Part shown: one piece after another, positions 1 through 64,000 of the stretch
Position numbering within the stretch: the first letter of the stretch is position 1
How the letters are laid out: the number at the start of each line of letters is the position of its first letter
Assembly (NCBI GenBank): GCA_028826165.1
Contig: JAPDFW010000091.1
Location: 221,538 to 285,537 of the forward strand
Source of the DNA: Anaeramoeba ignava BMAN
Lineage: Eukaryota > Protista > Anaeramoebae
Direction of reading: 5' to 3'
DNA: 64,000 nucleotides
The notes under the pieces: model-generated
What the model was told of the DNA's origin: nothing
Seen by the model: only the letters and a program-made list of their open reading frames with translations
Database searches by the model: none
Position numbers and translations under genes: made by a program

Positions 1-156
1 AAAATAAATTTTGTTAAAGTTGTATTATTTATTATTATTTAAATTTTGGAAAGAAAAAATTTTTTTTGCTTTTTTTTTTTTAAATTTAAATTTCTAATTA
101 AAAATTTTTTTTTTTTGCTTTTTTTTTTCACAATTAAAAATAGAAACTAAAACAAA

Positions 157-1287
157 ATGGAATCAGATGATGTTGTAGCATGTGTTATCGATAACGGTTC
201 AGGAATGTGCAAAGCAGGATTTGCAGGAGATGATGCACCAAGAGCAGTTTTCCCATCAATTGTTGGAAGACCGCGACATTTAGGAGTTATGGTTGGAATG
301 GGACAAAAAGATTCATATGTTGGAGATGAAGCGCAATCCAAAAGAGGAATTTTAACATTGAAATATCCAATAGAGCACGGAATAGTTGCAAATTGGGATG
401 ATATGGAAAAAGTATGGCATCACACCTTTTATAACGAGTTAAGAACAGCACCAGAAGAGCATCCAGTGCTTATGACTGAAGCGCCATTGAATCCGAAAGC
501 AAACAGAGAAAAAATGATCCAAATCATGTTTGAAACTTTCAACGTTCCGGCATTTTATGTTGCTATTCAAGCCGTTTTATCACTTTATGCATCAGGAAGA
601 ACAACAGGACTTGTCTCAGATACTGGAGATGGTGTTTCTCATGCTGTCCCTATTTATGAAGGTTATGCTTTGCCTCATGCTATCATGAGAATTGATTTGG
701 CAGGAAAAGATTTAACTGATTATTTAATGAAAATTATGACTGAAAGAGGATATTCATTTGTGACAACTGCCGAACGAGAAATTGTTCGAGATATCAAAGA
801 AAAACTCTGCTATGTTGCTTTGGATTTCGACCAAGAAATGGATATTGCAGCTGAATCTTCAGGTGTTGAAAAGAATTATGAATTGCCTGATGGCCAAATC
901 ATCACAATTGGAAATGAACGTTTCAGATGTCCCGAAGTTTTGTTCCAACCTTCCTTCATTGGACATGAACAAGCTGGTCTTCATGAAACAATCTATAGTT
1001 CTATCATGAAATGCGATGTTGATATCAGAAAGGATCTCTATGGAAACGTTGTTCTTGCTGGTGGATCTTCAATGTTCCCAGGAATTTCTGATAGAATTCA
1101 AAAGGAAGTTACTCAATTAGCTCCTCCTGCTATGAAAGTTAAGGTTATTGCTTCTCCTGAAAGAAAATATTCTGCTTGGATTGGTGGTTCTATTTTGGCT
1201 TCTCTTTCCACTTTCTCTTCTATGTGGATTTCTGATGAAGAATATGAAGAATCTGGTCCTTCTATTGTTCACAGAAAATGCTTCTAA
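157..1287 (+). CDS. ACT: Actin (376 aa, intronless)
   Basis: Canonical actin sequence throughout ([28 protein letters not shown] ... HRKCF). Confidence 0.99.
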
Positions 1288-1718
1288 AAAGTTCCTTTTT
1301 TTCCGTTTTTTTTTTTTTTTTTCAAAAAGAAAGTTTTTTTCTTTTTTCATTTTTTTTTTCTCAATTCAAACAAGAGTTGATTGATCGAAAAATGAAAACA
1401 AAACCATTTTTTCAACTTTAACAAACAAATTCTTTTAATTTTCTTTAACAATTTATTTAACATTTTAACAATCAATTTATCAATCAATTTATTAAATAAT
1501 TTATAAATCAATTTTCTTTTAAAATTATTTATAAATTTATTTATTAATTTTCTTTTAAATTTTGTTTGGAAATCGGATAAAAATTAAAATTCATTCCAAA
1601 AAGTTTTTTTTTTCTTTTTTATTTTGTAAATTTTTTCTTTTTCTTTTAAAATAACAAATATTCAAATCTCATTTCTCTTCAAGATTTGGATTTGAATTTG
1701 ATTTTGAATTTGATTTTG

Positions 1719-3991
1719 TTAAAGAACAAAACATTCAATTTCTTTAATCTTCCAATAACCATTTTCACCAGCAAAAAAATTCTTTGATTCTTTCGTTTTG
1801 GGTTGAATTCCATCAGGTAAAGTAAAATGATCACCAAAATCAAGTGAAACACCAGCTTTCAAATCAGAACTAGGCATACTCAAATCAGCATTACCAAAAC
1901 AAGGACCAGAACCCAAACGGAAAAAAAGAGCTTGATCCTCTTTCCCTTTTTGGATCGGAAAAATTTGAGGAAAATTTCCTTTTGGACTTTTCAAACTAAA
2001 TAAAAAAGCATTTGAATCCTTGATAAATCTCTCATTCTCTCCTGAAACCCAACCAACTTCAGTAAACCCTCCAAAAATATAGTTCTTCTTCGTTTTGATT
2101 ACAACTAAAGTCTTCCCTTTATCAACGCATTTGTGTTGATATGTTTCTGATGAAAATCCATCTCTTTTGCCAGAAAATCCAAGTCTCATTTTGATAAAAA
2201 AATCATCACTAACCCACTCTTTAAGTTTTTGCATGTGTTTCTTATCCTTAATAATTGTGGATCCACGAAAAACTTCACTGAAGCTTCTTTTCAACGTTTT
2301 TTCCTTATTTTGGATCTTTTCCTTTTTCAAACGTTCTTTTTCTTTTTCTTTTTCTTTTTCTTTTTCTTTTTGATTTTCTTTTGGATTTTCTTTTGGATTT
2401 TCTTTTTGATTTTCTTCTTCTTTTTTTTCTTTCTCTTTCTCTTTCTCTTTCCAAGTTTTCCTCTCAGGCTTTTTCTTTGGCGAATCTCTGTATAAATGCT
2501 TCAGCTTATGTATATTTGCTTCTTTCTCTTTAATTTCCTTCTCCAAATTTTCAATCTCATTTTGTAACTTTTGATTCTCTTTTTTCCATTTATTTTCAAT
2601 CTCATCCCGAAATTTTTTGATTTCGTTCTCTTTCTTTTCAATCTCGTTGTGAAACTGATTGATTTCCTTTTCCTTTTTTTCGATATCATTCTGGAACTGA
2701 TTAATCACTTTTTCCTTCTTTTCAATATCGTTTTGAAACTGGCTCAAGTTTTGCTCCCTTTTTCCCATCATATTCTGGAAATTATTGTTTTCCTCCTTCA
2801 ACTGCTTGGCAATCTCGTTTCTTTCGTTTCTCAATGCAATAATTTCTTCCTCATTTTTCCTCATTTGTTCCACTTTTTGTTGAATTTCCTCATTTTGCAT
2901 TTTCACTTGTTGCTCCAAAATATCCACGTCTCGATTCCTTCTCAAAATGGCGTTTTTCAAGTCTTCCACTTGCTCATTTTGCGCGTCCATTTGATTTTTC
3001 ATCCTTTTTCTCTCGCTCGCCACTTGCCCTTCCACTTTCTGTTTTCGGATTTCAATCTCGTTAATTTCTCTGAAAAAAAAATCAGACAGAAATTCAAACT
3101 TTTTTATTTCCCCAATAACAGAATCATTGATGAAATTTCTTCTTCTCATCCCCTTAAAAATTCCCCCGATCAATCGATTCGTTTCAATCTCAATTGTTTT
3201 CGAGTCACTCTCTTCCATTTTGCTCATTTTACTCTTGATCCAATCCTCAATCATCGCAAAAAATTCGATCCCAATCTTTTCTCCATGCGAAATTTTATCT
3301 TGAATCAATTTGCGCAAATGATTCTCGTTCAAAATTAAAAAATTTGAGTTTTGTTTCAAAAGTGAAAAATTCAAACTCAAAAAATCAAGGCATTTTTCTT
3401 CGATATTTCTTGAAGAAATGAACTCATTTCTTTCAAAATCGGGAAAACATTTGAATCACCCAATGATCGAATGATTTTATTCTCCAAAATTTTAGATAAG
3501 AAATCCAATTGCAAATGTGATGAAATTTTCAAAAGAGAAACTAATTGAAATTCGTTTTGTTTTTCAAGAAACGACAAATCTGCAAAATAAATGTATTTTA
3601 GTATGTTTTTCATTGTTTCTTCATTGCAATCCAAGAAATACATCTCAGATTCATTTTCTTGGTATAAAATTGAGTGGAAAAACCGACTTCTTACACTTAA
3701 AATTAATTTGTGAGTTTTGAATTCAATTTGTTTGTCTTCTTTTCCTTTGACAAAAATGGAAAAATCCTTAAATTTGTTTGAGTGGTAAAAATTGGTAAAA
3801 TTTCCAAGTAAAATTTCTTTTGCTTTTGTTTCATTTTCTTTTTGAATTTCTTTTTCATTTTCTTTTTCATTTTCTTTTTGATTTTCTTTTTCAATTTCAT
3901 TTTCATTTTCATTTTCATTTTCATTTTCATTTTCATTTTCTTCTATTTGAGCGTTAGAATTATTTTCGTTTGAATTATCATTTGTTTTCAT
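1719..3991 (-). CDS. BTB/BACK + coiled-coil + TLDc domain protein; one gene split by a 1-nt frameshift at about 3390
   Basis: ORF 3377-3991 has a BTB motif (FKDFSIFV...FKTHKLILSVRSRFF...ILKYIY). Shifting frame in an A-run gives KKCLDFLSLNF (BACK-like) and continues into ORF 1719-3380, which ends in a TLDc domain (GKRDGFS...TLVVIKTKKNYIFGGFT...AFLFSL...GPCFG...EIECF). Confidence 0.8.
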
Positions 3992-4291
3992 TTCTGTTAA
4001 AAATAGATTTAAAAAAGATCAATTAGTTTTTGTTTTTTTTTTTTGGAAAATTTTTCAATAATAATTTCTTTCTTTTTTTTTTTTAAATTAAAATTTACTT
4101 TTTTAATAAATGGTTGTTTTTGATTTCGATTTTGTTTTTGTTAAAAAAGTAAAATAAAAGAAGAAAAAAAATTAATTAAAACAAAAAAACAAAGAAAAAA
4201 AAAATGAAAAAAAAAATTTTTCATTTTTTTTCTTATTTTTCTTTTCATTTCTTTTTAATAAAAAAAAAATAATAAAATAAACAAAAATCAA

Positions 4292-7252
4292 ATGAGGAAA
4301 TTTTCCGATTTAAGAATTGAAAATCGGGAACCAGCAGTTAATAAGTTATACAATCCAATTATCAAGCAAAGAATGAGATTAAATATATCAATTCCACCAA
4401 TTTTTATTTCAAGAGAAACTGAAGGAATAAATTTTTTTTTAGAACGTTTACATTTTAAAACATTTCCTTGGGCAAGAGGAACATTTATTACTCATATGAA
4501 TCCTTCTTTGTGTCCTTCTACTAATAAAAATTCTGTTAATCCATATCTTGGTCAAGTTCTTGCTGAAGATCCTACTGGTTCGATTTCTTTTGATGCTATG
4601 TTTGATTCTATTTGTTATTCCCCAAGGACTCATAAACTTATGGGTATATTAGATTAAATATTAAACATTAGATAATAATAAATATTAAATAATAAATAAT
4701 AAATAATAAATAATAAATAATAAATAATAAATAATAAATATTAAATAATAAATAATAAATATTAAATAATAAATATTAAATAATAAATAAATTAAATATT
4801 AAATATTAAATATTAAATAATAAATATTAAATATTAAATATTAAATATTAAATATTAAATAATAAATAATAAATAATAAATATAAAATAAATATTAAATA
4901 TTAAAATAATAAAATAATAAATATTAAAAAATAAAAATAAATAATAAATATTAAAATAATAAATAATAAATATTAAATATTAAATAATAAATAATAAAAT
5001 ATAATAAATATTAAAATAATTAAATAATAAATAATAAATAATAAAAATAAATAAATAATAAATAATAAAATAATAAATAATAAATAATAAATAATAAATA
5101 ATAAATATTAAATAATAAATATTAAATAATAAATATTAAATAATAAATAATAAATAATAAATAATAAATAATAAATATTAAATATTAAAATATTAAATAT
5201 TAAATATTAAATAATAAATAATAAATATTAAATAATAAATATTAAATATTAAATATTAAATAATAAATATTAAATAAAAATAATAATAAATATTAAATAA
5301 TAAATATTAAATATTAAATAATAAATAATAAATAATAAATAATAAATAATAAATATTAAATAATAAATATTAAATAAATATTAAATATTAAATAATAAAT
5401 ATTAAATAATAAATAATAAATAATAAATATTAAATATTAAATATTAAATAATAAATATTAAATATTAAATAATAAATATTAAATATTAAATATTAAATAT
5501 TAAATAATAAATATTAAATATTAAATAATAAATAATAAATAATAAATAATAAATATTAAATATTAAATATTAAACATTAAATATTAAATATTAAATATTA
5601 AATAATAAATAATAAATATTTAATATTTAATATTAAATATATGATAAATACGAATTTAGCTGGAAGAATTTCTCGAGTTGATCAATCCCAAATTCATATT
5701 TTAATCAATCTTACTTTTAGTGCAATTGTTCCTGCTGATTTAATTCCAGGTTATACTTATGATCGAACACAAGAATTATTCTTTTTGACTCAAGATCCTT
5801 CAAATGAATCACAATTTATTCAATCGGAATCTTGGGTGATTTTTGAAGTAATCAAGTAAGGAATTCAAATCAAATAATTCAATTCAAATTCAATTTCAAA
5901 TTCAAATTCAAATTCAATTCAATTCAAATTCAATCCAATTCAAATCAAATTCAAATTCAATCAAATTCAAATTCAAAATTCAAAATTCAAATTCAAATTT
6001 AAATCCAAATTTAAATTCAATTTCAAATCCAATTTCAAATTCAAATTCAATTCAAATTAAATTCAATTTCAATTCAAATTAAATATTCAATTCAATTCAA
6101 ATTCAATATTCAATTCAATTAAATTTAAATTCAAATTAAAATTCAATTCAAATCCAAATTTAAATTCAAATTAAAATTCAATTCAAATCCAAATTTAAAT
6201 TCAAATTAAAATTCAATTAAATATTTAAATTCAATATTCAAATTCAAATTCAATTCAAATTCAATTTCAATTTCAATTCAATATTCAATATTCAATTCAA
6301 TATTCAATTCAATTTAATTCAATATTCAAATTCAATTTCAAATTCAATTCAATATTCAATTCAATATTCAATTCAATTTCAATTCAAAATTCAAATTCAA
6401 TTTAAAATTCAATTCAATTCAAATTCAAATTCAATTTCAATTCAAAATTCAAATTCAATATTCAATTAAAATTAAAATTCAAATTCAAATTCAAATTCAA
6501 ATTCAAATTCAAATTCAAATTCAAATTCAAATTCAGTTTCAATTTCAATTCAAATTCAATTTTCAATTCAATTCAATTCAATTCAATATTCAATATTCAA
6601 ATTCAATTCAATTCTATATTCAATTCGATTCAATTAAATTCAAATCCAAAATCAAATTCAATTAAATATTTAAATTCAATATTCAATTCAAATTTAAATT
6701 CAAATTCAAATTTAAATTCAATTTCAAATTCAATTTCAAATCCAAATTAAAATTCAATATTCAATTAAAATTCAAATTCAAATTCAAATTTAAATTAAAA
6801 TTAAAATTCAAATTCAAATTCAAATTAAAATTAAAATTCAAATTTAAATTCAATTTCAAATTCAATATTCAATTTTATTCTTTTTTTATCCTTTCTTGAA
6901 AAGACTATCTTTATCTGGTGAAAAAATTTTAATCACAGGTTCTTTAACAAGTCCTGAAACTGGAATTATTGAATTTGATGAACTTCCTGATTTTGCAATT
7001 TTAACTTTTCCTGAAATTCAAAATGAAATTTCAAAAGGACTTTATTTTGCAAAAGACAAAAATCTAAAAGATGAAGATGAAGATGATGAAAATGAATATG
7101 AATATGAAAGTGAAAATGAAAGTGAAAATGAAATTCAAAATGAAAGAGGTAATCTTCCTTTTATTTTTAGTGATTCAAGTGATTCAAGTGATTCAAGTGA
7201 TTCAAGTGATAATTCAAAAATGGAAATTGATTTCGCAGATGAAAATAATTAA
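4292..7252 (+). CDS. RPA43: Probable RNA polymerase I subunit RPA43 (Rpb7-like), 3 exons: 4292-4643, 5660-5855, 6904-7252
   Basis: GT-AG joins keep the frame. The spliced protein has the RPA43 layout (RLNISIPP, GQVLAEDP, YSP...GRI...IHILINLTFSAIVPADLIP, IFEV...ILITGSL) plus an acidic C-terminal tail. Family assigned by motif recognition only. Confidence 0.65.
4644..5659 (+). repeat. Intron made of (AATAATA/AATATTA)n heptamer repeats
   Basis: GTATAT...TTTAG boundaries, almost pure A/T repeat, in-frame exon join. Confidence 0.8.
5856..6903 (+). repeat. Intron made of (AATTC/AAATTC)n repeats
   Basis: GTAAGG...AAAAG boundaries, in-frame join. Confidence 0.75.
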
Positions 7253-7387
7253 AATTTTTTAAACTAAATAAATTTGTAATTTAGAGGAAAAATAATACAT
7301 TTTCTTTTCATTTTTTTCATTTTTTCACAAATTCCCAAAAATAAACGAAAAATTCAAAAATTTTTTTTTTTCATTTTTTCTTTTTAA

Positions 7388-8305
7388 ATGGAAAATCCAT
7401 ATATAATTGTAGTTGGTTCTTCAAATCTTGATTTTTATAGTTATGTTGAAAAACATCCCAAAATACGAGAAACAATTGAAGGAAAAGAATTAATAACAGG
7501 ATTTGGAGGAAAAGGAGCAAATCAAGCAGTTATGATGAGCAATCTTGGCGGGAAAGTTGAGATGATAACAAGAGTAGGCGATGATATTTTTGGAGATCAA
7601 ATCAAATCAAACTATGAATCATTTGGAGTTTTAACTAGTAGTTTAATAAAAACAGAAAAAACACCGACAGGAATAGCATTAGTTTCTGTAAACTCAAATG
7701 GACAGAATAGAATTGTTATTCATTCAGGTGCTAACGGTCGTTTATGTAAAGAAGATGTTGAAAAATGTGAAGAAAAATTCAAACAAGCAAAGGCAGTTGT
7801 CACTCAACTTGAAACTCCAGTTGAAGCCGCACTTTCCGCAATGAAATTAGGTCGCAAATACAATGCAATCACCATTTTGAATCCTGCTCCGGCTTATCAT
7901 GATTTGCCGAGCGAACTTTTCCAAAATTCCGATATTGTTTGTCCAAATGAAACCGAAGCAGAAATTATAACTGGTCAACATATTGAAACAATAGAAGATG
8001 CAACAAATGCAGGCAAAATTATTCTTGAAATGGGTGCAAAAAATGTGGTTGTTACTCTTGGTTCAAAAGGTTGTGTTTGGGTTACTTCAAGTTTTTCTCG
8101 TTATGTTCCTACTCAAGTAGTTAAGGTTGTTGATTCAACTGGTTCAGGTGATGCTTTTGTTGGAAGTTTTACTTATTCTCTTGCTATTGGTAATCCTATT
8201 CTTGAATCTCTACAGTTTGCTGTTAAAGTTGCCACAATGTCTGTTACAAAAAAAGGAACTCAAATGTCTTTTCCCAAAAAATCGGAGTTAGATGGATTGA
8301 TTTAA
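7388..8305 (+). CDS. RBKS: Ribokinase (PfkB family)
   Basis: VVGSSNLD, GGKGANQA, NPAP, PNETEA and DSTGSGDAFVG motifs. Confidence 0.95.
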   Translation: MENPYIIVVGSSNLDFYSYVEKHPKIRETIEGKELITGFGGKGANQAVMMSNLGGKVEMITRVGDDIFGDQIKSNYESFGVLTSSLIKTEKTPTGIALVSVNSNGQNRIVIHSGANGRLCKEDVEKCEEKFKQAKAVVTQLETPVEAALSAMKLGRKYNAITILNPAPAYHDLPSELFQNSDIVCPNETEAEIITGQHIETIEDATNAGKIILEMGAKNVVVTLGSKGCVWVTSSFSRYVPTQVVKVVDSTGSGDAFVGSFTYSLAIGNPILESLQFAVKVATMSVTKKGTQMSFPKKSELDGLI

Positions 8306-8319
8306 TTTAATTTAATTTG

Positions 8320-9410
8320 ATTTAAGGAAAAATTAAAGAAAAATTTTTTAAAATTCCACTTTTTATTAATTTTAATTTGATTTGATTTAAAATTGATTTA
8401 ATTTGATTAAAAATTGATTTAAGAAAAACTAAAGAAATTATTTAAAATTCCACTTTTTATTAATTTTAGATTTTGATTTGATTTGATTTGATTTGATTTT
8501 TGATTTAAATTTATTTAAAATTTAAACTTTTTATTAATTTTAGATTTGGATTTGATTTAATTTAAATTTGAAAATTTAAAAGAAATTTATTAAAGAAAAA
8601 TTCCACTTTTTATTAATTTTAAATTTTAATTTTGATTTAAAATTGATTTAATTTAAAATTGATTTAATTTAAAATTGATTTAAATTTAATTTAAGAAAAA
8701 TTAAAGAAAAATTTTTTAAAATTCCACTTTTTATTAATTTTAAATTTAATTTTGATTTGATTTTAAATTTTATTTAATTTAAATTTGATTTAAGAAAAAT
8801 TAAAGAAATTATTTAAAATTCCACTTTTTATTAATTTAATTTTGATTTGATTTGATTTGATTTGATTTTGATTTAAATTTGATTTAAATTTGATTTAAGA
8901 AAAATTAAAGAAATTATTTAAAATTCCACTTTTTATTAATTTTGATTAAATTTTCAATTTAATTTGATTTAAGAAAAATTAAAGAAATTATTTAAAATTC
9001 CACTTTTTATTAATTTTGATTTGATTTAATTTTGATTAAATTTGATTTAATTTGATTTAAGAAAAATTAAAGAAATTATTTAAAATTCCACTTTTTATTA
9101 ATTTTAAATTTTGATTTAATTTTGATTTGATTTTGATTTAAATTTTGATTTAATTTTGATTTGATTTTGATTTTAATTTGATTTAAATTTGATTTAAATT
9201 TGATTTAAGAAAAATTAAAGAAATTATTTAAAATTCCACTTTTTATTAATTTTAGATTTTGATTTTGATTTGATTTGATTTTGATTTAATTTTGATTTGA
9301 TTTTGATTTTAATTTGATTTAAATTTGAATCAAATTTGATTTAAGAAAAATTAAAGAAAAATTATTTAAAATTCCACTTTTTATTAATTTTAGATTTTGA
9401 TTTTGATTTA
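8320..9410. repeat. Minisatellite: about 11 copies of a ~50-nt core GATTTAAGAAAAATTAAAGAAATTATTTAAAATTCCACTTTTTATTAATTT separated by variable (TTTGA)n
   Basis: CCACTTTTTATTAAT recurs at about 8356, 8450, 8603, 8724, 8821, 8926, 9000, 9088, 9236 and 9374, with a variant near 8526. Confidence 0.85.
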
Positions 9411-9690
9411 AAATTGATTAAAATTTAAATAAATAAAAAGAGAAAAAAAAAAATAATAAAAAAATAATTTTAAAGTGAGAAAACTGGTGTTTTGTTATTT
9501 TATTTTTGCTTTTTATTATCTTTTTTTTTTTTCGTTTTGTTTATTAAATTAATTGAAAAGAATTTTAAAAAAAATTATTTTTCATTTTTTTTTTTCTTTC
9601 CAAAAATTTATTTTATTTAAAACTATTTTTTTATTTTTATTTTTTATTTTTATTGTTATTTTACAAAAAATTTCACATTAAAAATAACAA

Positions 9691-12600
9691 ATGTCACAAC
9701 CAAACGAAACACAAATAAAAAGAGTGCCAAGATCATTAAAATTACCAGACCAAACAGTATGGAAATTGCCAGAAAACACAGGAAGAACAAGTCAAAGAAC
9801 AACCAATAGAGTGACAGCTAGAATACCAAGTAGAGTGACAGCTAGAATACCAAGTCGAATGACAGCTAGAATACCAAGTAGAATGACAGCTAGAATCCCA
9901 AGTAGAGTGACAGCTAGAATCCCAAGTAGAGTGACAGCTAGACAACCAAAAGAAAAATCAAATGCACCTCAAAGACCAAAAGGTCCTCCTCCTACAAGAG
10001 GCACTTTCCAAACAAGTCCCAGACAAACACAACCAACTATTAAATCTCCACAGTTTGGACAACAAATTGGGGCACAAAAAACAACAAGAACACCACCTAA
10101 TTCAAAACCACCACAACTCCAATCAAGATCAAATGTAAAAAATCCAAATTTAAATTCTCAACAAAAAAATCAATTTCAAAGCGGAAGAGTGATTAGCAGA
10201 CAAAAACCAACAAAACCACCTCCACAACCCCAATCCCAAACAAAAAATTTAAGTCCAAATCAAAACCAAAATCAAAATCAAAATAAAATTCAAAATCAAA
10301 ATAAAAATCAAATTCAAAACCAAAATCAAAATCAAATTCAAAATCAAAATATTATAAGAGGAAGAAATCTTCCAAGACAAAAACCAACAAGATCACCTCC
10401 ACAACCAAAACCTCGAGCAACAAATATAAGTCCAAATCAAAGTCAAAATCAATATCAAAATCAAAATCAAAACAAATCACCTATTCAACAATCAAGAAGA
10501 AGTCCAATAAATCAAAATCAAAATCAAATTCAAAATATTATAAGAGGAAGAAATCTTCCAAGACAAAAACCAACAAGATCACCTCCACAACCAAAACCTC
10601 GAGCAACAAATATAAGTCCAAATCAATATCAATATCAAAATCAAAATCAAAATCAATATCAAAATCAAAACAAATCACCTATTCAGCAATCAAGAAGAAG
10701 TCCAATAAATCAATATCAAAATAAGTCACCTATTCAACAAACAGGAAGAAGTCCAATAAATCAAAATCAAAATCAAAATCAAAATCAAAATCAAAATCAA
10801 AATCAAAATCAAAATCAAAATCAAAATAAATTCAAAACTCCAAACCAAATTCGAAACCAATTTGAAAATAAATCTACAGAAAGAAATCCACAAAAACAAA
10901 ATAAACCAATTCAAGACGAACTCAAAGTTATTCCTTCTTATCAAAGAAAAATTTTTGGAAACTTAGAAAATCCTTCTCCCAAATCAGTGAAAACACCTAA
11001 TAAAATACAAAATCAACCTACAGAAAAACCAAAAGAAGAAAACAAATTATCTTCATATCAAAAACCTTTACAAAATATACAAAACGTAGAAAATACTCAA
11101 ACTTCACCATATAAGATAACTCCCAAAGATCAACCACAAACACAAAATCAATTTACAAACAAAATTTCAACTCAGTCTCCAAAAAACTTCGAAATTCAAC
11201 AAAAAGAACAACCAAAACAAGAAATTGAAAACCAAAAGAAAAATGAGAAAACTACTTCTCAAGATAATGAAGATGATGAAAATCAACATAATTATTATAC
11301 AGAAGATTATGATAAAGATTATGAAGATGAAAATGAAAATAATAATGAAGATGATAACAAACAACATAATTATTATACAGAAGATTATGATCAAGATTAT
11401 GAAGACGAAAATGATAACAAACAACATAATTATTATACAGAGGATTATGATAAAGATTACGGAGATGAAAATCAAAATGAAAATCAAGATGAAAATGAAA
11501 ATCAAAATGAAAATCAAAATGAAAATGAATATGAAAATCAAAATGAAAATGAAAATGAAAATCAAAATGAAAATCAATATGAAAATGAAAATGAAAATCA
11601 AGATGAAAATCAATATGAAAATGAAAATGAATATGAAAATGAAAATCAAGATGAAAATCAATATGAAAATCAAAATCAAGATGAAAATCAAGATGAAAAT
11701 CAATATGAAAATGAAAATCAAGATGAAAATGAAAATCAATATGAAAATGAAAATGAAAATCAAAATGAAAATGAAAATCAATATGAAAATGAAAATGAAA
11801 ATGAAATCGAAAATGAAAATGAAAATGAAAATCAATATGAAAATGAAAATGAAATCGAAAATGAAGATGAAATCGAAAAAGAAAATGAAGATGAAAATGA
11901 AAATGAAAACGAAGAACAAGAACCACAATATTCAGAAGAAGTCCTTCAATACATTACATATCACCAAGAACTCAAAGAACAAATGGATGTACTCAAAGCA
12001 ATCATCCAACAAACACTAAAATATATTGAAAATTCACTTAAAGATGATGCTGTTGTTCTTATAAATGCAATCAAAGAGATGATTGAACCATTATCAGATT
12101 ATTTTATTGCAGCAGATGAATGTGTTAGAGTGTTTTTTGGATACGAAATTGAAGAAGAAACATTTTTAAACAAATTCCATCAGATTTTATTAGCAGAAAG
12201 TTTTAAAGATTTGGAAAGTATTTTGAAGGAATTTATGGAGAAAGCAAATCAAATAATCTCCGAAGAAGAAGATCAAGAACTTGCTAATGAAATCCATACA
12301 GACATTCTTTTCATTTGCGAAGAAATTGAAAACAGAGTCAATTTATTCATTGAATGTGTTGATTATGAAGTCAGTCAAATTGATGAAAAGGAAAGAAAGA
12401 AAATTGAAGAAGAAAAAGCAAATGAAGAAAAACAAAACAACGCAGATCAAACAGAAACAGAAACGAAGACACAATCACCTGTGGAAACGGAAAAAAAGCC
12501 AGAGAAGCTCCCATCACTTCCGATTCTATCTACAGGAAAAGAAAAGAAAAAGAAGCCCAAAACAAAGGGATCTGCATTAAAAGACCAGCAATCACAACCA

Positions 12601-15600
12601 AAAGATAATCTTCGTGTTGTTATTGATGAAAAGGAGGATCAAAACGAGGCAATGAACCAGCAATACAAACTTGAGCAATTATCGAATTTACAACGAACAA
12701 CACGAACATTAACAACAACAGGAAACAGACCTGATCTTGAGGCAATAATGTCAGAAGAGCCAAATGAGAATGAAAAAGAGAAGAACAATGAAATACGAAA
12801 GCCAACAGAAACAGCATTTAAACCAACAGAAACAACATTTAAACCAACAATACCAACATTTAAACCAACAGAAACAACATTTAAACCAAATGAATCATTT
12901 AAACCAACAACACCAACATTTAAATCAACAACACCAACATTTAAACCAAATGAACCATTTAAACCAAATGAACCATTTAAACCAAATGAAACATTTAAAC
13001 CAACAACACCAACATTTAAATCAACAACACCAACATTTAAATCAAATGAATCATTTAAAAATGAACCATTTAAAACTGAACCAATTAAAAATCAACCATT
13101 TAAAACTGAACCAATTAAAAATCAACCATTTAAAACTGAATCAATTAAACCAAAACCACCAACATTCAAATCAACACAACCTATACAACAATTTATACCC
13201 CAACAGCAAACAAGACCACCAAGACCACAAAATCCTATTCCAAACAAACAAAATCCTATTCCAAACAAACAAAATCCTATTCCAAACAAACAAAATCTTA
13301 TTCCAAACAAACAAAATCTTATTCCAAACAAACAAAATCTTATCCCAAACAAACAAAATCCTATTCCAAACAAACAAAATCTTATCCCAAACAAACAAAA
13401 AACACCCCAAAAAGATGGATACGCATTTACCGCATTGGAAAGTAATAGACCCCGATTGCAGAAACTCAAAGGAGGTCGTGCAATCCGAGGAAGAAAACCT
13501 CCAACAAAGAAAAAAGTTTCCGATTTGAAAAATATCAATGATATCAAGGAATCAATTCTCACATCAACAGCATCGCCGTTGATTTCAAAACTGCATGAAA
13601 TTTCGTCACAGAAACCGCAAGTCGTGAAGGATGAAGTGACGATCAAGAAGGAAATGGAGATCATCAAAAAAATGACTGTTCGAGTATTTTTTGTTGATGG
13701 ATCTTTTAAAACAGTTCCGTTGATGGAAACTGATACAATTGGAGATCTTCGCGACACGGCGATAAAGAAAGCAAGACTAGCAAATACAGAGGATTTTGTG
13801 ATGGTTGAGAAGAAGGGAACGCAAGAAAGAATTTTGGACTGGAAACTAAACGCATTTTTTGTGCGAAATAATTGGGAATCTCAAGATGATAATTTTTGCC
13901 GATTTGTGTTTAAAAGTCGAGCTCAAGTTCAGGAGAAAAACGTGATGACGGATGAGAACAAGATGCTCGCGAAAATTTATTTTGAGGATGGATCTTATAA
14001 AACAATCAAAGTGGATAAGGAGATTACATGTCTCGATACAGTCACGACAATATGCAAAAAAATCCGATTGATCAACGCTATTGATGAATTTGGTCTCTTT
14101 GAAAAAAGAGGCGAAAATGAGCCCCGTCTGTGCGAAGATGATGAGCGCGTGATGTTCTTGATAAAGGACTGGGAGCTCAAGTCTATTAATGCTCGACTTG
14201 TGTTTAAAGACAATGGAATGTCAAAAATTGCCGATGAAAAAGTGCTTTTTAACGGCATATATGTTTCCGTTGAAAAGGCTCAACAGCTCAAGAAAGAGCT
14301 CGGCGATTCTGGCTTGGGTCATCTCCAGGAAATTGCTCCTATGGAAGAGCCCCAGCAGACCGAGCAAGAGTATAAATCTGTTGAGAATACAAAAGAAAAG
14401 GATAATCCAAAAGAAAAGAAAAAAGATGGAAAAATGAAAAGATTTACTCGAATTTTCACGTTTAAAAAGAAAAAGAAAGGCGGCGATTCAGAAAACACAA
14501 GTTCTCCTCTAAATCAAGAGAAATCAAGTGATTCCACTGAGAAATCCAATTCAAACTCAGGTCAATATGCTGTTACTTCAATTGCTGGTGATAAAACTGG
14601 TCTGGTTCAAATGTTCAGTGATTCTTCTTCTGAATGGTCGCAAATTTATCTCTGTCTCCGTGGAAATCGGATATATTATTTTGCTGATTTGGATACAAAA
14701 CAAGCAACTGGAAATATTAGTTTGTTGAATGCTGTTGTTAGTGAAGGAAGTCCTGCAAAATCAAAGAAGAGTAATGCTTTTTCAATTGTAACAATGACTA
14801 ATGAATGTTTTTATTTTGCTTGTTCCAAACCTGAGGAGATGAGTTCATGGAAAACGTAAAAATATTTTTGAATCAATTTGAATTGAATTTAATTAAATAT
14901 TGATTTTATTTGAATTTATTTTATTTGAATTGAATTAAATTGAATTGAATTGAATTGAATTTATTTGAATTTATTTGAATTAAATATTGAATTGAATATT
15001 AAATTGATTTTATTTAAATTGAATTAAATTGAATTAAATTGAATTAAATTAAATTGATTTGAATTGAATATTGAATTGAATATTGAATTGAATTAAATTG
15101 ATTTGAATTGAATATTGAATTGAATATTGAATTGAATTAAATTGATTTGATTTGAATATTGAATTGAATTGATTTGAATTAAATTGAATTGAATTGAATT
15201 GAATTGAATTGAATTGAATTGAATTGAATTGAATTGAATTGAATTGAATTGATTTGAATTGAATTGAATTGAATTGAATTGATTTGAATTGAATATTGAA
15301 TTGAATTGAATTGGATTGATTTGAATTGATTTGAATTGAATTGAATTGGATTGATTTTATTTAAATTAAATTGAATATTGAATTAAATATTGAATTGAAT
15401 ATTTGAATTAAATATTGAATTGAATTTAATTGGATTCATTTGAATTGAATTGAATTGGATTGATTTTATTTGAATTAAATATTGAATTAAATATTGAATT
15501 AAATATTGAATTAAATTGAATTGAATTGAATTAAATTGAATTAAATTGAATTCATTTTATTTGATTTTATTTTATTTGAATTGAATTGATTTTATTTGAA

Positions 15601-16936
15601 TTGATTTTATTTGAATTGATTTTATTTGAATTTATTTGGATTGATTTTAATTTAATTAAATTGATTTTAATTGAATTTGAATTTATTTTAATTGAATTGA
15701 ATTGAATTGAATTTATTTGAATTAAATTGAATTAAATTGAATTGAATTTATTTGAATTAAATTAAATTAAATATTGAATTGAATTAAATATTGAATTAAA
15801 TTAAATTGATTTTATTTGAATTAAATTTATTTGAATTGAATTGAATTTATTTAAATTGAATTGATTTGAATTGAATTGAATTAAATTGAATTGAATTGAA
15901 TTAAATTCATTTTATTTGAATTAAATTGAATTAAATTGTATTGAATTAAATATTGAATTAAATTGATTTGAATTGAATTGAATTGAATTGAATTAAATTG
16001 AATATTGAATTGAATTTATTTGATTTTATTTGAATTAAATATTGAATTGAATTGATTTTATTTAAATTGATTTTATTTAAATTCATTTTATTTAAATTCA
16101 TTTTATTTGAATGGAAAATAAACAGAGAAATTCAAAGCAGAATCATCACAACAGGAGCACAAAGAGATCCACGAAAAGCCTTAGCACAAGCATTAATGAG
16201 ACAACAATCACAAGGAACATTAGGAATCAAAAACAAAATAAACCTACAGAAAAAAAACACAGAAATGCAAATCAGAACATTTGTCAACTGGATAAACCAT
16301 TATACATCCCAAATAGACCCATCAAAAAAAATACAAAATCTTGATAAAGATTTATCTGATGGAACAATATTATGCTCATTAGCAGAGAAAATCACAGATA
16401 AGAAAGTAGGAAGATACCACGCAAATCCAGGCTCACTACTCCATAAGATGGACAATCTAAGTCTCTTTTTCAAATTCCTTAAACAGGAAAATGTCAAACT
16501 TACATTTGTTTCTGAAGAAGATGTTCTTGATGGAAAAATCAAAAGTATTCTTGCCTTGATTTGGGCGCTTATCTACCAGCTCGACAACCAGAAAATCTCC
16601 CGCGGAGATCTTCTACAAAGCGTGCGCAATCGATCAGCGCAAATTCTCAAGGATAAAATCTATATCGAAAACTTCGATACTTCATTTCAATCAGGAGTAG
16701 TTTTTAATTCTCTTCTTTTTGCTTCGGATAATTCACTCACACAAAATAATCCACTGCCTCTACTTACCCAGTCAAACGACGGATTCAATGAGAAGAATCT
16801 CGACCTCGCGTTTTCTGTGGCGGAAAAAGTCTTTTCTGTTCCTAGACTTCTTTCTCCTAAAGACTTCTCAGAAAAACCTGATGAACGTTCTGTTATGACT
16901 TATTGTTTAATGTTAAAGAAATATTTGAAGTTTTAA
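9691..16936 (+). CDS. Large cytoskeletal adaptor: low-complexity N-terminus, two RA/FERM-like ubiquitin folds, PH domain, tandem calponin-homology domains; exons 9691-14855 and 16126-16936
   Basis: VRVFFVDGSFKTV and AKIYFEDGSYKTIKV (RA-like); PH (WSQIYLCLRGNRIYYF...GNISL...YFAC...SWKTEI, completed across the intron); CH1 (QIRTFVNWINHY...DLSDGTILCSL) and CH2 (ENFDTSFQSG...PRLL...PDERSVMTY). Phase-2 GT-AG intron 14856-16125. Confidence 0.8.
14856..16125 (+). repeat. Intron composed of (TTGAA)n-type repeats
   Basis: GTAAAA...AACAG boundaries; the join restores the C-terminal PH helix. Confidence 0.8.
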
Positions 16937-17401
16937 TTGTTTCTCTCCTTTCAAAATCAAAATAATAATAATAATAATAATAATTATAATTATAATAATT
17001 ATCTCAATATTTTCAATACAAATTAATTAAGATTCAATTGATTGAAAAATTTGTTGTTTTTGTTCTCTTCTTTTTTTTTTGCTTTTTTTTCTTTTTCTTT
17101 TTCTTTTAATTCAATTCAAAAAAATAAAAACAAAATTTAAAAAAAGATCATTTGAATAATCAGTGTTTTATTTCTTATTTCTTTTTTATTTCTTTCTTAT
17201 TTATTTATTTTTAATTAATTCAAAATAAAAAAAAAAATTTTTTTTTAAATTAAAAAAAATTAAAAAAATTAAAAAAAATTAAAAATAAATCAAAATTACT
17301 TTTTCTTTTCTTCTTTTCTTCTTTTTATTAATTCAAAAATTAATTCAAAAATCAATTTATTTTTTTTTCTTAATAAAAAAATTGAAAAATTAAATTGAAA
17401 A

Positions 17402-19468
17402 ATGGGTCAAACAGAATCAACAAATAAACTAAACAGAGTTAAAGGTTATATTCCAGAAAAATATCCAAGATTAATTGAAGAAAAAGATGGGAAAGTATCT
17501 TATTCAATCAAATACGAAGAAAATGGAGAAACAATGTATCGATCTCACATGGCAAAAGATGGATTAATTGGGAATTGGAACAATTCAGTTCAAACTTTAT
17601 ATGAAAATTTAGAAGCAACAACAAAAACTTTCCCAGATCATCAACTATTTGGAACAAGAAAATATGATAAAAAAACACAAAAATATACTGATTATGAATG
17701 GAAAACTTTCAAGGAATTCAATGAGGAAAGAACTTATTTTGGAAGTGGATTAATCAATTATAAATTGAAGAAAGATGACAGAATTGGAGTTTTTGCTAAA
17801 AATAGATATGAATGGGTTCTTGCTGAACATGCTGCTTATGCTTATTCTTTTCTTTTAGTTCCTTTATATCACACATTCGGTATTCCAAATACTCGCTATA
17901 TCATCAATGATTCAGAAATCAAAACAATTATTACTGAAGCTAAATATCTTCCGAAACTCAGTCAAATTTCCAAAGACTGTCCAACATTGGAATCAATTAT
18001 TCTTCTGAATGATCCTGAAAATGAACTGGAAGAAATTATGAAAGATAATAAAGATATTGAATCCTTAAAATCAGACAATATCAAGATTTTTCTTTTTGAT
18101 GAAATTCTCGAATCGGGAAAGAAAAAACAGCATACGCATCAACCAAGCAAACCAGATGATCTTTGCTCATTGATTTACACAAGCGGAACAACTTCCCAAC
18201 CCAAAGGTGTTTGCTACACACACAAAAACATGGTTGGAACTATCACAGGCTTTTATTACATGGGATACCCATTTTCAGACAACGAATCATATTACAGTTA
18301 TCTTCCTTTGAGTCATGTATTCGAACGTTCTTTGATCAACTCAATGATTGCGCTTGGCTCTCGTGTTGGTTTTTTCAGTGGAGATAATACACGATTATTG
18401 GATGAACTTCAACTTGTTAAACCAACCATTTTCATTGGAGTTCCAAGAATATTTGCCAAAGTTTATGATAGTATCAAAGCAGGAATCAAGAAAAAAGGAA
18501 TCTTTGCACAATATCTTTTCAACGTTGCATATGAAGCAAAGAAAAAAGCGATTGAGAATGGAGAATCATATGAATTATGGGATAAATTGGTTTTCAACAA
18601 AACAAAACAACTTCTTGGAGGAAAAATTGGAATACTCATTTCGGGAAGTGCTGCTCTATTGCCTTTGCACCAGGAATTCTTCAAGGTCATTATCGACCCG
18701 CATTTTGTTCAAGGCTGGGGACTAACAGAAACAGGGTCTGGAGGAACTGTTCAAATTTATGAAGATACTCGAAACATCGGATTGGTTGGTCCGCCTCTTT
18801 GTTGCAATGATATCAAGCTAGTGAGTGTTCCTGAACTCAATTACTCAGTCAATGATTTCCCCAATCCAAGAGGTGAACTCGCAGTAAAAGGCCCAAATGT
18901 TTTCGAAGGTTATTACAATAAAAAAGAAGCAACAGATGAAGTTATGATTGATGGTTGGTTTCATACTGGTGATATCGCAGAAGCTCTTCCAAACGGCTAT
19001 TTCAAGATCGTCGACAGAAAAAAAAACATCTTCAAACTTTCTCAAGGCGAATATATTGCGCCTGATGTTCTTGAAGGCATTTATTCAAATTCTTCCTTTG
19101 TTATGCAAATTATGGTTTATGGAAATTCAAGTGAAAATTATTTGATTGGAGTTGTTGTTCCTGAAAAAGCTATTTTATTGAGCCATTTTAATGATGAAAG
19201 AAAAGAAAATGAAGATGATGATTCTTTTTTCTCCAGAATTTGTCAAGATCCTAAATTGAAAAAGTTGATTCTGGATGATATGGAAAGGCTTGGAAGAAGA
19301 GAAAACAGATTTGGATTTGAAATTGTTAGAAATTTTATTGTTGAACCAAATCCTTTTTCAGTTGAAAATGAAATGATGACAACAACAATGAAATTGAGAA
19401 GAAAAGCTATTGAGCAAAATTACAAAAAGCAACTTCAAGATTTATATTCACAAGGATTCGAAAATTAA
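17402..19468 (+). CDS. ACSL: Long-chain fatty acyl-CoA synthetase (ACSL/LACS), copy 1
   Basis: IYTSGTTSQPKG AMP-binding motif, YLPLSH, GWGLTET, GWFHTGD, DRKKNIFKLSQGEYIAP. Confidence 0.95.
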   Translation: MGQTESTNKLNRVKGYIPEKYPRLIEEKDGKVSYSIKYEENGETMYRSHMAKDGLIGNWNNSVQTLYENLEATTKTFPDHQLFGTRKYDKKTQKYTDYEWKTFKEFNEERTYFGSGLINYKLKKDDRIGVFAKNRYEWVLAEHAAYAYSFLLVPLYHTFGIPNTRYIINDSEIKTIITEAKYLPKLSQISKDCPTLESIILLNDPENELEEIMKDNKDIESLKSDNIKIFLFDEILESGKKKQHTHQPSKPDDLCSLIYTSGTTSQPKGVCYTHKNMVGTITGFYYMGYPFSDNESYYSYLPLSHVFERSLINSMIALGSRVGFFSGDNTRLLDELQLVKPTIFIGVPRIFAKVYDSIKAGIKKKGIFAQYLFNVAYEAKKKAIENGESYELWDKLVFNKTKQLLGGKIGILISGSAALLPLHQEFFKVIIDPHFVQGWGLTETGSGGTVQIYEDTRNIGLVGPPLCCNDIKLVSVPELNYSVNDFPNPRGELAVKGPNVFEGYYNKKEATDEVMIDGWFHTGDIAEALPNGYFKIVDRKKNIFKLSQGEYIAPDVLEGIYSNSSFVMQIMVYGNSSENYLIGVVVPEKAILLSHFNDERKENEDDDSFFSRICQDPKLKKLILDDMERLGRRENRFGFEIVRNFIVEPNPFSVENEMMTTTMKLRRKAIEQNYKKQLQDLYSQGFEN

Positions 19469-19650
19469 CTTGATTTTTTTTCTTTTTTTCTTTTTTTTCT
19501 TTTTTTATTCAAAAAAACCAAAAAAAATCAAAAAAAAAAAAATTTTTTTCAGATTTGTTTTGTTTTGTTTTGTTTTATTGAAGGGATTTTCCCAGGAAAA
19601 TCCTTCCAGCCTAATGCTGGCATGAGAAAAAAAAAGTAAAAAAAGAAAAC

Positions 19651-19817
19651 AAATGGAAGATATCTTTCATTTGCTGAGTAGGAAGTGGGAGTTTGCACCA
19701 TCTTCATCTCCCACTGGTTGAACAGGTGCTCGTGTGTATATCCATCTTCATCTTGTGTCGTCCTGTTCAACGCTCAAGCTCTTCCTTAAACCATCATCAA
19801 AGATGATGGAGTTGACC
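19651..19817 (+). ncRNA. Candidate structured ncRNA, copy 1 (unidentified family)
   Basis: GC-richer island with several perfect or near-perfect stems, identical to 19892-20058, no credible ORF. A G-U pair favours the + strand. Confidence 0.5.
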
Positions 19818-19891
19818 GTTTTCCTTAAAGAAAAACGAGAAAAAGAAAAAAAAAAAAAAAAAAATTTTTTTTTAAAAAAGAAAAAGAAAAC

Positions 19892-20058
19892 AAATGGAAG
19901 ATATCTTTCATTTGCTGAGTAGGAAGTGGGAGTTTGCACCATCTTCATCTCCCACTGGTTGAACAGGTGCTCGTGTGTATATCCATCTTCATCTTGTGTC
20001 GTCCTGTTCAACGCTCAAGCTCTTCCTTAAACCATCATCAAAGATGATGGAGTTGACC
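19892..20058 (+). ncRNA. Candidate structured ncRNA, copy 2 (identical 167-nt copy), followed by a T-run
   Basis: Exact duplicate 241 nt downstream of copy 1, followed by ATTTTTCTTTTTT. Confidence 0.5.
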
Positions 20059-20164
20059 ATTTTTCTTTTTTATTAATGTAAAAAAGAAAAAAGAAAAGAA
20101 AAAAATAAATTTTTTTCAGATTATTTTCAAATCATTTTCTTTTCTTTTCTTTTAAAAAATAATT

Positions 20165-21031
20165 ATGGAATCAAAATCAGAACCAAAAATATCAATTTTA
20201 ACTTTTAATATTTTAGCACCTTGTTATAAAGAAATTCAAGAAGGAAGAAGAACAGAAAGTGAATTCCCAGAAATTTGGGAAGAAAGAATGAATAAAGTGA
20301 TTAAATTTGCAACAGAATCAAAACCAGATATAATTTGTCTTCAAGAAGTTTGGTTTGAAGAAAAATGTTTATCAATTATTGAAAAAAACAGTAAAAAATA
20401 CAAGATGCTTAAATTACAAAGAATACAAAACAAAATGGATGGAATTGCAATTTTAGTGAATTCAGAAACTTTAGTAATCAAGAAATCATGGGAATTGGAA
20501 TTTGTTGGTGCAGGAAATAGAGTTGCTCTTGGTTGCCTTGTTTCCTTAAAAGAAAATGAAAAAATCCAATTTATTGTTGTTACAACTCATTTAGCTTTTC
20601 CTCATGATGAGAATTATTCCAAATTGAGACTTGAACAAATCAAAAAAACAATTAATTGGATGGAAAAACTTGATTCAAAAGAAATTCCATTGATTTTAAC
20701 TGGAGATTTTAATGGATTTGAAGATAATGTTTTTGAATATGTTTTTTCACAAAATTTTCTTTGTTCTTTTAAAGAAGTTAATAATAGATTTCAAACTGTT
20801 ACTCATTTTAATCATTTATCTCAAGAATTACCTGTTGATTTTATATTTTATCGAAATTATTCAGAATTAAAAGAAAAAGAATCAAAAGAAAATCAAAAAA
20901 TTAAATTAATCCCAATTAAATCTAATGTTCTTCCAGAAAATATTAATGATGATAAATTTCCAACTCAAAAAGATTATCAACTTTCAGATCATCGACCAAT
21001 TAAATCATTTTTTAAATTTGATTTTTTTTAA
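20165..21031 (+). CDS. Endonuclease/exonuclease/phosphatase (CCR4/Angel/nocturnin-like) protein, copy 1
   Basis: TFNILAP, DIICLQEV, TTHL, ILTGDFN, VDFIFY and SDHRPI EEP motifs. Confidence 0.9.
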   Translation: MESKSEPKISILTFNILAPCYKEIQEGRRTESEFPEIWEERMNKVIKFATESKPDIICLQEVWFEEKCLSIIEKNSKKYKMLKLQRIQNKMDGIAILVNSETLVIKKSWELEFVGAGNRVALGCLVSLKENEKIQFIVVTTHLAFPHDENYSKLRLEQIKKTINWMEKLDSKEIPLILTGDFNGFEDNVFEYVFSQNFLCSFKEVNNRFQTVTHFNHLSQELPVDFIFYRNYSELKEKESKENQKIKLIPIKSNVLPENINDDKFPTQKDYQLSDHRPIKSFFKFDFF

Positions 21032-21420
21032 AAACAAAAACAAATAAAAACAAAAACAAAAACAAAAACAAAAACAAAAACAAAAACAAAAACAAAAACA
21101 GAAATAAAAAGGAAATTCTTTTAATTTTCATTTTTTGATTTTGAATTTGATTTTGGTTTTGATTTTGAATTTGAATTTGGTTTTGAATTTGATTTTGAAT
21201 TTGAATTTGATTTTGAATTTAATTTTAAATTTGATTTTGAATTTGATTTTGGTTTTGATTTTGAATTTGAATTTGATTTTGAATTTGATTTTGAATTTGA
21301 ATTTGATTTTAAATTTGATTTTGAATTTGATTTTTTTTTTAAATTTGATTTTTGAATTTGAATTTGAAGTTTTGATTTTGAATTTGAATTTTAAATTTGA
21401 ATTTGAATTTTGAATTTTTT

Positions 21421-23780
21421 TTAAATTTGATTTTGGTTTTTGATTTGATTTTGTTTTTTTGATTTTGATTTTGATTTTGATTTTTGAATTTTGAATTTTG
21501 ATTTTGGTTTTGGTTTTGGTTTTGAATTTGAATTTGAATTTGAATTTGGTTTTGGTTTTGATTTTGAATTTGAATTTGAATTTGGTTTTGAATTTGGTTT
21601 TGAATTTGAATTTGAATTTGAATTTGGTTTTGGTTTTGGTTTTGAATTTGAATTTGAATTTGAATTTGAATTTGGTTTTGGTTTTGAATTTGAATTTGAA
21701 TTTGGTTTTGGTTTTGATTTTGATATTGGTTTTGAATTTGATTTTGAATTTGAATTTGATTTTGAATTTGGTTTTGAATTTGAATTTGATTTTGATTTTG
21801 GTTTTGGTTTTGAATTTGAATTTGAATTTGATTTTGATTTTGATTTTGATTTTGATTTTGATTTTGATTTTGATTTTTGATTATTAAATTTGTTAATTAA
21901 TAAATCCAATAAATTTGGATGTGTTTGATTTAATTGAAAATAATCAATTATTTTTTTTAATTTCTCGAATCATCCTTTGTGTAATTTGAATTTCATCTTT
22001 GATTTGATTTGAATAAATCCAATATTCAAATATTTGAAATGATTTATCACTTAATTCATTTTTATCTGTAACTTTATTAGATTTATCATTTTTTATAGAT
22101 AAAAACATTCTTCGATATAATTCACTTCTCATTATTAATATTAATTTAGGAAATTTATATTGTTTTTCTTTTCTTTCAATTATAAAATCTTTTTCATTTT
22201 CATTTTCATTTCCATAAATTCTTTTCATTATTTCTTCTATTGGAAAAAATAAATTAAATTCCTGTTCAATTTCAGAATATAATTTTGGATTTATTATTCT
22301 GTTTGAATAAATCATTTCAAATATTTGATTTGATTCTTTAATTGATTTTTTTGAAATAATTTCTCTAAGTTTTTCAATTTGATCCTCTTGTCCAATTATT
22401 GTTTGTAAAATTAATTTATGAGCTGAGATTATTTCTCCATTTTTTGTTTTAAATGAAATATCACAAAATTCTTTTCTTCTAAATAGTTTTATCAAATCTT
22501 CTTCAAGATTAGAAAAAGGAGAAAGAAAAGGAGAATAATAAAGAAATGAATTATTATATCCAGAAGAAACATGATAATTAGAAATATCTTGATTAAATCT
22601 TAATTTAGGAAGTTTAATTTGAATTGGAATTAATTGATTGTTTATATCTCCAGTTCCTAATTCGCCAGATGAATTATAACCAAATCCTATTAATTTTTCA
22701 TTTGAAGTTAAAATCAAAGTGTGTGCGTATCCAACAGAAAAATCAAGAATATTATCATCATTTTCAAATAAAGTTGATTTGATTTCAGTAAATTCGTAAT
22801 TATTCTCAGTTTTCCCAATGCCTTTATGTTTGTAATTTCCACATGAATAAAGTTTTTTTTTTGGATTTTGATTTTCATTTTCATTTTCAATCAACATTAT
22901 TGAATGATCGATTCCACATTGAATATCAATTATTTTGCCTTTTGGAATATTTTGGATTTTGGTTAATTTTTGGATTGTTTCTTCTTTTCTTGATTCTCCT
23001 AATCCAAGCTGGCCATTACCATTATCACCACATCCAAATAATTCTTGATTTGAATTTAAAAGAAAAACATGATCTGAAGAATTTCCTGAAAATATTTTAG
23101 AAACATTTTTCATCATTAAAATTGGTTTTTCTGTTTTTGGAAGTGTTTTAGAATCAAAACTAAGTTGATCATATCGATTTGAACCAATTCCATAAGCATT
23201 TTGATTTGAAGTTAATAAGTAAATTGAATTAGATCCAGAAACAATATCTTGAATTATTCTATCATTTGTATCTTCAATTAATGATGAAATATTGATCAAT
23301 TCATTTGGATTTTCTGGATTAATATCTTCTCCTTTGGCAAATACATTTCTTTCTTTTGTTAAAATAGCTTCACTTCTCCAACCAACAGTTACTTTTTGAA
23401 TATTTTCAATTTGGATTTTTTCAGGATTTTGTTTTGAATCTTTTAAGTATTCTATTGCTTTTCCATTTTTAAAAAGGAAAATTGTTCCAAAATTTCCTGA
23501 TGAAATTTGTTTAATTTGTTTTTCATTTTCATTTTCATTTTCATTTTCATTTTCATTTTCATTTTCATTTTCATTTTCATTTTCATTTTCATTTTCTATT
23601 TTTATTTTCATTTTCATTTTCATTTTCATTTTCATTTTCATTTTCATTTTCATTTTCATTTTCATTTTCATTTTCATTTTCATTTTCAAATTTAAATTGA
23701 ATTGGTTTTGCTATTGAATCTGGTTTATTTTTGATAAGTTTTGGCTTTTCATTTTTACCAAAAAATAAAATTTCATTCAT
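21421..23780 (-). CDS. RCC1-repeat + tandem BTB protein, copy 1; frameshifts at about 23600 (EN repeat) and about 21950; possibly a pseudogene
   Basis: RCC1 repeats (GCGDNGNGQLG, GYAHTLILT...GYNSSGELG) and BTB (FCDISF...AHKLIL; KFPKLILIMRSELYR). Paralogous to 24001-25836. Fragments 23589-23780 and 21421-21909 match the paralogue's N- and C-termini. Confidence 0.75.
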
Positions 23781-24000
23781 TTTTAAAAAGAAAAAAATGA
23801 AAAATGATTTTTGGATTTTTTAATTTTAATTTTGATTTTAATTTTAATTTTAATTTTAATTTTAATTTTAATTTTAATTTTAATTTTAATTTTAATTTTA
23901 ATTTTAATTTTAATTTTAATTTTGATTTTAATTTTAATTTTAATTTTTAATTTTAATTTTAATTTTAATTTTAATTTTAATTTTGATTTTAATTTTAATT

Positions 24001-25836
24001 TTAATTTTGATTTTGATTATTAAATTTGTTAATTAATAAATCAATTAAATTTGGATTTGTTTGATTTAATTGAAAATAATCAACTCCAGTTTCAATTTCA
24101 TCAATTATTTCTTTTGTAATTTGAATTCCATCTTTAATTTGATTTGAATAAATCCAATATTCAAATATTTGAAATGATTTATTACTTAATTCACTATAAT
24201 CTGTAACTTTATTAGATTTATCTTCAGTTACAGATAAAAACATTCCTCGATATAATTCACTTCTCATTATTAATATTAATTTAGGAAATTTATATTGTTT
24301 TTCTTTTCTTTCAATTATAAAATCTTTTTCATTTTCATTTTCATAAATTATTTTCATTGTTTCTTCAATTTTTTCATTTAAATTTATAATTTCTTTAATT
24401 TCAGAATATAATTCTGGATTTATTATTCTGTTTGAATAAATCATTTCAAATATTTGATTAGATTCTTTAATTGATTTTTTTGAAATAATTTCTTTAAGTT
24501 TTTCAATTTGATTTTGATTTTGATTTAATCTATATTTCAATATTAATTTATGAGCTTCAATTACTTCTCCATTTTTGGTTTTAAATGAAATATCACAAAA
24601 TTCTTTTCTTTCAAATAATTTTATCAAATCTTCTTCAAGATTAGAAAAAGGAGGAGGAGAATAATAAAGAAATGAGTTATCAAATCCACAAGAAATATGA
24701 TAATTAGAAATATCTTCATTAAATCTTAATTTAGGAAGTTCAATTTGAATTGGAATTGATTGATTTTGTGTATTTCCAGTTCCTAATTGACCGAAATAAT
24801 TCCATCCAAATGCTATCACTTTTTCATTTGAAGTTAAAATCAAAGTATGAGAATAACCAACAGAAAAATCAAGAATATTATCATTTTCAAATAAAGATGA
24901 TTTGATTTCAGTAAATTCATCAGTATGTTCATCTTTGCCAAGTCCATTAGATTGATAGTTTCCACATGAATAAAGTTTTCTTTTTGGATTTTGATTTTGA
25001 TTTTGATTTTGATTTTGACTTTCTTCATCTTCAATCAACATTATTGAATGCCAATATCCACATTGAATATCAATTATTTTGCCTTTTGGAATATTTTGGA
25101 TTTGGGTTAATTTTTGGATTTTTCTTTCTTTTCTTGATTCTCCTAATCCAATCTTACCATGATAATTAGAACCACATCCAAATAATTCTTGATTTGAATT
25201 TAAAAGAAAAACATGATTTGAAGTATTTCCTGAAAATATTTTAGAAACATTTTTCATCATTAAAATTGGTTTTTTTGTTGTTTTCATTGTTTTAGAATCA
25301 ACACCAAGTTGACCATAATAATTAGAACCAATTCCGTAAACATTATGATTTGAAGTTAATAAGTAAATTGAGCGATCACCAGTAACAATATCTTGAATTA
25401 TTCTATCATTCGTATCTTCAATTAATGATGAAATATTGATAAATTGATTTGGATTATCTGGATTGATATTTTCTCCTTTGGCAAATACATTTCCTTCTGA
25501 AGTTAAAATAGCTTCATTTCCAATACAAGCAATCGCTTTTTGAATATTTTCTTCAATTTGGATTTTTTGAGGATTTTGATTTGAATTTTTTAAATATTCT
25601 ATTGCTTTTCCATTTTCAAAAAGGAAAATTGTTGAGAAATCTGCTGTTAAAATTTGTTTAATTTGTTTTTCATTTCCATTTTCATTTTCATTTTCAAATT
25701 TAAATTGAATTGGTTTTGTTATTTTATCTAATTCATTTTTTATCAGTTTTGGTGATTGATTTTTACCAAAAAATAAACAATCATTCGTTTTTTGATTAGA
25801 TTTTGAATTTGATTTTGAATTTAATTTTGAATTCAT
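24001..25836 (-). CDS. RCC1-repeat + tandem BTB protein, copy 2 (intact, 611 aa)
   Basis: GSNYYGQLG and GYSHTLILT...GWNYFGQLG RCC1 repeats; two BTB-like segments. Confidence 0.85.
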   Translation of the reverse strand: MNSKLNSKSNSKSNQKTNDCLFFGKNQSPKLIKNELDKITKPIQFKFENENENGNEKQIKQILTADFSTIFLFENGKAIEYLKNSNQNPQKIQIEENIQKAIACIGNEAILTSEGNVFAKGENINPDNPNQFINISSLIEDTNDRIIQDIVTGDRSIYLLTSNHNVYGIGSNYYGQLGVDSKTMKTTKKPILMMKNVSKIFSGNTSNHVFLLNSNQELFGCGSNYHGKIGLGESRKERKIQKLTQIQNIPKGKIIDIQCGYWHSIMLIEDEESQNQNQNQNQNPKRKLYSCGNYQSNGLGKDEHTDEFTEIKSSLFENDNILDFSVGYSHTLILTSNEKVIAFGWNYFGQLGTGNTQNQSIPIQIELPKLRFNEDISNYHISCGFDNSFLYYSPPPFSNLEEDLIKLFERKEFCDISFKTKNGEVIEAHKLILKYRLNQNQNQIEKLKEIISKKSIKESNQIFEMIYSNRIINPELYSEIKEIINLNEKIEETMKIIYENENEKDFIIERKEKQYKFPKLILIMRSELYRGMFLSVTEDKSNKVTDYSELSNKSFQIFEYWIYSNQIKDGIQITKEIIDEIETGVDYFQLNQTNPNLIDLLINKFNNQNQN

Positions 25837-25953
25837 TGAGTTATTTTTGTTTTTTCAATTTAAAGAAAAAAATGAAAAAAATATTTTTTTTTCCAAATCA
25901 TTTTTTCATTTTCTTTTCTTTTCTTTTCTTTTAAAAAATAAATTAATAATTAA

Positions 25954-26910
25954 ATGGAATCAAAACCAGAACCAAAAATATCAATTTTAACTTTTAATAT
26001 TTTAGCACCTTGTTATAAAGAAATTCAAGAAGGAAGAAGAACAGAAAGTGAATTCCCAAAAATTTGGAAAGAAAGAATGAATAAAGTGATTAAATTTGCA
26101 ACAGAATCAAAACCAGATATAATTTGTCTTCAAGAAGTTTGGTTTGAAGAAAAATGTTTATCAATTATTGAAAAAAACAGTAAAAAATACAAGATGCTTA
26201 AATTCAAAAGAACATATAAAAAACAAGATGGAATTATGATTTTAGTGAATTCGGAAACTTTAGTAATCAAGAAATCATGGGAATTACCGTTCAATGATGC
26301 AGGAAATAGAGTTGCTCTTGGTTGCCTTGTTTCCTTAAAAGAAAATGAAAAAATCCAATTTATTGTTGTTACAACTCATTTAACTTTTCCTCATCATGAA
26401 TTCGATGTTAAAATGAGACTTGAACAAATCAAAAAAACAATTAATTGGATGGAAAAACTTGATTCAAAAGAAATTCCATTGATTTTAACTGGAGATTTTA
26501 ATGGATTTGAAGATAATGTTTTTGAATATGTTTTTTCACAAAATTTTCTTTGTTCTTTTAAAGAAGTTAATAATAGATTTCAAATTGTTACTCATTTTAA
26601 TCATTTATCTCAAGAATTACCTGTTGATTTTATATTTTATCGAAATTATTCAGAATTAAAAGAAAAAGAATTAAAAGAAAATGAATTAAAAGAAAATGAA
26701 TTAAAAGAAAAAGAATTAAAAGAAAATGAATTAAAAGAAAATGAATCAAAAGAAAAAGAATCAAAAGAAAATCAAAAAATTAAATTAATTCCAATTAAAT
26801 CTAATGTTCTTCCAGAAAATATTAATGATAATAAATTTCCAACTCAAAAAGATTATCAACTTTCAGATCATCGACCAATTAAATCATTTTTTAAATTTGA
26901 TTTTTTTTAA
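25954..26910 (+). CDS. EEP-family (CCR4/Angel-like) protein, copy 2, with an (LKENE)n insertion
   Basis: Near-identical to 20165-21031 with the same catalytic motifs. Confidence 0.9.
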   Translation: MESKPEPKISILTFNILAPCYKEIQEGRRTESEFPKIWKERMNKVIKFATESKPDIICLQEVWFEEKCLSIIEKNSKKYKMLKFKRTYKKQDGIMILVNSETLVIKKSWELPFNDAGNRVALGCLVSLKENEKIQFIVVTTHLTFPHHEFDVKMRLEQIKKTINWMEKLDSKEIPLILTGDFNGFEDNVFEYVFSQNFLCSFKEVNNRFQIVTHFNHLSQELPVDFIFYRNYSELKEKELKENELKENELKEKELKENELKENESKEKESKENQKIKLIPIKSNVLPENINDNKFPTQKDYQLSDHRPIKSFFKFDFF

Positions 26911-27046
26911 AAACAAAAACAAAAACAAAATAATTTAGATTTAAATTAGATTCGTTAAAAAATTTTTTTAATTAAATTTTTAAAAAATAAAAATAAAAAA
27001 ATCATTTTTTTTCTTTTAATTTTAATTTTTATTCAATTTTATTTCA

Positions 27047-30000
27047 ATGATAATTCTCGTAACTTCAATTCCAAATCCAAATAAAGAAGCATTAACTTCA
27101 GTTGATATTGATCCACAAGGTGAATTTCTTGCAGTTTCTGGACCTGTTGATTTTGTGTTAATTCTTCGCTTTAAATTTATTCGAAGAATTTTCAGAGAAC
27201 AAAGAAGAAAAGACAGAGAAATTCAAGCTAAAAAAAAAACAAAAAGAAGATCTGTTAAAAGGAATCCAAAAAATACAAATCCAATGCAATTTCAAATTGA
27301 AAATAATACTAATCAACAATCTAATAAAGAAAATGAAAATGTTCCAAAAAATAATGAACAAAATCAATCAAATCAAGAAAACCAAAAATCAAACAAGAAA
27401 ACCAAAAATCAAATCAAGAAGAAAACCAAAAATCAAATCAAGAAGAAAATCAAAAATCAAATCAAGAAGAAAATCAAAAATCAAATCAAGAAGAAAATCA
27501 AGAAGAAAATCAAAAATCAAATCAAGAAGAAAATCAAAAATCAAATCAAGAAAATGTTCAAATAATTATTGATTCAACTAAAATGATAACTGAAGAAATT
27601 AAACAAGAAAACCAAAATATTCAAGAAATTAAACAAGAAAACCAAAAACCAAATCAAGAAAATGTCCAGGAAAATGTTCAAATAATTATTGATTCAACTA
27701 AAATGATAACTGAAGAAATTAAACAAGAAAATCAAAATATTCAAGAAATTAAACAAGAAAACCAAAAACCAAATCAAGAAAATGTCCAGGAAAATCAAAT
27801 GATAACTGAAACAAATAATCAATTAAACATTGAAAAAGAAATCAATCCAAATCAAGTAAATTTTCCAATTCAAAATCAAAATTAAAATTAAAATTAAAAT
27901 TAAAATTAAAATTAAAATTAAAATTAAAATTAAAATTAAAATTAAAATTAAAATTAAAATTAAAATTAAAATTAAAATTAAAATTAAAATTAAAATCAAA
28001 AATAAAAATCAGATGAATATTGAACAAAAACCAAATACTGAAAAGAGCAAAAATACACCACAAGAAGAAATGGTTTCACAAAGAAGAAAATTACTTAAAA
28101 AAGGAATATATTTAATGTCAAAAAACAAAGCAATAGTATATGGAATACGTTTTTCACCTCAAACAGGAAAATATCTTGCAACTTGTGCAGAAAATGGAGA
28201 AGTTGTGATTTATCATGTTAAAAGAGAAGTCGATATTGATCAATGGCCAACATTTATTATTCTTCATGGAAAACAAGGTTATTTTGATTAATTTTATTTG
28301 ATTTAATTTGATTTAATTTGATTTATTTCATTTGATTTTATTTGATTTAATTTGATTTCATTTAATTTGATTTCATTTAATTTCATTTAATTTGCATTTT
28401 ATTTTAATTTTGATTTAATTTATTTTAATTTAATTTATTTTGATTTATTTTGATTTAATTTGATTAATTTAATTTGATTTAATTTGATTTAATTTAATTT
28501 GATTTGATTTAATTTAAATTATTTTGATTTAATTTATTTTTTGATTTGATTTAATTTGATTTCATTTAATTTAAATTTAATTTTGATTTCATTTATTTTC
28601 AAAATTTTGAATTTATTTTAAAAATTTGAATATTTTGATGAGAAAAATTTATTTTCATTTAATTTATTTTCAAAATTTAGAATTGGGATCTTGAAGCTCT
28701 GTAAAAGTTTGTTGTTTTTATTATTATTCAAATTTAATTTTGGATTTGAGAATTTCCCAAAATAAAAATATAAAAGTTTGTTTTGTTTTTAATATTATTC
28801 AAATTAAAATTAAAATTAAAATTAAAATCAATATAAAAATTAAAATCAAAATCAAAATCAAAATTAAAATTAAAATCAATATAAAAATTAAAATCTAAAT
28901 CTAAATCAATATTAAAATCAAAATCAAATAAAAATTCAAAATCAAAATCAAAATCAAAATCAAAATTAAAATTAAAATTAAAATCAATATTAAAATCAAA
29001 ATTAAAATTAAAATCAAAATCAATATAAAAATTTAAAATCAAATTCATTATATTTTCATTATTTTTTATTTAGAATCGAAGAAGAAATTACTTTCACATG
29101 AAAAATCAATTCAAGATATAGCATGGGATCCAAAAGGCAAATACTTATTTACTCAAGTAAGATCAAAATATTTAAATTTCTTCTTTTTTAAATAATTTAT
29201 TTTATTCCCTTTTTCAACAAAAAATGTTTCTCAAAGGATACAGCTTGCGTTAGAGTTTGGGATACATCAAATTGGGAATGCTATCACATTATAAAATCAG
29301 TTTCTCAATCAAGTTTTGAATTTTCAATTTATAATAAAATGAGGTAAAATCAAAATCAAAATCCAAATCAAAATTAAAATCCAAATCAAATTCAAATTCA
29401 AAATCAAAATCAAAATCAAAATCAAAATTAAAATCAAAATCCAAATCAAAATTCAAAATTAAAATCAAAATCAAAATCAAAATTAAAATTAAAATCAAAA
29501 TCAAAATTAAAATCAAAATAAAAATTTCAAAATCAAAACCAAAAAAATTAAAATTAAAATTAAAATCAAAATAAAAATTAAAATCAAAATCCAAATCAAA
29601 ATCAAAATCAAAATAAATTAAAATCAAAATCAAAATTAAAATTAAAATCAAAATTAAAATCAAAATCAAAATCAAAATCAATATTAAAATTAAAATTAAA
29701 ATCAAAATTAAAATTAAAAATCAAAATTAAAATTAAAATCAAAATTAAAATCCAAATCAAAAATCAAAATCCAAATTAAAATCAAAATCCAAATTCAAAT
29801 CAAAATTAAAATCAAAATTAAAATTAAAATCAAAATCAAATTCAAAATTAAAATTAAAATCAATATAAAAATCAAAATTAAAATCAAAATCAAAAAAAGT
29901 TTAAAAAACCAAAATGGTTAAACTTTTCAAAAATTCCATCAAATTAAAACAAAAAAAAAGTTTTTCAACAATATTTAAAATCGTGAATCAATTGAAAAAA

Positions 30001-31700
30001 AAAAGAAACAAATGAATTAAAATTAAAATCAAAATGTTTCAAAATTTAAAAAAAAAATCAAAAACTACACTTTCTTCATTTAATAAATTTTCTCTGGAAA
30101 AATACAATAAATCATCATTAAAATCAGGAGAACATCCAAAATTACCCTTTTTTGTATTAGCAGGATTAGATGAAACAGTTTCTTTTTGGATACTAGACAA
30201 AGATTTTAGAGAACCAATAGCAAAAATCAAAAGAGCTTTTCAACAAAAAATTAATGATTTAGTTTGGTGTCCAAAAACTGGTAAATTTCTTGTTATGTGT
30301 TCAGCTGATGGAACTTTAATGATTTGTAAAATGCAGTTTGAACAAGATTTCCCAACTTTAAGATTTCCTTCAAAAACAAAAGAAAAAAAAGATTCCAAAA
30401 CAAAAGAAAAAAAGAATTTAAAGCAAGATGATTTAAAACAAGATAATTTAAAACAAGATGAATTAAAACAAAATGATTTAAAACAAAATGATTTAAAACA
30501 AGATGAATTAAATCAAGATAATTTAAAACAAGATAATTTAAAACAAAATGAATTGAATCAAGATAATTTAAATCAAGATAATTTAAAACAAAATGAATTA
30601 AAACAAGATAATTTAAAACAAGATAATTTAAAACAAAATGAATTAAATCAAGATAATTTAAAACAAAATGAATTAAAACAAGATAATTTAAAAAACAGTT
30701 TCTTTTTGGATAAAACAAAATGAACCAATTAAAACAAGATAACTTTTCAAAAAAAAATGATTTAAAACAAAATGAATTAAATCAAGATAATTTAAAACAA
30801 GATGGAACTTTTAAAACAAGATAATTTAAACAAAAATGAAAAAAAAAAGATTCCAAAACAAAAAAAAAATGAATTAAAAAACAAAAATGAATTAAAACAA
30901 GATAATTTAAAACAAAATGAATTGAATCAAGATAATTTAAATCAAAATGAATTAAAACAAGATAATTTAAAACAAAATGAATTAAAACAAAATGAATTGA
31001 AACAAGATAATTTAAAACAAGATAATTTAAAACAAGATAATTTAAAACAAGATAATTTAAAACAAAATGAATTAAAACAAAATGAATTAAAACAAAATGA
31101 TTTAAAACAAGATGATTTAAAACAAGATAATTTAAAACAAAATGAATTAAAACAAGATAATTTAAAACAAAATGAATTAAAACAAGATAATTTAAAACAA
31201 AATGAATTGAAACAAAATGAATTAAAACAAGATAATTTAAAACAAAATAATTTAAAACAAGATAATTTAAAACAAGATAATTTAAAACAAGATAATTTAA
31301 AACAAGATAATTTAAAACAAGATAATTTAAAACAAAATGAATTAAAACAAGATAATTTAAAACAAGATAATTTAAAACAAGATAATTTAAAACAAAATGA
31401 ATTAAAACAAGATGATTTAAAACAAGATAATTTAAAACAAAATGAATTAAAACAAAATGAATTAAATCAAGATAATTTAAAACAAAATGATTTAAAACAA
31501 AGATAATTTAAAACAAAATGATTTAAAACAAGATAATTTAAAACAAAATGAATTGAATCAAGATAATTTAAAACAAACTCCCTCAAAAAAACAATTTCAA
31601 CCAAAAATTGAAAATTTTTTCCTTCCAAAGAATCAAAATCAAAATCAAAATAATCAAAGAAAACATTTAAATGATTTACAAACAATAAATATGGAATTAG
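27047..31700 (+). CDS. HIRA: HIRA/Hir1-like WD40 protein, multi-exon and fragmented in this assembly; 3' end uncertain
   Basis: WD40 pieces in HIRA order: LTSVDIDPQGEFLAVSG; VYGIRFSPQTGKYLATCAENG; HEKSIQDIAWDPKGKYLFTQ (29097-29156); VRVWDTSNWEC; LAGLDETVSFW...PIAKIKRAFQQKINDLVW...MCSADGT. Many frameshifts. Confidence 0.6.
30418..31577 (+). repeat. 15-nt coding minisatellite (TTAAAACAAGATAAT / TTAAAACAAAATGAA) encoding LKQDN/LKQNE
   Basis: Dozens of tandem copies directly visible. Confidence 0.9.
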
Positions 31701-32098
31701 AAGAAACTAAAAAACAAAAGCAAAATTGAAAAACCAAACTATCAAATCAATTATAAAATAATATCAGATTTTTTTCTTTAATTTTTCTCTTTAATTTTTT
31801 TCTTTTTTTCTTTAAAACAAAAAACAAAATAAACCTTTAACTTTAGCCAAATCATTTTATTTAAGTCTTAATTTTGATCAAAAAAAACAAAATTAATTTT
31901 TTTTTTAAAAAGAAATTTAATTGAAAAATTTAATTGAAAAAATAAAAACAAAAAAAAAATTTTTTTTCTTTTCTTTTCTTTTCTTTTGTCTTAAGTTTAT
32001 TTTATTTAAATTTGTTTTTTTTTTATATATTTATGCTCCAAAAAAAAAAATAAAAGAAAAAAAAATAAAAGAAAAAAAAATAAAAGAAAAAAAAAAAA

Positions 32099-32185
32099 GT
32101 TATTGTTCCAAAACTTCTTTATTGTTTGTGGACTCTATTCATTTGAATAGACTCCACAAACAATAGAAAAGCAAAGAATAATAAC
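32099..32185 (+). ncRNA. Long intergenic hairpin (pre-miRNA-like)
   Basis: TATTGTTTGTGGA-C-TCTATTC-(ATTT)-GAATAGA-C-TCCACAAACAATA at 32120-32165, extended by GTTATTGTTC/GAATAATAAC. Confidence 0.35.
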
Positions 32186-32549
32186 AGTTTTCTTTCTTTT
32201 CTTTGCTCTTTCTTTCCTTTTTCTGCACACACAAAAAGAAAAAAAAAAGAAAAAAAAAAAAAGTTGCTTTTGAAAATTTAATTGAAATTAACTGTAAAGA
32301 TCGAAAAGCAAATTTTTCAAAAGAATGAAAGAAAAAAATGAAAAGGTGAACTTTTTGATCACTTCAATTTCCAAAATTTTTTTAATAAAGAAATTCGTTG
32401 ATAACTTATTAAATGCTTATATTTTATTTTTGTTTAACCATTTCTATAACTAAAAATTGAAAAAAAAAATTTTTTTATTTAGTTTTTTATTATAAAAACT
32501 TCTTACAAAAATTTCAACTAAAAAATTTATTATCCCTCTTTTTAATATA

Positions 32550-32832
32550 AAATCAAAACAAAACAAAATCAAAACTAAATATTTAAAATCAAAATAATTA
32601 AAATCAAAACAAAATATTTAAAAACAAAACTAAATAATTAAAATCAAATCAAAATATTTAAAAACAAAACAAAATATTTAAAATCAAAACTAAATAATTA
32701 AAATCAAAACAAAATAATTAAAATCAAAACAAAATATTTAAAATCAAAACAAAATATTTAAAATCAAAACTAAATATTTAAAATCAAAACAAAATAATTA
32801 AAATCAAAACAAAATAATTAAAATCAAAACAA
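32550..32832. repeat. 21-nt tandem repeat AAAATCAAAACAAAATATTTA and variants
   Basis: About 12 copies visible. Confidence 0.8.
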
Positions 32833-32964
32833 AAGGTTTTTATTGTTTTTTGATCTTAAAAAAGAAAAAATTTATTAAAAAGTTTTTTGGAAAAGAAAAA
32901 TAGAAAAAGAAATAGTGAGAAATTCTTGAACTCTAAAACGAAATAAGAATAAAAGTTGTTTTAT

Positions 32965-35707
32965 CTATTTAAATTCAAGAAGATCCTGTTCTTGAGATTT
33001 ATCAGAATCATTATTTTCTATTTCAGAAGATGAATCAGAAGAAAGAGAAAAAGAATCACTTTTGCTTTCTTTTTCAATAGTATCATGAACTTTTCTAAGA
33101 ATTGGAATTTGGTCAATAACTTCATCTTCATAATAAACTCCTAATTTTTCTACAAAAGGAACTGATGATTGAATTTTATTTAATGCACGAACTTTTTCAA
33201 GTTCAATTCTTTCTTTATTTTTTTTAAAAACAAGAATCCAAAACCAATAAAATAGTAAAATCAAACATATAACTATTAAAAGTATTATCATTAAAAATCC
33301 AACATGATATGAGGTGAGTGTGTCAATAAAACAATTTGCTTGAAATGGAATTTGTGATGTATCATAATAAAGGCTTGATGGAATATGTGTTGTAAAATTA
33401 AGACAAATAAAATTGATATTTCCACTTTGAAAAGAAGCAAAAAAGATGAAAGAATATTTTAATTTAATTTAATTTAATTTAATTTGATTTAATTTAATTT
33501 AATTTAATTTAGATTTAATTTAATTTAATTTTAATTTAATTTAGATTTAATTTGATTTAATTTAATTTAATTTAATTTATTTTATTTTTAATTTGATTTA
33601 ATTTAATTTGATTTAATTTAATTTAATTTAATTTGGTTCATTTTGATTTAATTTAATTTAATTTAATTTGATTTAATTTAATTTAATTTAATTTAATTTA
33701 ATTTAATTTGATTTAATTTAATTTAATTTAATTTAGATTTAATTTAATTTTGATTTAATTTAATTTAATTTAAATTTAATTTATTTTGATTTAATTTAAT
33801 TTTGATTTTTTAATTTATTTAATTTAATTGGAATAATAATTTAATTTAATTTAATTTAATTTAATTTAATTTAATTTAATTTAATTTAATTTAATTTAAT
33901 TTAATTTAATTTAATTTAATTTAAATTTAATTATTAAATTTGTTTTGATTTAATTTCGGAATCAGCCCAAAATAATTTACTACTTTATTTTGATTTAATT
34001 TAGTAATAAATTTGATAAAATCTTGAAATTTCAAATTTATTTGCTGATTTAATTTATTTTTTTAATTTATTTTAATTTTTTTAATTTGTTTTAATTTAAT
34101 TTTTAATTTAATAAAATTTAATTAATTTTAATTTAATTTTGATTTAATTTAATTTATTTTGATGATTTATTTTGATTTAATTTAGAAATATTGATTTTTC
34201 TACCTATTTTGTATCTGCAGAAAAATTTAATTTGAAAAATCCCACGAATATAAAAAGCATTGATTTGATTTAAACATTTTGAATTCAAAAATTTTTAATA
34301 TCAAAATTGATTGGAGTTGAATAACAGTCGAATTATAAAATTGAAAAAAAGATGAAATATCTTGGAATTGTTGTGGAGTAATATCGGAATCAGCCCAAAA
34401 TATTGGTTTACTACTTCCATTAGATATTTCAGTAATAAAACTGATAAAATCTCTGAAATCAGAATCAACTGAAGTATTTGCTCCATATACTTTATTTTTT
34501 TTTTGAATTTATTTTAATTTTTCTTAATAATTTCGTTTTTTTTTGTTGTAAAAGTTTTTAAGAGTATAAAAAAATGAGATAACAAACAAGTAAGAACATT
34601 AACAGCATTCCAAACAAATTCATAAGATGAATTCGAATAAAGTCTTTGTGGAGATCCACATTGAATCTATAATCAGAAAAAATTGATTTAATTTGAAAAA
34701 AATTGATTTAATTTCAAAAAATTGATTTAAATTCAAAAAATTGATTTAAATTGAAAAGATTGATTTAATTTCAAAAAAATTTACTAAATCAAAAACATTC
34801 CAAATATTATAATCATCCGAATAATATTCAGGAGGCCAACATCTAAAATGATTCCATATTTCTCCATTAATTGTCATTAAATATTGTTCATCAGACCATT
34901 CATTTTGAGAGTATTGAGAAAAACGAACATTAGCTTTTTAAATTCAGAAAAGAAGAATTAAAATGGAAAATTAATCGAAAAATTTTTAAATATTTGATTC
35001 TTTTTTTTTGTTTATGATTGGTTTGTTTTGAAAATAGAAAATACCTCTTCGATCCCAAACAATATGTGTTGAATTAATAGATATTGGGTAAGTTGTTTGA
35101 GCTATTGAATTTACAGGTGCATATTCAAGATAAAAATCTCCAAAATCTGAGTTATCACTAATTAATATAAATTTTATTATAAATTTTAATATAAATTTTA
35201 ATATAAATTTTAATATAAATTAATTATAAATTTTATTATAAATCTTGTTATAAATTTTATTATAAATTTAATTATAAATCTTGTTATAAATCTTGTTATA
35301 AATTTAATTATAAATCTTGTTATAAATGTTGTTATAAATATTTTTGTAATTCTCCTTTTAAATTGATTGATAAATTCTTATATTTGAATAAAACCTTTGG
35401 AATCTAATTGCAGCTCGATAATTTTCAATTCGATTAAAATTAAATGAACTTTCAAGATAATTTCTTAAATAATAAACATTAATTGATGTATCTTTTTTTT
35501 TTTTTAAAATTGAATTGAATTGAAAGAAAAAAATTTTTTTTAAATTAGTTTTTTTTGATTTGAAAGAAATTTTTGACAATTTTCAAATTTACCTTCAGGA
35601 ACTTCAGCTCCAGGAATTCCATTTATTTGTTTACAGGATTCCAAATTTAAACAAGGAAATGCCAAAATAATAATGAAAAACGAAAAATAGACTAAATTAT
35701 TTTTCAT
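32965..35707 (-). CDS. Multi-exon type I membrane glycoprotein, CLN5-like (tentative)
   Basis: Signal peptide MKNNLVYFSFFIIILAFPC from the ATG at 35707. Exons give YRAAIRFQ, GDFYLEYAP, IVWDRR/ANVRF, YLMTINGEIWNHFRCW...YNIWNV and SNSSYEFVWNAVNVL, a motif order recalling CLN5. C-terminal TM helix and acidic tail. Exact exon structure not resolved. Confidence 0.45.
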
Positions 35708-35797
35708 CAATCAAATGATATTTTTTATTTAAAATAAAAATGAAAAAAATAAAAATGAAAAAAATAAAAATCATTTTTTTTTGTTTTGTTTTGTTAA

Positions 35798-36868
35798 ATG
35801 TCACATCTTTATGCAATTGCAATTGAAAATCAAAAATCAGATTCAAACAAACAACTTCCTTTTAATTCTGGTGATTATATTGTTATTATTAGAAAGTAAT
35901 TTAATAATAATAATAAAAAATGAAAAAAAGCAAAAAAAATTTTGATAAAAAAAAAATTTTATGAAATTCAATTAAAATTAGACTTAGTAATGATTTATAT
36001 GAAGGAGTATGTAATGGAATTATTGGGATTTTTCCAGAATCAAAAGTCAATTTTTTAAATGAGGATCAAATTCAAAAAGAATTTTTTACCGATTTATCAA
36101 GAACTTCAGAAATTAATTCATTAAATATTGAGGAAAATCAAAATTTTTTAGATGATGAATTTGCTTTTTCTGATTTTTTAAAGAAAGAAAAGGAAAAAAT
36201 GTTTATGATTGAATCAGAAACATTTGAAACACAAGAAAATCAAGAAAATCAAGAAAATCAAATTCAAGAAAATCAAGAAATTGAAGAAATTGAAGAAAAT
36301 CAAATTCAAGAAAATCAAAATCAAGAAATTCAAGAAAATAAATATCAAGAAATTGAAGAAATTGAAGAAAATCAAAATCAAGAAATTCAAGAAAATCAAG
36401 ATATTGAAGAAATTCAAGAAATTGAAGAAATTCAAGAAAATAAATATCAAGAAATTGAAGAAATTCAAAATCAAAATCAAAATGAAAATCAAAATGAAAA
36501 TCAAGATGAATATCAAAATCAAAATCAAAATGAATATCAAGATGAAAATCAAGATGAAAATGATAATGAAAATCCAAAATGAATATCAAGATGAAATCCA
36601 AAATGAAAATCAAAATGAAAACCAAAATGAAAATCAAAATGAAAATCAAAATGAAAATCAAAAACCAAGAAGAGCTCCTCGATCAAAAACAAAAGAACAA
36701 ATTCTTAATTTAAAATCTTCAATAACTTCTCATGTTGAAAGTGTCCAAAAATTATACCAAGATTTTGAGAAAAAGGAAGAAGAATTTAACCAATTAACTA
36801 ATGATTTTGAAATTCACACAATTTCTTTTAACAAATTAAAAACAATTTTATATACATTGATGGTTTAA
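35798..36868 (+). CDS. Protein with N-terminal divergent SH3 domain, E/Q/N low-complexity linker and C-terminal coiled coil; intron 35896-35981; frameshift at about 36575
   Basis: Spliced N-terminus YAIAIENQKSDSNKQLPFNSGDYIVIIRKLSNDLYEGVCNGIIGIFPESKV fits the SH3 pattern and is in frame with ORF 36199. Confidence 0.7.
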
Positions 36869-37046
36869 AATCTAAATTGGAAAAAACTTTTTTGTTTTTT
36901 TGTTTTTTTTCCAAAATTAAATTAAAGCAAAAAAATTAAATAAAAGCAAAAAACTTTTTCTCATTTTATTTTCTTTCCAAAATTAAATAAAGCAAAAAAA
37001 TTTTTGTTTCATTTTTTTTTTCATTTTTTTTTTGACAAAATTCTTA

Positions 37047-39104
37047 ATGAATAAAAAAGATAAATTTAAAAGAGTTAAAGGTGGAATCCCACAAAAATAT
37101 CCAAGACTAGTTGAAGAAAAAGATGGGAGACCATCTTATGCATTCAAATACGAAGAAAATGGAGAAACAATTTATCGATCTCAAATGTCAAAAGATGAAT
37201 TAATTGGGATTTGGAACAATTCCATTCATACTTTATATGAAAATTTAGAAGAAACAACAAAAACTTTCCCAAATCATCAACTATTTGGAACAAGAAAATA
37301 TGATAAAAAAACACAAAAATATACTGATTATGAATGGAAAACTTACAAGGAATTCAATGAGGAAAGAACTTATTTTGGAAGTGGATTAATCAATTATAAA
37401 TTGAAGAAAGATGACAGAATTGGAGTTTTTGCTAAAAATAGATATGAATGGGTTCTTGCTGAACATGCTGCTTATGCTTATTCTTTTCTTTTAGTTCCTT
37501 TATATCACACATTTGGTATTCCAAATATTCGTTATATCATCAATGATTCAGAAATCAAAACAATTATTACTGAAGTTAAATTTCTTCCGAAACTCAGTCA
37601 AATTTCCAAAGACTGTCCAACATTGGAATCAATTATTCTTCTAAGCGATAATGAAAAGGAATTGGAAGAAATTATGAAAGATAATAAAGATATTGAATCC
37701 TTAAAATCAGACAATATCAAGATTTTTCTTTTTGATGAAATTTTCGAATCGGGAAAGAAAAAACAGCATACGCATCAACCAAGCAAACCAGATGATCTTT
37801 GCTCATTGATTTACACAAGCGGAACAACTTCCCAACCCAAAGGTGTTTGCTACACACACAAAAACATGGTTGGAGTTATTGCTGGATGCTATTACATTGG
37901 ATATCCATTTTCAGACAAGGAATCATATTACAGTTATCTTCCTTTGAGCCATATTTTTGATCGTGCAGTGATTAACGTGATGATTGCTTTTGGCTCTCGT
38001 GTTGGTTTTTTCAGTGGAGATAATACACGATTATTGGATGAACTTCAACTTGTTAAACCAACCATTTTCATTGGAGTTCCAAGAATATTTGCCAAAGTGA
38101 CTGATAGTATCAAAGCAGGAATCAAGAAAAAAGGAATTTTCACACAATATCTTTTCAACGTTGCATATGAAGCAAAGAAAAAAGCGATTGAGAATGGAGA
38201 ATCATATGAATTATGGGATAAATTGGTTTTCAACAAAACAAAACAACTTCTTGGAGGAAAAATTGCAATCATTATTTCGGGAAGTGCTCCATTACTTCCG
38301 ATCCATCAAGAATTCTTCAAGGTTTGCGTGACTCCGCATATTTATCAAGGCTGGGCAATGACAGAAACAGGATCAATAGGGACAGTCCAAATTTATGAAG
38401 AAACTCGATTGAATGGTGTTGTTGGACCGCCAATGTGCAGCAATGAAATCAAACTCGAAAGTGTTCCTGAACTCAATTACTCAGTCAATGATTTCCCTAA
38501 TCCAAGAGGTGAATTGTTAGTCCGAGGAATCAATATCTTCTCTAGTTATCACAATAAAAAAGAAGCAACAGATGAAGTTATTGTTGATGGTTGGTTCCAT
38601 AGTGGCGACATCGTAGAAGCTCTTCCAAACGGTGATTTCAGAGTTGTAGACAGAAAAAAAAACATCTTCAAACTTTCTCAAGGCGAATATATTGCGCCTG
38701 ATGTTCTTGAAGGCATTTATTCAACTTCTGAGTTCATTTTCCAAATTCTTGTTTATGGAAATTCAAATGAAGATTATTTGATTGGAATTCTTGTTCCTGA
38801 AAAAGCTGTTGTGTTGAACCATTTTAATGATGAAAGAAAAGAAAATGAAGATGATGATTCTTTTTTCTCCAGAATTTGTCATGATCCTAAATTGAAAAAT
38901 TTGATTCTGGATGATATTTCTAAACTTGGAAGAAGAGAAAACAGATTTGGATTTGAAATTGTTAGAAATTTTATTGTTGAACCAAATCCTTTTTCAGTTG
39001 AAAATGAAATGTTAACAACAACAATGAAATTAAGAAGAAAAGTTATTGAGCAAAATTACAAAAAGCAACTTCAAGATTTATATTCACAAGGATTAAAAAA
39101 TTAA
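37047..39104 (+). CDS. ACSL: Long-chain fatty acyl-CoA synthetase, copy 2 (first ATG at 37047)
   Basis: Close paralogue of 17402-19468 with the same AMP-binding motifs. Confidence 0.95.
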   Translation: MNKKDKFKRVKGGIPQKYPRLVEEKDGRPSYAFKYEENGETIYRSQMSKDELIGIWNNSIHTLYENLEETTKTFPNHQLFGTRKYDKKTQKYTDYEWKTYKEFNEERTYFGSGLINYKLKKDDRIGVFAKNRYEWVLAEHAAYAYSFLLVPLYHTFGIPNIRYIINDSEIKTIITEVKFLPKLSQISKDCPTLESIILLSDNEKELEEIMKDNKDIESLKSDNIKIFLFDEIFESGKKKQHTHQPSKPDDLCSLIYTSGTTSQPKGVCYTHKNMVGVIAGCYYIGYPFSDKESYYSYLPLSHIFDRAVINVMIAFGSRVGFFSGDNTRLLDELQLVKPTIFIGVPRIFAKVTDSIKAGIKKKGIFTQYLFNVAYEAKKKAIENGESYELWDKLVFNKTKQLLGGKIAIIISGSAPLLPIHQEFFKVCVTPHIYQGWAMTETGSIGTVQIYEETRLNGVVGPPMCSNEIKLESVPELNYSVNDFPNPRGELLVRGINIFSSYHNKKEATDEVIVDGWFHSGDIVEALPNGDFRVVDRKKNIFKLSQGEYIAPDVLEGIYSTSEFIFQILVYGNSNEDYLIGILVPEKAVVLNHFNDERKENEDDDSFFSRICHDPKLKNLILDDISKLGRRENRFGFEIVRNFIVEPNPFSVENEMLTTTMKLRRKVIEQNYKKQLQDLYSQGLKN

Positions 39105-39119
39105 CTTAAATTGAATTGA

Positions 39120-40585
39120 ACTAAATAATAAATTAAATTAAATTAAATTCAAATATTCAATCAAAATATTAAATATTAAATTAAAATATTAAATCAAAAT
39201 ATTAATCAAAATATTAAATCAAAATATTAAATATTAAATCAAAATATTCAATTAAATATTAAATATTAAATATTAAATCAAAATATTAAATTAAATTCAA
39301 TTAAAATATTAAATCAAAATATTAAATCAAAATATTAAATATTAAATCAAAATATTAAATCAAAATATTCATTAAATTAAAATATTAAATATTAAATCAA
39401 AATATAAATATTAAATATTAAAATTAAATATTAAATCAAAATATTAAAATATTATTATATTAAAATATTAAATTAAAATATTAAATTAAAATATTAAATA
39501 TTAAAATCAAAATATTAAATTAAAATATTAAATTAAAAATAATTCAAAATATTAAATTCAAATATTAAAATATTAAATCAAAATATTAAATATTAAATAT
39601 TAAATATTAAATATTAAATATTAAATATTAAATCAAAATATTAAATCAAAATATTAAATATTAAAAATTATAAAAAATATTAAATATTAATATTAAATTA
39701 AATATTAAATCAAAATATTAAATTAAAATATTAAATATTAAATATTAAAATTAAAAATATAAAATATTTAAATATTCAACCAAAAAAAAATATTAAATAT
39801 TAAATATTAAAATATTCAATTAAATATTAAATATTAAATTAAATATTAATTCAATATTAAATCAAAATATTAAATATTAAATATTAAATTAAAATATTAA
39901 ATTAAATATTAAATATTAAATCAAATTAAATATTCAATTCAATATTAAATCAAAATATTAAATCAAAATATTAAATATTAAATATTCAATTAAAATATTA
40001 AATCAAAATTAAATATTAAATATTAAATATTAAATAATATTAAATATTAAATATTCAATCAAAATATTAAAATAAAATATAAATCAAATATTAAATTCAA
40101 TTAAATATTAAATTATTAAATATTCAATAAAAAATTAAATATTAAATATTAAAATCAAAATATTAAAAATAAAAAATTCATTAAAATATAAAATATTAAA
40201 TATTAAATATTAAATCAAAATATTCAATTAAAATATTAAATCAAATTATTAAATATAAAATATTCAATTAAAATATTAAATCAAAATATTAAATCAAAAT
40301 ATTAAATCAAATATTAAATATTCAATCAAAATATTAAAATATTAAATCAAAATATTAAATTAAATTCAATTAAAATATTAAATCAAAATATTAAATTAAA
40401 TTAAATCAAATATTCAATCTTAAATATTAAATCAAAATATTAAATAAAAAAATTAAAAATTAAAAAATATTCAAAATATTAAATATTAAATATTAAATAA
40501 AAATATTAAATATTAAATTAAAATATTAAATATTAAATCAAAATATTAAATCAAAATATTAAATATTCAATTCAATATTCAATTT
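39120..40585. repeat. Intergenic (AATATTA / AATCAAAATATTA)n low-complexity tract
   Basis: About 1.45 kb essentially lacking G on the + strand. Confidence 0.85.
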
Positions 40586-40716
40586 GAAATCAATTTCGTT
40601 TTAAATTTTGTTTTGATTTTTTCTTCTTTTTCTTTTAAAAAAAACAAAAAAATTTTTTTTTCAAATTTTTTTTTTTCATTTTTTTCTTTTCAAATTTAAA
40701 AAAAAATTTAAAAAAA

Positions 40717-42361
40717 ATGATAAAATTGTTTTTATTTTTTGAGTTAATAATTTTAATATCTTTCACAAATTGCATCATTTTTACTGTTCCAGCAGGCAAG
40801 AAAGAATGCTTTTATGATGATGCCAAAAAAGAAGAGATAATTACAATTCAGTTTCAAGTTATTCGAGGAGGAGATAAAGATATAGATTTATCTGTTTGGA
40901 ATTTAAAATTAAAATTAAAATTAAAATTAAAATTAAAATTAAAATTAAAATTAAAATTAAAATTAAAATTAAAATTAAAATTAAAATTAAAATTAAAATT
41001 AAAATTAAAATTAAAATTCATTTATAAAATTAAAATTAAAATTAAAATTAAAATTAAAAATTAAAATTAAAATTAAAATTAAAATTAAAATTAAAATTAA
41101 AATTAAAATTAAAATTAAAAAAATTAAAAATTAATAAAAATTAAAATTAAAATTAAAATTAAAATTAAAATTAAAATTAAAATTAAAATTAAAATTAAAA
41201 TTAAAATAAAATTAAAATTAAAATTAAAATTAAAATTAAAATTAAAATTAAAATAAAAATTAAAATCAAAATCAAAATCAAAATCAAAATTAAAATTAAA
41301 TTAAAATTAAAATTAAAATTAAAATTAAAATTAAAATTAAAATTAAAAATTAAAATTAAAATTAAAATTAAAATTAAAATTAAAATTAAAATTAAAATTA
41401 AAATTAAAATTAAAATTAAAATTAAAATTAAAATTAAAATCAAAATTAAAATTAAAATTAATATAAAAATTAAAATTTAAAATTTAAAATTAAAATTATA
41501 TTTAGATTTCTTCTCCAAATAATGATTTAGTTTATACTGGATTAAGAGAAGTTGAAGGTAAATATTCTTTTGTTGCAAAAATGGATGGCCAATATGCATT
41601 TTGTTTTGATAATTCTATGTCAAGTGTAACTCAAAAAGAAATTAATACAAATATTCAAATTGGAAAATTAACAAAAGATTCTGAACTTGCAAAGAAAGGT
41701 AGAAACAAATTTAAAATTAAAATTAAAATTAAAATTAAAATTAATATAAAAATTAAAATTAATATTAAAATTCATTTATAAAATTAAAACTAAAACTAAA
41801 ATTAAAATTAAAATTAAAATTAAAATTAAAATTAAAATCAAAATTAAAATTAAAATTAAAATTAAAATTAAAATTAAAATTAAAATTAAAATTAAAATTA
41901 AAATTAAAATTGAAATTAAAATTAAAATTAAAATCAAAATCAAAATTAAAATTAAAATTAAAATCAAAATTAAAATTAAAAATAAAAAGAGGATTTAAAA
42001 TTAAAATTAAAATTAAAATTAAAATTAAAATTGAAATTAAAATTAAAATTAAAATTAAAATTAAAATTAAAATTAAAATTAAAATTAAAATTAAAATTTA
42101 AAATTAAATTGAAATTAAAAATAAAAAGAGGATTTAACTCCATTAGAAAAGGGAATCTTAAATTTAGAAGAAAGATTAATTTCAATTTCTGAAGAACAGA
42201 AATATTTCAAAGTTAGAGAAAGAGTTCATAGAGATACAGCAGAAAGTTCAAATGCAAGAGTTTTATGGTGGTCTTTCTTTAAAACTTTATTAATTGTTGG
42301 AATGTCAGTTGGTCAAATTTATTTCCTTAGAAGATTCTTTGAAGTTAAAAGAAGAGTTTAA
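40717..42361 (+). CDS. TMED2: p24/emp24/gp25L cargo receptor, TMED2 (p24 beta)-like; exons 40717-40893, 41506-41698, 42129-42361
   Basis: Signal peptide, GOLD domain (ECFY...FQVIRGGDKDID...GQYAFCFDNSMS), coiled coil, RERVHRDTAESSNARVLWWS, TM helix and LRRFFEVKRRV tail. GT-AG joins are in frame; introns are (AAAATT)n. Confidence 0.9.
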
Positions 42362-42726
42362 AAAACAAAATTTTTTAAAGATTTTTTAAAGATTTTTTAA
42401 AGATTTTTTAAAGATTTTTTCACTTCTTTTTTTGCCTTTTAATTGATTGATCAATTTTTTTTCATTTCAAGAAAAATCTTTCAAAATTTTAAAAATCAAA
42501 ATTTAAAAATCAAAATTTAAAAATCAAAATTTAAAAATCAAAAATTTAATAAAGAAAGAAATTAAACAAAGATTGATTTTATTTTCATTTTTTTAAATTA
42601 AAAAATTGATCAATTAAAAAATAATTTTTTAAATTTTTTTTAAATTGAAAAATTTTTTTGAAACGTAATTCATTTTTTTCTTTTTTTAATTTTTTAATTT
42701 TTAATTTTTATCTTTTTTTTATTGAA

Positions 42727-45700
42727 ATGGAAAAAATACTTAATTCAATTCAAAATGATCCTGATCAAATAATTCTTGATTTACTTTCAAAAATCAAAAC
42801 AAATCAATTAAATCAAACCTTTGCAGAATTTGAAGTAGAAGATGGAGATTCAGAATACAACATTTTGCACATTGCGTGTTATTTAGGGAAAACAGAAATA
42901 GCGAAATCATTAATAAAACGAGGGATGAAACTGGATAGCAAAACAAGATATGAAAAAACAGGGTTACAAATAGCGATTGAAAAAGATCATGAAGAAATCG
43001 CAATTTTATTGGTTGATTCGGGGGCAAATCTAAATATTCTCACTTCATTGGGAAGCACAATGGCTCATTTAGCAACAAGACACTCACAAAAACTCACATT
43101 AACAAAATTGGTGGAAAAAGATGACAAGTTTTTCGAGCTTTTTGATTCAAAAGGAAGAACACCTTTAACACTTGCTGCTTCATTGGGGAATTTTGACATG
43201 ATTTTTGGAATTGTATCAATTTTTCGAAATTTGAGGAAATCAACTTCTGAAGACCAAATAAAGCAATTTCTCAATTCAAAAGATTGCACAGGCGCAAATG
43301 TTCTGCATTATCTTTGTTTATACGAAAATTTGGAATGTCTCGAAAAAATATTCAATTTGCCAATTGAGATTAATTCAGTTACTGCAGAAAATGTCACTGC
43401 ACTGCATTTGTGCGCAGCAAGAAATTGGGAAGCAGGCGCACAAGTTTTGATATCGAATGGAGCTGATCCAAATATCCCGAATCAAGAGGGAGAAACACCG
43501 ATTCATTTCTGCGCGAAATTTGGCTTTTTTTCGTTACTTTCTTTTCTCATTTCAAAAGGAGCAAACATCAAAAAAAAGAATAAGAAGTTGATGAGTAGTC
43601 TCCACTTAGCGTCCCAAGGCGGACACACAAAATGCTTGTTTATTCTCCATAAACACGGGCTTAATATTGAAGAGGAAGACTTTCTGAAGAGAACACCTAT
43701 TTTTTATTCTGTTCGTTCACCTGAAAATTTGGAATTCTTGAAAAATCTTCTTATTCTTGGTTCAAACGCAAATCATCTTGATTCTTCAAACAGAACTCCC
43801 ATTCAAATCGCGTGCAAATACGACAATTATCAAGCAATCGAACTTGTTGTCAATTTGGGGAAAGTTGATCCAAATAATTCATCTTTGAAAATTTCGCCTT
43901 TGTGTATTGCAATTAAAAAAGAGAACGAAAATAGTGTGAATACTCTTCTGAAATTGGGTGCTGATCCAAATTTAACAACAAAAGATGGTTGGAGTGCTTT
44001 GCATTATGCCTGCAAAATTAAGAACACAAAAATTGCGCGAAATTTGGTTTTATCAGGAGCAGATTTACAATTGAAAACACTTTATCAATCTAATATCTTC
44101 CATCTTTGTGCGTTTTATAATAATCCTCAAGTTCTCCAGTTTTTAATCAATCACACCTTACAATATTCAGTTTCGAATTTGGGAAACAATTCTTTATTTG
44201 AATCCCTTCTAAATGCACAAAACAAAGGGAAAGCAACACCAACACATATAGCAATTGCTCAAAATAATGGTGTTTGTTTGGATATGATTTTGGAAACTGG
44301 TGTAGCGGATCCTTATTTGGTTGATGCAAATGGTGATACACCTTTGTCTTTATCACTCAAATACAAACCTGAATTCCTTTCAAAATTGCAGAATTATCAA
44401 AAAGGATATAAAAAGAAGAATGATCAAAAAGAAGAGAAATCAATTTATCCAGAAATTACAGAAAATGAAACACCAATGCCTTTAATTCAAAATCAAAAGA
44501 AATCAATTTATCCACAAATTACAGGAAATGAAACACCAATGCCTTTAATTCAAAATCAATTACAGAACCAGAAACAACAACAAGAACAAGAAAACATTGG
44601 GAAGATAGAAGATACTTTACTAGAAAAAAGGGTTAACTATCCACATATTCCTAAAACAAGATATCAAAAAATTCAAACAAATCCACAAATTCAAACAAAT
44701 CAACAAATTCAAACAAATCAACAAATTCAAACAAATCCACAAATTCAAACAAATCAACAAATTCAAACAAATCATCAAATTCAAAAAAATCAACAAATTC
44801 AAACAAATCAACAAATTCAAACAAATCAACAAATTCAAACAAATCAACAAATTCAAACAAATCCACAAATTCAAAAAAATCAACAAATTCAAAAAAATCC
44901 AAACAAAAATATCCCATTGCCAGAAATAAAAACAAAAGATAACTTCTTTTTCTTAATAGATGATTTGATCAAAAAAACACCCCAAAATCCACTTCAAGAA
45001 AAATTGCTCGTTTTGAAGGATATTTTCCAAAATCGTGAAAATTCTCATCTTTCAATCACAGATTACAAACTCATTCTCGCAAATATTCATCAACATTATC
45101 AATCTAGAATTGAATTTGATGTGATTAAGTCTCAAATCTTGTATCTTAATGTCAAAATGAGTTTGTATCACTTTATAACATTATTTAATCAACCAAAAGA
45201 AACTAAAGATGAAGAAAAAGAAAATTACAAAGAAAACGAAATGAATCTTGAACAAAATTCAAATCTCAAACTATTTTGGTTTGATCCATCCAAAAAAAAC
45301 AAGAAAATCGAAAACGCAGTTCGAAAAGTTTGTTCTGATATTCAATTATTCACACGATTGAAACCGAAAAAAAAGAAGTTTATTAACCGATATCTCCGAC
45401 CCGAAATCACAAACAAAGAACAAGAACTCAATGTTCGAGTTGTTTGCAACAATCCAAGTTCACAAATCATCATTCCATTGATACGAAAAGAATGGAACTC
45501 AAACGTACCAATTTTAATATATTGTTCAAACACAGAAGCAGCAGAAAAATATGTGCAAACAAACAAGTTTTCCAATGTGTTGATTACAAATTCAGATCGG
45601 CAAGTTCGATTATTTTGCTCTTCAGGAATTGAGCCTCCGAAAAGATTAACAGAATCAAGTTTTGTAAACTCAATGAAACCAGTTAGTCTTGATATTGTTC

Positions 45701-46404
45701 AACAAACAAAGAAACTTCGAGCTTTATCAAAATTGCGAATTGAAGACCGACTATTTCTAACAATGAAAAGCAAATATCCAAAACAAAATTCAGGAGGTTT
45801 ATTTGCTTTTAATGAATTGAAAGATTTGATTGAAGAACTGCAGTTTTATGTTCATTTTGCTGTTGAAAATTATCCAGCGAATAAAATAGCTGAGATTTCT
45901 TCTTGTTTGAAAAATATCGGTTTATCTGTGTTTACTTATTCAAAGGCTATCGAGTTTGAGTACTTCCGTTTTCTTTTCGAAATTCTTCCTTCACCAGAAT
46001 CAACACGAGCAGTTTATTTTTGTGATACTGCCCAAAAACAGAACAAAAAAATCCAGAAAAAATGCAAGAAAGTTCATGTTCAAGTCAAATTCGCTCCTCT
46101 TCTTAATATCGAGAAATCAAAAGAATTTCTTGTTGATTTAGAAAAATCAAAAGTTGATCTGGTTGATTTCTTGCAAAAAATTGGTTCTCCAAATGTTTTT
46201 AACACAAGAATAATTTCCAATTTCAATAACGCTCAAGTTATTCTTCCTTTTCTTCGAAATGAACTTAAAAGTAATTTACCTTTTTTGATTTTTTGTTTGC
46301 CAGTTCAACTCGAAAATGCCAGAAATTTTGCTTCTTCTTTTGATTCAACTTGGGTAACAAGTAATTTTTCGATTGCTTTAAAATATTCAAAATTTTGTTT
46401 ATGA
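42727..46404 (+). CDS. Ankyrin-repeat protein with QQIQTN repeat and two C-terminal receiver-like alpha/beta domains (first ATG at 42727)
   Basis: More than 12 ANK motifs (LHIACYLG, GRTPLTLAA, GETPIHFCA, GWSALHYAC). The ORF track's upstream TTG start is unlikely in a eukaryote. Confidence 0.85.
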   Translation: MEKILNSIQNDPDQIILDLLSKIKTNQLNQTFAEFEVEDGDSEYNILHIACYLGKTEIAKSLIKRGMKLDSKTRYEKTGLQIAIEKDHEEIAILLVDSGANLNILTSLGSTMAHLATRHSQKLTLTKLVEKDDKFFELFDSKGRTPLTLAASLGNFDMIFGIVSIFRNLRKSTSEDQIKQFLNSKDCTGANVLHYLCLYENLECLEKIFNLPIEINSVTAENVTALHLCAARNWEAGAQVLISNGADPNIPNQEGETPIHFCAKFGFFSLLSFLISKGANIKKKNKKLMSSLHLASQGGHTKCLFILHKHGLNIEEEDFLKRTPIFYSVRSPENLEFLKNLLILGSNANHLDSSNRTPIQIACKYDNYQAIELVVNLGKVDPNNSSLKISPLCIAIKKENENSVNTLLKLGADPNLTTKDGWSALHYACKIKNTKIARNLVLSGADLQLKTLYQSNIFHLCAFYNNPQVLQFLINHTLQYSVSNLGNNSLFESLLNAQNKGKATPTHIAIAQNNGVCLDMILETGVADPYLVDANGDTPLSLSLKYKPEFLSKLQNYQKGYKKKNDQKEEKSIYPEITENETPMPLIQNQKKSIYPQITGNETPMPLIQNQLQNQKQQQEQENIGKIEDTLLEKRVNYPHIPKTRYQKIQTNPQIQTNQQIQTNQQIQTNPQIQTNQQIQTNHQIQKNQQIQTNQQIQTNQQIQTNQQIQTNPQIQKNQQIQKNPNKNIPLPEIKTKDNFFFLIDDLIKKTPQNPLQEKLLVLKDIFQNRENSHLSITDYKLILANIHQHYQSRIEFDVIKSQILYLNVKMSLYHFITLFNQPKETKDEEKENYKENEMNLEQNSNLKLFWFDPSKKNKKIENAVRKVCSDIQLFTRLKPKKKKFINRYLRPEITNKEQELNVRVVCNNPSSQIIIPLIRKEWNSNVPILIYCSNTEAAEKYVQTNKFSNVLITNSDRQVRLFCSSGIEPPKRLTESSFVNSMKPVSLDIVQQTKKLRALSKLRIEDRLFLTMKSKYPKQNSGGLFAFNELKDLIEELQFYVHFAVENYPANKIAEISSCLKNIGLSVFTYSKAIEFEYFRFLFEILPSPESTRAVYFCDTAQKQNKKIQKKCKKVHVQVKFAPLLNIEKSKEFLVDLEKSKVDLVDFLQKIGSPNVFNTRIISNFNNAQVILPFLRNELKSNLPFLIFCLPVQLENARNFASSFDSTWVTSNFSIALKYSKFCL

Positions 46405-46569
46405 ATGAGAACAAAACAAGAAAATGGATTTGGTTCTTTTTATTCTTCTGAGTAAATTCATAAACAAAACAAAAGCAAAACAACTTTTTTTTTCTTTTAC
46501 AAAAATGAATAAAAGTTCATCAAATTTTCCTTTTAATTTTTGTTGGAGATTATTTTTTAAATTTTCCTT

Positions 46570-47397
46570 TTAAATTTGATTATTAAATTTGAATTGGTAA
46601 ATATAATAAAATGCAACTAAAATTATAAAAAGAAATAACAAAATTCCCATTTGATTAAATTTTTTTGAAGATTTTCGCATATTTTTAATTTTTTCTTCTA
46701 AATGAACAATTTTGCGAAATAATTTTGAGTTTTGCAGTTGAGATTTAGCTAATTGGTGTTGAAGTTGTTCAATTTGTGAATTTTGAAACTATTTTTCAAA
46801 TGAAACGAAATTTTTACATTTTAATAATAAGAATAATAGAAATAATTGGAAATTTGATTTTTGTCTTTTTACCTGTCTTTTTGCAAAAATAATTTGAAAA
46901 TAATTCAGTTTTAAATCTTGAGAAGAAATTTTTGAAAACTAAAAAAAAAAAAAAAAAAAGTGGAACAAAAAAAAAATTTTTTTCGCATTTAAAAATTAAT
47001 TTAAAAATGTAAAATAAAAAATTAAAAACTTGATTTGAAATTAAATCTTCATTAATTTGAGAAGAATCTGGTAAATCTATTTCATGGAATTGAATGAGAA
47101 ATTGATCAGATTTTCTTTTTGATTTAATTGAAGGTGAAAAAAGAACTAAAATTAAATTTAATTAAAATTTAATAAAAAAATTAAAAAAATTAAAATTTAA
47201 ATTTAACTAAAAATTTCTTCAATTTGATTTGGAGAAAGTATTCCAATATGAGGTTTGATAAAATAAGTTTGAGGAGATGTTGTTTTAATTTTAAAAATAA
47301 TTTTTTGTGAAGATTTATTTTGAATAAAAGTGGAAGAAAGAAGATATTCATTAAAAGAATAAGGTAAATTTAAAACAGTTGGATTAATTGAAAGCAT
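46570..47397 (-). CDS. VAP/Scs2-like protein (MSP domain, coiled coil, C-terminal TM helix), about 4 exons
   Basis: FKIKTTSPQTYFIKPHIGIL (MSP signature). Later exons give DQFLIQ, a coiled coil IEQLQHQLAKSQLQNSKL and a TM GILLFLFIILVAFYYIY; stop at 46570-46572. Confidence 0.8.
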
Positions 47398-47760
47398 TTT
47401 TATATTATTAGATTAAAAAGAAAGAATTTGATGAAGATTTTATTTTAAAAAGAAAAAAAATGAAAAATAAAAAAAAAAATAAAATAATTTTTAATCAGTT
47501 TATATATTTTTATATTTATATATTTTATATTATAATATATTTTAATAAATATATAAAATTATATTATTATTTAAAAAAAAGAAGAAAAAAATTTTTTTTT
47601 ATTTTTTTTTCTTTTTAATTTTCATTTTTTTTTTTTAATTTTTTTATTTTTCATTTTTTTTCTTTTCAATTATTTTTTCCAATCGTTTTATTTTTGCTTT
47701 TTTTTTTTTTAAAAAAAAATAAATTAATAAGAAAAAGAAACAAAAGAAACAAAAATAAAA

Positions 47761-50010
47761 GTAATTTTAATATTTAAATTCAAAATGAAAAGCAAATAAC
47801 AATTCAATTTTATAAATCAATTTTAATTTTAATTTTAATTTTAATTTTAAAATGAAAAGCAAATAACAATTCAATTTTATAAATAAATTTCAATTTTAAT
47901 TTTAATTTTAATTTTAAATTCAAAATGAAAAGCAAATAACAATCCAATTTTATAAATCAATTTCAATTTTAATTTTAATTTTAATTTTAATATTTAATTC
48001 AAAATGAAAAGCAAATAACAATTCAATTTTATAAATCAATTTCAATTTTAATTTTAATTTTAATTTTAATTTTTATTTAAATTCAAAATGAAAAGCAAAT
48101 AACAATTCAATTTTATAAATCAATTTTAATTTTAATTTTAAATTCAATTTTAAATTCAAAATGAAAAGCAAATAACAATCCAATTTTATAAATCAATTTT
48201 AATTTTAATTTTAAATTCAATTTCAATTTTTAATTCAAAATGAAAAGCAAATAACAATTTAATTTTATAAATAAATTTCAATTTTAATTTTAATTTTTAT
48301 TTTAATTTTAAATGAAAAGCAAATAACAATTCAATTTTATAAATAAATTTCAATTTTAATTTTATAAATCAATTTTAATTTTAATTCAAAATGAAAAGCA
48401 AATAACAATTTAATTTTATAAATCAATTTTAATTTCAATTTTATAAATCAATTTTAATTTTAATATTTAAATTCAAAATGAAAAGCAAATAACAATTCAA
48501 TTTTATAAATCAATTTTAATTTTAATTTTAAATTCAATTTTAAATTCAAAATGAAAAGCAAATAACAATTCAATTTTATAAATCAATTTTAATTTTAATT
48601 TTAAATTCAATTTCAATTTTAAATTCAAAATGAAAAGCAAATAACAATTTAATTTTATAAATAAATTTCAATTTTAATTTTAATTTTTATTTTAATTTTA
48701 AATGAAAAGCAAATAACAATTCAATTTTATAAATGAATTTCAATTTTAATTTTAATTTTAATTTTAATATTTAATTCAAAATGAAAAGCAAATAACAATT
48801 TAATTTTATAAATCAATTTTAATTTCAATTTTATAAATCAATTTTAATTTTAATATTTAATTCAAAATGAAAAGCAAATAACAATTTAATTTTATAAATC
48901 AATTTTAATTTTAATTTTAATTTTAATTTTAATTTTTATTTAAATTCAAAATGAAAAGCAAATAACAATTCAATTTTATAAATCAATTTTAATTTTAATT
49001 TTAAATTCAATTTTAAATTCAAAATGAAAAGCAAATAACAATTCAATTTTATAAATCAATTTTAATTTTAATATTTAAATTCAAAATGAAAAGCAAATAA
49101 CAATTTAATTTTATAAATTAATTTCAATTTTAAATTTAATTTTAATTTTAATTTTTATTTAAATTCAAAATGAAAAGCAAATAACAATTCAATTTTATAA
49201 ATAAATTTCAATTTTAATTTTAATTTTAATTTTAATATTTAATTCAAAATGAAAAGCAAATAACAATTTAATTTTATAAATCAATTTTAATTTCAATTTT
49301 ATAAATCAATTTTAATTTTAATATTTAATTCAAAATGAAAAGCAAATAACAATTTAATTTTATAAATCAATTTTAATTTTAAATTCAATTTTTAAATTCA
49401 AAATGAAAAGCAAATAACAATTCAATTTTATAAATTAATTTTAATTTTAATTTTAAATTCAATTTTAAATTCAAAATGAAAAGCAAATAACAATTCAATT
49501 TTATAAATAAATTTCAATTTTATAAATTAATTTTAATTTTAATATTTAATTCAAAATGAAAAGCAAATAACAATTCAATTTTATAAATAAATTTTAATTT
49601 TAATTTTAATATTTAAATTCAAAATGAAAAGCAAATAACAATTTAATTTTATAAATAAATTTCAATTTTAATTTTAATTTTAATATTTAATTCAAAATGA
49701 AAAGCAAATAACAATTTAATTTTATAAATCAATTTCAATTTTAATTTTAATATTTAAATTCAAAATGAAAAGCAAATAACAATTTAATTTTATAAATGAA
49801 TTTCAATTTTAATTTTAATATTTAATTCAAAATGAAAAGCAAATAACAATCCAATTTTATAAATCAATTTCAATTTTAATTTCAATTTTAATTTTAATTT
49901 TAATTTTAATTTTATAAATGAATTTTAATTTAATTTTATAAATTAATTTTAATTTTAATTTTAATTTAATTTTATAAATGAATTTTAAATATTATAAATA
50001 ATAATAATAG
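47761..50010 (+). repeat. Putative 5'UTR intron of dynein filled by about 28 copies of a 65-90 nt minisatellite (core AAATGAAAAGCAAATAACAAT)
   Basis: Begins GTAATT at 47761 and ends AATAG at 50010, 2 nt before the ATG. The core is repeated from about 47784 to 49850. Confidence 0.7.
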
Positions 50011-50012
50011 AT

Positions 50013-53000
50013 ATGACAACAACAGAAGATATACAAGCAATACCAATAAGCACAGAAGCATTATCAAGATACATTGAATCAGTTGCAAATGCACTATTAA
50101 CATCACCTAATGATTCAACCACTAAAACAGGAAAAATAGAAAAATTAATATTTGACATGGAATCACGAGCAAAAATTGAAAAATTCGCAACAGATCCACA
50201 AATGAATGTGTTATGCATTCGACAAGTAACAACAGCACAAGATCAATTTGATTTCCATCTTGAATTAGAAGTCAGTTACACAAACGAAAACTCATCAAGC
50301 ATTGCTTTTATCAAAAGAACAGGATTGATCAAAGAAGATGCTTCTTTATCTTCACAGATTCATGTTGTGAATATTGGCGAAGGCTCTCCTTTTGAAATTA
50401 TTCATAGTTTGATTCATAATACTGTTTCTCCCTTTTTTACTTCTTTTGAATCGAAAACTCGTGAAAGAAGTGTTTCTCCTTTCCAGGATAATGTAAACTT
50501 GGCTAAAACTCAAATTATTCAAGATGCTCCGTTAGTGAAAAAGAAATTATCTGAATTAGAACTTACTCTTGTTCAATGCCAACAGAATGTTGAAGTTCCT
50601 GAAATTATTTTGACAGTTGAACCTGAAATTCGTGATTTTGTTTTGAAGGTATATATAAAAATATTTTAATTATTTTAATTATTTTAATTATTTTAAATTA
50701 TTTTAATTATTTTAATTATTTTAAATATTTTAATTATTTTAATTATTTTAAATTATTTTAAATTATTTTTAATTATTTTAAATTATTTTAAATTATTTTA
50801 ATTATTTTAATTATTTTAATTATTTTAATTATTTTAATTTTTATTTTAAATTATTTTAATTATTTTAAATTATTTTAAATATTTTAATTATTTTAAATTA
50901 TTTTAAATATTTTTATTATTTTAATTATTTTAATTATTTTAAATTATTTTAATTATTTTAAATTATTTTTATTATTTTAATTATTTTAAATTATTTTAAA
51001 TTATTTTTATAGGCAAAACAAAAAGGAATCCAAATCACTAATGAAGACCTATCTAACACTTTTGATGAATACGAATTCTTAAAAAGAGTTCAAAATGGTG
51101 TTAATAAATGGATTACAGACATACAAAAAGTAACAAGAATGAAAAGAGATGTTTCAAGTGGAAATGCACTACAAGAAATCAACTTTTGGATTTCACTCGA
51201 AAACTCATTAAAAAACGTTGAAAAACAAGTCAAAACACCAGAGGTTCAACACACACTCAATCTTCTTAAAATCAAAAAAAGACATCTCGCAAGTTTTGCA
51301 TTTGAATCTGATACAGGACTCAAACAATGCCTTAACAAAGTGGAAAATTACAACATTTTAATGAAGGAAATGCCACTAAATCAATTACAATCAGCTCAAG
51401 ACATCGATTCTCTTCGTGATGCCGTTTTGAATATTTTTTTCCATTTGAAAAAAATAAGAAATACTGATTATCCTCTTCAAAGATCAGTTGAATTTGTATT
51501 CGCCATTTTTAATGATCTTTCTTTGCAAATTGTTTCAATTCTGAAGTCAAAAGATATGCTGAATTTGCCTTTTTATGAATTCGACACCATTTCAGGAAAA
51601 TGTATTGATTTATTTCAAACATGGGATGAAAATTACAGTCATTTTAAAGATGCATTACGAGAAATTGCAAGAAGAAAAGGAGAAGAAAAATCTTTTAGAG
51701 TAAGCAAAAAAAAAACAAAAATAACGGAAAAAAACAAAATAACAGAAAAAACAAAAATATTCTGCTTGATTTTAGACACCAAATCAATCACAACCATTAA
51801 AACAAAGAATCATGCAGATCATTAAATTCAGAAGACAACACGAAGAACTGCAAAATGTGATCACCAAAATCCTTCCAAAAACAACAACAGAATTATCAGA
51901 AATCAACGCAATAGAAGAAGTTAAAGAAGCTTATGAATATGTACGAAATATCGACCCATTATTACTTACAGACGAAGGGAACGAAATGTGGAACGAGGCA
52001 ATCAAGAATTACGATACAAAAATAGACTCAATTGAAGGACACATCACAGCAAGTCTGCGAGAAAGACTTGGAAACGCTAAAAATGCAAATGAAATGTTCA
52101 AGGTGTTTAGTCAGTTCAACGTTCTGTTTTTCCGACCGAGAATCCGAGGAGCAATCCAAGAATATCAGACGCAATTAATCCATGGAGTCAAAGAAGATAT
52201 CCAAGAATTGCAAGAAAAATTGCAGCATAAATATCAACAATCAGAAACAAGCCGAATTAGTGAAATTCGTGATATTCCTTCCGTTTCAGGAGAAATCATC
52301 TGGGTTAAACAAATTAGAAACCAATTGGAAACTTATATGAATAGAATCGAAGCTGTTCTCGGCGTCGGTTGGGAAAATTACAGCGAAGGTCAAAAACTCA
52401 AAGCAGATGGAGAAAGCTTCAAGAAGGAACTCAACCCGCAGAAAATATTCGACACTTGGGTTCGTGATGTGGAAAGCAAGAAATGGGAAATCTCAGGTCC
52501 GATTTTCGCAATCCAACAAGGAAAAAAGAAAATGCATTTAAAAGTTACTTTTGGAAATGAAATCATCACACTTTTCAAAGAAGTCCGTAATCTCCAATGG
52601 CTTGGATTCCGTGTTCCCTTCTCAATCACACATATTGCGGATAATGCAGGTCAAGTTTATCCGTTTGCTGTTTCTTTGATTGAATCTATTAAAAATTATT
52701 TCCAAATCTGTCGAAGCATCGATTCTGAAATTTATCCTTTGATCGCATCACATCGCTCGCAAATTCAAGACAAAATCAAACTGGGTATTTCCTTGAGCTG
52801 GGATTCCCACAAGCTGGAAGCATATGCAACCGAGCTCGCAAATTCAATACTGTTTTTCCAAGAACAAGTTGATGGGCTTGTGAGTCGATACAGCGAAATC
52901 AAAAAATCACTTGATCAATTAAAAACCTGCGAATTCAAATTCGAGGCATTACAAGAAGTTATCCAACAAATCCAGAAAGGCATCGACGAACTGAGCTTGG

Positions 53001-56000
53001 GATCTTTTTCCAATTTAAACACTTGGGTCAATTTTCTTGATTCCAAAATTGAGCAGATTTTCATCCAAAGATTAAACGATTGCATAACAACATGGAACGA
53101 GAATTTTGATGATTTCCTAACAACAATTGAAGAGCAAAAACATCCGAAAAAATTCAAAAAAAGCTTTCATGACGAAGACGACGAACAAGAAGATCAAGAA
53201 GAGAAAAAGCTTACTCTGGAGCTCCCAACAATGACATACAGAATCAAAATCAAGAACCGCGTTGTTTATTTAGATCCACCATTTAAAGATGCACGAGAAA
53301 ATTGGATTGTTCAATTACATCAAACAATGGGGATCATCTGCAATCAAGAACGCATCAAAAGTACGCGATTCGATGTCTTCAGCACATCACAAATTTCAAT
53401 AGACGAGAAAACATACTCGCGACTCGTTGCCAAACTTCCCGAAGGATTATTATTTACAGCATATAACAAAATTGAGCTACTTTTGGATCAAATTGAGGAA
53501 TACATCAAAATTTGGTTCCAATATCAAGCATTATGGGACATGGATGTTCAGAGAGTCACACAAGAAATTGGCGACGATCTCGAGAACTGGCAAAAACTTC
53601 TTTCCGAAATCAAGCGCCACAGATCACCTTTTGATACGCGAGAAACCACTAAAAAACTCGGACCGACTCTGATTGACTATTCTCAAGTCCAAGCAAAAGT
53701 AAGCAACAAATATGACTCTTTCCACAAAGATTTCCTCAACAAATTCGGTGAGAAATTGGGTGTCTCAATGCAAAGTTTCCATGAAACAATTGAAAAAGCT
53801 CAAGAAGAACTTGAAAAACATTCTTTCGATCCAAATTCAACAGCAGACATCGTCTCCTTTGTTACCCAACTTACACAAATGAAACGGAATATGGAGGATT
53901 GGACTCGCACCGTTGATCTCCTTCATTCTAGTGAAAATACCCTTACTCGCCAACGATTCCAATTCCCAGAAGCTTGGCTTTCTTTCGAAAGGGTAAACGA
54001 CAAATGGAGTTCTTTTAACGAAATTTTCACACAAACAAACAGCAAAGTGAATGAGGAAATCCCTCTTTTGCAAAACAAAATTATCCACCAAGAAGAATTT
54101 TTCGAAACACAACTTAATGAATTTAATTTTGATTGGAAAAAAGAAAAGCCTGTTGATGGAAGAATAAAACCTAATGTCGCCATCGCTAAACTTGAGAACT
54201 TCGGTAAAAGACTCGAGAAACTTGAAGAGCAGAACGAAAAGATATCAAGTGCGAAAGAAGCTCTTGATATGGAACGATCTCACCTCCATAATTTGATCCC
54301 AATTCGTGAAGAAGTTGTTGCCTTGAAACAAGTTTGGAATGAGCTGTCTTCTGTTTGGGACAAATTAGAGGAAATCAAAGAGACTCCATGGTCAGCAGTT
54401 GTTCCCAAAAAATTAAGAGCATCTCTTGATGATTTGATTACTCAACTCAGAACCTTACCACCAAGTGTCAGGGAATACAATGCTTATGAACATTTCCATT
54501 CAATGATAAAAGGATTTTTGAAATGCAATGTGACTATTATTGATTTGAAATCAGAATCACTTAAAGAAAGACATTGGAAACAAATACAAAATAAATTGGG
54601 AGTTAAATGGGTTTTTTCTGAATTAACACTTGCTGATATCTACAATGTGGATTTAATCAAAAACGAAGCTATTTTTAAAGAAGTTATCAGAATTGCCCAA
54701 GGTGAAATGGCTCTAGAAAAATTTCTTGAACAAATGAAAGATCATTGGCAAAACTACATCCTTGATCTCGTGAATTACCAGAATAAATGTAAACTGATTA
54801 AAGGATGGGATGATTTATTTACCAAAATTTCTGATTATCTCAATTCACTTGTCGCAATGAAAAACTCTCCATTTTATAAAGTATTTGAAGAAGAAGCAAT
54901 TGCGTGGGAAGATAAATTAAACAGATTACATTTACTTTTTGATACATGGATTGATGTTCAAAGAAAATGGGTTTATTTAGAAGGAGTATTTTGTGGAAGT
55001 AGTGATATCCAACAATTATTACCTCAAGAATCATCCAAATTCAAAACTATTGATAATGATTTCCTCATCATGATGAAAAAAGTCGCCAAATCACCTCATA
55101 TTCTTGATGTTCTCAATATTCAAGGTCTTCAACACACATTGGAAAGATTATCTGATATGCTTTCCAAAGTTCAAAAGGCTCTTGGTGAATATCTAGAAAA
55201 ACAAAGATCAGCTTTCCCAAGATTTTATTTTGTTGGAGATGAAGATCTTTTGGAAATTATTGGACACAGCAAAGATGTAGTTAAAATACAAAGACATTTA
55301 AGGAAAATGTTTGCAGGAATTGCTTTACTTAAATTAAGTGATGATGAAACATCAATTATTGGGATGTTATCAAGAGAACATGAAGAAATTAACTTTCCAG
55401 ATCCTGTTAAATATAAAGAAATTTCCAAAATTCATGAATGGCTGAATATGGTTGAAAATCAAATGAGAGTTTCTTTGGGAAATTGTTTGGATATTTCATT
55501 AAGAGAATTTATTCAATTATCTTCAAAAGATGAACTTGATAAGGATCTCTTTTTAAAATGGGTTGAAACAACACCTGCTCAAATTATAGTTCTTACTATT
55601 AAAGTAATTTGGACACAAAAAGTTGAAAATGCACTTTCAAATAATAGTCAAGTTTTCCTTAAACAAACACTTGATTGGATTGGAAATATTTTAGATTTAT
55701 TAGCTTTTAATGTTCTTTTTGATTTACAACCAATTACAAGAAAGAAATATGAACATTTAATTATTGAATTAATTCATCAAAGAGATGTTATTAGAAGATT
55801 GATTCAAGCTGGTGTAAAAACCCTAAAAGATTTTGCATGGACTGAAGAAATGAGATTTTATTGGAATGAAAAGGAAAGTCATGAAACGAAATTAATGATT
55901 TCAATTGCAAATGCATCATTTGCATATGGATTTGAATATTTAGGAGTTGTTGATAAATTAGTACAAACACCACTTACAGATCGATGTTATCTTACATTAA

Positions 56001-59000
56001 CACAAGCATTAAATTTAAGATTAGGTAAATAAAATATAAAAATATTTAAATAAATTTAAAATATAAATTAATATAAATATTTTTTAATAAATAAAAAGGT
56101 GGTGCTCCTGCTGGTCCTGCTGGAACTGGTAAATCTTTAAGAAATTCAACTATAGTTTATACTCCAAATGGTCCTAAATTAAATGGTGATTTACAAATTG
56201 GTGATGAAGTTTGTACTCCTGATGGAAAATTTGCTAAAATTCTTGCTGTTTATCCTCAAGGTAAAATTGGTGTTTTTAGAGTTCATTTCAAAGATGGTGG
56301 TTTTGTTGATTGTTCTGATGATCATCTTTGGTCTGTTGATCATTCATCTAAAATTATAACAACTCAAGAAATGAGAAGATGTTTAAGAAGAGAAGAAAAA
56401 ATTTCAATAGAAACTCCTAAATATACAAATTTCAAAACTCAAAAAACCAAAATATCTCCTTATCTTTTTGGAGTTTTAATTGCAGGAAATGAAAAGATAT
56501 TAGAAAACCAAAATATCAAAATTTCCAATTCAATTAACAAACAAATTTTCCAAAATATTCAACATTTATTAAATCTTACATCTGATGGAAATTATGAAAT
56601 TTATTATGATCAAATTAATGATTATATGCCAAAACTTTCACAAAATAAATTTATTCCAAATGAATTCCAATTTAATTCCAAAGAAATAAGATTCCAATTA
56701 CTTCAAGGAATTCTTGATAGAAATGGATATTTTGATTCCAAAACAAATTCACCAATTTATTCAACATCATCTCAACAATTAGCATTTGATTTAAAGAAAT
56801 TAATTGAATCACTTGGAGGAATTTGTTACATTTCCAGAACAAAACAAAACGAGGAAATTATATTTAATTGTCGAATTGAAATTGAAAAACCAGAAAAACT
56901 TTTCACATTAAATGATAAAATTTTAATTGCTAAAAAATCTAAAAAATTTATTAATGAAAGATTTGTTTCCAAAATTGAATATATTTGCAAAGATGAATGT
57001 CAATGCATATTAATTGATCATCCAGATCATTTATTTATCACAGAAAATCATATTGTAACACATAATACAGAAACTGTTAAAGAACTTGGAAATCAATTAG
57101 GAAGATTTGTTTTGGTTTTTAATTGTGATGAAAATTTTGATTTCCAAGCAATGGGAAGAATTTTTGTTGGTCTTTGTCAATGTGGAGCTTGGGGATGTTT
57201 TGATGAATTTAATAGATTAGAAGAAAGAATGTTATCAGCAGTTTCTCAACAAATTCAAACAATTCAATTATCTTTAAAAGAACAATTAAAAGAAGTTGAA
57301 TTAATAGGAAGAAATGTTAAAATTAATCCAAATATGGGAATTTTTATTACAATGTAAAAAATATATAAAATTTAAAACACAAAAATTTATTTATTTAAAA
57401 TAAAAAATTTTTTTTTAATTTAGGAATCCTGGTTATACTGGAAGAGTTCAATTACCAGAAAATTTAAAAACATTATTTAGAACAATTTCTGTTGTTAAAC
57501 CTGATAGAGAATTAATTGCTCAAGTTATGCTTTTTTCTCAAGGTAAAAACAAAAATAAAAATATAAAAAATAAAAATATAAAATTTTAATTAATTTTAAT
57601 TAATTTTAATTTTTTAAAATAGGATTTAAAACAGCTGAAAAATTATCAGGAAAAGTTGTCCCTTTATTTAATTTATGTGCAGACCAACTTTCACCACAAA
57701 AACATTATGATTTTGGATTAAGAGCTTTAAAAAGTGTATTAGTTTCAGCAGGAAATATAAAAAGATTAGAAATTAAAGATAAAAAACAAGATGAAGTCAA
57801 AGATAAAAAACAACTTGGAGAAGAAGAAAAATCTGTAGTTATTAAAAGTATATGTGAAACAGTTATTCCAAAATTAGTTGCAGATGATATTCCATTACTA
57901 CACAGTTTATTATCAGATGTATTCCCAGGAGCACTTCCAATAGAATTAGAAATGGCAGAATTAAGAAATGTTATTTATGATATTTGCAAGAAACATTATT
58001 TAGTTCCAGGAAACAGATGGATAGAAAAAATGCTTCAATTATTTCAATTACAAAAAATTCATCATGGAGTTATGATGGTTGGTCCATCAGGAAGTGGAAA
58101 ATCAACAGCATGGAAAATTCTTTTGGAAGCACTTGAAAGAGTTGAAGGAATTAAATCACAATCATATGTTATTGATCCTAAAGCTATTACTAAAGAAGAA
58201 CTTTTCGGAGTTCTTGATCCAACAACAAGAGAATGGACTGATGGAATATTCACACATATTTTAAGGAAAATTGTTGATAATGTAAGAGGAGAATCAAATA
58301 TGAGACACTGGATTATTTTTGATGGAGATGTTGATTCTATTTGGGTTGAGAATTTAAATTCAGTTCTTGATGATAATAAAATACTTACTTTGCCTAATGG
58401 TGAAAGAGTTGCTTTGACTCCTAATGTCAGAGTAATGTTTGAAGTTCAAGACTTAAGATATGCAACACCAGCAACAGTTTCAAGATGTGGAATGGTTTGG
58501 TTCTCTGATGATACCATTTCATTAGATATGAATTTTGCTCATTATCTTGAAAAAACTAAACATGTTCCTTTATTAGAAAGTGAAAAAACTGGATTTGAAG
58601 AGCAACTTTCAGATGAAAAAGAAAAAAATCAAGAGTTATTAAGAACTCAAGAAATTTGTGTTGATGCTTTAAAAAAATATTTCGATTCAAATGGTGTTGT
58701 TATTAAAGCAATTGATTATGCTTTTAAAAAACAAAATGTAATGGATTTCACAAATCTTCGTTCATTAACATCAGCATTCTCACTTTTGGATCAAGGAATA
58801 AACCATATTCACGAATATAATTCAACTCATTCTGGTTTCCCAATGGGAAAAGAACATATCCAAAAATATGTTACAAAAAGATTACTTTTCTCATTGATTT
58901 GGGGATTTGGAGGATCAATGTCTTTACAAGATCGAGAAGAATTTGGAACATTTTTATTAAATATTTGTGATATTCAAGGACCTGAAGATAAAATGCATCC

Positions 59001-62000
59001 ATTAATTGATTTTGAAGTTCAAATTGAAGATGGAGAATGGGCTCTATGGAAAAATCGAGTTCCAAATCTTGAAATTGAAACATATATGGTTGCTAGTTCA
59101 GATGTTGTTATCCCAACTGTGGATACTTTAAGACATGAAGAAGTTGTTAATTCTTGGCTTAAAGACCATCTTCCTTTAATACTTTGTGGACCACCTGGAT
59201 CTGGTAAATCACTTAGAAATTCAGCAACAGTTTATACTCCAAATGGACCTAAAATTAATGGAAAATTAAAAATTGGAGATGTAGTTTGCACTCCTGATGG
59301 AAAAACTTCTAAAATTATTGGTATTTATCCACAAGGTAAACTTCATGTTTATCGAGTTAAATTTGAAGATGGAGATTTTGTTGATTGTTCTGCTGATCAT
59401 CTTTGGACTGTTAATGATCATTCAAATTATAAAAAACAAAAATTTGTTCTTACAACTCAACAAATTATTGATAATCTTCAAATTATCCCAACTATTCCTG
59501 AAAGAAAAGGAGCTAGATTTAGTATTGATACTCCAAAACCAATTTTATTTATGGAAAGAAATGTTCCTTTTGATCCTTATTTACTTGGAGTTTTAATTGG
59601 AAAAGAAGAAATTTATATTGGAAATGAAAATATTGAAAAACAAAATCATTATAAAGAAATACTTGAAGAATTGGGACTTTTAAATCAACCAAAAGATAAA
59701 TTATTTATTCCTCAAGATTACATTTTCAATTCTAAAGAAATTAGATTGGAAATTATTAAAGGATTATTAGATTCAAATTCATCCATTAATTATAAAGATA
59801 ACTCAATTATATTCAAATGTAAATCAACAAAATTATCACAAGATTTTAAAAAAGTTATTCAATCATTGGGAGGAATGTGTTCAATTGAAACAAATTCAAA
59901 TAAAACAAATTTATGCAAAATTTTCTATAAAACACCAAAAGAATTATTCAAATTATCCAAAAATAAAGATAAAATTGGAGAACCAAGTCCATTTGTATTT
60001 GAAAGAAGAATAATTTCTATTGAATGTGTTGGAGAAGATGAATGTACATGTATCACAATTGATCATCCAGAAGAATTATATTTAACAGATAATTTTGTTG
60101 TAACACATAACACAATGACTTTATATTCAACACTTCGATCATTACCAAATTTCGAAGTTGTAGGAATTAACTTTTCAAGTGCAACAACACCTGAATTAGT
60201 TATGAAAACATTAACACATTATTGCAAATATCAAAAAACACCAAATGGAGTTATTCTTGAGCCAACAAAATTAGATAAATGGCTTGTTATTTTCTGTGAT
60301 GAAATTAATCTTCCCAAACAAGATCGATATGGAACACAAAAAGTAATAACATTTTTAAGACAATTAGTTGAAAGAGGAGGATTTTGGAGAATATCCGATT
60401 ATCAATGGGTAACAACAAGAAGAATTCAATTTGTAGGAGCATGTAATCCACCAACAATGGTTGGTCGAGTTCCTTTATCACATCGATTCCTTAGACATTC
60501 ACCTGTAATTCTTGTTGATTATCCTTCTGCAGATTCACTCAAACAAATTTATGGAACTTTTAATAGAGCAGTTCTTAGATTGTGTCCTACTCTTCGTTCA
60601 AATGCAAGATCATTAACAGATGCAATGGTTGAATTTTATTCACTTTCTCAACAAAGATTCACACAAGATATGCAACCTCATTATGTTTATTCACCAAGAG
60701 AATTGAGTAGATGGACTCGTTCTCTCAGAGAAATTTTAAAACCTTTAGGTGGAGATCTTGATTTAGATGGACTTGTTAGAATATTTGTTCATGAAGGATT
60801 AAGATTGTTTCAAGATAGATTAGTTTATAAAGAAGAAAGAGATTGGACTGATGAACAATTAGATTCAGTTTCTAAGAAATATTTCCCAGGAATCCGAGAG
60901 AAAACTCTTGAAAGACCCATTTTATTTAGTGATTGGTTATCTAAGGATTATATGGATGTTGATAGAGAGAAATTAAGAGAACATGTTAAAGCCAGATTAA
61001 AAGTATTTTATGAAGAAGAATTGAATGTTAAATTAGTATTATTTAATGAAGCACTTGATCATATTTTAAGAATTGATCGAGTATTAAAGCAACCACAAGG
61101 TAAATTTCAAAATAGTTTCAAAATAATTTCAATTTAAGTTTTATTTTAAAATTTTAATTTTTATTTAAATTTTATTTAAATTTTATTTTAATTTTATTTA
61201 AATTTTATTTAATTTTATTTAAATTTTATTTTAATTTAAATTAAATTTTATTTTAAATTTATTTTAATTTTATTTTAATTTTATTTAATTTTATTTTTAA
61301 TTTTATTTTTAATTTTATTTTAAATTTTATTTTTAAATTTTATTTAAATTTTATTTTTAAATTTTATTTTTAAATTTTATTTAAATTTTATTTAAATTTT
61401 ATTTAAATTTTATTTTAATTTTATTTAAATTAATTTTATTTTATTTTTAATTTTAAATTTTAATTTTAAATTTTATTTAAATTTTATTTTAATTTTATTT
61501 TAATTTTATTTAAATTTTATTAAAATTTAAATTTTATTTAAATTTTAATTTTATTTTATTTTAAATTTTATTTAAATTTTATTTAAATTTTATTTAAATT
61601 TTATTTTAATTTTATTTTAATTTTATTTTAATTTTATTTAAATTTTAAATTTTATTATTTTAATTTTAGGTCATTGTTTGCTAATTGGATCAAGTGGTGC
61701 TGGTAAATGCTTAGATCCAAATACTCCTGTTATGCTTTATAATGGAAAATCAAAATTGGCTAAAAATATTAAAGTTAATGATCAACTTATGGGTGATGAT
61801 TCAAATCCAAGAAATGTTTTAAGTATTTGTAAAGGAAGAGAAAATATGTATCGAATAAAACAATCAAATGGTGATGAATATATTGTTAATGAACCTCATA
61901 TTCTTTCTTTGAAATTAACAATCAATTCAATTCTTAATCATGAAAAAGATCTTAAAAGATATTCAGTTCTTTATTTTGAAAATCATTGTGAGAAAATTAA

Positions 62001-64000
62001 ATATTTCAACTACGGTAAAAAGAAAATTATCTGAATCTAAATCTTTTTACTTCAAGTTTAAATGCTCTTCATTTTCGCAAAACAAATTTATAAATCAAAT
62101 TTTGGAAAGTAAAAATATAATCATAAAGGAGATGTTATTGATATTGCTGTTATTGATTATATTAAGAAACCTCAAATTTGGAAAAAAAATATCATGTTGG
62201 ATTTAAAGTTCCAATTCAATTCAATTCAAATCCAAATATTCCAATAGATCCTTATAATTTGGGGAATTTATCTTGGAATGGAAAACAATAAATCAGATGA
62301 AGAAATTAAAATTCCTCAATGTTATAAAATTAATGATCGTGAAACAAGATTAAATATTTTGGCAGGATTAATTGATTCAAATGATGAAATAATTTATGAT
62401 GAAATGAATAATTGTTATAATATTCCAATTAATGAAAATCAAGAAGAATTATATAAAGATATCAATTCATTTCACGTTCACTTGGATTTTTTCTTGTGAA
62501 AAAGAAAAGAAAAATTATAATATCAGGAAATGAAATTGAAGAAATTCCTGTTAGAAATCCAAATAAGAAAATTAAAAATCAAAATAAAACACAAAATTCA
62601 AATTTAGAAAGTGAAATTGAAGTTGAATTAATTGGAGAAGGAGATTATTGTGGATTTGAAATTGATGGGAATAGAAGATTTTTACTTGGAGATTTCACAG
62701 TTACACATAATACAGTTTTATCAAGATTTGTTGCTTGGATCAATGGATTATCAGTTTTCCAAATCAAAATTAGTAGAAAATACACATTATTTGATTTTGA
62801 TGAAGATCTTAGAGTTGTTATGAAAAGAGCGGGAATTAAAGGAGAAAAAATATGTTTCATTTTTGATGAAAGTAATATTCTTGAAACATCATTTTTGGAA
62901 AGAATGAATGCATTATTGGCAAGTGGAGAAGTACCAGGTTTATTTGAAGGAGATGAAATGGGAGCTTTAATGAATCAATGCAGAGAAGCAGCTCAATCTG
63001 ATGGAGCAATTCTTGATACAAATGATGAATTATTTAATTGGTTTACAAAACAAGTTCAAAACAATTTACATATTGTTTTCACAATGAATCCAGCAACAGG
63101 AGATTTTTCAAATCGAGCAGCAACTTCACCAGCTTTGTTTAACAGATGTGTACTTGATTGGTTTGGAGATTGGTCACCATCAGCAATGTATCAAGTTGGA
63201 TATGAATTCACAAAAGATCTTAATTTGGAAAATCCAAACTATTTCCCACCAATTAGCTTCCCACATGAATTTGATGCAAAAGATAATTTCCCAGATTCAC
63301 CTAATCATAGAGAATCAATTGTTAGTTCTTTTGTTACAATCCATAAAAGTGTTGAAAAATCATCAAAGAAATTGCAAAAAACTCAAGGAAGAAGTAATTA
63401 TGTTACACCAAGACATTATTTGGATTTCATTACACATTATCTGAATCTTTTCAATGAAAAAAGAAGTTCTCTTGAAGAACAACAACATCATTTGGATGTT
63501 GGATTGAAAAAGATGAAAGAAAAGAAACTGAAGAAGTTGCGAAATTACAACTTAAATTGAAACAAAAAGAAAAAGAACTTGAATCCAAAAATGAAGAAGC
63601 AGAAGCCAAATTGAAACAAATGGTTAAAGATCAACAAGAAGCAGAAGCAAAGAGAAAGGCCTCACTTGAAATCCAAACAAAATTGGAAGAGCAAAACAAG
63701 GAAATTGCAGCACAACAAAAAATTGCAATGGATGATCTTTCAAAAGCAGAACCTGCAGTTTTAGCAGCAAAGAAAAGTGTTAACAGTATCAAGAAAAGTC
63801 ATTTAGAAGAATTAAAATCCATGTCAAATCCACCTGAATTAGTTAAAATGACTCTTCAAGCAGTTTCACAATTTTTGGGAAGTAAAGAGACTTCATGGGG
63901 AGAAATTCGAAGATTATTAAAAAGAAAAGATGATTTTTTATTCAAGTGTTAATTTTGATACCAATTCAATGACATCTAAAAGTGATTTCAAGGCAATTCC
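50013..64000 (+). CDS. DYNC1H1: Cytoplasmic dynein 1 heavy chain (partial, continues past the window). Exons 50013-50648, 51013-51699, 51776-56024, 56099-57353, 57424-57542, 57623-61099, 61670->64000; contains three inteins
   Basis: Cytoplasmic-dynein tail motifs ([37 protein letters not shown]), linker [20 protein letters not shown]1 GPAGTGK/T...[11 protein letters not shown]2 [11 protein letters not shown]3 GPPGSGK/T, AAA4 GSSGAGK/T, and the start of the stalk coil. All six GT-AG joins keep the frame. Apparent frameshifts after about 62020. Confidence 0.97.
56134..57066 (+). mobile_element. Intein 1 (311 aa) in dynein AAA1 Walker A; Ser1, class 3 WCT signature, degenerate LAGLIDADG endonuclease
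   Basis: GPAGTGK|[13 protein letters not shown]...DCSDDHLW...LQGILDRNG...ECQCILID...IVTHN|TETVK. Removal restores GPAGTGKTETVK. 933 nt, open frame. Confidence 0.96.
59209..60111 (+). mobile_element. Intein 2 (301 aa) in dynein AAA3 Walker A; Ser1, class 3 WCT signature, degenerate LAGLIDADG
   Basis: GPPGSGK|[13 protein letters not shown]...DCSADHLW...IKGLLDSNS...ECTCITID...VVTHN|TMTL. Removal restores GPPGSGKTMTL. 903 nt, open frame. Confidence 0.96.
61708..62711 (+). mobile_element. Intein 3 (about 335 aa) in dynein AAA4 Walker A; Cys1 class 1, LAGLIDADG remnant, several apparent frameshifts
   Basis: GSSGAGK|[13 protein letters not shown]...[11 protein letters not shown]...VNEPHIL...LAGLIDSND...[22 protein letters not shown]|TVLSRF. 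Removal restores GAGKTVLSRF. 1004 nt, not a multiple of 3 as assembled. Confidence 0.93.

Follow-up and report, generated by a model that had tools for sequence, protein, structure and literature searches.

Recently, 103 inteins were reported in Anaeramoeba ignava (Gallot-Lavallee et al., 2023, PNAS, PMC10710043). According to that report, one dynein paralogue of this species hosts three inteins, and inteins also spread to more than one site of a single protein (Prp8 b/d, ASC1S3). One group in its Fig. 6B, 'cluster 1', forms a single clade with a class 3 signature, an atypical N-terminus, phage relatives and insertion sites in the P-loops of unrelated proteins. The prototype of the class 3 inteins is found in the DnaB protein of mycobacteriophage Bethlehem, and Ser1 was present in 3 of 37 inteins with the W-C-T (WCT) triad (Tori et al., 2010, PMC2807308). 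In class 3 chemistry, the Cys of block F attacks first (PMC2807308, PMC4031507).

In this study, two inteins are described that interrupt the AAA1 and AAA3 modules of an A. ignava cytoplasmic dynein heavy chain. These inteins resemble the class 3 prototype in their W(B:12)-C(F:4)-T(G:5) residues, Thr+1 and P-loop insertion, but differ from it in having Ser1, nuclear eukaryotic hosts and a decayed endonuclease. They belong to a family at eight genomic sites, which shares with 'cluster 1' the organism, the P-loop insertion, the class 3 signature, the atypical N-terminus, the phage relatives and the grouping of inteins from both species (A. ignava and Anaeramoeba flamelloides) in one clade. The main text of PMC10710043, on the other hand, does not mention the AAA1/AAA3 pair or the phage-like intein P0160 discussed below. 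From these features we infer that the dynein family is 'cluster 1', and the pair has been described already in kind, and almost certainly also in instance. The spread of inteins to non-allelic sites does occur and is unusual; as reported there, it has been published for A. ignava, for dynein and for the P-loop intein family. The additions made here are small: a negative test of the claim that the two inteins are sisters, and a candidate donor with an intact endonuclease. The most probable reading, at roughly three in four, is that both dynein inteins descend from one phage-acquired P-loop intein that spread by non-allelic homing, without a direct copy between AAA1 and AAA3 being singled out.

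The dynein gene and its inteins

The window, meaning the whole stretch of 64,000 nucleotides that was analysed, is the end of contig C92. The dynein gene was recognized by its Pfam matches (DHC_N1, DHC_N2, AAA_6, AAA_5, AAA_7 and AAA_8) and by protein KAJ5071176, whose start lies at position 50013. This protein is titled 'intein-containing dynein heavy chain precursor [Anaeramoeba ignava]' at NCBI, and its model includes both the AAA1 and the AAA3 intein; a protein that has the AAA1 intein at 100% falls into one cluster with it. The features are as follows:

50013-64000, + strand: cytoplasmic dynein heavy chain gene, multi-exon, truncated at the end of contig C92
56025-56098, + strand: GT-AG spliceosomal intron of 74 nt, with its 3' end 35 nt ahead of the AAA1 intein
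56113-56133, + strand: AAA1 Walker A N-extein GPAGTGK; Thr+1 at 57067 completes Walker A
56134-57066, + strand: AAA1 intein, 311 aa, with Ser1, a W66-C291-T309 class 3 triad, a His-Asn end, Thr+1 and a degenerate LAGLIDADG domain
58081-58104, + strand: AAA2 P-loop GPSGSGK-S, without an intein
59188-59208, + strand: AAA3 Walker A N-extein GPPGSGK; Thr+1 at 60112 completes Walker A
59209-60111, + strand: AAA3 intein, 301 aa, with Ser1, a W66-C281-T299 class 3 triad, a His-Asn end, Thr+1 and a degenerate LAGLIDADG domain
61708-62711, + strand: AAA4 intein with Cys1, from another family (Hom_end-associated Hint), frameshifted on C92 and intact (about 336 aa) on contigs C35 and C113

Both inteins are in frame, and each splits the Walker A motif between Lys and Thr. 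The junctions (slashes mark the intein ends) are GPAGTGK/SLRNS...VTHN/TETVK in AAA1 and GPPGSGK/SLRNS...VTHN/TMTLY in AAA3. The in-frame insertion, the HN/T ends and the HINT fold identify both as inteins.

The arrangement is found on three contigs. Mis-assembly is unlikely, since the dynein copies on C35 and C113 carry the same two inteins in the same order. In addition, the A. ignava transcriptome-derived protein P0005 from EukProt contains the AAA1 intein at 100%, together with the 15-residue junction that results from splicing of the 56025-56098 intron, and stops short of AAA3. In five Logan runs from two studies, 73-85% of the words of the window are present. Indel errors at the end of C92 could raise the thought that one intein is merely a duplicate produced by the assembly, but this has next to no likelihood: the two inteins differ at 58% of their residues, both reading frames are open, and neither the three contigs nor the transcriptome protein fit such an artefact.

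Other observations concern the surroundings of the inteins. Spliceosomal introns lie close to two intein sites of the family, at 35 nt 5' of AAA1 and apparently a few bases 5' of the intein in a Brr2-like helicase (L011:1200-1500). Elsewhere, the window contains near-duplicate acyl-CoA synthetase genes (17402-19468 and 37032-39104), a tandem pair of RCC1-BTB genes (21944-23689 and 24001-25836), and genes for actin (157), a PfkB kinase (7388), an RA-RA-PH protein (9691) and an ankyrin protein (42658).

Splicing signature and endonuclease decay

The structure model of the AAA1 intein (pLDDT 93) shows a LAGLIDADG domain inserted into a HINT domain and matches TliVMA, PI-SceI and mini-inteins. When aligned to 6riz and 6rix, the class 3 triad of W B:12, C F:4 and T G:5 falls on the W, C and T residues listed above for each intein, and the +1 residue, Ser or Thr in class 3, is Thr in both. 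The original definition from 2010 included the lack of an N-terminal nucleophile, which does not apply to these inteins as both begin with Ser. Later, this nucleophile was described as 'not required' in class 3 (PMC5222942). Because Ser1 is present and the N-terminal nucleophile is only 'not required' in the later description, both are termed class 3-type by signature. Judged from their residues, class 3 splicing chemistry is likely in both inteins, and Ser1 could serve as well.

The catalytic acidic residues of LAGLIDADG blocks C and E are gone in all eight A. ignava inteins (GDG to AGN or GKE; DTDG to DRNG or DSNS). The same Asp positions are retained in the phage relatives, including P0160. 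Pfam LAGLIDADG_3 remains under its cut-off for the dynein inteins, which are 40-50 residues shorter than P0160. Because of the lost Asp residues and the shorter length, the AAA1 and AAA3 inteins are probably no longer mobile.

A family of P-loop inteins

A search of the genome (42.8 Mb, 147 contigs) revealed inteins with Ser1 and W-C-T at eight P-loop sites, all eight with the form GK/S...HN/T. These sites are dynein AAA1, dynein AAA3, Prp16, a DHX37-like helicase, a Rad51 paralogue, a Brr2-like helicase and two kinesins; the names of Prp16, Rad51 and one kinesin come from NCBI, while the DHX37-like, Brr2-like and second kinesin hosts were read from flanking motifs. The A. flamelloides kinesin KAJ3442198 is a ninth family member. 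All nine contain W(B:12), T(G:5) and a Cys in block F, and alignment matches these residues to those of class 3 in 6riz, 6rix and 6bs8. Among dynein-length proteins, no further dynein with an AAA1/AAA3-type intein was found, and none in A. flamelloides, which is a weak negative.

Outside Anaeramoeba, there are thousands of relatives, mostly phage-like (5917 representatives at E<=1e-30; 355 viral stretches). Their hosts include PhoH, DnaB, RecA, SNF2 and terminase. The preliminary description started from the premise that inteins usually have only distant relatives at other insertion sites. This premise fails for the P-loop family, in which close relatives at different sites are normal, because 193 of the 245 external members examined follow GK in unrelated hosts.

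Comparison of the AAA1 and AAA3 inteins

In BLASTP, the AAA1 and AAA3 inteins are identical at 137 of 328 positions (42%, 238 bits, E 5e-82). The preliminary description had counted 49 identities in the first 69 residues, and a recount gives exactly this number; also, the C-termini and the endonuclease remnants line up as it claimed. Its view that the hosts diverged anciently was confirmed as well, with the AAA1 and AAA3 modules minus their inteins aligning over only 24 residues (21 bits). Over the same 69 residues, Prp16 shares 51 identities with AAA1 and 52 with AAA3, and the A. flamelloides kinesin intein shares 47 with AAA3.

At the DNA level, the first 69 codons of AAA1 and AAA3 are identical at 170 of 207 positions, the highest value of the pairs tested. 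The flanks of the two target sites are identical at 22 of 30 positions, above other non-paralogous pairs; the flank score of the Brr2-like site is not meaningful, since its upstream flank is an intron. Among sites with the same residue, 95 of 128 use identical codons versus 87 expected from the inteins' own codon usage (p=0.057), or p 0.016, uncorrected, with the usage of the dynein exteins. These observations could point to a direct intragenic jump, in which one dynein intein templated the other long ago and the signal was blurred by divergence. The genome searches are divided on this: the top match of the AAA1 intein is AAA3, but the top match of the AAA3 intein is Prp16 (252 bits, versus 225 bits for AAA1). 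Moreover, other intein pairs give similar p-values in the codon test, and the DNA similarity is largely accounted for by the shared extreme codon bias (GC3 0.06-0.08). Synonymous sites between the two inteins are close to saturation, and no sign of recent copying was found at the DNA level. The near-saturation, combined with an endonuclease without its catalytic Asp residues, suggests an old spread.

Phylogeny of the Anaeramoeba inteins

The trees, from which the frameshifted duplicates on C103 (DHX37-like), C68 (second Prp16) and C113 were omitted, place the Anaeramoeba inteins in one clade (UFBoot 94-100 at full length; 99 with nine inteins including KAJ3442198), with P0160 as the sister of the whole clade (UFBoot 92-94). 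A grouping of AAA1 with this nearest phage intein was rejected by the AU test (p=0.016). The two dynein inteins are thus related non-allelic inteins that go back to one acquisition, as had been proposed, rather than each belonging with an external allele of its own.

Within the clade, which is star-like, branching is poorly supported. AAA1 and AAA3 group together in 2, 31 and 2 of 1000 ultrafast bootstraps (full length, splicing domain and middle, respectively), in 1 and 0 of 1000 when the A. flamelloides intein is added, and in 0 under the C20 mixture model. This grouping is never the maximum-likelihood topology, and its bootstrap support is 0-3% over six analyses. Prp16 is at least as close to each of the two as they are to one another. 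Monophyly of the pair was not rejected by the AU test (p 0.0997 at full length, 0.245 for the splicing domain and 0.102 with A. flamelloides). The sisterhood asserted in the preliminary description is, on these alignments, unsupported rather than disproved.

The ectopic jump over about 3 kb that was built on this sisterhood is not supported either, as AAA1 and AAA3 are two of eight genomic family sites without an exclusive pairing. The AU results leave a direct jump standing; the bootstrap values and the affinity of AAA3 to Prp16 make it unlikely. The second option offered at the time, invasion of both sites by one donor, lies nearer to the evidence than the jump.

Origin and spread

Under the preferred reading of one phage-acquired intein, a class 3-type intein that targeted P-loops would have passed from a phage to Anaeramoeba, probably before the lineages of A. 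ignava and A. flamelloides separated. This timing is loose because no firm grouping joins the A. flamelloides intein to the kinesin inteins of A. ignava. As long as the LAGLIDADG endonuclease worked, the intein may have moved by non-allelic homing to the G-x-G-K/T codons common to unrelated P-loop NTPases, and so have reached all eight host sites named above. The AAA1 and AAA3 insertions would be two events of this one spread, in either order, and the endonucleases would have decayed afterwards. Persistence could be explained by the need to splice out in order to rebuild the Lys-Thr of Walker A, most likely by attack of the block F Cys followed by Thr+1.

A pool of related phage inteins could also have invaded several P-loops one after another, each time independently and with no movement within the genome. 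The phage family is huge and promiscuous among P-loops, and the star-like clade would suit such a history. This is nevertheless very improbable, given that the nine Anaeramoeba inteins form their clade without any sampled phage intein and that AAA1 with P0160 was rejected. Also, phages do not infect eukaryotes, which would make repeated delivery less parsimonious.

A phage-like relative and a possible entry site

P0160 is an intein of 351 aa in a phage-like PhoH protein, whose gene lies at L161:8001-9770 on a 181-kb metagenome contig. When viral contigs were searched by DNA pattern and by single proteins, no nearer relative was found. P0160 is 39% identical to the AAA1 intein (236 bits, compared with 238 bits for AAA3 and AAA1). 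Like the AAA1 intein, it has Ser1, the WCT triad and a GPAGTGK/SLRNS junction (IGPAGTGK/SLRNSEIVYT in P0160; AGPAGTGK, followed by the intein, in AAA1). Unlike the dynein inteins, it retains both LAGLIDADG Asp motifs, has its greater length and resides in a phage PhoH host.

A refinement of the preferred reading is that a PhoH intein homed into AAA1, both sites reading GPAGTGK/T, and that AAA1 or its descendants later seeded AAA3 and the other sites. The shared junction is uncommon, with only 8 of 245 external sites reading GPAGTGK; P0160 is nearest to AAA1, and AAA1 branches first in four trees (UFBoot 47-65). However, this support is weak and slow evolution of AAA1 could account for it, and the DNA of the PhoH and AAA1 sites is identical at 16 of 30 positions only. 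In addition, a kinesin site and no dynein site is shared with A. flamelloides, as reported in PMC10710043, which suggests that kinesin is an old site. AAA1 as the entry point is therefore a tentative and rather doubtful proposal. A more specific sequence of events, with entry into the nucleus via AAA1, a direct jump to AAA3 and then spread to other P-loop NTPases, is improbable. If true, it would identify both the point of entry for a whole family of eukaryotic inteins and a donor lineage whose endonuclease is intact, and the target range would be testable. The link to P0160 is a lead absent from the main text of PMC10710043, and AAA1 may be the entry site. With P0160, one could examine whether a single enzyme is able to cleave several unrelated sequences that encode Walker A.

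Copies of the dynein gene

Among the dynein copies, the inteins differ by seven distinct changes, all seven synonymous, which would fit inteins that continue to fold and splice. The paralogues KAJ5071176 (C92) and KAJ5078912 (C35), compared over 51812-63500 of the window and G000:C35:449000-469000, have tails of about 55-70% protein identity and motor domains of about 95%. Each of the two inteins, in AAA1 and in AAA3, shows 2 base differences between the paralogues, both synonymous, and the motor exteins differ by 53 non-synonymous and 23 synonymous changes in 1157 codons, clustered in mostly non-synonymous patches. This looks like gene conversion between old dynein paralogues that homogenises the motor and the inteins, with polishing artefacts as the alternative.

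The AAA4 intein is frameshifted on C92 and open on C35 and C113, and further indels occur near 63520-63950, which suggests that the assembly of C92 is faulty at its end. P0005 tracks the C92 tail, diverges at about residues 1200-1800 and continues with unrelated sequence after AAA2; it is probably a chimeric transcript assembly. Frameshifted duplicates were also observed for the DHX37-like (G000:C103:385-1282), Prp16 (C68:374472-375423) and dynein AAA1 (C113:182675-183611) inteins. Two of these sit at contig ends, and the three are thus errors or pseudogenes.

Follow-up and report, generated by a model that had tools for sequence, protein, structure and literature searches.

The gene at the end of the window (the whole stretch of 64,000 nucleotides that was analysed) encodes a cytoplasmic dynein-1 heavy chain. 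It is one of two such genes in Anaeramoeba ignava and, on the evidence of their sites and sequences, three inteins have homed into its Walker A codons. The second dynein-1 gene, paralog B, on contig C35 within 450071-467700, carries the same three inteins. We consider the whole account very probable, i.e., a parasitised dynein-1 with three inteins, three splicings, decayed endonucleases, conversion between paralogs, and assembly errors. The features of the gene in the window, paralog A, are as follows:

50013..64000, + strand, gene for cytoplasmic dynein-1 heavy chain, paralog A, with 7 exons; extends past the contig end onto the overlapping contig C113
50649..51012, + strand, intron 1, GT-AG; missing from the transcriptome ORF P0016
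51700..51775, + strand, intron 2, GT-AG; removed by splicing in the NCBI model, with the same match pattern in P0016
56025..56098, + strand, intron 3, GT-AG; lies 35 nt before the AAA1 intein; missing from P0016
56113..56133, + strand, AAA1 Walker A up to Lys (GPAGTGK)
56134..57066, + strand, intein I1 (AAA1), 933 nt, 311 aa; Ser1 to THN, +1 Thr at 57067; degenerate LAGLIDADG
57354..57423, + strand, intron 4, GT-AG; missing from P0016
57543..57622, + strand, intron 5, GT-AG; missing from P0016
58081..58104, + strand, AAA2 Walker A (GPSGSGKS); no intein, Ser at the +1 position, Walker B without Glu
59188..59208, + strand, AAA3 Walker A up to Lys (GPPGSGK)
59209..60111, + strand, intein I2 (AAA3), 903 nt, 301 aa; Ser1 to THN, +1 Thr at 60112; degenerate LAGLIDADG
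61100..61669, + strand, intron 6, GT-AG; 570 nt and rich in AT; lies 38 nt before the AAA4 intein
61687..61707, + strand, AAA4 Walker A up to Lys (GSSGAGK)
61708..62711, + strand, intein I3 (AAA4); Cys1 to THN, +1 Thr at 62712; VMA/giant-virus type, degenerate endonuclease
63500..64000, + strand, further indels in the dynein frame (63528, 63919-63946); missing from both other assembly copies

The original prediction of a cytoplasmic dynein heavy chain is borne out by Pfam domain order (DHC_N1/N2 tail-linker followed by AAA_6/5/7/8, with AAA1-4 in order), by matches in the PDB, and by the public record. The best PDB matches of the C113 model are cytoplasmic dyneins at 3119-3154 bits, as against at most 1090 bits for axonemal dyneins, and paralog A is closest to dynein-1, not to axonemal dynein or dynein-2. 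When exons were compared singly with the public NCBI models, KAJ5071176.1 matched those of paralog A at 99.7-100%, splice-edge overhangs excepted. Six GT-AG introns were counted in paralog A, in line with the six or more RNA introns claimed earlier. The Walker B Glu is present in AAA1, AAA3 and AAA4 and absent from AAA2, the site that had correctly been described as empty. The earlier link of inteins to hydrolytic P-loops is not supported, since the DNAH10-like dynein of A. ignava has an intein in AAA2; a rule of inteins in hydrolytic sites only was thus rejected within the same genome.

The headline is not new, because a three-intein dynein of A. ignava BMAN, with homing into Walker A loops, was reported in 2023 (Gallot-Lavallee et al., 2023; PMC10710043). 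NCBI also annotates KAJ5071176.1 as ‘intein-containing dynein heavy chain precursor’, and the novelty of such a dynein, which the original prediction wanted checked against earlier work, is not supported. The published dynein shares species, assembly, gene family and the number of three inteins with paralog A. However, the main text of that report describes one paralog with three inteins, whereas here both dynein-1 paralogs have them, and it names neither the AAA sites nor the near-identity of the paralogs, which its supplement may do. A second three-intein paralog with near-identical inteins, not found in that main text, is an addition relative to it. The same report includes a class 3 intein cluster in Anaeramoeba, and the splicing that it describes as confirmed concerns three inteins only, none of them I1-I3 (PMC10710043). 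The public models of A. ignava dynein (KAJ5071176.1, KAJ5068892.1, KAJ5078911.1, KAJ5078912.1) are all fragmented and can now be corrected.

In AAA1, AAA3 and AAA4, the Lys and Thr of GxxGxGK|T directly flank the respective insert on either side. Each interrupts a conserved host motif, starts with Ser or Cys, ends with His-Asn and is in frame, I3 only in the C113 and C35 copies. The inserts between K and T, their S/C start, THN end, +1 Thr and LAGLIDADG remnants are as predicted, and the claim that intact P-loops require protein splicing is supported. The proposed check against Hint and intein profiles succeeded for I3, which matches Pfam PF05203 (Hom_end_hint) at 64.7 bits versus a cut-off of 32.1, but not for I1 and I2, which gave no Hint-domain match in Pfam or NCBIfam profiles. 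I2 matches solved inteins by sequence and by fold; its predicted fold (pLDDT 93.8) resembles PI-SceI-type inteins, it has 9,134 relatives at E<=1e-10, and it is 42% identical to I1. I3 matches PI-SceI/Prp8 inteins, and Hom_end was also matched. The profile match of I3 and the relatives and fold of I2 speak against a chance resemblance to inteins.

We give practically no credence to the reading of I1-I3 as spliceosomal introns or retained non-coding DNA. No supporting point for it was found, and I1 and I2 are in-frame and stop-free, with full intein motifs and no GT-AG ends. For I1 it is refuted by P0016, which keeps this insert though the neighbouring introns 3-5 are gone. Retention in mRNA, which had been put forward as a check, is thus seen for I1, while no transcripts were found across I2 or I3; none was seen across intron 6 either. 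P0016 itself is chimeric, with parts from both paralogs.

I3 in the window contig is 1004 nt long, and its frame is broken by seven indels of 1-2 nt between 62016 and 62461 (net +2). These, the further indels downstream and the NCBI model of paralog A, which ends inside I3, could mean that the break in I3 has made paralog A a pseudogene and left only paralog B functional. However, this is very unlikely, as I3 is open in both other assembly copies (334 and 336 aa), and C113, a second version of this locus (98% over 9.2 kb), matches paralog B at 7/7 indels and has its own errors clustered at its own contig end. The tail of paralog A is also transcribed, with 0 differences in 1,300 aa. The assembled paralog B contains two frameshifts; across the three assembled copies the frameshifts lie at different places, and no region is interrupted in all three. 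Since the I3 indels of the window are missing from two other copies, we regard them as probable assembly errors at the contig end.

The original prediction implied a standard Ser1 mechanism for I1 and I2. This is not supported, as both contain the triplet of class 3 inteins, WCT, which consists of B12 Trp, F4 Cys and G5 Thr with a +1 Thr/Ser (PMC2807308). The residues are H64, W66, C291 and T309 in I1, and H64, W66, C281 and T299 in I2. The triplet is found in I1, I2 and 45/45 aligned relatives, of which only the Trp count is independent because Cys and THN were part of the pattern by which the relatives were chosen. Class 3 inteins are further characterized by a non-nucleophilic first residue, whereas I1 and I2 both have Ser1; among WCT inteins, 3/37 start with Ser or Cys (PMC2807308). 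By their motifs, I1 and I2 are WCT-type, class 3-like inteins, and the same motifs are what points to their splicing mechanism. Such Ser1-WCT inteins lend themselves to experiments on the nucleophile that begins splicing. I3 has Cys1, a block B His and no WCT triplet, and is by these residues a class 1 intein, the only one of the three. Its relatives at 30-45% include a Marseillevirus packaging ATPase, and it probably belongs to Anaeramoeba cluster 15.

All three endonucleases appear dead, and the inteins would now be passengers, because the acids at the LAGLIDADG catalytic positions have been replaced by Gly/Asn in I1, Lys/Asn in I2 and Met/Asn in I3. In the 45 aligned relatives, D or E stands at the first of these positions in 40/45, and the second is D in 42/45. 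Inteins of the I1/I2 family also occupy Walker A loops in A. ignava kinesins and helicases, and the family forms one clade (support 0.997) in a tree built with FastTree. A direct jump between AAA1 and AAA3 is a possible origin; I2 shares 45% identity with a helicase intein versus 42% with I1, and I1 and I2 are not sisters in the tree, with weak support. The nearest relatives of I1/I2 outside Anaeramoeba are in PhoH-like proteins and viral contigs; an alignment query found 558 relatives in viral contigs, in which a scan with a single sequence found nothing. When other long proteins with I1 or I3 were sought in small candidate sets, only A. ignava dyneins were returned. A genome-wide DNA target of CTGGTAAA|ACA was rejected, as 0/17 other sites carry it.

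Divergence between paralogs A and B is 0.18% in the inteins, 3.9% in the motor exteins and 33-45% (protein) in the tails, which are 55-67% identical in aa. This gradation is suggestive of gene conversion with the inteins at its centre. From the intein junctions outwards, divergence climbs from 0.6% within 100 nt to 2.0% at 101-200 nt and 4-5% at 201-1600 nt. The near-identity could alternatively be an artefact of assembly or polishing, as the Nanopore assembly was Pilon-polished, near-identical repeats allow short-read cross-mapping, and near-identity is also seen in the final ~900 nt of the gene, where no intein is found. We find this explanation possible, yet rather unlikely, since the three assembled copies are still 2-3 nt apart in I1 and I2, the divergence rises with distance from the junctions, and polishing merges only sequences that are already very similar. 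Under gene conversion, the observed pattern would be due to a process that keeps the inteins nearly identical across paralogs. The two paralogs would then naturally document conversion around inteins, in the nucleus of a eukaryote and with endonucleases that are apparently dead, and bear on how inteins outlast the decay of their endonucleases.

In the proposed pathway, removal of six introns would give a precursor of ~5,530 aa, a length obtained by arithmetic on positions; P0016 shows I1 and introns 3-5, and the rest is extrapolated. Each intein would then excise and join Lys to Thr, as the intact splicing motifs suggest, which should leave a ~4,590-aa heavy chain together with three free inteins (36, 34 and 39 kDa). 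In I1 and I2, the block F Cys would attack the upstream bond by the class 3 route, while I3 would follow the class 1 route from Cys1, both judged by motifs. Precise deletion alone restores a P-loop, and this is why the inteins persist.

The inserts resemble parasitic elements more than a control switch, and no evidence for regulation was found behind the earlier idea of post-translational transport control. It could still be argued that the inteins are domesticated switches, in which oxidation or metals block splicing by the block F Cys at AAA1 and AAA3 and thereby gate motor maturation. I1 and I2 have the class 3 motif, one class 3 DnaB intein has been reported to sense oxidative stress (PMC6195587; PDB 6bs8), and all three inteins are kept in both paralogs after endonuclease decay. 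However, the same genome has ~100 inteins in unrelated hosts (PMC10710043), the I1/I2 family is also in kinesins and helicases, and an axonemal-type dynein has its intein in AAA2. Moreover, only eight orthologous intein sites are common with A. flamelloides, with no dynein among those listed (PMC10710043). Domestication is thus improbable. The same low probability applies to a broader version, in which every dynein heavy-chain gene found (two dynein-1, one DNAH10-like) needs protein splicing and the AAA1/AAA3 inteins, kept identical by conversion, are domesticated as an oxygen/redox gate on motor maturation. Conditional splicing, if real, would add a new control of a cytoskeletal motor, but nothing here points there.

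Both the inteins and their host can be compared with known systems. Paralog A resembles the cytoplasmic dynein-1 heavy chains of Dictyostelium and human (DYNC1H1) in domain order and Walker A/B pattern, and its estimated mature length of 4,586 aa is similar to the human 4,646 aa. Unlike these, A. ignava has two paralogs, with divergent tails and homogenised motors, and three inteins. I1 and I2 have the same block B Trp, block F Cys and block G Thr as Anaeramoeba cluster 1 and the class 3 DnaB inteins of mycobacteriophage Bethlehem, M. smegmatis and M. chimaera (PMC2807308; PDB 6bs8, 6rix), and share the +1 Thr and P-loop insertion with all of these. They differ from the DnaB inteins in their Ser start, eukaryotic nuclear host and degenerate endonuclease. 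I3 is similar to the class 1 inteins of VMA1, PRP8 and giant viruses (PI-SceI type) in Cys1, block B His, terminal HN and Hom_end_hint plus Hom_end, and differs from them in its dynein AAA4 host and in the replacement of the endonuclease acids by Met and Asn.

Each of the three inserts in the window's dynein heavy chain gene (paralog A) lies where the original prediction had placed it, between the Lys and the Thr of a Walker A loop. The gene and its inserts are arranged as follows:

50013 to window end, + strand: dynein heavy chain gene, paralog A, six GT-AG introns
56134-57066, + strand: I1, 311 aa, in AAA1, between Walker A Lys and Thr
59209-60111, + strand: I2, 301 aa, in AAA3, between Walker A Lys and Thr
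61708-62711, + strand: I3, in AAA4, between Walker A Lys and Thr

The inserts start with Ser (I1 and I2) or Cys (I3), and all three end in THN before a +1 Thr, as had been described. AAA2 indeed has no insert, and the Walker B Glu is also absent there while present in AAA1, AAA3 and AAA4. The expected Hint-domain match was obtained for I3, which matches Pfam Hom_end_hint across its full length as well as the PI-SceI and Prp8 inteins, and whose relatives (30-45% identity) include giant-virus inteins. The Pfam Hint search gave no match for I1 or I2, though I2 matches solved inteins by sequence and its predicted structure (pLDDT 93.8) has a fold match to endonuclease-containing inteins. I1 and I2 are 42% identical.

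The exons were compared singly with public models. KAJ5071176.1, 'intein-containing dynein heavy chain precursor [Anaeramoeba ignava]', a member of the cluster of the protein found by the I2 search, matches the window exons at 99.7-100%, splice-edge overhangs apart, and its model ends inside I3. The model from contig C113 scores 3119-3154 bits against cytoplasmic dyneins vs at most 1090 against axonemal dyneins. In both paralogs an intron precedes the AAA1 insertion point by 35 nt (window 56025-56098) and another precedes the AAA4 insertion point by 38 nt (61100-61669); I1 and I3 thus coexist with introns close by. After I1 the window reads TETVKELG (57082-57084), a possible assembly substitution, where paralog B and the EukProt transcriptome ORF P0016 have TETVKALG. 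Elsewhere in the window are an actin gene (151-1284), a near-identical pair of EEP-like ORFs (20156-21028 and 25954-26907) and two similar ORFs of unknown kind (17399-19465 and 36987-39101).

The claim that the inserts stay in mRNA holds for I1, which is present in P0016 while the surrounding introns 3-5 are absent; no transcript spanning I2 or I3 was found in our searches. P0016 is a chimera that switches from paralog A to paralog B sequence after 1,300 residues, which indicates that both paralogs are transcribed.

In the window contig, I3 is 1004 nt long and seven indels of 1-2 nt break its frame. Two further copies exist in the assembly, on C113 and C35; in both, I3 is open (334 and 336 aa), and they are concordant at all seven indel positions. 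The final 9.2 kb of the window (54750-64000) and C113:175800-184995 overlap at 98% identity, and C113 carries the rest of the gene; the two contigs are probably one locus split over two contig ends with an unjoined overlap. The C35 copy belongs to paralog B, in a different gene neighbourhood. Since I3 is open and concordant in C113 and C35, indels in the window contig and in C113 each gather toward their own contig end, and the assembly is Nanopore-based, the I3 breaks are most likely contig-end errors.

Paralog B (C35:450071-467700; L051, L052) has the same three inteins. It contains two assembly frameshifts, one in the tail at about C35:465160 and one past the AAA3 intein at about C35:457090, and its NCBI models come in two pieces, KAJ5078912.1 and KAJ5078911.1. 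The paralogs share 55-67% protein identity in the tail and differ at 378 of 9,726 nt (3.9%) in the motor-region exteins and at 5 of 2,838 nt (0.18%) in the inteins. Divergence drops sharply near 54300-54500, from 20-40% of nucleotides upstream to 2-10% downstream, i.e., distinct tails appear to sit on a homogenised motor. Within 100 nt of an intein junction divergence is 0.6%; it rises to 2.0% at 101-200 nt and to 4-5% at 201-1,600 nt. The catalytic acid, kept by most relatives, is lost from both LAGLIDADG motifs in I1, I2 and I3, which makes it unlikely that their own endonucleases still drive homing today. Once their endonucleases are dead, inteins would be expected to diverge more quickly than a dynein motor, yet these are near-identical, which points to probable recent gene conversion in tracts centred on the inteins. 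Three caveats apply to this reading: the final ~900 nt of the gene, where no intein lies, are also near-identical; polishing that merged similar repeats could produce such near-identity; and paralog B carries the two frameshifts given above. If gene conversion did occur, the inactivating changes shared by A and B suggest that the copying either did not involve these endonucleases or came once they had decayed.

A restriction of inteins to hydrolytic P-loops, as the original prediction implied, is contradicted by the genome's other dynein, an axonemal type closest to DNAH10 (L062, C126:522369-525764). Its AAA2 Walker A contains a class 1 intein of 303 aa (GGTRSGK|C...THN|S), a relative of I3 with 44% identity over the first 68 aa; AAA2 is thus open to invasion. 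At the P-loop of AAA1 the match of this dynein is interrupted by 183 nt (C126:526115-526297), which may be an intron at the target site and is not long enough for a full-size intein. In kinesins and DEAH-type helicases of the genome, relatives of I1 and I2 come directly after GK; in a tree with 45 outside relatives, the eight Anaeramoeba sequences included group as a single clade. The occupied sites fit parasites that seek P-loops and do not look chosen for regulation. The motif CTGGTAAA|ACA is common to the three occupied sites (56125-57069, 59200-60114, 61699-62714) and absent at AAA2; the pattern was picked post hoc, with a chance of ~0.03 per site from codon usage. It is no general DNA target, since 17 further intein sites examined in the genome all lack it. 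Many further inteins (L044/L046 on C102 and C55, L047 on C106, L035, L036, L037, L050, L021) apparently reside in P-type ATPase, MCM, AAA, helicase, ABC, GTPase and SNF2 hosts by their flanking motifs, consistent with the published intein load. The 899-aa ENA metagenome protein P0199, with kinesin (PF00225) and intein domains, possibly comes from another eukaryote that has a motor-protein intein.

I1 and I2 carry the class 3-defining triplet (block B Trp, block F Cys, block G Thr) and have kept Ser1, as have 3 of 37 inteins with this triplet in PMC2807308. Class 3 inteins cannot do without the block F Cys but need no N-terminal nucleophile (PMC2807308), and from their residues I1 and I2 are predicted to follow the class 3 route. 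I3 is class 1. By arithmetic on public models, three excisions would reduce a precursor of ~5,532 aa to a chain of ~4,586 aa, close to human DYNC1H1 at 4,646 aa. Each ligation would restore one P-loop, and AAA1, the main ATPase of dynein (PMC2533788), would thus be inactive before splicing. The original prediction saw here a possible post-translational control of transport; no support was found for such regulation of the motor, which we regard as highly improbable. The inserts are likely three selfish self-splicing elements within a working dynein-1.

The gene is real and striking, and it is already described. PMC10710043 reports that one BMAN dynein paralog contains three inteins, that a cytoplasmic dynein 1 and an axonemal dynein 10 have both been invaded, that homing has targeted the Walker A loops of proteins unrelated to each other, and that its cluster 1 inteins appear to be class 3, so the three-intein dynein is not new. 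Homing between paralogs is described there in general, and the near-identity of A and B was not found in its main text. Our results add gene-model corrections, the exception at AAA2 and what is probably a trace of gene conversion.
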